From Zootoca vivipara (taxonomy: Eukaryota): a stretch of DNA of 64,000 nucleotides. A model generated the notes under the pieces. It searched no databases and was not told the DNA's origin. It worked only from the letters and a program-made list of their open reading frames with translations. The stretch covers positions 36,766,001-36,830,000 of the forward strand of contig NC_083288.1 in assembly GCF_963506605.1 (NCBI RefSeq), given 5' to 3'. This document shows, piece by piece, positions 1-64,000 of this stretch. The position numbers and the translations under genes were made by a program. Numbering within the stretch: position 1 is the first letter of the stretch; each line of letters opens with the position of its first letter.

Positions 1-15720: not shown

Positions 15721-17574
15721 AGGGCCAAGTTTGGGGACGCCTGATTTAGCTTCTCTGCAGCCTCCTTTTAACAGCAGCAATGAAGGTTGTGAGGTACCCC
15801 TTAGGGTGTTTTGGGGGGGGTGTTGCATCCCTTTATTACCTGCTTGTGTTTCTTTTGCCAAAGTTTATGTTCCTTTTTGTGTTCTCATTTGGACAAGGCT
15901 TCTGTTTTCAAATGGAGGCTTCTTGCCTCTAACAGCCTCCTTGCCTCTGCTCATCAGCCACTGCTTGGACTTTCTTGCTGCGGGGACATTATAGGTGCAA
16001 AGCAGGGATGGAGAACCTGAAGGCCATATGCCCTTTTGGACACCTTTCCAGCTACCACACGCCTGTGGTAGGTGGAGAAATATAATTTTTCCCCTTTTGT
16101 ACTGTAGATTGGCTTCTACACACGCCCCTCTTTATCCTCCACCCAGACACCAGAGTTCAAGAACACATTCCAGCCACAAACACTGAAGGAGAGTGTGGCT
16201 GAGTAGGGAGCGTGGCCTGAGGAAAGTCCAGAGGGCTGGGTGGAAAGGTCTGGAGCGCCACACTCAGGCCTGATGTTACCCATCCTGGTGTAAAGCATGT
16301 GCCCTACCACTAACTTGTGGCCTATTCCTTCCCCAGGGAGCTCAGAATAGCCAACAAGGTAAGATAGTCATGACAAAATACCAAGTTAGTGCAGTTGGTG
16401 CAGAACAAGCAAAGCAATAGGCAAAGAGCTGATTTAAATCCACAAAGGCTGAATTGATTCGCCCAGCTGATTTAAATCCACAAAGGCCTGGCCCTCCTCC
16501 TACCTTCGTCCCATCCCCGCAGCTGCTGGAAACTTTATGTAGGTCCTTTACCCCCTAACAATAAGACAACTACTTAACAGGCTGTTTTCTAATAGGCACC
16601 ACTAATTATTCTCTAGGCAAGCAGGGATTAAACAACAACCCTAGAAAAATTAGCAAAGAGGCAACACCCTAGAATGCTTTGCTGTTACTGGGCAGAGCAA
16701 CCACAGCCTCAGTTCTGGATTGTTGTGCTGTGGAAATGTATTTAGAACCAAAAACAAGCTTGTTTTAGAATGGCAAATTCTGTGCCCAGCGCAGGAAAGC
16801 AAAGCCCTGCCTGAAAAGTAGAGGTGTGGTATGGAAAGGGGTGAGAAGCCTTTCATGCTGCAAGGTTACAAAAAGCAGGCTCCTGCACAAATAATCAATA
16901 TGGAGTGTTTCCTTAGAAAGTACTACACTCTCCCAACCCAGAAAGATCACAAACAGAGACTCCAAAGGTGTTGTTCTATTTTTTCCAAAAATGTACAGGT
17001 TACAGACAAAGAAGTTCCATGCTCCCACTGTCAAAACAGACACCCCATAAATCCTACGGTATATGTCTCTCCCCACACTCAAGGCATCCTGAAACCAGCA
17101 TGAATTTAGAGTTTTTTTCTAGACTGCAGAGATAAAACATGGCATCTATACATCAAGTCTTCCTCGACTGTGCAGGCTAGGGTTCATGGGAGCTGTCCAA
17201 AACATCTGGAGGTTATCAGGTTAGCGAAGAGTGTCCTACATGTAGCAAACATAGGGCCAGATCTAATTTATCCTCCAGCGAATTACATCTCCCTCCTGCC
17301 TGCCAACCCCCTAGTCCCTGCAATTGTCTCACCTATGGAATCAACCAGTCACTTCTCTCTCATGGGAGAAAAAGTGTCTTATTCTTTAATAACTATTGCT
17401 TTTTCCTACCACACTAAAAAAAAACCCACACACATCTGAAAGTCAGACACCATGAGAAAAGTGTGGTTCCCTTAATGAGCCACTCATTTCCACAGTAAGA
17501 AATGGAATCAGTTACCTTCAGGTCCCCCAAAGTTGCCAGTCCTGCACTCACAGTTCCATCTAACTGCAAAGCTA

Positions 17575-17580
17575 TTTATT
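17575..17580 (-). terminator. Candidate polyadenylation signal (AATAAA) for PRPF31
   Basis: TTTATT on the + strand about 760 nt downstream of the PRPF31 stop. Confidence 0.5.
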
Positions 17581-18336
17581 CTACCAGCCAAGCACATTCA
17601 TACATAGATATAACCTCCTGCAGAACGTGAGCATAGAGCATTTTGAAATTTCAGTTCCTGCCAAATGACAGCACACACACAGAGCACAGTCCTTTTACGG
17701 GACAAACTTGAATCTACTTGTATGGGGAGAAAGATACACACACTATAACCAGTAAATCTGTTGTTTAGTTCCAGATCGTGAAACAGGACGAAGGGTTAGT
17801 AACTCCTAAACCAACACAGCAAGGGAGAAACGCTCTGGTACTATCCCAAATCATTACTTGTATTCATGCTGGTATTTTTACCACCTCAGTTTCATTTAAA
17901 ACTTGGGCTAACGGTGAAGAGGATCGTACCCAAGATGATCTAAAGCCGTGGTTGGGATGTTGTAAGTTCATTCAAGTTACTCCTTTAAGCTAACCACTCC
18001 ATGCCGTTATAAACAGCTCTGCTTCTGAATACTGCATGAGACCAGGGAAGAGGACTCAATCTTCTCTACTGCATGCTTCCCCCTGCCGCACCCCCCCCCC
18101 CCACGCCGCCAGAATACTAGGCTCCCTGACAATGACGTTTCTCAAGAAATAAAAGCAGGGTAGGGAGAGAACCACAAGGTACCACTTGGGCCCGGGAGAA
18201 TAGAGAGTTCTGAAGTGCCAGGCCATCTTTGGAACTCCGACAAAGGCCCGTTTTCTGTGCAAAGGCACCTCTTCTTGAATTTGGTCCATGGTTCAAACTG
18301 CTAGTCAAAGGGGGGGCAGTGTCCATGGCAAGAGGG

Positions 18337-21300
18337 CTATGTGGTGGACATGATGCCACTTTTCTCGCTCTTCACCTTCAAGAATTCAGCCATGCTGGAG
18401 AAGTATTTCTGGTTTGCTTCGGCTACCTTCTTCTCAGCCGCCTGAGGGTTCACAATCTCCAGACCCTGGAAACAAGAGGAGGGGGGAGGTGAATGTGAGA
18501 GAGGGAGGCTATTTTTTAAAAAATGCAGAGTCCAGAGATCTTGCTGCCTCTAGAAAGTAGATGTGCTGAATTACAACACCCGCCCTCCAAATCTCCAGCT
18601 CCTATGCCTTGGACAGAAGTAAATTGCTTGCTGCACTCCTAGTTGGTGGAACACTTTCCCAACAGAAACCTGCCTGGCACCATTGTTTTATTTTTTTAAG
18701 TGCAAGGCAAAAAACATTGTTATTTACCCAGCCTTCAGTTTTTCACTGGGAGGGTAGTTAGCTAAGTCGAGAGCCATTTTTGCACTCATTCATGGGGTGG
18801 GTACGATTTCTTCCTTGAAATAAATTTACAGTACTGTATTTAATTTTTTCTGCATTGCTGTTTTTATATCTGGCTTTAAAGTCTTGGTCCTTTCTATTTA
18901 TACTGAGACACCTTAGTGTAAAAATACACCAATGTTGTTGTTGTTGTTATTGTTATACAGTAACAACAACCAATATTGCACACATGAGCTTATCTTTCAT
19001 CCTCAAGTGCTGCAAGCAGAACAGTGAAGGTGGGGAGACAGAGAGTGGGAGTAATAATAATAATAATAATAATTTATTATTTATACCCCGCCCATCTGGC
19101 CGGGTTCCCCCAGCCACTCTGGGCGGCTTCCAACAAAATATTAAAATACAGAAATCCATCAAACATTAAAAGCTTCCCTAAACAGGGCTGCCTTGAGATG
19201 CCTTCTAAAGGTCTGGTAGTTGTTATTCTCTTTGACCTCTGGTGGGAGGGCATTCCACAGGGTGGGTGCCACTACCGAGAAGGCCCTCTGCCTGGTTCCC
19301 TGTAACTTGGCTTCTCGTAGCGAGGGAACCGCCAGAAGGCCCTCGGCACTGGACCTCAGTGTCCGGGCAGAGTTATTAGTGTTTCAGCCAAGAAAAATGT
19401 ATTATAGCATTCTATAACCCTCATTAAAAAAAATAAAAGCTATAGCAAACAAAAAAGTATTTAAGAACCAAAGAACCCTGCTGGATCAGAGGAAAGAAAC
19501 ATAGCCCAACATCCTGTTCCCAGTGTAGCCATCCCAATGCTCCTCTTGGAAGCCCCAAGCAGGACCTGAGCACCACTCCCCACAAAGGCTCTTCTTTCAC
19601 CCACTGGACTTCTCAGCATCCTTGCCAAGCACACACTCAATTCTCCAAAAACCCCTCCTTCAAAGACGTCAATGCCACTTACAGGTTATTCAAGGAATGC
19701 AAAGCCAAGCGCGGTGCTTACCTGCAGCGGAGTGAAGGCCACGCTGGACGCAGTGCCTGAGGAGCGGTCCCGGATGGTGGACTTCCCTCCATACACCATG
19801 CTCTGCTTCTGGAGAGTGCGCTGGTTGGGAGGACAAATGCAAAAAAAGCATGGGTGTTAGGCCTTTCGTAGAGGAGGCGGTGAAAATAGAGGGAAGTGAT
19901 GCTAAAGCACGGGGCAGGGGGACGACCGAATGGCTGGCTGTCCAAAGGCATGCCCTTCGTTTGTTACCTTCCCTAGTACCAAAAAGCCTGTCAAACGCAT
20001 GTAACACTCATATCCTGCCCTCCCTGTCTTGGTAGCCGCTCCAGTAGCCCTGGCACATTCTTTCTCCAACCACAGACAAAACCTAGCATGGCGCCCTTCA
20101 CCTTAACATTAACATTAAAAAGCCACTTGGAACATGGGGAATTGCCTACCGTTATCAGAGACTAATGGCCAGCAATGTGACCATAAAATTAGTCTAATTC
20201 TGTGCCTGTTGACGCTCTCAAGGGCTGCTCCACACGGAGCTTGTTGGCCTGGGAGTATTGTCCTGAGCGCTTTGAGTAACAATAGGACATACATGCTCAG
20301 CATAATTACACTGCAGTAATGTTCTGATCTGGTTGCTCAGTGTAGCTGTTTGCCAAAACCTCAAGAGGACAACATGATGATGCCTTCAGGAATGAACAGC
20401 CCCTGCCCAAGTTCAGAGCTTTGAAATGCAGCCTCGGTGGACCCAGTCATAAGATGATTTACAGCTCCCAGCACTCCACATCCAGTCCCCATTTCCTTAC
20501 TTGCAGCGTCTTTGAGATGCGTGCCTTCGTGGCCTCGTTGACTTGCGTCTGCCGGACCCGGCCACTGCCTGACTTCCCCAGGTGGCCCAGACTGAAACCA
20601 AGGTCTTCCTGGTAAGCATCTTCTTCAATCTAGCAAAGGTGTGGAGAGAAGCAGCGTAGCACAGAGAAGAAAAGGCCAAGTTTGGATTAGATAGTACAGG
20701 ACCGATGACCAAGTTGACAGTTTCAATGAGAATGCATCCCCTTCCCTTTTGAATTATTTTTTTGCCCAAGTGACTCAATAAGGGACAACAGGTGCTTTTG
20801 GAATTTCCTTTTTTATTTTTAGCCTATAGATGCAAAAGACAGCCCCACCACTAATCCTGCAATCTAGGAAGAGGCAAATTGGTCCCTATATTTATATCCA
20901 AACTTTCTTCCAAGGTGGTCAAGTTGACATAAATAGTTCCCTCCCTCCATCCTCACTATATTCCCACAGCAAGCCTGTTGTAGGGTGATCGGCACAAGGT
21001 CATCTGGTGCACTTCATGGCTGAGTGAGGATTTGAATCCTGGCCTGAGTTCAGCACTCTGATCCCTACACGAGAGCGACTTTCCCTGGGCACAAAGGTAA
21101 TTGTGTGCCAAGGTGAGCCTCCCTGAAATGGCCTGGGTTGGGTCCATAGCTGCAAAGTTATCCATTTTTTTAAGGGATTTTCCCTTATGCTGAATAGGCT
21201 TCCTCGCGAGAAAAGGGAAAACTTGGCAGCTATGGTTGGGTCACATGCAAGTACATCCGAAGCAGAGGGGACAGAAAACTTACTAGTCAAAGCTATAAAT

Positions 21301-24300
21301 ACATCTAGTTAACTGTCCATTCTATCAGCCTTCTCAGAACCACTTCTCAACCTATTTACCTAATTTAAATTAAATTTATCTAATTTAATCTGTGCACACA
21401 CAGGAGAAGTGTGAAGCCCACATGTAGCCATATAACACATAACCACCACCCAAACTTAAATATTCCTGCATGTAGATGTGGGCAGACGTGCAGCTTCTGG
21501 ACACAGCAAAATGCACATATGGCTTGTCAAGTTTAATGGTTTGTATTACTTGCAAGTGCTTACTTTTCGTAAAACGTAAAGCAACCCCCCGGAGATCCCT
21601 GCCCCGCAAAAGATTTCTGTTACTTCCCCCATCCCATTGCACCAGTTAAAAAGGCACAGTTGGGGAACACAGTCTGAACCGAGTCCAAAACTCCTGGTTT
21701 CTACTCCTGCCCTCCTGAAGGATTAGACAGTCCCCAACACCCAAAGACCAAGAGAAATCCTGCCCAAGGAGACTATGCAGGGACTCCTTACCTCTCCAAA
21801 GCTCATCCGGTTTGCCTGCTTCCGGATTTCTGTTAGACCGAGACGCTCCTTCATCTTGCGATATCTGAAGGAGCAAGGAAAAGCATGTTTAAGATTGGCA
21901 GCTGAGAAATGAATGATGCCAGGACAGAGTGTTGCTGCCAAGAATGAAAGCAGTGTTTGGCATAAAAACAAATTCAGGCAGGGGACAAAGGGCTGATATG
22001 CCAGGATTCTTGGTTCATCTCAATGAGACATGCAAGTTTATGGAATTCTGAAACAACCTGACCTGACACTCTCCCACCTACATTAATGTGGAGATCAAAA
22101 CCTTCTTATACTCCACGCCTCCCACATATTCTGGCACAATTCTGGGCTCAAGAAACATACCAGTGACTGTATTATGAGGAAAAAATAAGTTTTAAAACTA
22201 ATGTTTTGAAAAAGCAAAACGAATTGTTGCATTAAAATCTCTTTTCCATGAAAAAAGAATATTTGATGGAAAAGATAAAATGCCAGTATTCTGGCTTGAT
22301 TTTAACAAGTATGTATATATTAAAAGTAGATCCAGGATTCCTTAATACAGTCGTACCTTGGATCTCAAACACCTTGGCTCCCAAACGATTGAAACCCAAA
22401 GTGAGTGTTCTGGTTTTCAAACAATTTTTGGAAGCCGGATGCCCGGCGCGGATTCCGTGGCTTCCGATTGGGTGCAGGAGCTTCCTGCAGCCAATCAGAA
22501 GCTGTGCTTTGGTTTCTGAACGTTTTAGAAGTCAAACGGACTTCCGGACTGTACTTATTTCCTAGCACACTTACCACCACCCTCCTGGCTGCCTCAGCCA
22601 GCTCAGCCAACTCGCCCTCCCAACCTTCCCCTGCCACAAGACATCTCTTCAATTCTCTCCCCCGCACCTGCGTCCTCCACGTTTCTTCCTTTGTCCATCC
22701 AAGGGTGCTGGCAGTGGCTTCACCTGCTTGACAGGAGGTGGCTCTTGCCACTTGTCAAATTTCCTTTCGATTTCCTCCTTGAGGTCATAGCCAACCTGAA
22801 TGGTAGCAGAAGAATAGAAGAGCAAAAAGTGCTTACAAAGCAGCCACCCCCTTGGAGCCCTCCTTTATGCCTCTCACACCAGGCACTCCCCCAGGATCCC
22901 AGAGCTTTTGCCTTGTACCACATACCTTCCCTTCAGAGCTCTCGTGAAAGCTGTCCACACGCGCTGCCAGCGTGCATTTTGCTGATACCAAGCGAGCTGC
23001 CTTCCTTCGCAAGTCCTGCAAGGAGGGAATCAAAGGCACATGTTGGCTGGTTGCTGTTAGGAAACCCGTGCACCAACTCAACAGAGAAAGGAGGAAGGGC
23101 AAACTCACAAACACACACACACACCTACCGGAGGCAACGACTGTACAATGTCGCTGTGATAGATGTAGCCAGTGTGAGGCAGCACCGAAGTGCTGGAAAA
23201 TCCAGACAGAGTCTTCCTCTGGGCCCCCAGAAGCATGATGTTGCAGGCTGGCATCTTGGAGAGGTTTGTGAGGCCACCGGCAATGCCTAGAGAGAAGGGA
23301 AGGCAAAATGGAATGAATGCTAATTGTGGGACCAAGAGCCAAGGTGGTTCGGGGTTTTTGATCAGCCAACCCTTGGTTTCTCAACTCTCCCTGGCCTGTT
23401 GGGATTTGCAAAAAAAGTTCCTCTCCTTGTGTGCAAGGAGAGCTCTTTGCTGTCCCTGACAACAGAGACCTGCCACAACTGATCATAGATCAACAACATG
23501 ACAGATGCTGCTAAATTTCTTGGACCATTTAATTAATGGCTTCAAGTTTATGATTTTTTTTATGTTAGCACGATTTTGTTTATGATTTTTTATGTTAGCA
23601 CTATTTTGTGAAATACTTTGGCAGCCTTTGCGTTTGGAAAGATGAACTGTAAAAATTAAATAATTTTCATATAGTAGCCAATCAGGATGGGTGTTCAACC
23701 CTTTCAGAGGGAAGACTTTACATTCCTTTCGGAGACTAGGGGCTTTCGTGTCCCTTTCTGCCAACTAAATTACACTAGAATAGACCCATTTAGATTAAAG
23801 GACTTAAGCTAGTCACATCCGTCAATTTCAATGAATCTGCTCCAATTCTGATACAATCCCAAGTTTTCATATTCTAATACGCAAGGAGCCAAACCCACAG
23901 AGCTCCATTGAGAGTCTCACCCATTATTTTAGCAGCAGTGGAGGCTCCCACAATGATGGACAAGTTGGGGGCGATGAAGGACATGCGGGACTCCACATAC
24001 TCGTAGATGCGGTGTTTAGACTGGTTCAGCTCCAGGGCCATGTCACAGGCCTCCTCAATGCGCTCCAATTCTTCCTCGGTTAACTGTTGCCTGCAACAGG
24101 AGTGAGGCGACACTTGAGGCCGAGATACATAGGTCTGGTTCACTATATCCGCACCATCGCTCCATGTGGTAAAGCCCAGAGCGTGGCATTTGTTTCAGAG
24201 CTCTCAGGACGTGCCTATATGCTAATATTCTATCTCTGAGCATGGATCCTTATGTAGCCGAAAATGGCACCATCCACACACACAAGATGGAGATGTCTGT

Positions 24301-27300
24301 AGATGTTGAGAACTCCATGGTTTGCAGTCATACAGCAAAATTGTTAGAAAGCCCAAAGGCAGGGGAGCCCCCAAACCAGCCCTATAAACACTGAGCAAGC
24401 TGAATGGTCATGGAGTGGCTGGCTAACAGTTGAGGACAGGGAACAGATGGCTGGAAACCTGAATGGGAGCAATTCGCACTGCAATGTTTTGCTGCAGGTC
24501 GCCCTTGCGTATTTTGATTTGCGACCCCACACCCTATCTCCACCAGCATATGTAAGCCGTGAGTCATCAGAAAGTTAACTCATACCATTTATCATGTGAT
24601 CTGGCAGGTGCCTCCTGTCTCTTCATATGATAAGATAGACCAGGCATCCCCAAACTTCGGCCCTCCAGATGTTTTGGACTACAATTCCTATCATCCCTTA
24701 CCACTGGTCCTGTTAGCTAGGGATCATGGGAGTTGTAGGCCAAAACATCTGGAGGGCCGCAGTTTGGGGATGCCTGAGATAGATAGACAGTAATTGTCTG
24801 AAGGCCACTCTCGGGACAACCAAGCAGTGACCTAAAAGCCACACTCTTTCATCTGAAATCTATTCTCTGTGCTAAAATCCCATAAAGGGAAAACTGCCAT
24901 GATTCTGGGCCTGCTCTATAGATAGTGGAACAAAGTGGTACAGTAGACTGTAGTACTCCATACTGCCAGAGATAAGATATTACAGTGGTACCTCGGTTTA
25001 CAAACAGTCCCATTTACGAATGCCTCCGTTTACAAACGCCGCAGACCCGGAAGTGTTTACATCCGGGTTTTGCGACGTCGGATGCGCAGACGCGATCTGC
25101 GCAGCGCGTGCGCAGAAGCGCTCTATCAGCGCTTTGTGCATACGCAGAAGCATACCTTCGGGGAGCGAATGCCTCCGTTTACGAACGCCTCCATGGAACG
25201 GATCGCGTTTGTAAACCGAGGTTCCACTGTATTTTTGAATGCTCCCCTATACATAAAGAGAAATCTCCTGTAAAGGGAGGAAAAAGCACTAGCACACCAA
25301 GGGAGAAAGGGCTAAGCTAGATACTCTCCCTTCAACATAGGAGTATTCTTCTTACAGGGAATTTTGGAAAGCAATTCCCTCACCTGCAGCCTGGAACGGT
25401 ACAGTCCACCTTACACCCTTCAGCACCATTTGCAAATTCAGTCTATATCCCTCTCCCAGTCCAGATGCCCACCAATCTCCCATGCCCTCCCTAAAAAAAA
25501 CCCTTTCCCTATGCAGAGCCTTACCCCTGGGTAGTGGATGCGGTGACACTGACCACCATGATTGTAGCATTGGTGAGGATCTGTTGAAGATTCTCATTGT
25601 TCTTGCATTTGTCCAAGCTGTTCCCTAGTTCCTGCAAGGTTCATACATTTTAAAACAGAAGTTAGCCCTTGAAGAAGACAGAAAGCACATCCCCGGAAAG
25701 CACATGCTGAGGTGGGAGGCACAGTAACCATGTTTAACTGACGCTCCAAGCTTATTTAGAGAATTCTGGTGTCAGTGCCAGGTTTTGTTTGTTACTGAGA
25801 AGGACCAAGGCTGCTCGAGGGTCAGTTCTAATTTGCATCAGCAACTATAGGAACAATTTGTGGATCACATGAATATTATTTTCCTCCAAGGGTGGAATAT
25901 TTGGGGATCTTCCCCCAGCCCTCCACACACACAGTCCTCATTTTTCCTAATCTGGAAGCTAGTTTAAGACTGAGAAATAACGACTTCTCAAAAGCAACCA
26001 TGTGAACTTCCCAGCAGGATAAATATTTGAGCATAGCTCATCTGCTAGCTCTACCCACCACACCTATTAGGTTCAAGGTTGATTATGACAAAATTAAAAC
26101 CATGAATTAACTGTGGACCTTAAGAATACTCAAGAGATTTTCAGTCACCGTGGTTTTGTGAACAGTCGGTATTACTGTGTGTTTACTTATGTCTTATCTG
26201 AGTTGCAATCTGAATAGCCATTTGAGCTATTGAGCACCTCCACTAAATAAGTGGCAAAAGTTATATGAAGGTTGGGTTAGTCATCAATGCAAATGTAAAA
26301 ATTGACTTTGTGAAGCTGAAGACAAACAGACAGACACAATACCTTGACAGTCCGGATGTAGTCCAGTGCATTTGGAACAAGGGATTCTAGTTCAGGAAAT
26401 CGCTTGGAGTACTTGTCTCGAATGAACTTGTGAATAATATCTGGAAAGAGAGAGGCAAAGACGACCTTTACAAAACAGACAGAAATGCAGAGCGTCATTG
26501 CACTAGCGAGAATAAAAGCAGGCCTCCCAGAATATACTAGCTCAGAGACGTTTTAATGCTGAGCCGTATAGCTTGCTCAGAGATTGGCCAACCTGAACCT
26601 TTTCTCCAGCCCAAGAAAGAAAGTGCTCTTATCAAAACAGTCCCTGTTCTTCTACTGTGACACCAACATACAAATGTCCTTTGTATCCCAAAACTCCTGT
26701 GAAGGTTTGTCTGGCCAGTGTTTGCCCTTCTGTTTACTAGATTGCACCCCCTGCTCCAATGAAGCCAGCCTTTCCCAATCTCACTACTTCACTAACTCAT
26801 CATAGCAGCGACTGTATTGTTTTCAAAGCCTTCTCAACCTCCCTCACCCCAAAGCAAGTGACTAAGGTTTGCACTTACTTAGCTCGTTCTCAATCTCCAC
26901 TGTGAGGTTATTGGCATCCACAATGACTCTATATTCAGGAGCAGCCTCTACTGGACCTAGAACTAATAAGATAGGAAAGTGCAAAGTCAAAATCCATACA
27001 GGGCACCTCACTATGAGGTAACAGGGAGATGGACATATGGGTACATTAGCTCTGTACTGCAGGACAAGGAAGTCCTGTACTCTATACTGCAGGAATCAGA
27101 TTGGGTGATGTGCGCATACACATCTTTTGGGTGACCTCTTTTCCAAAGGAAATATCCGCCAGAGACTCTCAGTACCTTCAGATGCTTTGGGCTGTTTGCT
27201 GATGTATTCCTCAATCTTCAGCAGGATTTCAGCAAACTGCACAGGAGAAAAAACAAAAAGTTGAGTCTTACTTTTTGAAGAGGGCACCCTTAAAGGGTTT

Positions 27301-27602
27301 ACTTCCCCAGACTACACCCAAAAAGGAAAAGGCAGTTTATAGAACCAGTGGACCCCAAGTTCAACACTATTTTGAAAACCATCACTTCTATACATATTGG
27401 CCCAGCAGCCAAGCTCATTTTCTCTCACCGTCTTACTGTCCCAAAGCTTGGCAATACTCTTGACTGAATCAGTTGCCAGATCCACTTGCATTTCCTCCTG
27501 GACATCCTCAATGGGAGGCTCATCCTCTTCATCTGCAAAGCTGCCATCCTCTTCTTCTGCTGCCTCTTCGAGGTCAGCTAAAAGCTCATCTGCCAAAGAC
27601 AT
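18337..27602 (-). CDS. PRPF31: U4/U6 snRNP protein Prp31; coding exons 27429-27602, 27176-27236, 26879-26962, 26343-26440, 25525-25631, 23921-24090, 23129-23286, 22926-23015, 22668-22795, 21792-21864, 20501-20629, 19722-19820, 18337-18465
   Basis: Spliced ORF of 1500 nt = 499 aa: MSLADELLADLEE...IIHKFIRDKYSKRFPELESLV...IAPNLSIIVGASTAAKIM...YRKMKERLGLTEIRKQANRMSFGE...GLEIVNPQAAEKKVAEANQKYFS...IMSTT*. All introns are GT-AG and phase-consistent. Confidence 0.98.
19052..19370 (-). mobile_element. 3' end of an L2-type LINE in the last PRPF31 intron
   Basis: Reverse complement of the 8600-8944 family with a (TAA)n tail. Confidence 0.85.
22348..22551. mobile_element. Tc1/mariner-type MITE (partly deleted)
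   Basis: TA|CAGTCGTACCTTGG...GACTG|TA; internal sequence resembles the 45481-46090 element. Confidence 0.7.
24641..24776. mobile_element. hAT MITE
   Basis: CAGGCATCCCCAAACT...AGTTTGGGGATGCCTG TIRs with 8-bp TSD agatagac/agatagat. Confidence 0.85.
24983..25229. mobile_element. Tc1/mariner (Tigger-like) MITE
   Basis: TA|CAGTGGTACCTCGGTTTACAAAC...GTTTGTAAACCGAGGTTCCACTG|TA. Confidence 0.85.
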
Positions 27603-28911
27603 GATGGATCAGCCTGCAAAGGAGAAAAAGGGAGGGACACAGGAGAAAACCATAATAAGTGACATAAATATCCAGAGTCTTATTAATCTGTTATTTTACG
27701 CAGTGCAAGACCAGGAGCAATTATAACCACTATCTAACCCAAGGGTGGCCAACACAGTGCCCTCCAAAGTTTGCAGACTGTAACTCCAATCATTCCCACC
27801 CATTAGCGAAGCTGGCTGGGGCTGAAGGCAGATGGAGTCCAACAGACTGCTGGAGGCCACCACACTGATCTAATACAACACTTATGAGGTAGCAGCAACC
27901 CCCAGAAAGCCACACACAGTTGCTAGACACCCATCAACACAAGATCCAGATCCACTGTGCCCCTCAGTTCAAATGTGTCCTTTCCTTAGCCCCCTCTCCA
28001 AAAACACCTCTCCCTTTCCACAAATACAAGTGCCCCTGTTGGAACCCCCTTCAAGTTAAGAGGCCTCCAGTTAGCTCTTCAATTTCCAATTCACCCACCT
28101 TTTGCCTTATAGAGATTTAAAAAATAAACCCGATTCAGATTTCTGCATAATTTCATAATAAGCATAAATACTGAGATACCATGTCAGTCACCAAAATTAT
28201 TCCCTCCAAGTATCTCAGCCCAATCATCCAAGTTTCTAATTTATGTCACTTCAAGGGCTACATTGCCTTTGCCCATATTTCACCACTACCAGGACAAGCT
28301 TCTCTCTGGTTTCAGAAACTCTTACAGTGAAAACTTAACCATGCCTATGCAGAAGTAAATCCTACTGAGTTCAATGGGGCTTACTTCCAGGTAAGTAGGA
28401 CTACAGTCTTATTTATTACCCCATCAACAGAGAGCAAGTCCTGTGGCAAAGGAAGCACATGTCAGAAGTCTTCGTTTCAAGTCTCAGCTCTAATGTGAAC
28501 TTGTGTGGTTGCCTTAAGAAAAAAATCCATCTCAGAGTTCTCATCAGCCAATGTAAACCTACCAGTACTTTGCAGGAATTAGCATAATATTGGAAGCCTA
28601 CTGCAGCATCTATAAAGCTGATAAATTTATTGTGATATACATTAGATACACAGTGAAATGCCTATAATCTGTTAACAAAGTATACATTCTCAAACACGGG
28701 ATACAGACAGAAGAGGCAATGTAGGTATAGCAATAAAAAGTGCCAGAAGGGTCCTCAATGGAAGAAATAGAAGTGTTCCATGACTATGAAGTCCACAAAT
28801 GTAAAACAAGATACTGTCCAAACAGCAAAACATCCAACTGGAAGGAAGAGCAGTGATGTATTCCCAACCGATAAGAGTATGGAAGAGAGTATTAATTTTG
28901 TTATTTCTACT

Positions 28912-28973
28912 GTATTATTATTATTACTACTACTACTACTACTAGTAGTACTAGTACTACTACCACCACCACC
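28912..28973. repeat. Compound (TAT)n(TAC)n(TAG)n(CAC)n microsatellite
   Basis: Direct reading. Confidence 0.85.
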
Positions 28974-29429
28974 AGGATAGGCCAAACCCAACTGAGAGCC
29001 ACTGTTGTGTAGGGCCTGGGGTTCAGATCCCTGCGAAGCAACCAAGTTACTGGACGACTTGGGGATAGTTGTTGACATTGAGTCTGACCTCCCTCGCGGG
29101 ACTCTGAGCTTCTCAGGGAAAAGGCAGCACAAGTGCAACAAACAAACAAACAAACAAACAAACCAAACATCTCCACCTTTTCTGCAGCCACCGAGAAACC
29201 TCAATCTACAGCACAATCCTCACCGCGTTTGCGCAGGAGGAAGTCCTATTGAATTCTATGGTGCTTACTCCAAGGTAAACGTGGTTAGGTTTGCAGCAAT
29301 AGTCTCTCTCTCTCTCTACCCGCCCCCAAACCTTACACTTCTCTTTACCTCTTAGGAAGCCAAAGGCCAGGGCTCCTTTTTGGTTGCTCCCCAGTTAACC
29401 TCTCCCTCCCTCCTTCCTTCCCTCCTCAC

Positions 29430-30348
29430 CTTCTTTTTCTTTCTTCCACTCCTCCGCTGCACAAACGAACTCCTCACGTTCCCTCTTTCAGTCTCACAAA
29501 AAGTACGTCATGCACCGGGCGCCCTTGGTGTCGTCAAAAACGAGCGCCTTCGCTCTGCCGGGCACTAAAACGGATAGAGATAGAGAAAAAGGAGAGATCA
29601 TGAAGAGAGTTCGCGTTCGGCTTCAGCCCAAGTGCCGCCATATGCGTGGCACCAACCTTGGCCAGAGTTGGGGTGCCGTTCTAGGGTATATCTCTAGAGC
29701 ATTGCCTATTATGCGTCATCTCTTCGCACTGGGTGACCCACGCATATGCCAAGGGGAGCCGGAAGTGTCTTTAGAGTTTTGGGTCAATTTCCTTTGAAAT
29801 ACTATTCATGGCAGCACCCCAACCGTAGGTTTCTAATACGCTATACTGAACTATGTCACCTGTCACGTGCGCTTCCCTCAGTTTTTCATAATTTTTTCTC
29901 TGACTTACCTATTGGTCATAGAGTTAAGAGAAAGTCAAAGAAAGAATCACCAACGGCAGCTATCGATTTTTACCGGAAGTTTAGACTGTGAGTTGCTCTA
30001 TATTTCCTATCTCTAAGGCCACGACGCATCCAAACGCGTGATGACGCAACCGTACTTCACCGCGCCAAGCGATCGTGTCCTCGACCGGGGAGACGGCGAC
30101 AGGGACGCGACCACCGTTTACGTTAACATGGCGCGACGAAGCGCTAGGACATTCCACAGTGGGCTCTTTTGCAATACGTAATAAGTGCGCGACACCTTCT
30201 CTTCTGCCCTAGTTCTCTGTAACCGAGGCGTCTCGATAACTCAAACGCTTTTGCTGTGGATTTCCTTACGTCACCGATAAGCGACCGTCCATCCCATTAC
30301 CCTCATTCAAGGGTTGCTCATTTCGCCGAAAGGATCGGAAGGTTTAAG
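29430..30348. promoter_or_regulatory. Bidirectional CpG-rich promoter of PRPF31 (-) and TFPT (+), including the likely non-coding first exons (PRPF31 donor at 29429, TFPT donor at 30349)
   Basis: CpG enrichment, ETS/GABP CCGGAAGT at 29759 and 29973, CRE-like TACGTCA/TGCGTCA/TGACGCA sites, and donors AAG|GTGAGG (-) and AAG|GTACGT (+). The genes are head-to-head. Confidence 0.75.
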
Positions 30349-31407
30349 GTACGTCTGATGTGCTAGGAAATCCCTTGGCAAAAGGAATCGGGCAAATTAA
30401 AATCGTCAGTTGCCATACTCCTCCTTATTGGCTCTGGAGCCTTCTTTCCTTGGAGGTTCACCAGAAGCAGAGCCTGAGCTCCTTTAATTGAACTCGAGGT
30501 GCTAGAACCAAGTTTTATTCAGCTTCTTTTCTGAACCATAGAGATTGATAAACGCGGAAAATAGTGTGACCAAAGTATCTTGTATTCTCCAACTGAATAA
30601 CAGGAACAGTTGTATCTGCTTCCTAGCAAGTAAAGGCACCCCATAGTCACCTTTGCCTGGACTTAACTGTCTGGGGTCTCTTACCTTTTACCTTTACTTT
30701 CTGGCAGTATACTGAAGGTTGTGAATAATACGTTTTTAACTTTGGTGATTGCGGCAACAGCAAATGGCACAGTGTCTACCCATTTAGATGACATGCTCTT
30801 TCTCCTACTTGGAAACTAGAAATCTCAATATTTTATGGGTTGATGAAATGATTTTTAAAGGAACTTAGTATGTAAGGAAAATTTGAACTTCTGAAAAATT
30901 GAGTATTTTTGGAGATTGTTTAAGAATATAGATTATAGAACATTTAAATACAATTTTGTGCATCCACAGAGGGCTGTAAGAAAATATATTTCACTGTTTG
31001 CTTGGTTTTTTTAATTAAAAAAATCAGGTGTATTATGCTCCCAAGCCCATAAAAGTGGCTGCCCCTTTGGTTCATCTCTTGTCATACTAATACCATTGTC
31101 CTTGTTAATCAGCACTGGGGAGCCTGTGGCCCTTCAGATGTTGCTGGATTGGAACTCCCATCTTACCCAGCCAGAATGACCAATGGCCAGGGAAGATAGG
31201 AACTGTCATCCAGCAACTTCTGGAGGACCACAGGTTCCCCATCCTTGTTGTAAATGTACCTGTTTCCTGTCTCACATGACATAGGAAATTGGGGTCTAAA
31301 GGTAATGTGGCTTTTTGAGTACCACCGTTAAGATCTTCAGATTGGGGTGGGGGTTAATATTGGTTAGTATGTCAGTTTCTTTCTCTTTAAATCTCCAGAA
31401 CACAATC

Positions 31408-33711
31408 ATGGCTGGTGTGGGCTTTGAAGAATTCTCTGTGCCCCCTGGATCAGAGCTGGCACTGCCTCCTCTTTTTGGTGGCAATATCCTTGAGAGTGAA
31501 CTGGAGACAGAGGTGGAGTTTGCCGATGGTGGAATACCAGAAGAGGAGGAGGAAGAGGGGGCATTGAGGCAGCAGGAAATGACACGGCGCAAATGCCAGG
31601 CTCTTGCTCGGCGCTGCAAGGAGTTAGAGCAGGTAAGGGATTGGCTAGAGAGGGGGCATCATTTTAATATACCAGCTGGGGGGAAAAAACACAAACAGCT
31701 GCCACAGTGGGTTGAGCCCTGCTTTGACTTCAAGTATAAGTTCATGAAGCTGCTTTCATTGACAGGAGCTCTTGTTCTTTCCCTGCCAGGGACTGAACCT
31801 GGGACTTTCTGCTTGCCAAACATGTGCTCTGCCAAAGTATTTGGAAATCAGTGACACCTTGGGTACAAAGATCATCTGAAGATCACAGGGTGGTTCACAA
31901 CATAAAAATATAAAATGAGAACACAAGACGCATAATAATAGAAAAACAAACCAATAACCCCCTCCTACCAACACATTTAAAAGGTCATAGAATGTTGATC
32001 AGCCAAGTGCCTGATTATAGAGAAACATTATCACCTGGTACCTAAAGATATGTAATGAAAGTGCCAGGTGAGCCTCCCTGGGGAGAGCACTCCACAAATG
32101 GGGAGTCACCACAGAAAAGGCCCATTCTCATGGAAGAGGCACATGAAGAAGGGCTTCAGATGGTGAGGAGATGAAGATATTAAATATATTCCCGAGAATC
32201 CTCTGAGCAAGGTAAAACAAGAGACAGACCCTAGCCCAATGTCCCCCAGCATCTTTGGGGGCTGAGTGGAGTTTTAAACTTGGGTCTGTACTCTACCAAC
32301 TATGCCATACTAGCTGTAGGTGGGCAATAAAGAAGAGATTATTGGCCATGGGATGGTAAACTGGACCAAATGAAGATCCAGAGACCAAAGAGGAGGGACC
32401 ACTGGGTGGGTGAGTAGAATACAAGGCTGGGTGTGGGAGACGCAAAATTCTGATGTATTCTGGTGACATTACCCACAAATACAGGTGAATGAGAGGATGT
32501 TAAACCGACTGCATCAGGTCCAGAGAATAACACTGCGGCTTAAACAGGAGAGAAGGTAAGTCTGGTAGTATGTCATGGGAGTGTGAGGGGTGGGGAGATT
32601 TAAATACCTTTCCCTGAACAAGGAGGGTCTATTAAATTTTCATGCTCAGCAGACGAATTCTCCATGAATTCATCTGATCCCTCATTTAGAGCCATCCAAA
32701 CTGACAGCTGTTACCGCATCTCATAACAGTGAATCTCCTACATCAACACCACCTTGCAAAAGAACACATTTATTAAAGGGATAAGTGGGGATGTCTTGTC
32801 TGCTGGTTATCTTTCTAATGGACTCTTACTTCCCTTCAGGTTCCTCATGAGGGTCCTTGATTCGTATGGTGATGATTACAGGCAAGGCCACCTTGATATT
32901 GTCCTGGAGGTAAGAAACGCACAGCTGGTCTAAGGAAATAAGGACATGTCTAAGTTACCTTCTTATGGGTGGAAGGAATGTTAGGATGGAGGAGTTCTAG
33001 CTGAATCATGTTCTATCTAGGATGAAGGTAGCCACAGCACTGATGCTCCAGCTCCGGGCAACACAGAGAATGAGCCCCCCGAGAAAGAGACCCCTTTGCC
33101 TGCCCCAGAGGCTGAAAGCCTCTCACCTACTGAGGGCCCCATCAGTAAGAAGCGGCGGCGCCACATGCGAGAGGAAAAGGAAGCGAGGTTACGCCGAGCA
33201 GCCCAAACGTTGCTTCCTATGGAAGAGTTTCCTGTGCAGGTACGGGAGAACATAGAGGCTCTGCAAATATATAGATGACCATACAAACTTAACCTACACA
33301 CTACCTTTGGGGGGTTAGGTGGGGAATGTGGCCAGATGTAATGGTAAACAGGCATATTACTAGGTTATGTATACTCCAGCCGTCGGCTACACAGAATCTG
33401 CTACCATAATACAAATTCAGGATTTTGTCTTCTATTTTTAAACACGCTTCTAGTCCTGCTGGTTTATCACACACACACAGTTTGAAAGCATCCCCTTTCT
33501 TCCCACATCACGCACAGCGCTTCTGTTTGGCTTGAAACTGTGTTTTGAATGACTGTTTTGGTTTTTGTGGCTGCAGATAAAGTCTGAAGAGGATTTCCAA
33601 TGTGAGCAAGAGGATGTCCTCACTCCTGCCTGGCAGCAGTCTAGTCCTCAGGATAAGTTGCTCCATTATTCAAAGTTCTCTAGCCCAGGGGCCTGTTCTG
33701 ATTTCGACTGA
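31408..33711 (+). CDS. TFPT: TCF3 fusion partner (INO80 complex subunit); coding exons 31408-31632, 32485-32555, 32840-32909, 33021-33239, 33577-33711
   Basis: Spliced ORF of 720 nt = 239 aa: [38 protein letters not shown]...[37 protein letters not shown]...IKSEEDF...[23 protein letters not shown] introns. Confidence 0.96.
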
Positions 33712-35187
33712 GGCTGGCCACTCACCGGTCCTCACAAAGGAGACTCTATATGTATATCTGAACTTCGGTTGCCTCCCTCCTGGGTTAAAGAGGCCAGTGG
33801 GCTGTCCGCTGATGAGTCACCTGGGGATGCGTTTTGGACTGAAAGGAGCACAAGCTCATTTTAAGAGCCAGCAGGAGACGGACTGTGGAACTCTCAGCCA
33901 CTTGGAGTGCACTCGATCTGAACTGACACTGGGTGGCTATGGGGCAAGTGCTGGAAGACAAAATGGTCTGCACTAACTTAACAAAACTTGAAAGTCAATG
34001 TATTAAGTGTTCAAGCCCATCTGCATTAGGGAGATGAATGGATTCTACCAATGTCCAAAAGCTTCAGTATGGGGTAGGAATGGGTATGTATGTCGAATTT
34101 GTATGTCTTACGTCTTGGGCCGCACAATTTCTGAGTTTCTGAAAGAGTTAAGTGATCTCTGACTGAGGCCACTTGGGCACCATAGGTTTATAAGCACTTT
34201 TATGCCACTTTAAACAGTCTTGGCTTCCCCCAGAGAATCCTGGGGACTGTAGTTTGGTAAGGCTGTTGGGAGTTGTTGGGTGCTCTCTATTCCCCTCCCA
34301 GAGCTACAATTCCCCAAATTCCTGGAGAAGAGGGATTTCTAAACCACCCTGGGAATAGTAGCTTTGTCAGGGGAATTGGGGTCTTTGGAGGAAGTCACAT
34401 CTGCCCCCAAAAGTGGCATACTACTTTAAATGTATAATGCAGATTGAAAGTGGTGTGCAGGAGCTGGCTTCCATGCACTGTTTAAGAAAGGAAATAGAAG
34501 TAGCTGCCGTTTTGTGTGACAAATGTTCTCAGTGAAGAGGAGTCTTCTTACAGCTGTGAGAGAACTCTGCTGCTTTGCTTTCCAAGCCAATATTTTTATG
34601 AGTATCTTAAACACGAGGCACAACATCCTAAAGCCAATTCTGTACTAAAACCAGTAGACTCCTACAACATGTGCAAATTATGCAAGATTAGCAAATTTGT
34701 CAAGTGTTTGCTTATTTTCTCTGCCAGAGCGAGCGAGCGAGCAAGGCACTAAATCCCTCTCCCTCATTCTTTTCTGAAGCCATAAGGACTATACACTTCC
34801 TCCAGATCTACTGCAGAGCAGTGGTGCCTGAATTAGATTCTGCCCACCCGTTAAGTTTATTTTCATGTTTCTTTGAGGGCTGCAGAATACTGCACACTTC
34901 CTTTCCCTCCCCAACAGATCCATTTCAAGGGAGCTGCCAAACATAACAATTGGTCTCGGGGCACATTGTGATTACTTCCCTTAAAGACTCCTGGGCCAGG
35001 GGTTTTTGTAAAGGTGCCAGGAATTGCTCTCAGGTGAACTGCAATACCCAGTGTCCCTTGAAAGAGGAAGCTGTGACACCTAAGCTTGGTTAAGTGTCCC
35101 AACCTCTTTAGCAATGCTTTGTTGTTGTTTTTTGGAAGGGGTGATCACAAAGAGAAAGGTTGCGAAGCCTGCTTTTAAGTTAGCAAG

Positions 35188-35193
35188 TTTATT
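35188..35193 (-). terminator. Polyadenylation signal for NDUFA3
   Basis: AATAAA on the minus strand about 110 nt after the stop codon. Confidence 0.7.
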
Positions 35194-35300
35194 GTATCCT
35201 GAAAATGTTACACATGTACACAAAAGAGCAGAGAGCAGTGCAGGCCTGGGTTGCCACTTCAGTGTTGGTTCTCTAGGCAAATTCATCACAAGGGCCCGCC

Positions 35301-38300
35301 TCAGAAGTTCTTTAGCCATTCAAGACTTGGTCCTTCCTTGTCACAAGGGTGGGAGGGAATATCTGGCATATTGCCATCATCCCGAACTGGAACTGGAGAG
35401 AGGAAAAGAACAGAAATCAAGTGTGTGTATCTCCCAACTTCGATACAACCAAATACTTCTGTTCAGGACGGACACAACAAGCATTTGACTAAGAGACCCT
35501 GCACAGAACAAAATGGTGCCTCAACACAAAGTAGCCCACTGGCTTGTCAGAGAGCCACCTTGCCACTGCATCTCTACCCTCATTTTTTGAAAGTGTGTGC
35601 AGCCATCATTTACATTTTTCTTCCTGACTAAAGCTGTGAGAGCTGGACCATAAAGAAGGCTGATCGCCGAAGAATTGATGCTTTTGAATTATGGTGCTGG
35701 AGGAGACTCTTGAGAGTCCCATGGACTGCTAGAAGATCAAACCTATCCATTCTTAAGGAAATCAGCCCTGAGTGCTCCCTGGAAGGACAGATCGTGAAGC
35801 TGAGGCTCCAATACTTTGGCCACCTCATGAGAAGAGAAGAATCCTTGGAAAAGACCTTGATGCTGGGAAAGATGGAGGGCACAAGGAGAAGGGGACGACA
35901 GAGGACAAGATGGTTGGACAGTGTTCTCGAAGCTACGAACATGAGTTTGACCAAACTGCGGGAGGCAGTGCAAGACAGGAGTGCCTGGCGTGCTATGGTC
36001 CATGGGGTCACGAAGAGTCGGACACGACTAAACGACTAAACAACAACAACAAAAGCTGTGCTACAGGAATAAATGCTAAGGGAGAACCATTTCCTCCTAG
36101 TATAGAAACACAGTGATTGGGAAACTATGCCCATTCTGGTTTTGCCAGCCAATCAGCTTGCTTTATAGGTGCAGACCCTCTGCCCACAAATCAGTGTAGG
36201 GTTGTAGTATTCAGCAGTACACTGCCTCTTAGTTACCATGGATTCATTTTCAAGAATGTGTTGACCAACTTTCAGTTCTCCTGCAAGGAGGCCAATTGTA
36301 GTGAAAATTTGCCTGTTTTGTTAAAAGGTGAACAATTTGACAATTGAGCTATTTTGGGAGCTCTCCAGTACGTGCCTTACAGACGTGGCAGTCAGTCATA
36401 TTATTTGGATGTGTATGCTTTAATTTTTTTATTTGTCAAGTATCCCAACGACGTCATCACGTATGACTTCTATCATTAGATCTTCAGCTGCCTCGCTCCA
36501 AAGAAGTGGCTCAGCCATAGTTTAACATCAGCTGCACTAAACATGGAGTCAAGTATTTCATGTTGCTCCTCTGCTAAGGAACTGCCTTTAAAGGGATAGG
36601 TTTTGTGGAGGCGGTTATACCTGGATATGTATATGGTACAGCCTGGTTAATCATGGTGCTGTATTTTGTTAAGGGACTGACCCACGGTGCCACCAAAGCT
36701 GAAATAGGAAAGGAAAAACACAGATGCGAGTCAGAAAGAAACTGAAAACATAAATTGCACACCAAGCCTCTAACAACAAAAGAAATAAACTCAAGAGTAC
36801 TGCTCTATCTAGGTGAGTATAGGAGTGGGCAAGACTTTAGCCTCGAGGATCTGCTTTGTTTTCTAAAACTCAAGAGATCCACCAACCAGAGTCCAGTGCA
36901 AAAGGCTTCAAAGTCAAGACTTCTGAGTCCAGGAATTGGTTTCTAGTTCCAGAACCGAGCCCTTCCATAGAAGAGTTGCCTCTGGTTACCCCCTTTCTTG
37001 GCTTTCTTCATTTCAACAATATAACTTGGGCAGGAGGTTATCTCAAAGTTGTCATTTTTAAGCAACTGGGAGCAAGAAATAGTTGCCAATCTACTTCAAA
37101 TTACACAAAATATCCAACAAATCCTAATCGTATCTTCTGGCTACCCTTTGTCTACATCAGGGGAGGGGAACACCCATAATAGAGCACACCGGTACTGATT
37201 TTAAACATGGAGATAAACACCGGCAATTCCCTAATTGTGACCTACTGTCAATGGTTTATTATAAAAACAATAAACCATTGACAGACAAGCTATGCCAAAT
37301 ACTAGATGATAATTTTCCCAATTTGTTTCAACTACTAAGACGACTAAACAACAACAATACCAAGTGTAGGGATGCTGGTGGCGCTGTGGTCTAAACCACT
37401 GAGCCTAGGGCTTGCCGATCGGAAGGTCCCCGCGACGGGGTGAGCTCCCGTTGCTCAGTACCAGCTCCTGCCCACCTAGCAGTTTGAAAGAACATCAAAG
37501 TGGAAGTAGATAAATGGGTACCACTCCGGTGGGAAGATAAACGGCATTTCCATGTGCTGCTCTGGTTCACCGGAAGCAGCTTAGTCATGCTGGTCACATG
37601 ACCCTGAAGCTGTCTGCGGACAAACGCCAGCTCCCCAGAGCACGCAACCCCAGAGTCATCCGTGACTGGACCTTACGGTCAGGGGTACCTTTACCTTTTT
37701 ATACCAAGTGTGCTTTCCTCAACCACAACTCAAATCAAGCATTACAACTTGGCCACTAACACCGTCATGGGCAAACACCAACTCCAAAATAATGCTATCT
37801 AGCATTTATAAGGCACTCCTATCAGAATGGACTGCTAATACACTAGGCTTGAAAAGAGTATGGGAAATTGACTTAGGACATGAGGAGAACAAATGCTCTC
37901 TGGGGCAAAGCTCCATTTAAAACTATGCCCACAAAAGTTCAGGCAGCTACTTTTAAAATAATACATTTTACGTTAAATTAAAAAGAATCAACCCAACATC
38001 TCTCCAGACTGCTGGAGAGACTCTGGGGAAAGGGGAGGAAGTTAGCATCTGTGATGAGAATGCTACTATGTGAAGGAATTTTAGTTGCTGTTTTTGAGAA
38101 AAATATTAAAAAATCACAAAGCAACAAATTTTACCCCTTAGCTCTTAATGACATCATCCACAAAGGCCCTCATTTGCTACACCAAGAACTTATGTGGTCT
38201 CAAGACCCTTAGTGCAGCATCCTTTCTAAAGCTAAGCAGGACTGGCCCTGGTCAGTGTCTGGATGAAACATGCTCTAGGACCCCATACACAGCACCCACG

Positions 38301-39832
38301 AGGAAACTGCAAAAATGTATTTAATTAGAAAGTGGATTCCTGGGCTGCAGGGAAAAGTAATGCAAACTCACCCATAAAACCAATGCCGAAAGAGAGAACG
38401 ACAACTGGATCCTTTCCCCATGCATCTTTCAGAAACGGGATAATTTCTGTGGGATAAGGAAGTATGCACACTTATTAGAACTGTTTTGAATACTTGCTTC
38501 TCTGACAATGTTTGGAGGCCTAACAAGTTAGAACAGGAGAACGCTATCAGAGTATTTGGGAGGATAGGAATTTTTCGCATCTAATATTTGCCTGCTCCTG
38601 CAGCTTATCAACATGGCAAGACCAGCATCTCCTTTTTAAAAACAGTGTCTTCTTGCTAGTGGGGCAAAGTAGGGAGTTGACTTGTGCCGGCAGATCTACA
38701 AAGGACAGACTTTGGGCCGTCTTTTACTCATGATTTAAGAGGGTTGGGAACCAGGAGTTGCACAAGGCACTAATTAGGCATTAACTCAACTGGGGAGACC
38801 ATGAGCAGATCTGTCATTCAGCGCCTCACTTTTCCCATCTGAAAAATTGAAACAACAGTGGCATACACTTAAGACTGTAATTTAAAAGATTTGTTCCAGG
38901 TACCCCAACTTTTCTAAGGTGGTGACCGGGGTTGGGGCCTTTTCTATGCATCTTTGGAACAACCAGATACTCGCTTGGTGCCTACACGCCAGATGAACAC
39001 TTTTATTTCCCCGGAGCTATTCTTGCTCCTGCTTCCAATATTTGCTCTTGGTTTTTCTGATCATTTATAATACTGCACACCACTTGACACATTATTAATG
39101 GGAAAGCCAAGGCAGATATTTTTTTTTAAGTAAGGAAAAAATAATGGATGCACAGAAGAACCTTACAAAAATCTATTCAGAAGTAAGTCCCACCTAGTTC
39201 AATGAGACTTAACCCTGCAAGTGCGAAAGGGGTTGCCGCCACGCTTGGCTCACAACATAGCTGAGAGAACAGGTTTTGTAAAGTGTCTTGTGTTCAGGAC
39301 TGAGTGGGCACAGAAGAAAAGCATGTTGTTTTTCCTTCATTAGGGGTTTAAAAGCCGAGGGAAGGTGGCTGCCTATCAGAAATGCTTCTGTAGCGGATTT
39401 TCAGCACTGTACTGTATCTGCAATGGATTAAGCTAGATGTCTCTTGTGATCCCTCCAAACACTATGGTTGTGGTAGCCTGAAAATACACAAAGGACCCCC
39501 CTACACACACATACACACAACCTAGCAACCCTCCCCCGTGCAAAACAGTTCGCACGTGCCCTAAAAACTCCGCCACGGTCCTTCTCCACCGACCAACTAA
39601 AGAAGGTCATCCTCTTAACAATTTGAATGTCCTTCTTTATCTTTCCAACCTACCCCAAAACGGATCCCCACTTAACACTCACTGCCATAACCCTGGCTCC
39701 CTCTAGCAAAGGGGGGGGAACCCCTCCACGAACCCTGCGCCACTCAAAAGACACGGACCCACCAGCCGAGTAAGTCGGGAGAGAGAGAGAGAATGAGGCA
39801 CTGTTAGGGCACTTACTTCTCAGCGCAGCCAT
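35301..39832 (-). CDS. NDUFA3: NADH:ubiquinone oxidoreductase subunit A3; coding exons 39817-39832, 38372-38446, 36621-36698, 35301-35392
   Basis: 86 aa [86 protein letters not shown], with the [13 protein letters not shown] signature. All introns are phase-1 GT-AG. Confidence 0.97.
35639..36051 (+). mobile_element. 5'-truncated BovB (RTE clade) LINE in NDUFA3 intron 3
   Basis: Encodes RT C-terminus (..[31 protein letters not shown]...[17 protein letters not shown]), with a (CAA)n tail and 9-bp TSD aaagctgtg. Confidence 0.93.
37368..37700 (+). mobile_element. Sauria SINE
   Basis: Same family as 15083, with tail ACCTTTACCTTT and 11-bp TSD ataccaagtgt (37357-37367 / 37701-37711). Confidence 0.9.
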
Positions 39833-39880
39833 CTTGAAAGGAAAGCGGAGGAGGCGCAACGCATTGTGGGAACGGTAGTT
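39826..39880 (-). promoter_or_regulatory. NDUFA3 proximal promoter: YY1 motif overlapping the ATG and a ZNF143/Staf-type site
   Basis: AAGATGGC at the start codon, and ACTACCGTTCCCACAATGC (39861-39879, minus) matching the ACTACnnTCCCA-type motif. Confidence 0.6.
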
Positions 39881-42078
39881 TTATAGAGTCGGTCTCCCTC
39901 TCCCTCCCTCCCCCTCCCCCCATTACCTTACATTTCCAATGTGATTTTGCACCCTTTAAAATAATACTTATTATTAGAGTATCATCATCATCATCGCCAC
40001 TTTGTTGCTTTCAAACTGTTATAACCTGTTTCTCTTCGACAAGGCTGGACGTTTGTAGTACAGGAATAATGCATGCCGGCTTTTTGTCACTTCTTTAATG
40101 GATTTCTTACATCTCCGGATTTTTTTATGCAGGTGTTTGCTTTGGGTTGTAATGTGAATGGAGAGCACGGGGGGTGGGGAGGAACCCTAGTAAGCTGCCC
40201 AGTGCATGCGTGCAATTTTACAATAGTTCAAAGTCCCTCGGCTCCCCCTCCCCGCGCTTTCTTTGCTGCAGTGCGTTCACACGTGCACATGAATAACGCC
40301 AGACAGCCAGTCATGTCATCCTGAAGGTGCTTTGCTGGGGAACAGGTGCTTTGCTGGGGGGGGGGAGGGAAAGGCATAGAGGATTTCTTTTCACTTGGTG
40401 CACGTTTGCCCTTTAGTGGCTGGCTGTGAATCCAGGTGGCTAGAAATGCATACACACATCCCCAAAATCCTGGGAATTGTGGTATATTAGGGATGCTGGG
40501 AAATGTAGCTTTGTGAGGGGTAAATTACAGGCCCCCAGATTCTTTTGCAGGGCGTGGGAGTTGTGCTTTAAATGTATGGTGTGTAAGCTGCAGAGAAACC
40601 CTGCTGAAGTTAATGACCTTAAGTTAATCATGTTCATTGGTTTCAATGGGCCTGCTCTTGTGTTGGCTTAGATACAACCCAATGGGCATTTGATTGATGG
40701 CAGGTGGGGGGGGGAGGCAAGTAGCAGAGTCAGACGCTATACTTATTTTGAATGTCCTGAAAAATGTGAAGTTGCCTGACATTATTATTGCTAATGTATA
40801 GGGAATTATTTGATGACTTAAAAGAAAAATGTTGCAACAGGAAACTGTGCCCCAGAGCACGTGCAGAGTGTATTTCCCTGACCACTGCATAATCCCCTTT
40901 ACAGCCTTGGGGATGGGTTGAGCTGTGGGTGTGGCATCCTTTTAAAAAATTAGCCTCTGAACTTCTCTGCAATTAACCATTCAGGGCCAATTTCCTTCCA
41001 AATAGCAATATTTCCACCTCCTTGTTCAATGCCAAAGACACTGGCAGCCCTACTAACACGCTGGCAGCTGCTTCCTTTTGAGTCACCTCAGGGACTTTCT
41101 GGGTCTAAGATAAGGAAGCTTTCGACCTTGTTTGACCGCAGAACTCCAGTTTTTGACATACTATCACATTCAGTTCCCCCTTTGAAATGACCAGTCTGTT
41201 GGATAAAAATATTATATTCTACAGGGGTATATTCTAATCTAGAGCCAAACAAAACAGGGGTGGAGGATCTTTTTCAGCCAGTCGGTCACATTCCCTTCAG
41301 AACAAACATCTGTTCTGAGGGTCACATGCTGGTGGTGCATAGGGCCCAAGACCGGGGGTGGTGGTTAGCAACCATCTTAAAAGAGACTAGTTTCTGTATG
41401 CACACATGCCTCCCTTTCTGTTACTCATCCATTATGAGATTTACCAGTCAGGCAAAACCACTTGGGAAGGAAGGCAGATACTGGGAGAGTCTACATTTTG
41501 CATCTTGAGAGCTCTGCTGCTGTTTGCCAGATGTGTTGCACAGCTGGCTCAAGTAACCAAGAGGCCCTTCCTTATTATCACTTCATTTATTCCGAGGTTG
41601 AAGGCCTGGCCATTAGGCAAACTCCAAGTTTGACATGTGACATGCTTCATAACACATTTCTAACACATTTGATATTGTTACATGTTGCCTCAGTCTCCAC
41701 CGACTGCTGCACGGGGTTTGTGTATCCTTCAGAAAATTGGGCACGAGGGAGGCTATAGTGATTATTATTATTATTATTATTAATGACTTATTTAAATATA
41801 TACACACACACAACCTGAAACTTTCGCTGGAGGGGCTCACAGCTACAAAACGACAACAAAACATTGGCAGAGGTTGGTAACGGATCCCAGATTCCAGGGT
41901 TCGTAGTTAATGAAGCTACCCCTGGTTTGAGTATCAGTTACTCAGTTGCAGGGGCACTACAAACTGTGGGTAGGGTTGCCAGACTCAATAGAGGACAGGA
42001 CTTCTGTGCCTTTAATTGCCCTGCTCTCTTTTGAGTCTGGAAACCTTAAAGAGAAACCAACAGACCCTTTGCTTGGAA

Positions 42079-42307
42079 CAGGTAGGTAGCCGTGTTGGTC
42101 TGGATCGAAGTAAAATAAAAAAAATTCCTTCAGTAGCACCTTAAAGACCAACTAAGTTTTTATTTTGGTATGAGCTTTCGTGTGCATGCACACTTCTTCA
42201 GATACCTGAAGAAGTATCTGAAGAAGTGTGCATGCACACGAAAGCTCATACCAAAATAAAAACTTAGTTGGTCTTTAAGGTGCTACTGAAGGAATTTTTT
42301 TTATTTT
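42079..42307. mobile_element. Penelope-like element remnant: two inverted pseudo-LTR copies forming a 94-bp perfect hairpin, each arm with a minimal hammerhead ribozyme motif
   Basis: Arms 42112-42205 and 42214-42307 are exact reverse complements. 13-bp TSD cctttgcttggaa (42066-42078 / 42308-42320). Motif gtat-CTGAAGA-a-gtgtg-catg-cacac-GAAA-gc-TC-atac. Confidence 0.85.
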
Positions 42308-42328
42308 CCTTTGCTTGGAAATTAAACA

Positions 42329-42709
42329 AAAATGGAAAGCGTAATGCTGGTGGTCAACAAAGGAGGTTTAAAGACTGTCTCAAGGCAAATATTTAAAAAT
42401 GTATAAACACTGACAACTGGGAAACACTGGCCTGCGAGCGCTCCAGTCGGAGAACAGCCTTTACCAAAGGTGTCATGGGCTTTGAAGAAACTCGATCTCA
42501 GGACGCAAGGGAGAAACGTGCTAAGAGGAAGGCACGCTTGGCAAATCCACACCGTGATCGACTCCCGCCTGGAAACCAATGTCCCCACTGTGGAAGGACG
42601 TGTAGATCCAGAATTGGCCTCCACAGTCACTTACAGACCCATTGTTAAAATCGTGTTTATGGAAGACAATCTTACTCGGCTACGAGTGATTGCCAAAGAA
42701 GAAGAAGAA
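42329..42709 (+). mobile_element. 3' end of an RTE-clade LINE (not BovB)
   Basis: Frameshifted RT C-terminus (GKRNAGGQQRRFKD...WETLACERS..R...) ending in a C2H2-like motif CPHCGRTCRSRIGLHSHLQTH, with a (GAA)n tail. Confidence 0.8.
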
Positions 42710-43470
42710 TAGGTAGGCATGGTTTTATTTTTAGATAGCAGTCCATGCTGCATTGTGTGAGCAAAAGTTGGCAACAGCGTGCACAAAGGCAGAACAAGAT
42801 ATTTCTTGAAAGCAGACTACTGCCAAGATGTTGCCTTCAGGGATGTGCAACCATGCTGTTGTTGAAACAACAGACAAAGGAACAAAAGGCTGAGTGTGTA
42901 CGATGTGTGGCAAAATTATTGCAGACGCATATGGCATGTTTTCCTTATAAAGCTACCTTGAAGCAGAAGCAAGTTGGGGAGGAGGATACTGCAGCTAACA
43001 GAAAGGAGCCAATGTACTTTTACAAAATCTCTGGCTTCCAATCTTTTCCTGCCTCTAGGCCACACAAACCACACATTTAAAGCACTATGATATCACTTCA
43101 AACAATCATGGCTTCCCCCAAATAATTCTGGGTGCTAAAGTTTGTTAAGGGTGCGGACAGTTTTCCAGAGGCCCCTATTCCCCACAGACAACTACAATTT
43201 CCAGAGTTCCCTGTGAAGAGGAATTTACTGTTAAACCACTCTGAGAATTGTCCCCCTGCCTTTAGAGCAACTGAAAACGTCAAATGAGAAGCCATTTATT
43301 GCTGCCTTTGTCAGAAAGGGAACTGTCCTTTTCCTTTTCTCTCTCTCTCTCTCTCTACCCCAACCCAACATTATGACTGATGATGGATCATCGTTTCCTG
43401 GGCATCATATTTATATACTTAGATTCCCAGACACTCGGATTCTCATTTGAAGACTCTGCATGTTTTAAGG

Positions 43471-46400
43471 ATGCCTGTTACTCTCCCCTTCTTGCTGCTT
43501 ACGATCTGTGAGTATAGTTTAGCTCAATGGGGTGGGAAGTATCCATTCAGCTGGCAGAATCAGAGGGGCATTGAACTCTGGGACTGCAGCAGCATCAGCA
43601 AGAGGAAGAGAAATGGCTAGGCTACCTTAAGATGTTTTTTGCCACCTGAGGAAACCAGGGTGGATGGGTAGTTAGATGAGAGCGAGGATTTGAGTTGTAT
43701 AGACACCGTGCATTTAAAGCGCATTCAAATCCCACATGCCCCAAATAATCCTGGGAACTGTAGACATGGGATCTTGAATCAGCATTCCTGGGTTTTGGCA
43801 ATCGGCCCTTCTCTCTTTTAGCCCTGCCGAAGCCCTCCATCTTCTGGCTCCAGGCTCCGGATGCAGATGAGAAGCACCACCTCCGATGTACGGCTCAAGG
43901 GGCATATTTCGGCAGCTGGTTCTACCTGTATCAGGGAGGGAGCCCAGAGGCCGTGGCTGAAAAGAAAGCCTTGCCCACCCAATCTGAAGTGACCTTTGAG
44001 GTACACAACTTTGGACCCAGGGAGCAATTCCGCTGCAGCTATGAGATCTGGGAGGCAGGGAAGCCCATTCGCTCCCCGCTCAGCAGCCCTGCAAACATCA
44101 CAGAGGGTAAGTGTTGGGCCGTAGAACTCAATGACCATACTAGGAAGGTCATGCACAGCATTAGGCCCAAAATGGTGCATGCAAGGAGGGTTGGTGTGAG
44201 AACCAATGGTACTGTGACTGGTCTAGGAATAGGACTTTATGGTTGTGAAGGACTGTCTTAGGGCAATGATGATGGCCTTTAGCAAAGATGAGGAACCTGT
44301 GACTCTCCCAACATCGTTGGATTCCATCAGTCAGGATCTTGAGCTTGATGGAGATGACCCTGTGAGGAAGGCTAATGAAGAGGTTGATTTTTTTAAAACA
44401 CTTGTTATGATTATTTAGGCTTGCTATACATCAGGAAAATTCTTGACATGTCTTGGTTTTCGCATGGAAAAATGGCATCGGGGGAATCTTGCCGAATCTG
44501 CAATGTCAGGGAAAACCCGGGTGTTTGGCAACGCGAAGGAAAAAGCAGCAGAAACAGCTCCAAAAGCTTAAAACCACTATTTTGGGGGAGGTTTTACTTA
44601 AAAAGCTCAACAACAAGGGTTTGTTCCCAAAAAGCTGAACAATTTTGGGTCTTCCTTAAAAAAAGGTCAACTTTGTGAGTGTCAGGAATATAGCAACGCT
44701 AGGATTGCTTATACTATACACTATACTATACTTAAATGATCAAGCTGCTATGAAATGTGTGCACTTTTAACATTTAGCATTTGCAAATCATTTGTACACT
44801 TTACAGTATAGATCTATTGAGTACTATGTATTTTATAACATATGATCAAGTTTCTGGTCACTATGGAAACATAAACATTTAAGCCTCTATGAAAATTTTC
44901 ACATACATTGCTAGTATTTGTACCATTTGGTATGGTCCTGCCATGCAGCAGCAGCTGGTTATATTATTGTTTGACATACAATTGCACTGGAATGTGCATT
45001 ATCTTTGTAATTAATTGATATCTTTAATGATTGATAGTTCATTTTATGATGGCTATAAATGTTGCAATGTTCCTATAATCACACAGAGTTATTTGCTGGA
45101 TTGTCATACTATATTTTGAAATGATTTAGTATTTGAGCTATTCTAAACATATACTGATTTGCATTTTTGTTGTTCGGCTGCAAGCTGCTTTGAGCACATT
45201 TATAATATAGATGTAAATAATAAACAGACAAGCACACAAAGGCAGTATGTTTGAACCCCTTCTCTTTCCAAAGGTTTGTCACTACTGTTTTTACTGTTGT
45301 AATTTTGCATACTATGTACCTTTAAAGCACATTCGAAGCACGTTCTTAACCTCCAAGAATTATGGGCACCTTAGTTTACTACTTACAGAGTTACAATTCC
45401 CAGCACCCTTAACAAACTACAGTGCCCAGACTTCTCTGAGGGTGTGTGTGCTTAAACATGCTTTAAAGGTATAGTGTGCACAGTGGTACCTTGGTTCTCA
45501 AACTTAATCAATTCCGGAAATCTGTTCCAAAACCAAAGCGTTCCAAAACCAAGGCACACTTTCCCATAGAAAGTAAAGCAAAACAGATTAATCCATTCCA
45601 GACTTTTAAAAACAACCCCTAAAACAGCAATTTAACGAATTTTACTATCTAATGAAACCATTGATCCATAAAATGAAAGCAATAATCAATGTACTGCACT
45701 ATAAAATAAATGTGACAGTATTGTAGATGATAAAAATTAAAATTATTTTTTTTTCTTACTTGCACTGATGATAGTCATTGTTTGGATGGGGGGCTTTTAT
45801 CCATTTCCGCAGTCACACAATCAATCAATCAATCAGTAGCTGAACACAGTCACAAAAACAAATTAACCGAAAAAGCCTCAAAAACAAAAACGCAAAACAA
45901 ACAGCAAAATTTAATCCATTCTGGAAGTCTGTTTGACTTCCGAAATGTTCAAAAACCCAGGTGCAGCCTCTGATTGGTGCAGGCACCCCAGAAACAATAG
46001 CCGACAGCCGCATCGGAGGTTCGGCTTCCGAAAAACGTTAGATAACCGGAACACTTACTTCCAGGTTTTTGGCGTTTGGGAACCAAGGTTATGTATTTTG
46101 ATATTAATTGGTTTTGGTTGTTTCATGAGGAATGTTTTAAAAATGATATTGATATTCGTTTTGGCCACCTTTTATTGCTATGCAAAAAGAAGCAACACAT
46201 TATTCTTTTTATTAACAGCAGAGAATAAGGTCCGAGACTCAGTAAACAGGTTTTCTCTCCCACTCACAGACCATTACCCCAAACCATCCATCTCTGCGAG
46301 CCCTGGTACTGAGGTCCTTGCAGGGCAGGACTGGACCGTTTGTTGTCAGGCTCCATTACTAGGGGTCAACTTTGTCCTCTACCAAGCCAGGGACTTTCGG

Positions 46401-49400
46401 ATAGAGGTCACTCCTCGAGGAGACTCTGACACCGCTGAATTCTCCTTGAAGAATGTCACCATGGCTGATGCAGGCCGATACACCTGTTATTACCACAGCA
46501 TCATAGAGCCCATCATCTGGTCAAATGCCAGTGACCCGGTGCAGCTGAGAGTTATCGGTGAGGAAACTTTTTGCTATCTTGGGGGCAGAATTTCCAAGTT
46601 TCTTTTTCTGTGCCTTCAGCAGCCATATGGTAAGCAGAAATTCAATTGGCTGAGTCTTTCTTTCTTTTTCTGGCATGGGAAAAACCAGAACCCATTGAAC
46701 TTCTGCTTGTTGTGGAGCTGCTAAAGCATCCCTGCCAGAAAAAAATAATAATGAGGGAACCTTGTTAGGTGGAGGAGTGGTTTTAGGGATGGGACTTGCT
46801 GGTTTGGGAGACAGCAGAGGTTGAGAGGAAGGGAACTGAACTGGTGCAAAGGGAAGCTGTTGTAAATATGGGCCATCATCCTTTCTGGATTAAGATTTAA
46901 GCAATATATTCATAATCAGAAAGCCAGTGTGATGTGTTGGATAGAGTGGCAGATTGGGACCAAGAAGGCCCGGATTGAAATCCCCCCCTTGGTCATGATG
47001 CTCATGGATAATAACCTTTGGCCACCCACTTTCTCTCGGCCTAATTTACCTCACAAGGGTGCTGTGGGAATAAAGGGGAGTACAGTGGTACCTCGACTTA
47101 CGAATAACTCTACTTACAAATGTTTCTACTTACGAACGAAGCTCCGCCCGCCATCTTGGATGCGGTTTAGATAGGATTTTTTCAACTTACGAATTTTTAG
47201 ATAGGGTTGCTTCGACTTACAAATTTTTTCTCCCAATGCATTCCTATGGGTTTCGACTTACAAATTTTTTCGACTTACGAATGTGTGTTCGGAACGCATT
47301 AAATTCATAAGTAGAGGTACCACTGTACAATGTGCATCAGCCTGAGCAGTGCTTTTTTTTTTCTTAAAAAATGTTTAGGGGTACTCTCATTTTCCTACTC
47401 ATATTGAAATTCGTCGCGCTGGTGAAGTTGGACGCAGGGACTTTGTGCTCCGAAGTCCCTGGCTTCGTGGAGGGGGGGGGAAGTCCGCAGAGCGAGCGGA
47501 CTCCCCGAAAAAACACCGGGTAGAGAGTCCCGGTGACATAGTGCCCAGCTGTTTGCTCCGGACGCGAATCCTCTGCTGCCCGAGAGCTCAGTAGAGCAAT
47601 CGAGAGCCAGCGGAGTGGAGTCGCGGGAGCCATTTTTGGGTTTCATCTTACCTCCTTGAAGTGAAGCTCCGAGTCCTCAGCCTGCAAGCGGCGGATTCTT
47701 CCAAGGAAATAAAAGACTTCTTCAAAGTAAGTCAAATCTCCATTCGGATCTTAAAAATTTTGAATTTGAAGATAGGAAGAGATTCTAAAGTAACGGAAGC
47801 CGATCTCTTCCAAATGGACAATCGGGAGGCGCATTAAATATTCCCAAGCCGAAAAGGGAAAACTTCTTTCAAGATTGCGGACCCGAGAGAAAGAAAGACT
47901 TTTCCAAACCTCCCCAGCCCCCGGTGTCGTTGCCCCTTGAGGTTCAGCAGCAACAAGGGGGAGGACGCTTTGACAGCTGTCAAAAGCTGTCAAATTGTTA
48001 AAGGATTAAGAAAGACGATTTTATTCCTGTGAATTGGAAAAATTGATTCAAAAGGTTTTAAAAGGATTTAAGTGGACTGTAAATTTGAAATCTGATGAGG
48101 TTAAAGACAAAGGATAAGAACAGCCAAGATGGAGCCGACAACGTGGTAGAGAGGAATTTTCCAGTACCCTTCTGCCCTTATCTCTGGTCTGCCTGTGGTC
48201 AAGTGAACTATGAAAACAAAATTCTCTCGAGCTTTCCAGGAGGCTGTGCTGGGCTATCTACAAACATGGGAAGATATCTACAAGGAAAGGCAATGCTTCA
48301 ATCCAACAGAAAAGGAGAATGAGGTGCAAGAGCAAGATTTAGAGGACAATTTTGATTATGAGATTGTGTGTGAGGAGCAACAATTTGAGGACAATTTGGA
48401 GACTGATTCAGACCATAAAAAATATGTGTTGGATGGTGAAAAACAAAGATCAGAACAAAGAGATGAGGCCGACAAGGAGAAGCAAAGTGAAGAGAAGATT
48501 GATGGAAGTGAAAATCCTGGAGAGACTGAAATGTTGAATGGTGTTAGTGAAGGGAGGGAAAGGCAGAAAGAGGGAGGAGCAGAGGTCTGGAAGTGGATGT
48601 GGGAAAGAATTGGTGTGGGGTAAAAATTTTAGTTTAAGGTACTTTTTTTGGTTTATGAACAACGGTGTCGGAATCTTGGCCTGTTAAAGGATATGCTGAT
48701 CCAATTGGGAGGAGGGACATGGGGGGGGGGAAGGAGAGATTTTTATAGTTTAAGGTTAAGAGCTTTCTGGAGGGAGTAAAAAGAATGGCTGAGGAAATAT
48801 GCTTAGAGTTTGTTTTTGAATAATTTTGGTGACCAGGAGGTGTTTGGGTGGAAAACTGCCTGTCTCCCCCTTCTTACTCTTGGTACCCAGTGGCAGGGGG
48901 TGCCTTGAGGGGAGAGGGAAGGGTGGAGGGAAACCCAGACACAAAAATGGAACCTTTTGACTGCTGGACTCCTCGGGCTACCCCAGTGGCAGGGGGGGGG
49001 GCTCAGAGGGGGACAGCATGAAGAAGGAGGAGGATTGTGTTAATATTATAAGAATAAGATTCTGAATTGGATTAGAAAACCCGCCATAACTATGTAAAGA
49101 GGTTGGGAAATCCAGGAGGAGGAGAGTCGTGGAAGCCATTAATATTTTTCCTTTTTCCTTTTTTTTCTTTCCTTTTTTTCCCCTTTTTATATTTTTGCTT
49201 CCCCCCCCCTTTTTTTCCTTGTTTTTCTTTTTTCCAGTACAGTGAAGAAATAGCTGGGGGATAAGCCAATCCCCAGAGATCCTCCGCCTTTGTCCTCTCA
49301 GTGGCAGGGGGGGGATGAGGGGGGAGGAAGGAGGGGGGAGGTCAAACCCAGCTTAAAATGGACCCCTTTGTTCCCCAATACCCATGGGTCTCACTGGTGG

Positions 49401-52400
49401 CAGAGGTGGGCTTGTGGGAGGAGGGAAAATGAAGGGACAGAGTTTATGTTGTATACTTTGTATGTGTTTTCTTTTTCTAAAAATTAATAAAAATTATTTT
49501 TAAAAATAAAAATAAAAAATGTTTAGGGGTACTCTCATTTTCCTACTCATATTGAAATACTGCCCCTCAGTTGAGGCCAAACTTAGATTCACAAAATGTT
49601 TAGGGATATGCGTCCCCCCAGAAAAAAAGCACTGAGCTTGAGCTCCTTGGAGGAAGGACAAGATTGTGCTAGCTAGACACTTCTCTTCAGGCATTATAAC
49701 TGAGAGTTAAGTAAATTAATACATGAGTGTGGGGTACCAGGGATGAGCACGATGGTTCCACCTCCACCCCCACCCCTATTACTGTCCCTGTTGCCCTCCA
49801 ACTAATGGAGAGTGCACTTCTGAAGCAGAAAGCCTCCCCCTCCCATGGAGATTCCCCATGTGCTTTAGGACATTACAGAAAGTTCCTCCCTACCTTATAT
49901 ACTAATAATAATTTATTATTTATACCCCACCCATCTGGCTGGGTTTCCCTAGCCACTCTGGGTGGCTCCCAACAGAATACTAAAAACACGATAAAACATC
50001 AAACATTAGAAACCTCCCTAAACAGCCCTGCCTTCAGATGTCTTCTAAAAGTCAGATAGTTGTTTATTTCCTTGACATCTGGTGGGAGGGTGTTCCACAG
50101 GGTGGGCGCCACTACCGAGAAGGCCCTCTGCCTGGTTCCCTGTAACCTCACTTCTCACAGGGAGGGAACCGCCAGAAGGCCCTCGGCGCTGGACCTCAGT
50201 GTCCTGGCTGAACGAAGGGGGTGGAGACGCTCCTTCAGGCCATTTAGGGCTTTAGGATATTGAAATATACTCGGAGTCGAGAGTGAATTTCATGCTCTTT
50301 ATTCAGCTCATATTCATCAAGGAGAAGAAGAGAAGACGAATGGCTCTTTTCCCAAAACCATCTGCTTATATACATTATTTACACAATGGGCCTTGCGTGA
50401 TTGGCTACTTCAGGGCTACACCTGTGGGCCAATTATATTGTGGATTGACTTCTGCCTGCAGCCTGATTGGCTGCTCCTACAGGCCAATCAGGTAGCAGAT
50501 TCACTTCTGCCAGCCGCCTGATTGGCTGCTCCAGCAGGCCAATCAGGTTGTGCATTCACTTCCACCTGGAGTTGGATTGGGTAGCTCCCGCTGATTCTGA
50601 ATCCTATTGTTCTAGGATTCAGCTCAGTACATAACAGATATCTAGTGCCATCTTCTACAAGTTGGAGAGTGACAAGAACTGCAACCTGGGAGTTGAGCTA
50701 GCAACAGTCATCCTCAGTGTTCCCCCAGCTTGCATACTTAACTCCTAATTATAATGCCAGCAGCCATCTTTCTATCTGCAAATATCTTCCCAATTTCCCA
50801 CAATCAAGGCACAGGAAGAGTTTCAGCATTAAAACTCATGGACTTGTTACTTTTTACATAGTTTGGACATAGAAAACTCCATAGAATTCCAGTAATCAAG
50901 AAAGTAGGTCTTGCAAAAGCATTTCTTGACTTGACAAAAGCTACAGTCACCTCATTTGTCCACCGACATTCAAGGACTCCCAAGCCCGAAAAGCAGATGA
51001 CAGCTAAAAATAAATTATGGGTTGTATTCAGCTAACTTTTACTCAGGATAGGCAACTGAAAGCAATGGAACTTCGTCACGGGCATTAATTTTAATAGGCC
51101 TTTGTTGAGTAAAGGCAGTTGAATGTAGCCCTATAACCCAAAAGTGAAACATTAATATTAATTGAACTGTACTCAGATTTTACTAAAATGCCTGATTCAT
51201 CCTGATCCTACAATGGAGGTTTTGTGCACTTGCACTTTTTGTATCGTTTAGTGTTGAATTCCCAATTTTGCACAAAGTGCCAAAGGTTGCGGGGGAGGGA
51301 AGGATAGGTTAGAGAAAGACTGGACTGGTCACATTTTAATCATGCCCACTCTTTTCTGTAAAGAATTGCAATTTATTTTGCTTACGCATTCCTTGCCCTT
51401 CCATTCGTCTGTTGCATCCTGGGGCATTCTGAGAGTCCTGCTTGATCCTCAGTCATCAACCTTGAATTATGGGAAATTCCCATAATCTTTGCGGTGGCTG
51501 TAAAGTACTAATCTTCTACTTACCGGTAGAATATGTATCTATGGCCACAAGGATTACAAATGTGTTTTTAAAAAAGAAAAAGAAAGCCAGTTCAACACTG
51601 AGCATCCCTTAAGTTATATCTTTTTGTTTTCACACATCTCCTTTCCAGATGCAACTGTGGTCCCCAATTACCTGGAGGTGTTGGTGGACTCTGCAGGAAG
51701 ATATCGAGTGAATTGCTCAGTCCCTTCTGCTGCTGAGGGCTGGTTTTATCTTTACCAAGGTGGGCAGCTCTTTGCTGAAACCAGAGCTTGGCAAGATGGG
51801 GAGATTGCAAGCTTCAACCTCACAGAAGAAGCCATTAACATCACCATAGGAGAGCTGAGCTGCCAATATAAGGAATATCAGCTCAATGACACTGAAGCGT
51901 GGACACAAGGTGAGTCCAGGGGGGATGGGAGAAGTGTACACTAGCAGAGAGCTAGCCTGTGCACCTTTATTTCCCTCAAAGAATTATGGGCACTGTAGTT
52001 TATCCCTCGCGGAGTTACAATTCCCAGCAAATTACAGTGCCCATAATTCTTTGAGGGAAATAAAAGTGGTTTGAATGTGCTATAAAGGTATAGTGCACAT
52101 CCTTAGGTGACGATGATAATTGTACCATTAATGGTGCTTTACAGTATAAAAGAGGATAAGTCCCTGGTCCCAAGGAGCTTCCAATCTAAAAATGGATTTG
52201 AATATAGAAGCATAGAAGATATTGTGAAGTTGAGTGGATGCCCAGAAAATGAATGACTGGCTGGAGAATCAAACACAAGCATATTCCCACAGACAATAAC
52301 TTTGATGGGTGTGGGGTGGGTGGAACGGACAACACATACTGTTCTGTTTCGGCAGAACAAGGACAAGCAGCAAAACAAGGTTTACCACTCCATTCTTTGG

Positions 52401-53212
52401 TGCTGCTATCCACAGCTGGCCATTGGTATGCAAGCTGATTGATAGGTCATGCAGCATGTCTCCTTTAGCGTCGCTATTTTCCCTACATGGAAAACTCTGT
52501 AGGAAAAAGCAACATACAGCTGTATGCAAATTTTCAATTGTGGCAATCACGCGGGCATGTGTGTGGTTGAAAGGCTTTCAGGGGACAAACAGTAGGAAGC
52601 CACCATTAGTTGCTGTTTTTCCATAAAGGAACACGGCACTGGAATAATTCCATGTGATGTTTCACATCTAGACGTCATCCCCCCCCCCACACTCGACAAG
52701 TGCTTTCCACGTATGTAAAGGATTGCTGTGTGATGGTTCTGGTGGTGTCATTGTCGCCACTGGAATGTTGCCCTTTTCAGATTATATTAGCACAGATGAT
52801 TCAGGCTGTGGTGATAAGCACACTTAGCTGGGAGAAGCCCCTTTGAACAGGATGGCACTGCCAGTTAATGGCTGCCAAGGAAACCAAGCACAGGCAAGTG
52901 GATTCAAGGCAGCTCCCGTAGTGCTAGTGCCCCATTCATTTGCCGCCTGCTCAGGGGCAAGTCCATCTTCATGGGGACAGTTCTCAGGCTGCGTAGTGAT
53001 TGATGAAAGAAGAAAACCTGCTGTATACCGAAAACTATTTTTACATTGATATGCGTTTTCTAATTTCTCCAGACTCACATTCCCAGGCCACGGATTTCAC
53101 TGCAGCCAACTCACTGCGACTTGGGATCGGGGCCTGCATCTTTTTATTAGCCGTGTTCTTCATAGCTGAAGCATGGTGGAGCGAGAAGCATCAGGAGAGC
53201 TGGACCAAATGA
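43471..53212 (+). CDS. LRC-type activating Ig-like receptor (OSCAR/TARM1-like position and TM); exons 43471-43507 (leader), 43822-44106 (Ig1), 46270-46557 (Ig2), 51649-51909 (Ig3), 53073-53212 (TM + short tail)
   Basis: All-phase-1 exons splice to 1011 nt = 336 aa. Ig2 is a LILR/OSCAR-type C2 domain (YPKPSISASPG...C...AEFSLKNVTMADAGRYTCYY...WSNASDPVQL). The TM exon DFTAANSLRLGIGACIFLLAVFFIAEAWWS has the N-x-x-R motif of FcR-gamma-coupled receptors. Head-to-head with NDUFA3, as OSCAR is in mammals. Confidence 0.88.
45481..46090. mobile_element. Tc1/mariner (Tigger-like) non-autonomous element
   Basis: CAGTGGTACCTTGGTTCTCAAAC at the left end and GTTTGGGAACCAAGGT at the right end. Confidence 0.7.
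47083..47325. mobile_element. Tc1/mariner MITE with internal CGACTTAC repeats
   Basis: TA|CAGTGGTACCTCGACTTACGAAT...ATTCATAAGTAGAGGTACCACTG|TA. Confidence 0.85.
47347..49634. mobile_element. Small hAT-like element (CAGTGCTTTTTT...AAAAAAGCACTG) split by a nested 2.1-kb insertion
   Basis: Terminal inverted repeats with 8-bp TSD agcctgag/agcttgag. Confidence 0.75.
47411..49512 (+). mobile_element. 2.1-kb non-autonomous non-LTR (L1-like) retroelement with a CpG-rich 5' end, an internal acidic ORF (48210-48623) and an AATAAA + A-rich tail
   Basis: Flanked by an exact 46-bp direct repeat (47365-47410 / 49513-49558). No RT or endonuclease ORF is visible. Confidence 0.75.
49903..50253 (-). mobile_element. 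3' end of an L2-type LINE
   Basis: Same family as 19052-19370. Confidence 0.85.
50261..50636 (-). mobile_element. Solo LTR (376 bp)
   Basis: TG...CA termini and 5-bp TSD gatat. On the minus strand: repeated CCAAT units, TATATAAG, then AATAAA. Confidence 0.85.
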
Positions 53213-54583
53213 AGGGATCCTGGATCAGCAGGATCCCACTAAGCTGATCGAGTCTGGTTTGAAACCGCAAGTTCCAGCGGCTGCTTTTGATGGGAAGGAA
53301 CATAATGATTGATTGGGAGCTGCACATGGAGATAGGCAGACTGCAATCCTCAACCAATTTTCCTCACAGTCACCACATCATGGCTCCTCTAAAGCAGGAG
53401 CTTTGGCCTACAGGGGTAAGGAACATGCGGGCCACCAGATGTTGTTGGACTCCATCTCCCATTGGCCCCAACCAGTATGGCCATTGGTCAGGGATGATGG
53501 GAGTCATAGTCCTGCAAAATCTGGCAGGCCACCAGTTTTGACCAACATAATTCAGCCCTAGATCATGTCCAGTAATTATCAAGAAGAATTTGCTCCTGGG
53601 CATGCACAGAATGCCTTTGCCTCACCAGTGAGTAACCACAATCTCAGCCTTCACACAACTGATTTCCAGAGTGACATAGACACTAGTACCTCAGGCCAGT
53701 GAGAGGAGATGATTATTTTTTCAAGTGTTTTCATCATGAAGTGTATTGCTTTCAGGCATGGTCCTGTAGTTATATACAGCTTCTGTTCTTCTGCAATTTT
53801 TTGCTGTAACTCTAGATGCTTTATTCATTTTCAGTGTTGTTCAACTCATGTTTTATAATGTTATGTCATCCAGTGCTCCAGAATAGACAAAGGGCAGGAT
53901 ATAACAATAAATGATTGAATGAATATTAACAGAAGGGAGGGACAGATTGAAATGTATGTTCTTTGTTGTTCAGAACTGGTCCTTTGTCTCCTTTTGGAAT
54001 GTTAGATAAACCACATACTACTGTGTTGGCAGAATATGAATTATGTGATAATTTTTTATTGTGTTGTTAATAAGAACCATTTAGAAAAAAGGGAGCAACT
54101 CCAAAAGAGGAGAGTTCTCTGCCTGAAGGTAGGAGGTGGGGCGGGGGTCAAGAGAAGGGGCAGCTGCAGCATATTAAAAATGACTTCCATCTCAGGTAAA
54201 ATCTGTTAGCCAGGTTTGCCTTTACTGTTTGAGGGGGGTGGTATAAATTGCTAGTTAGGGCACACTGGTGGATAGGAGTACTGTAATGATTGGTTGAAAT
54301 CACGACTGTGCAAGTGAGAGGAAGGAAAAATGCCTGTTCTGTCCTTTTAGATGCAAAATAATGGTGTGTCGTGCCAACTTAGACAATTGCCTGTTGGGCA
54401 TTTGGGGGAGGAGGATGGAAGATAAGAACTAAGAAATACATGCCTTAACAGCCAGCCTTGCTGTGAAGTAGCCTGCTTTGGCACCATTGCGTGGGGAAGG
54501 GCACGACTGGTATCAAGGGTTTGTAATGGTAGGGCCGCTGCTGAGGGACCACGCTCCTGCAGGGAACCCACTGACAAAGCATC

Positions 54584-57500
54584 ATGGAGTGGCTGTATTG
54601 TGCAGGTAGACTTAACTGAGTAGAGGGCATGGAGGGTCACCTGGAGGTGAAGGCAGGAATTAATATCTGAATTGTACAGTTGTTGTTTTTTTAAGTAAGT
54701 GTTGGGCCTGGAGGCAAGGGCACTATTTGGACTCTGCTTCAGGTGGGATATTGAGCTGAAAGCTGTTTTAAGCATTAGCTGTACCTCTGCCAGTTTGTGA
54801 GGTGGCACTTAAATTTGAAAGCCTCAGTTCCATTAAGCACACTTCAAAAACACTGTCTCCTCCTTCATAAGCTCAAGTCCCCAGAACTCCCAAACATTTC
54901 TTCCATCTGATAATTCCCCATCTATCCAGAGGTCTTATATGACCTATAGCGCCCTCTTCAAGATTTCTCCTCCACAAAGGGGCAGAGACAGAAGAAACTT
55001 GCTTTAAATCTGCCTAGTTCGATTTCTTCTGAACTGGATTCTGATTGCAACTCTTTTTTTAGACAAGCCTATCCAATTTTATAGAACGTTGATATGTGTT
55101 TAGTTTGTTTTCTGAATGTTTTAAATATTTGTTTTAACTGAGTTTACTGATAATTTTCTTTCTCTTTTTTCACGTGTGTGTTTCTACCATCAAGCAGTGT
55201 AGTTTCTTTTTCCAAACGGTATATAAATTTTGTAACATATATAAATAATTATGAAGACCTTCTGGTATGTCCTATAAAATAAATATGTGTTAACCTAGTA
55301 ATGAAAAGAATGGTGTGACAGCACCAGTCGTACCTCTTTGGAAAGTGTTCTAAAGTTGGGATGTATGCATTACAAACTTGTGCTAGGGAAAGCATGCAGG
55401 GAAGGTCTTCAACCAAAAATGTTAATTTTAAAATGAATGACAAGTGACTGGAACATCTATTGATAGTAACATTTGATAATAATTGTATGCGACAACAAAG
55501 GACTGGACGAGGTAACTTTTTGGTGGATTTATCTGGTTGACTGACCAAACCCAAAGAGTGCCCACTAATGGTTCCTAGTCATCCTTCCAAAAAAGAAAAG
55601 AAAAAAAGAAAGGGACAAGTGAGGTACCACAGGCTTCTGTCCTAGGCCCATTGTTGTTCAGCCTCTTTATAAACGACTTTGATGAGCATCCCCTCAATTC
55701 CTTCATCCAATTTCGAGGTGACACCAAACCGGGAGGGGTAGCCAATGTCACTCAGGATGGAATCGGGATTCAGTATGACCTTAAGAGATTGGAGAACTGG
55801 GCCAAAACTAACAAAATGAATTTCATTAGGGGCAAATGTAAGCTTCTACATTTAGGCAGGAAAAACCAGCTGCACCAATTTAAGATGGGGGACACTTGAC
55901 TTGCCAGTAGTAGATGTGAAAAGGATCTAGGGCAGGCATCCCCAAACTTCGGCCCGCCAGATGTTTTGGACTACAATTCCCATCACCCCTGACCACTGGT
56001 CCTGTTAGCTAGGGATCATGGGAGTTGTAGGCCAAAAAATCTGGAGGGCACAGTTTGGGGATGCCTGATCTAGGGGTCTTAGTGTTTGTCCAGCTCTCCT
56101 CTTTTCCCCCTGTAACAACATAGGGCTCGGCTACTACCTTTCAAAGTTGCTTGTTGTGCAGGTAAAGTGCCCCTTCTATTGCAATGGGCCAAGGAGGTGG
56201 GGCTATGGCTTTAAATAAGTTGTGATTGGGTCTGAGTATGGCCCTTTTTCAAGCTACACCCTTTTGGGTTAATCGTCTCTTGCCACACCCATACAAATGC
56301 AGGTTTATTAAAGGGGCCTCAGTAGTGAAGCTCAACCCCCCCCCCCACAGACACACCTTAATTGTTTGTGGTTTTCTTCAGCTTGAAAATATTTTACTTT
56401 TCTTAGCTTTTAAAGAAATAGATTTGTCTGGCTTGGAGGAGAATGCGGGTGGGCTTTGTGCTCCCCACCCCTAGTACCCTGACTTACAAGGGTAGCTGAA
56501 TTTTCTGGAAAAGAGTCGAGGGTTAGGCAAGCCTGGGGAGGGAGGTGAGAGGATGTTATGAGCTGAGGCCCAGATTAGGACCATGGAAAAACCGCTCCTG
56601 GAAGTTGTGGTAAGATCCACAGAAGAGGACCTTTGTCAGAATCGCCCAGCGCCGGCCTTTGAGGAAGAACAACCTGTTTGTAAAAGACTACGGATGGATT
56701 CGCCAGTTTATCCAGCGGAGTCAGAGGCCCCTCTACCACCAGAGAGGAGTATGTGGAGCTATTCTAATTGTGGGGGAACTGTTTTTTTCCCCTTTAAAAT
56801 TGATTTAAAGATGGGGGATGCAGCAGGAGTGTGATATGATGGGCGTTGCAAAGATGGATTGTCTCCATGGAGGTAGTAACTCCTGTTTATTAACGTGTAT
56901 TCAAGATGACTTAACGTTAGGCCCCATCTGCGCTAAACATTTTAAACACTTTAAACAGGTTTCCAGCAATGACTCTTTGAGATCTGTAGTTTAAGTGTGC
57001 TGAGAGTTGTTTAGAGACCTCCCCCCTCCTTTCCCTTCTGAGCTACAATTCCCAGAGCTCCTTAGGAAGGGGGATTGAATGCTTATTTATTATTTACTTT
57101 ATACATTTATTATCCCACCTGTTAAACCACTTCGGCTTTGTTAAGCCACTCTGGGCTTAAAGCAACCTACTACTGTACTGTGCAAATGGGGCCTTCCTTT
57201 AGTTATTCATAACAGCAGCCTCTGGCTTAGGGGTCAACGGGCAAAAGGCCTTGGAGCCAAATTCAGCCTCTGAGCTGGGACACCCGCAGCTTCTCCAGTG
57301 GTAAGAGAAGTTGTGGGGGAGATGGGTTTGTGTGGCGATAAGATACGTCTGTCGCTGATTTTGCTAGATGAGAGGAGGGGCCCCAGTCCGCATTTGCTCC
57401 TCACGTAAAACTGGTTGTCCCCTTTTCTTATGCTTCGGGTGGCTTGGATTAACCTAAAGAAGCGTGAGCGGAAGGTGAAAATGCATTTGTGCTCCTCCGG

Positions 57501-60500
57501 GAACAATTGTGCCAGAGTTAATGGCAGGGTACTTAGGCTGTAGTGCCATAATGTATGGGGGGAAGTAGGGTTGCATTTTGGTATAAAGGAAACGGTGCGT
57601 GAGGAAAACATAGGCCGTACTCTTTGTTTCCAGGTCCAGTTCAAGGGTGCTCACATTAATGTTGAAAGCCCTAAATGACTTAGGCCAGGCACCCCCAAAC
57701 TGCGGCCCTCCAGATGTTTTGGCCTACAACGCCCATGATCCCTAGTTAAGAGGACCAGTGGCCAGGGATGATGGGAATTGTAGTCCAAAACATCTGGAGG
57801 GCCAAAGTTTGGGGGTGCCTGACTTAGGCCCCAACGACTGCTTCTTTCCCTACAAACCCTTCAGGGCTGTTAAGACCAGCAGATGGGGCCCTCTTGGGAG
57901 TTCCACCTCCCTCAGAAGTTTGGGGTGGCTTTCCACATGGAAAAATAATGAAATCTCATTATTGAATAAGAATAAGAATAATACTGTAATTAGTTTTGTG
58001 TGTGTGTGTGTGTGGATCAGGGAAGGGCATTCTCTGTGGCAGCCCCAAGTTGTTGAACTTCCTCCCCTGGCTTCTCCACAATTCAGCTCCTGGCAAATGC
58101 TGCAGACACACTTTTTTTACCCTGGGCTTTGCCTCATGAGATAGATGTGTGTTCCCAGGGTCCACCCTAGTCCTGTAATTTTAATTGCTTTAACTGTTGT
58201 TTATTTGGAATTTTAAATACTGTAGTTGTCATTTGCCCTGGGATCTGCTGGTGAAGGGCAGGGAATAAATTTAGTAACAATCATGATGTTTAATCACGAT
58301 CAAGATGCAGAAGGCCATAAAAAAAGGTCTCGCTTGAGACTAAGCCTGTGTGCAATTGGAGGAACTCGTGGATTTGGTGTTGGTTTTCTTCATACAGTGG
58401 TCTTCTGCTAAGGAAGAAATAGGCCTTCTCCGACAGGAATAGGCTTTCTGCTAGTGGAAAGACACTTTTAGAATCCAACTCAATACATATGTAATGTGAA
58501 AATAGGGATTCCAGACATTCTTGACTTTTTAATGTTTTGTATCCAAATGATTTGTTGCTTCTACTCCAGCCTGCCCTACAGCGTCCCCTCCAGCCTGCTC
58601 CACAGCTCCGCCTTTGTCCACACACCAGTGCAAGAAACCTTCACGCAGGGCTGCTTATCATCCCTTTGATTTCACCTCGGACGAGCTGGACCCTGCCTAT
58701 GAGTGGCCAAGGGAATCTTCTGCAAGGAAAAGTAAGACGCATGGAGGAGCTGACTAATAATGTTTGTATGCTCTTTGGAAGGGACCCTGGTGTGTGAGCA
58801 TGGAAAAATAGGAGGTCTAAAACGTGTGGTTTTTATGCTGGAATGGGAGAGGTGGCGAGGGTAAGAAAAGAAAACTGGTCTGTTTGAGGAGGTGTGGCCT
58901 ACTGCTACACATTCAAGGGAATGAAGTGGGGGAATGGACTTCATCAGATTACAGGAGGGTGGGGTTGGTTATCCAATTTTGCATACTTATCCTTTAAAAA
59001 ACACCCACCCATCCCAGGAAATAGAACGCATAGGCACTTGCTGTGTGCCCTTTCCAGCTATGCTGAATTTATCATCATGGATAAATCTTAACATGGGGAA
59101 ACTTTCAAAAATGTGATGGTTTACTTGCAGTGCGAAGAGGTACACTTTGTCCTCCCTGTTCAGTACACTCATCACCTCGTTCTGTGTCGAGCAGGCTGGT
59201 CATACCTTCCCCACCTTCAGCAGGTGTGCAGCAGGAAGAAAATTATCCAGCTTTCTGAAGAATACCCTCATCCTAATGAAGCCTGTATCAGTTTAATTTC
59301 TGATTGGAGGTTCTGTAAAGACTTCCTTAACTGAAGGGAGGCCTTCAGCAGTTGCAATGGGAACTGAAGCCTAATGAGGCTAAGGGAAAAGAAATACTAT
59401 AAAAGTTAGGAGTCCTGTGACTTTGATAGTTTGTAGTATAGTCGAGAAATAAGAGGAATTTGGCATGAAGAGCACAAAAACTTGTGTTGCAAGTAAAGCA
59501 CTGGTTCCACAATTAGCACCCACTGACAAATGGACTAGCTGTTCCAGGTAATTGAGATCCATTCCAAACAACACTAAAAAGTAGGGCTGTGGGGCCACTC
59601 TGTCCAAATTCTAGATCCTGAGCCAAATTGGGCTGATGGGCTGGAGCAGCTTGAGGCATCCCCAGGTCCACCCAAAGTGATCTAGAGCTGTCCAAAGGGG
59701 TGGTAATCGGGTGGCAAGGAGTAGGATGGTGGAGAAGAAGCAAATGCAGACAGCCTGTCTGTCTTCCCCTGCCCTTGGACCACATATAAAATAGGGTTTA
59801 AATCCATAATTAAACAATGTGCTAGAGTCCCAGTCTTGGGCCCAGATCCAGGTCAAGTCTGCCCCAGGACAGATCTGGAACACTGGATAGGAGGGTGCAT
59901 GCACAGTCCTACTTAAAAGCCTTTTCATAATCGAGGCCTCTTTGTATCGTTCAGGTGGTGCGGATGTGACCCCTCTCCTCCGAAGCACTCTGGGCCAGTT
60001 TCCTTTAGGCTTGCGTCTGGATAAGCTGGAGGCCCTGGTGTGGAAGGAGCACAAGGTCAAGCTGTGGAAACTCTGTTTGGAGCGAGGCTACAGTGACAGC
60101 CTGAAGTTCTTGCAGGTGGTACCTGGGATCAGGCTCAAACCCTCAGGCAAAGGGACTTTCCGGTGCCTTGTGCAGTTGGACCCAGGTGAGTGTTTCTCTC
60201 CTCCAGCCTGACCGTGTGTTCTCTCAGGAGAGCTACAGGACCCACAGCCTGGCAACCTTTGGCCTTAATTTTATGCTTTTCTAGGTCATTGAAGGTTTGT
60301 ATCTGATCTCCAAGAAGCAACTTGCAAATAATCTACAGGCCTAATTTTATTCAGAGGTTGTCAGTGCAACACCTGCTCGCCCCATGGTGCCTGCCATAGC
60401 ATCATACGGTTCCTGCAAAATGTCTCAGTAAATATCATCTCACAAAGTGTCTCAGTAAATATCACCTCAAAAATCCATAATGCATGAGAGACTGATTGCT

Positions 60501-61480
60501 GTACCTGCTCATTTCCTGTTTGCAATGGCTTTGTTGCTCTCTTACTTCGAACACATCCCCTTAAATGTGCCCATATTTTTCGGGATGCCAGGATTGGACA
60601 CCCTCCTTCCCATCCCTTCTGAGCAGAGGAGAGATTCAGCGAGCTTTTCACTGTGAGTTGTATGGCAGCGGCTGATACACGTTCTTTTGTGAGGCATGCC
60701 CACTGCTTTTTGTGATCTGGGCTCATTTAATGCTCCTTTAGATGTGGCATCCCTTTCATGTTATACCACGCCGTGACAGCACTTCCTCATAATTCCACAT
60801 GTGGCCACTGGCCCTAAAAGGTTGGTGATTCCTGTTAGTCTGACTGATTTAAAGGGATCTGGGTGAGAAGCAGTGGGTGGAGCACATGCTCTAAACGAAG
60901 AGGGTCCTGTGATCAGTTCCCCAATATTTCTAGCACAAAGGAATCAGATAGCAACTGATGGCAAAGGCCTCTGCCTGAGATGTGGAAAGGCCACTGCAGG
61001 CAGTGTAGACAATAAAAGGCCTGTAGTCTGACCTGGTATAAGGATGCCTTCTTCTTTTGTTTGGTTTTTTAACCCTCCTTTTGAACAGCAGGAATAAACA
61101 AACCCCAATATTTAAAAGCCCTCCCAGTCCCCAAGATTAAGAGTACTCTGTACCATGCCTCACTCCACTTGCTTTTCAAAAGTCTTGCTTTTATATCCGG
61201 CCTTTAGTACAGAATGGAGCTCAAAGTGGTTTGTGTGGGGTTTCAAAATGGTCTCCCATCCAGGCACTCCCGAGACCAAGATCTGCTTAGTTCCAGAAAA
61301 GCTGCTGTTGATGCCGTCTGGAGGTGGCAATATCCTTCTGCTCAGCTTTTGTACACCTCCAGGCCACTTCTCTCTGCTGGTTTCTCCACTCTGCTTTTCC
61401 CATGTTGCTTTAGTCTTCAGTAACTCTCAGTCCCAGTGGGTTTGCACCACCCATTTTGGGGAAACCCCTGAGGCTTAACT
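54584..61480 (+). CDS. Tentative gene model around the LOTUS exon: 54584-54605, 56124-56161, 57231-57300, 58570-58731, 59131-59223, 59955-60185, 61421-61480; 3' end not resolved
   Basis: The GT-AG segments join in phase without stops (225 codons), but apart from the LOTUS exon they are low-complexity Ser/Pro-rich sequence. The first three exons are the least certain. Confidence 0.4.
55495..56083 (+). mobile_element. CR1 LINE reverse-transcriptase fragment
   Basis: Encodes VPQASVLGPLLFSLFINDFD..., DTKPGG..., DLKRLENWAKTNKMNF..GKCKLLHLGRKN; interrupted by a MITE. Confidence 0.85.
55933..56067. mobile_element. hAT MITE inserted in the CR1 fragment
   Basis: CAGGCATCCCCAAAC TIRs and perfect 8-bp TSD atctaggg. 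Confidence 0.88.
57686..57821. mobile_element. hAT MITE
   Basis: CAGGCACCCCCAAACT TIRs and perfect 8-bp TSD acttaggc. Confidence 0.88.
59955..60185 (+). CDS. Coding exon encoding a LOTUS (OST-HTH)-like domain of an unidentified gene
   Basis: Clean 231-nt phase-1 exon (ttcag|...CCAG|GTGAGT) encoding GADVTPLLRSTLGQFPLGLRLDKLEALVWKEHKVKLWKLCLERGYSDSLKFLQVVPGIRLKPSGKGTFRCLVQLDP. The pattern LRS.L....GL....L......GY.....FL..VP.I fits recalled TDRD5/TDRD7 LOTUS domains. Confidence 0.7.
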
Positions 61481-64000
61481 GTACGTGGGCAGGAATGCAT
61501 TTTATTCCACTGGGTGTTATTGTTGCAAAGGCTGACTTTAAACAAAAAAAAAGAGCTTGATGCTTAGTGAAATCTCCAAAGATACTGGCTGTGTACATGC
61601 TATATACATTTAAAGTGCATTTCAAAGCACATTCTTTCCCTCAAATAATTCTGGGCACGGTAGTTCTCTAAGGGTTGCTGGGAATTGTAACTCAGAGGGG
61701 CAAACTAGAGTGCACAGAATTATTCGAGGGAAAGAATGTGTGCTTTAAACATTTAGTGTGTGCATAGTTGTCAGGGGGCAAGGCTTCACTGTCCTCCAAA
61801 GGAAGCTGCCTTAAACAGAGCCAAACCATCCAGCTTAGCATTACCTGCACTGACTAGCAGTTGTTGTCCATGTTTCAGTCGGGACATTCCCAGCCCTACT
61901 TGGTGTTGACTTCTAGAACTTCCACCTCAAGGTTGGCCTTGTTTGCTGCATGGCTCTCGGATGAGCTGGCAATGTTTTGAGAGTTACAGTTGCACAGAAG
62001 GAGGTGACAGAATTCTGGTTATTCTTCTCGATGTAGTTAAGCTAGCACCAGAGGGAGAAATTGTGTATATACATATATACACAAACATGACTTTTTTAAA
62101 AAAAAATGCAAGGGGAGCGTTGGAATTTGGTCCTCCCCCACCTGCAGTCTGAACTGGTGTAGTCCAGAAAATTATACCATTTCATTTTGTGTTTTATAGA
62201 AGAATGGCTGTTCTGGTTTAAAGAATATAGTGCATCCTCAAAGAGGAATGGTTGCAACACAGCATCACAGCACACATTTTACATGCAGAAGGTCTCAGGT
62301 AGACAATCCTGGTCTAGATGGGTATAAAAAGCAGCTTCCTATGCAGATGGATCACTAGTCTGAAGGTAGCTTCCTATCTTTGGATTTCTGCTTTATGGCC
62401 CTTGGATATCTTAAGTGTTTTGTCTTCTGCCCCTCCCTTTTATAGCTGGCCCTTATCGTTTGTCCTATCAGCCTGCAAACACAGCAAGCCAGAAACTGTG
62501 TGGCACTGCAGGAACTGTAACGAGTTCTGCTTTGCCTTTGCAAGGATCCTGATGCCGTGAAAGAAATTGGATTCCAGCATCAGGTAGACTTTGTTGAACT
62601 GTGCTGGTTTAATTATAACAAGCTTCTCCCCCCCCAAAAAAAGTGATTGCATTGGGTGCCCTGCATTACTACCTTGATTCGTCAGACTTGAGAGTTGTTG
62701 GTCTTGAAAAGAGGTGCCTTTAGGGATCAAACCTCTAGAGGGAGCAACTTCCATATTTTTGTTTGTAACCCCCCCCCCCCTCACCATTTTTGTGGCATGT
62801 TAATAACCTAGCACTTTTATGCCTGGTGTTAATAGCTAATGGAGGAAATTACTTAAAGGAGCTTTGGAAATGGATTCCCAGCACTGCAGCACACCAAGCG
62901 TTTATTTAACAGTAAGGGAAAGGAAGACAACTTGAACTGTGGAAGCCTGTGTAATTTGTGTGTATCCTTTGCGCTACTTTGTAAGGAACACTTAGTATGC
63001 GGCCGGTGGGCATCTTCCCTCGGGGCTATTGCCTTTATCAAAAGGGTGGGGGAAGATAGTGTCTCTGATTAGTGATGCAATCATTGGTACTAGCCAATAG
63101 ATTTGTGCAGCCACAGTCTGAACTGCACTAAATACTTGAATTGGTGCAGTGATGGGATGGGGTGGACGTGTTGCATGATAAAATATCCTGCATCTTAAGT
63201 GCTGGAGAACTGCTTTCCCTGTAATGCAGACATTTCTTTGAAAGAAGGCTTCTGAAATCCTAGGCCTGGGCCACACTGCCGCAAAAAATGTGGACTTGTA
63301 CCTGCCTGTCTCCCCAATAATGGGAGGGGCATCCAGATGAGACCCTTCCCATCCCAGTGTTGTCTTAGAGGGGAGACAAGCAGGAAGGGTTTTTAGTTGT
63401 TCCTTGGAAAGTCCAAAACAGCCAGGATCAAAAAACTCTGCATTTGAAGGGGGAAGGATATAGGACAGCATCATGTGGGAGGTTCTCCATTAGTAGGGAG
63501 ATGGGTGCAAGTCCAGTTTAAACAAATCCTGAGATTCTTATTGGCTGACAAATATGAAGCTGGGGGTTCTACCTGCAGGATACAAGATCTAGGCCCTCAA
63601 AGGACTCGCCTGCTTTTAAAAGGGGCGCAAGAGCGAATATTTTGCTGCCTCAAGCTGCAATTCCACTATCGGCATAGACGAAGCAACTGGAGAATCTGCA
63701 CCTTGCTGGAATTTTCCCTTCTCCACAACAACTGAAGAGATGAGAGCTCTCTTGAATCTGGATCCTAGCAACCATAATTCACTTCAATCCATGCTGATAA
63801 ATTGTTCTATGATGCAACAGTATGTTATTTTTTCCTTTGTCAATGAGTCTCAGGCATCTCTTCCCACTTGCTTTAGGACACTGCAGTGGCAGGAACACTG
63901 GAGCCTTTGAACAAAGGGGTAATAGTCACAGATGGACCGGCCTTCAATAAATCATCTGGGTTGTGCCTGTCCTCCCTTTTTGTAGCTTAGGTTCAGGCAC

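Follow-up and report, generated by a model that had tools for sequence, protein, structure and literature searches.

A predicted single-LOTUS gene of squamates in the Zootoca vivipara genome, a probable one-domain member of an uncharacterised multi-LOTUS family

The stretch of DNA analysed in this work (64,000 nucleotides of the Zootoca vivipara genome, hereafter the window) contains what is, judged by homology, an intact and real protein-coding lizard gene that is conserved across squamates. We consider it likely that this is a squamate gene of three coding exons, whose product combines a disordered half with one minimal LOTUS domain, and that it represents a single-domain member of a multi-LOTUS family as yet uncharacterised. 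The predicted protein is about 195 residues long; its coding exons lie at 56583-56748, 58570-58731 and 59955-60185, with a short, variable tail after them.

Results

Gene structure and conservation

The exon structure was derived from tblastn searches of orthologues against the window; the exons themselves were searched singly. The following features were placed:

56583 to 56748, plus strand: coding exon 1, ATG, 55 codons plus 1 nt (MEKPLLEVVV...KRLRMDSP...PPER), with a GT donor at 56749-56750.
57821 to 58066, plus strand: possible alternative first exon, of the kind found in Podarcis raffonei isoforms X1, X3, X4 and X5.
58570 to 58731, plus strand: coding exon 2, phase 1, which contains a linker rich in Pro and Ser as well as the conserved motif YHPFDFTSDELDPAYEWPRE (acidic-aromatic).
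59955 to 60185, plus strand: coding exon 3, phase 1, the entire predicted LOTUS domain (76 aa, net charge +6, pI 9.8).
60186 to 60211, plus strand: read-through tail (..DP-GECFSPPA-stop), which applies if the donor at 60185 is unused.
62836 to 62909, plus strand: alternative 3' coding exon (ANGGNYLKELWKWIPSTAAHQAFI-stop) with an AG acceptor, of the kind found in Lacerta agilis isoform X2.
63579 to 63592, plus strand: alternative 3' coding exon (GYKI-stop), with its equivalent in the Lacerta X3 and Podarcis X4 tails.

The 231-nt exon 3, already proposed as a phase-1 exon in an earlier note on this DNA, is upheld: its frame is open from 59957 (within an ORF at 59942-60211) and translates to the peptide given there, the acceptor is AG (ttcag|GT), and the donor (CAG|gtgagt) fits the consensus. 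We judge it to be real because of its homology, given that a 76-codon open frame is by itself not rare in 64 kb. Indeed, a phmmer search of 1.84 billion representatives with its translation returned 58 matching proteins (best E 5e-77), 41 of them at E<=1e-10. They include "uncharacterized LOC" proteins of about 200 aa from at least 12 lizards, geckos and snakes, the identity being 93-96% to lacertid orthologues and 55-70% to those of snakes, Varanus, iguanians and geckos, so that the conservation across lizards on which the earlier note had made its proposal depend was found. The protein of the Z. vivipara gene itself is absent among the database matches, and none of the sources searched gives a domain or a name for the short proteins.

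Exon 2, read in frame 3, is 87-89% identical to the second exon of lacertid orthologues, and its acidic-aromatic motif YHPFDFTSDELDPAYEWPRE is kept across squamates. The first coding exon, which had been missed in the chain proposed earlier, was recovered with the Lacerta, Podarcis, Crotalus and Paroedura orthologues at 45-84% identity (E down to 3e-24), the N-termini of orthologues matching it at 80-84%. At the exon 1/2 junction the final A joins CC to give ACC (Thr), and at the exon 2/3 junction the final A joins GT to give AGT (Ser), both residues being identical in Lacerta agilis XP_033025202. Canonical splice sites and open frames are intact in all three coding exons.

The 3' end is more variable. 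Endings like the read-through at 60186-60211 also occur in Varanus, Sceloporus and Podarcis X3 models, and the segment 62836-62909 was matched with E 5.5e-11 by tblastn and with 87% identity (E 1.9e-18) by blastp. The match at 63579-63592 is weak (tblastn E 0.14-0.33), and an in-frame stop shortens this tail in the Z. vivipara genome. Most short orthologues terminate only a few residues beyond the last strand of the LOTUS domain, and all of them 0-25 residues past it; therefore, the further domains that had been anticipated beyond 64 kb are not expected. As for the 5' side, 57821-58066 (77% identity, E 1e-33 by tblastn) probably lies outside the conserved protein. It adjoins a repeat copy at 57673-57827.

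Transcription was examined over 55900-61899 using three RNA-seq runs from the same species (tissue unspecified, about 6% of each run read) and the contigs of one relative. Coverage in this interval was limited to two repeat copies; read depth on the exons was zero in all three Z. vivipara runs, and neither splice junctions nor the spliced reads proposed earlier as a check were seen. Since the tissue is unspecified and about 6% of each run was read, zero depth is not evidence of silence.

Protein architecture and fold

For the full-length fold, the Lacerta agilis orthologue (P0006) was modelled in place of the window protein. This model shows disorder over residues 1-111 and a LOTUS domain at residues 113-187 (pLDDT about 90), with no helix after it. 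The protein is thus predicted to consist of some 110 disordered N-terminal residues with three conserved short motifs, and then of a single C-terminal LOTUS domain. The motifs are the N-terminal M-E/Q-K-x-x-LEVVV (squamate orthologues begin MEKP.LEVVV), a bipartite-NLS-like KR-x12-KRxR followed by SP, whose first basic pair is NR instead of KR in the Z. vivipara genome, and the acidic-aromatic DFTSDELDPAYEW. The pI of the domain lies between 9.6 and 10 in 16 of 17 orthologues.

The exon 3 domain is, by its modelled fold, a LOTUS winged helix, as the earlier note had read it from the residue pattern. The AF2 model of the exon (pLDDT 84) shows four helices and a beta hairpin, and Foldseek placed LOTUS domains at all of ranks 1-28 (TM 0.67-0.78). 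VIA-align, which covered 48,161 chains, gave TDRD7 (Z 11.6, rmsd 1.4, 72 residues), TDRD5 (11.2) and Tejas (11.0) as the best matches, followed by Oskar (Z 8.7), MARF1 (8.6) and TDRD7 LOTUS3 (8.3) at ranks 4-6; below these six Z was 7.5 or less throughout, mostly for generic winged helices. The modelled winged helix is therefore closer to solved LOTUS domains, which comprise some 75-80 residues with helices and a C-terminal beta hairpin, than to other winged helices. In a protein language-model search (ESM Atlas), OST-HTH clusters ranked first, with a score of 0.92 and 193 of 256 features shared.

Profile searches behaved differently from the structural comparison that the earlier note had proposed beside them. 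No Pfam family matched exon 3 at E<=10, neither OST-HTH (PF12872) nor DUF7515, and PF12872 matched none of 14 short-family members. DUF7515 (PF24359) found three of 14 short orthologues, all below its gathering score of 27 bits (best E 0.0093); homologous repeats in the long relatives score 36-82 bits against it. Among PDB sequences, neither the exon nor the family profile found a relevant match or a solved LOTUS sequence. An hhalign comparison of the short-family domain with the N-terminal PF12872-type domain of the family was in register and not significant (E 0.043, probability 1%). Homology to proteins with recognised OST-HTH domains is significant: the exon matches P0009, P0018, P0021 and P0033 (E 2.5e-37 to 7e-16), as well as squamate long proteins, all of which carry PF12872 and PF24359, the repeat matched in them being of the DUF7515 type, not of the PF12872 type.

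Minimal and extended LOTUS domains are told apart by a C-terminal extension, which is required for Vasa binding (PMC5458760). In both models the last strand is without an ensuing helix, and the tails of the orthologues are not conserved. Lacking the helix on which Vasa binding depends, the modelled domain appears to be of the minimal LOTUS type.

A further LOTUS family

On sequence grounds, the gene is the single-domain representative of a multi-LOTUS family, itself uncharacterised, that combines Pfam OST-HTH with DUF7515 (up to 10 repeats) and is spread over amphibians, turtles, crocodilians and squamates; bird, mammal and fish proteins were not found among the sequence matches. The suggestion of a separate reptile LOTUS family thus holds as to the separate family, "reptile" being too narrow since the long form occurs in amphibians. 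The long proteins, for instance Podarcis muralis LOC114583091, Carettochelys LOC142024733 and Geotrypetes LOC117367388, are labelled "uncharacterized" or, in UniProt, "HTH OST-type domain-containing protein". They measure 1,100-2,060 aa and contain a PF12872 OST-HTH domain at the N-terminus, 2-10 repeats of the DUF7515 type and extended Pro-rich tails, whereas the window gene encodes a single domain in about 195 aa. Their domain is homologous to that of the window (E 1e-20 to 5e-77, 30-43% identity), and in turtle long proteins an LDPxGFPxPELW-like acidic-aromatic motif before the repeats recalls the DELDPAYEW of the window protein. In six squamate species the long and the short genes lie on records of equal length, taken as one chromosome. 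When long relatives and the Pelodiscus protein P0070 were compared with the window by tblastn, they matched one LOTUS exon only, with no upstream OST-HTH exon and no more repeats.

Outside squamates, the nearest relative comes from a softshell turtle and is LOTUS domain 3 of a protein with three such domains (Pelodiscus LOC112543921). In the tree, this repeat and the short squamate domains form a clade (97/94) separate from the repeats of the squamate long paralogue; this clade predates the squamate-turtle split. A literature search found no paper on DUF7515 or on squamate LOTUS domains, and the results show a further vertebrate LOTUS family, described in no searchable paper.

LOTUS proteins such as Oskar, TDRD5, TDRD7, MARF1 and the worm MIP-1/2 have organising roles in germ granules, in piRNA pathways and in the decay of oocyte mRNA. 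TDRD5 and TDRD7 consist of one or more LOTUS domains followed by Tudor domains, and MARF1 of an NYN nuclease, an RRM and tandem minimal LOTUS domains. That the gene differs from TDRD5, TDRD7 and MARF1, as had been proposed, is borne out by homology and by the tree. Identity with TDRD5 or TDRD7 was rejected, the orthologues being about 200 aa long without any Pfam family and the frame ending just past the domain. TDRD5, TDRD7 and Tejas are the best structural matches (Z 11.0-11.6; Oskar 8.7; rmsd 1.4-2.1 over 68-72 residues), but Tudor domains and a conserved C-terminal alpha-5 extension are absent here, the domain is just 16-19% identical to theirs and to that of Oskar, and the family profile finds no sequence-level match to them. 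The likeness to MARF1 would lie in the minimal LOTUS fold without a C-terminal extension (mouse MARF1 LOTUS, Z 8.6, 26% identity, 62 residues). The short orthologues, however, have one domain and neither NYN nuclease nor RRM, and MARF1 was rejected as an identity since no NYN, RRM or MARF1_LOTUS occurs in the short or long relatives scanned: PF19687 (MARF1_LOTUS) and NYN had no match in 18 proteins, and none of the 30 names looked up for the 58 sequence matches is MARF1.

Discussion

RNA binding would be the likeliest role of the basic domain (pI about 9.8). According to PMC7498356, LOTUS domains across phyla bind G-rich and G4 RNA and prefer RNA G4 over DNA G4; with this precedent, the basic minimal LOTUS domain may bind G-rich or G-quadruplex RNA, and the disordered half may provide nuclear import and a partner-docking motif. 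The protein would then be a small RNA-binding adaptor, not an enzyme and not a membrane protein. C. elegans MIP-1/EGGD-1 and MIP-2 (PMC8331183) likewise combine LOTUS with a disordered region and have no enzymatic domain, a resemblance of architecture only; they differ in having two LOTUS domains and in recruiting Vasa (GLH-1). By analogy, this shared layout suggests a scaffold or adaptor role.

It is unlikely that the protein is instead a germ-granule factor of the extended-LOTUS type that, in the manner of the first LOTUS domains in TDRD5, TDRD7, Tejas and Oskar, binds and activates Vasa/DDX4, a DEAD-box helicase. Such a function would agree with the fact that the three top structural matches are extended LOTUS domains, and in lacertids the alternative tail ANGGNYLKELWKW (62836-62909) might fold into an amphipathic helix, a short one, past the domain. 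This tail is, however, unconserved beyond lacertids, most orthologues end shortly after the last strand, and the extension on which Vasa binding depends has no counterpart after the hairpin in the models. A nuclear winged-helix protein that binds DNA rather than RNA, such as a small transcription or chromatin factor, appears very unlikely: the bipartite-NLS-like motif, the basic domain and the forkhead, MarR and H1 winged helices found at Z 6-7 would fit it, but LOTUS domains surpass the DNA-binding winged helices by 1-4 Z units with full-domain coverage (rmsd 1.4-2.1), the sequence relatives carry OST-HTH, and the preference for RNA G4 over DNA G4 reported in PMC7498356 points the other way.

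A silent or decaying gene in Z. vivipara, a functionless relic copy split from a long multi-LOTUS gene, would account for the zero depth on all exons, the variable and weakly conserved 3' tails with the premature stop at 63579, the K-to-N change in the NLS-like motif and the lack of a Z. vivipara database protein. We regard this as quite unlikely, because the three open exons have kept canonical splice sites, orthologues of about 200 aa with conserved motifs are intact from geckos to snakes (domain 55-70% identical), the clade is older than the squamate-turtle split, and the RNA result comes from about 6% of each run in unspecified tissue. Extremely improbable, finally, is the seven-exon gene first drawn from this DNA, with a hydrophobic N-terminal membrane anchor and more domains past the window. 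Its segments have GT-AG borders and join in frame in a local frame check, but in-frame joining is expected by chance because three of the unsupported segments span only 22-70 nt. Besides exon 3, only 58570-58731 stood; the other five of its seven segments (54584-54605, 56124-56161, 57231-57300, 59131-59223 and 61421-61480) have no counterpart in about 120 family proteins, blastp being at chance level. The Ser/Pro-rich insert at 59131-59223 and the last exon are among them, and the membrane anchor was assembled from such mini-exons. Moreover, the orthologue models run from MEKP.LEVVV to shortly past the domain, and no reads fell on the four unsupported segments within 55900-61899 (54584-54605 lies outside).

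Returning to the RNA-binding adaptor, we can speculate, though with considerable doubt, that amphibians and non-avian reptiles keep an unstudied LOTUS branch, with long forms of up to 10 repeats and a one-domain nuclear-targeted form. If this branch acts in RNA control in germ cells or oocytes (e.g., in G-quadruplex RNA handling or granule scaffolding), it would add a lineage-restricted layer to germline RNA control, next to TDRD5, TDRD7 and MARF1, and the short squamate gene would in that case serve as a dedicated adaptor or compete with the long form. Being a compact disordered region plus LOTUS, the short form lends itself readily to expression and to assays of RNA or helicase binding. Neither its fold nor its general role is new in kind, and gene models already exist for the relatives; through the analysis, a number of LOC genes receive an annotation, and the exon model in the window is corrected. 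Some family members are found in databases under the misnomers "PurL", "mucin-2-like" and "proline-rich protein 36-like".

The LOTUS Exon and the Structure of the Gene

The plus-strand segment 59955-60185 encodes a 76-residue peptide (GADVTPLLRSTLGQFPLGLRLDKLEALVWKEHKVKLWKLCLERGYSDSLKFLQVVPGIRLKPSGKGTFRCLVQLDP) in a frame open from 59957, bordered by ttcag upstream and gtgagt downstream, in a window with 0 N. Frames of this size are not unusual in 64 kb, and homology is what establishes this one as real. A phmmer search with the 76-residue peptide, run on 1.84 billion cluster representatives, returned 58 matches at E<=1e-3, 41 of them at E<=1e-10 (best 5e-77), so that the exon, proposed earlier from its frame and splice borders, is confirmed as genuine. 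The matches fall into short single-domain proteins versus long, multi-copy ones. The short proteins (about 190-230 residues, named ‘uncharacterized protein LOC...’ or ‘hypothetical protein’ in the databases) have one match each, at the C-terminal end; the Lacerta agilis orthologue is 96% identical across the LOTUS exon.

Short orthologues of the gene
Lacertids: Lacerta agilis, Podarcis raffonei, P. muralis
Varanus and snakes: Varanus, Liasis, Crotalus, Naja
Other lizards: Anolis, Sceloporus, Phrynosoma, Lerista
Geckos: Gekko, Paroedura, Sphaerodactylus

Crotalus horridus harbors two copies on different long contigs (proteins P0022 and P0093), and Lerista two gene models with an identical protein (P0122); thus, the short gene is able to duplicate.

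The exon chain was derived by tblastn of the short orthologue proteins on the window, and is followed by three possible endings soon after exon 3.

Coding exons and endings of the short gene
56583-56748, plus strand: coding exon 1, MEKPLLEVVVRSTEEDLCQNRPAPAFEEEQPVCKRLRMDSPVYPAESEAPLPPER, then one base
58570-58731, plus strand: coding exon 2, CPTASPP...YHPFDFTSDELDPAYEWPRESSARK
59955-60185, plus strand: coding exon 3, the LOTUS exon
60209-60211, plus strand: stop of the read-through ending GECFSPPA
62836-62909, plus strand: alternative exon, conserved in lacertids
63579-63592, plus strand: four-codon exon

The two split codons, Thr (A+CC) and Ser (A+GT), give residues identical to those of the Lacerta protein. 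The chain put forward in the earlier note thus survives in part: 58570-58731 and 59955-60185 are retained, while the other five segments (54584-54605, 56124-56161, 57231-57300, 59131-59223, and 61421-61480) have no counterpart among about 120 relatives. For the same reason, the hydrophobic N-terminus that had been read as a possible membrane anchor arose artificially, when very short open segments were strung together. Nor are the further domains once imagined beyond 64 kb expected, because orthologues of all squamate groups finish 0-25 residues past the domain.

Codons 20-21 of exon 1 (56640-56645) read NR here, at a position where Lacerta, Podarcis, and most squamates have the near-invariant KR of a motif resembling a nuclear-localisation signal. 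Exon 1 is also flanked by two copies of a short, MITE/SINE-like palindromic repeat (about 55920-56060 and 57673-57827), 81-83% alike, one pair of arms measuring 123 nt with 91% complementarity.

Identification of the Domain

Sequence profiles gave little: a Pfam search of the exon had no match, so that the OST-HTH hit envisaged earlier did not materialize, DUF7515 appeared only below threshold in 3 of 14 short orthologues, and PDB sequence searches were blank. The LOTUS identity is nevertheless supported, without a Pfam profile match, by predicted fold and family context. AlphaFold2, run with a 14-sequence alignment, predicted four helices and a beta hairpin (pLDDT 84), for which Foldseek ranks 1-28 in the PDB were exclusively LOTUS domains (Oskar, TDRD7, TDRD5, and Tejas; TM 0.67-0.78, probability 1.0, E 7e-3 to 3e-2). 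VIA-align, a Foldseek-independent structure search of 48,161 chains, placed TDRD7 on top (Z 11.6, rmsd 1.4 across 72 residues), followed by TDRD5 (11.2), Tejas (11.0), Oskar (8.7), MARF1 (8.6), and TDRD7 LOTUS3 (8.3); the rows below these six had Z <=7.5 and were mostly generic winged helices. In a language-model search, OST-HTH clusters ranked first (score 0.92, 193/256 features in common), and the list includes a chordate cluster named ‘DUF7515/OST-HTH/LOTUS domain-containing protein’.

Relationship with the Multi-LOTUS Family

The long proteins (600-2,060 residues) carry 2-10 copies of the same domain and occur in frogs, salamanders, caecilians, turtles, alligators, and squamates; the idea of a separate reptile LOTUS family therefore holds for reptiles but is too narrow, since amphibians are included. 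No bird, mammal, or fish was found among the 30 of 58 matches whose names were looked up. The repeats correspond to Pfam DUF7515 (PF24359), and bona fide OST-HTH (PF12872) is present in most long proteins scanned or listed, though absent from the scanned turtle proteins; Tudor, NYN, and RRM domains were not found in the long proteins. None of the long group has been characterised, and several family members bear misleading names: ‘Phosphoribosylformylglycinamidine synthase subunit PurL’ (P0090, Varanus), ‘mucin-2-like’ (P0052, Pantherophis), ‘proline-rich protein 36-like’ (P0080, Podarcis), ‘nascent polypeptide-associated complex subunit alpha, muscle-specific form’ (P0097, Zootoca), and ‘germ cell-specific 1-like protein 2’ (P0012, Alligator). 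In six squamate species the long and short genes are on sequence records of equal length, and are therefore taken to share a chromosome.

A maximum-likelihood tree was built from 72 copies of the domain. In it, all the short squamate domains and LOTUS domain 3 of Pelodiscus LOC112543921 form one clade (support 97/94), to which the repeats of the long squamate paralogue do not belong. The same Pelodiscus protein bears the squamate N-terminal motif block MEPWLEVVVV...KRPRLSPP...MEWE, and the lineage of the short gene therefore goes back to the split between squamates and turtles or further. The short gene is thus an old lineage, neither a recent fragment nor an orthologue of TDRD5, TDRD7, or MARF1; the separation from these three, suspected in the earlier note, agrees with both the domain tree and the family architecture. 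The searchable literature holds no description of the family: the short gene is a new, unnamed LOTUS member whose relatives already have anonymous gene models.

Architecture and Possible Role

A full-length fold was modelled on the Lacerta orthologue as a stand-in for the window's protein: residues 1-111 are predicted to be disordered (pLDDT about 50), and the LOTUS domain spans 113-187 (pLDDT about 90), with no helix past the hairpin. Extended LOTUS domains possess a C-terminal extension needed for Vasa binding, which minimal ones lack (Jeske et al., PMC5458760); on the predicted fold, the window domain is of the minimal type. The lacertid-specific exon 62836-62909, which shares 87% identity with isoform X2 of Lacerta agilis, appends ANGGNYLKELWKWIPSTAAHQAFI after the domain; this tail might fold into a short helix where extended LOTUS domains have their extension.

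The domain is basic in 16 of 17 orthologues (net +3 to +10, pI 9.6-11.3). Between most squamate groups, identity in the disordered half is about 50-60%, near the 62-70% of the domain, and three motifs are kept there: M-E/Q-K-x-x-LEVVV, KR-x12-KRxR-x-x-SP, and Y-x-P-x-DFTSDELDPAYEW. The second fits the classical pattern of a bipartite nuclear-localisation signal and is a putative one. Within their first 230 residues, the long turtle proteins P0001, P0002, and P0003 have a recurring Pro-rich stretch with LDPxGFPxPELW before LOTUS repeats; it resembles the squamate DELDPAYEW preceding the single domain, and the two may represent one conserved linear motif that goes with the LOTUS domain. The analysis shows the fold and its conservation; as to activity, we infer that the protein is best read as a small RNA-binding adaptor, with RNA bound by the LOTUS domain, while the motifs of the disordered half would serve import and partner docking.

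Expression and Genomic Context

Three RNA-seq runs labelled as this species (each run sampled to about 6%, 1.1 billion letters) were mapped to 55900-61899. The short-gene exons had zero depth, and hence no spliced reads, in all three; this is no proof of silence, since the tissue of the runs is not stated and a gonad-restricted gene would escape. The only covered parts were the two palindromic repeat copies, where thousands of reads from both strands piled up to a depth of hundreds-fold; they presumably derive from other genomic copies of the repeat. For Lacerta and Podarcis, the large number of NCBI isoforms suggests underlying transcript evidence.

Neighbouring features
22836-23486, minus strand: Nop (snoRNA-binding) domain exon at about 22.9-23.0 kb, fitting PRPF31
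45933-46721 and 51624-51941, plus strand: Ig-domain exons upstream of the LOTUS gene

Based on the PRPF31-like Nop exon and the Ig-domain exons, the LOTUS gene flanks the region of the leukocyte receptor complex. One of the plus-strand Ig-domain exons weakly resembles the Ig domain of HIDE1/C19orf38.
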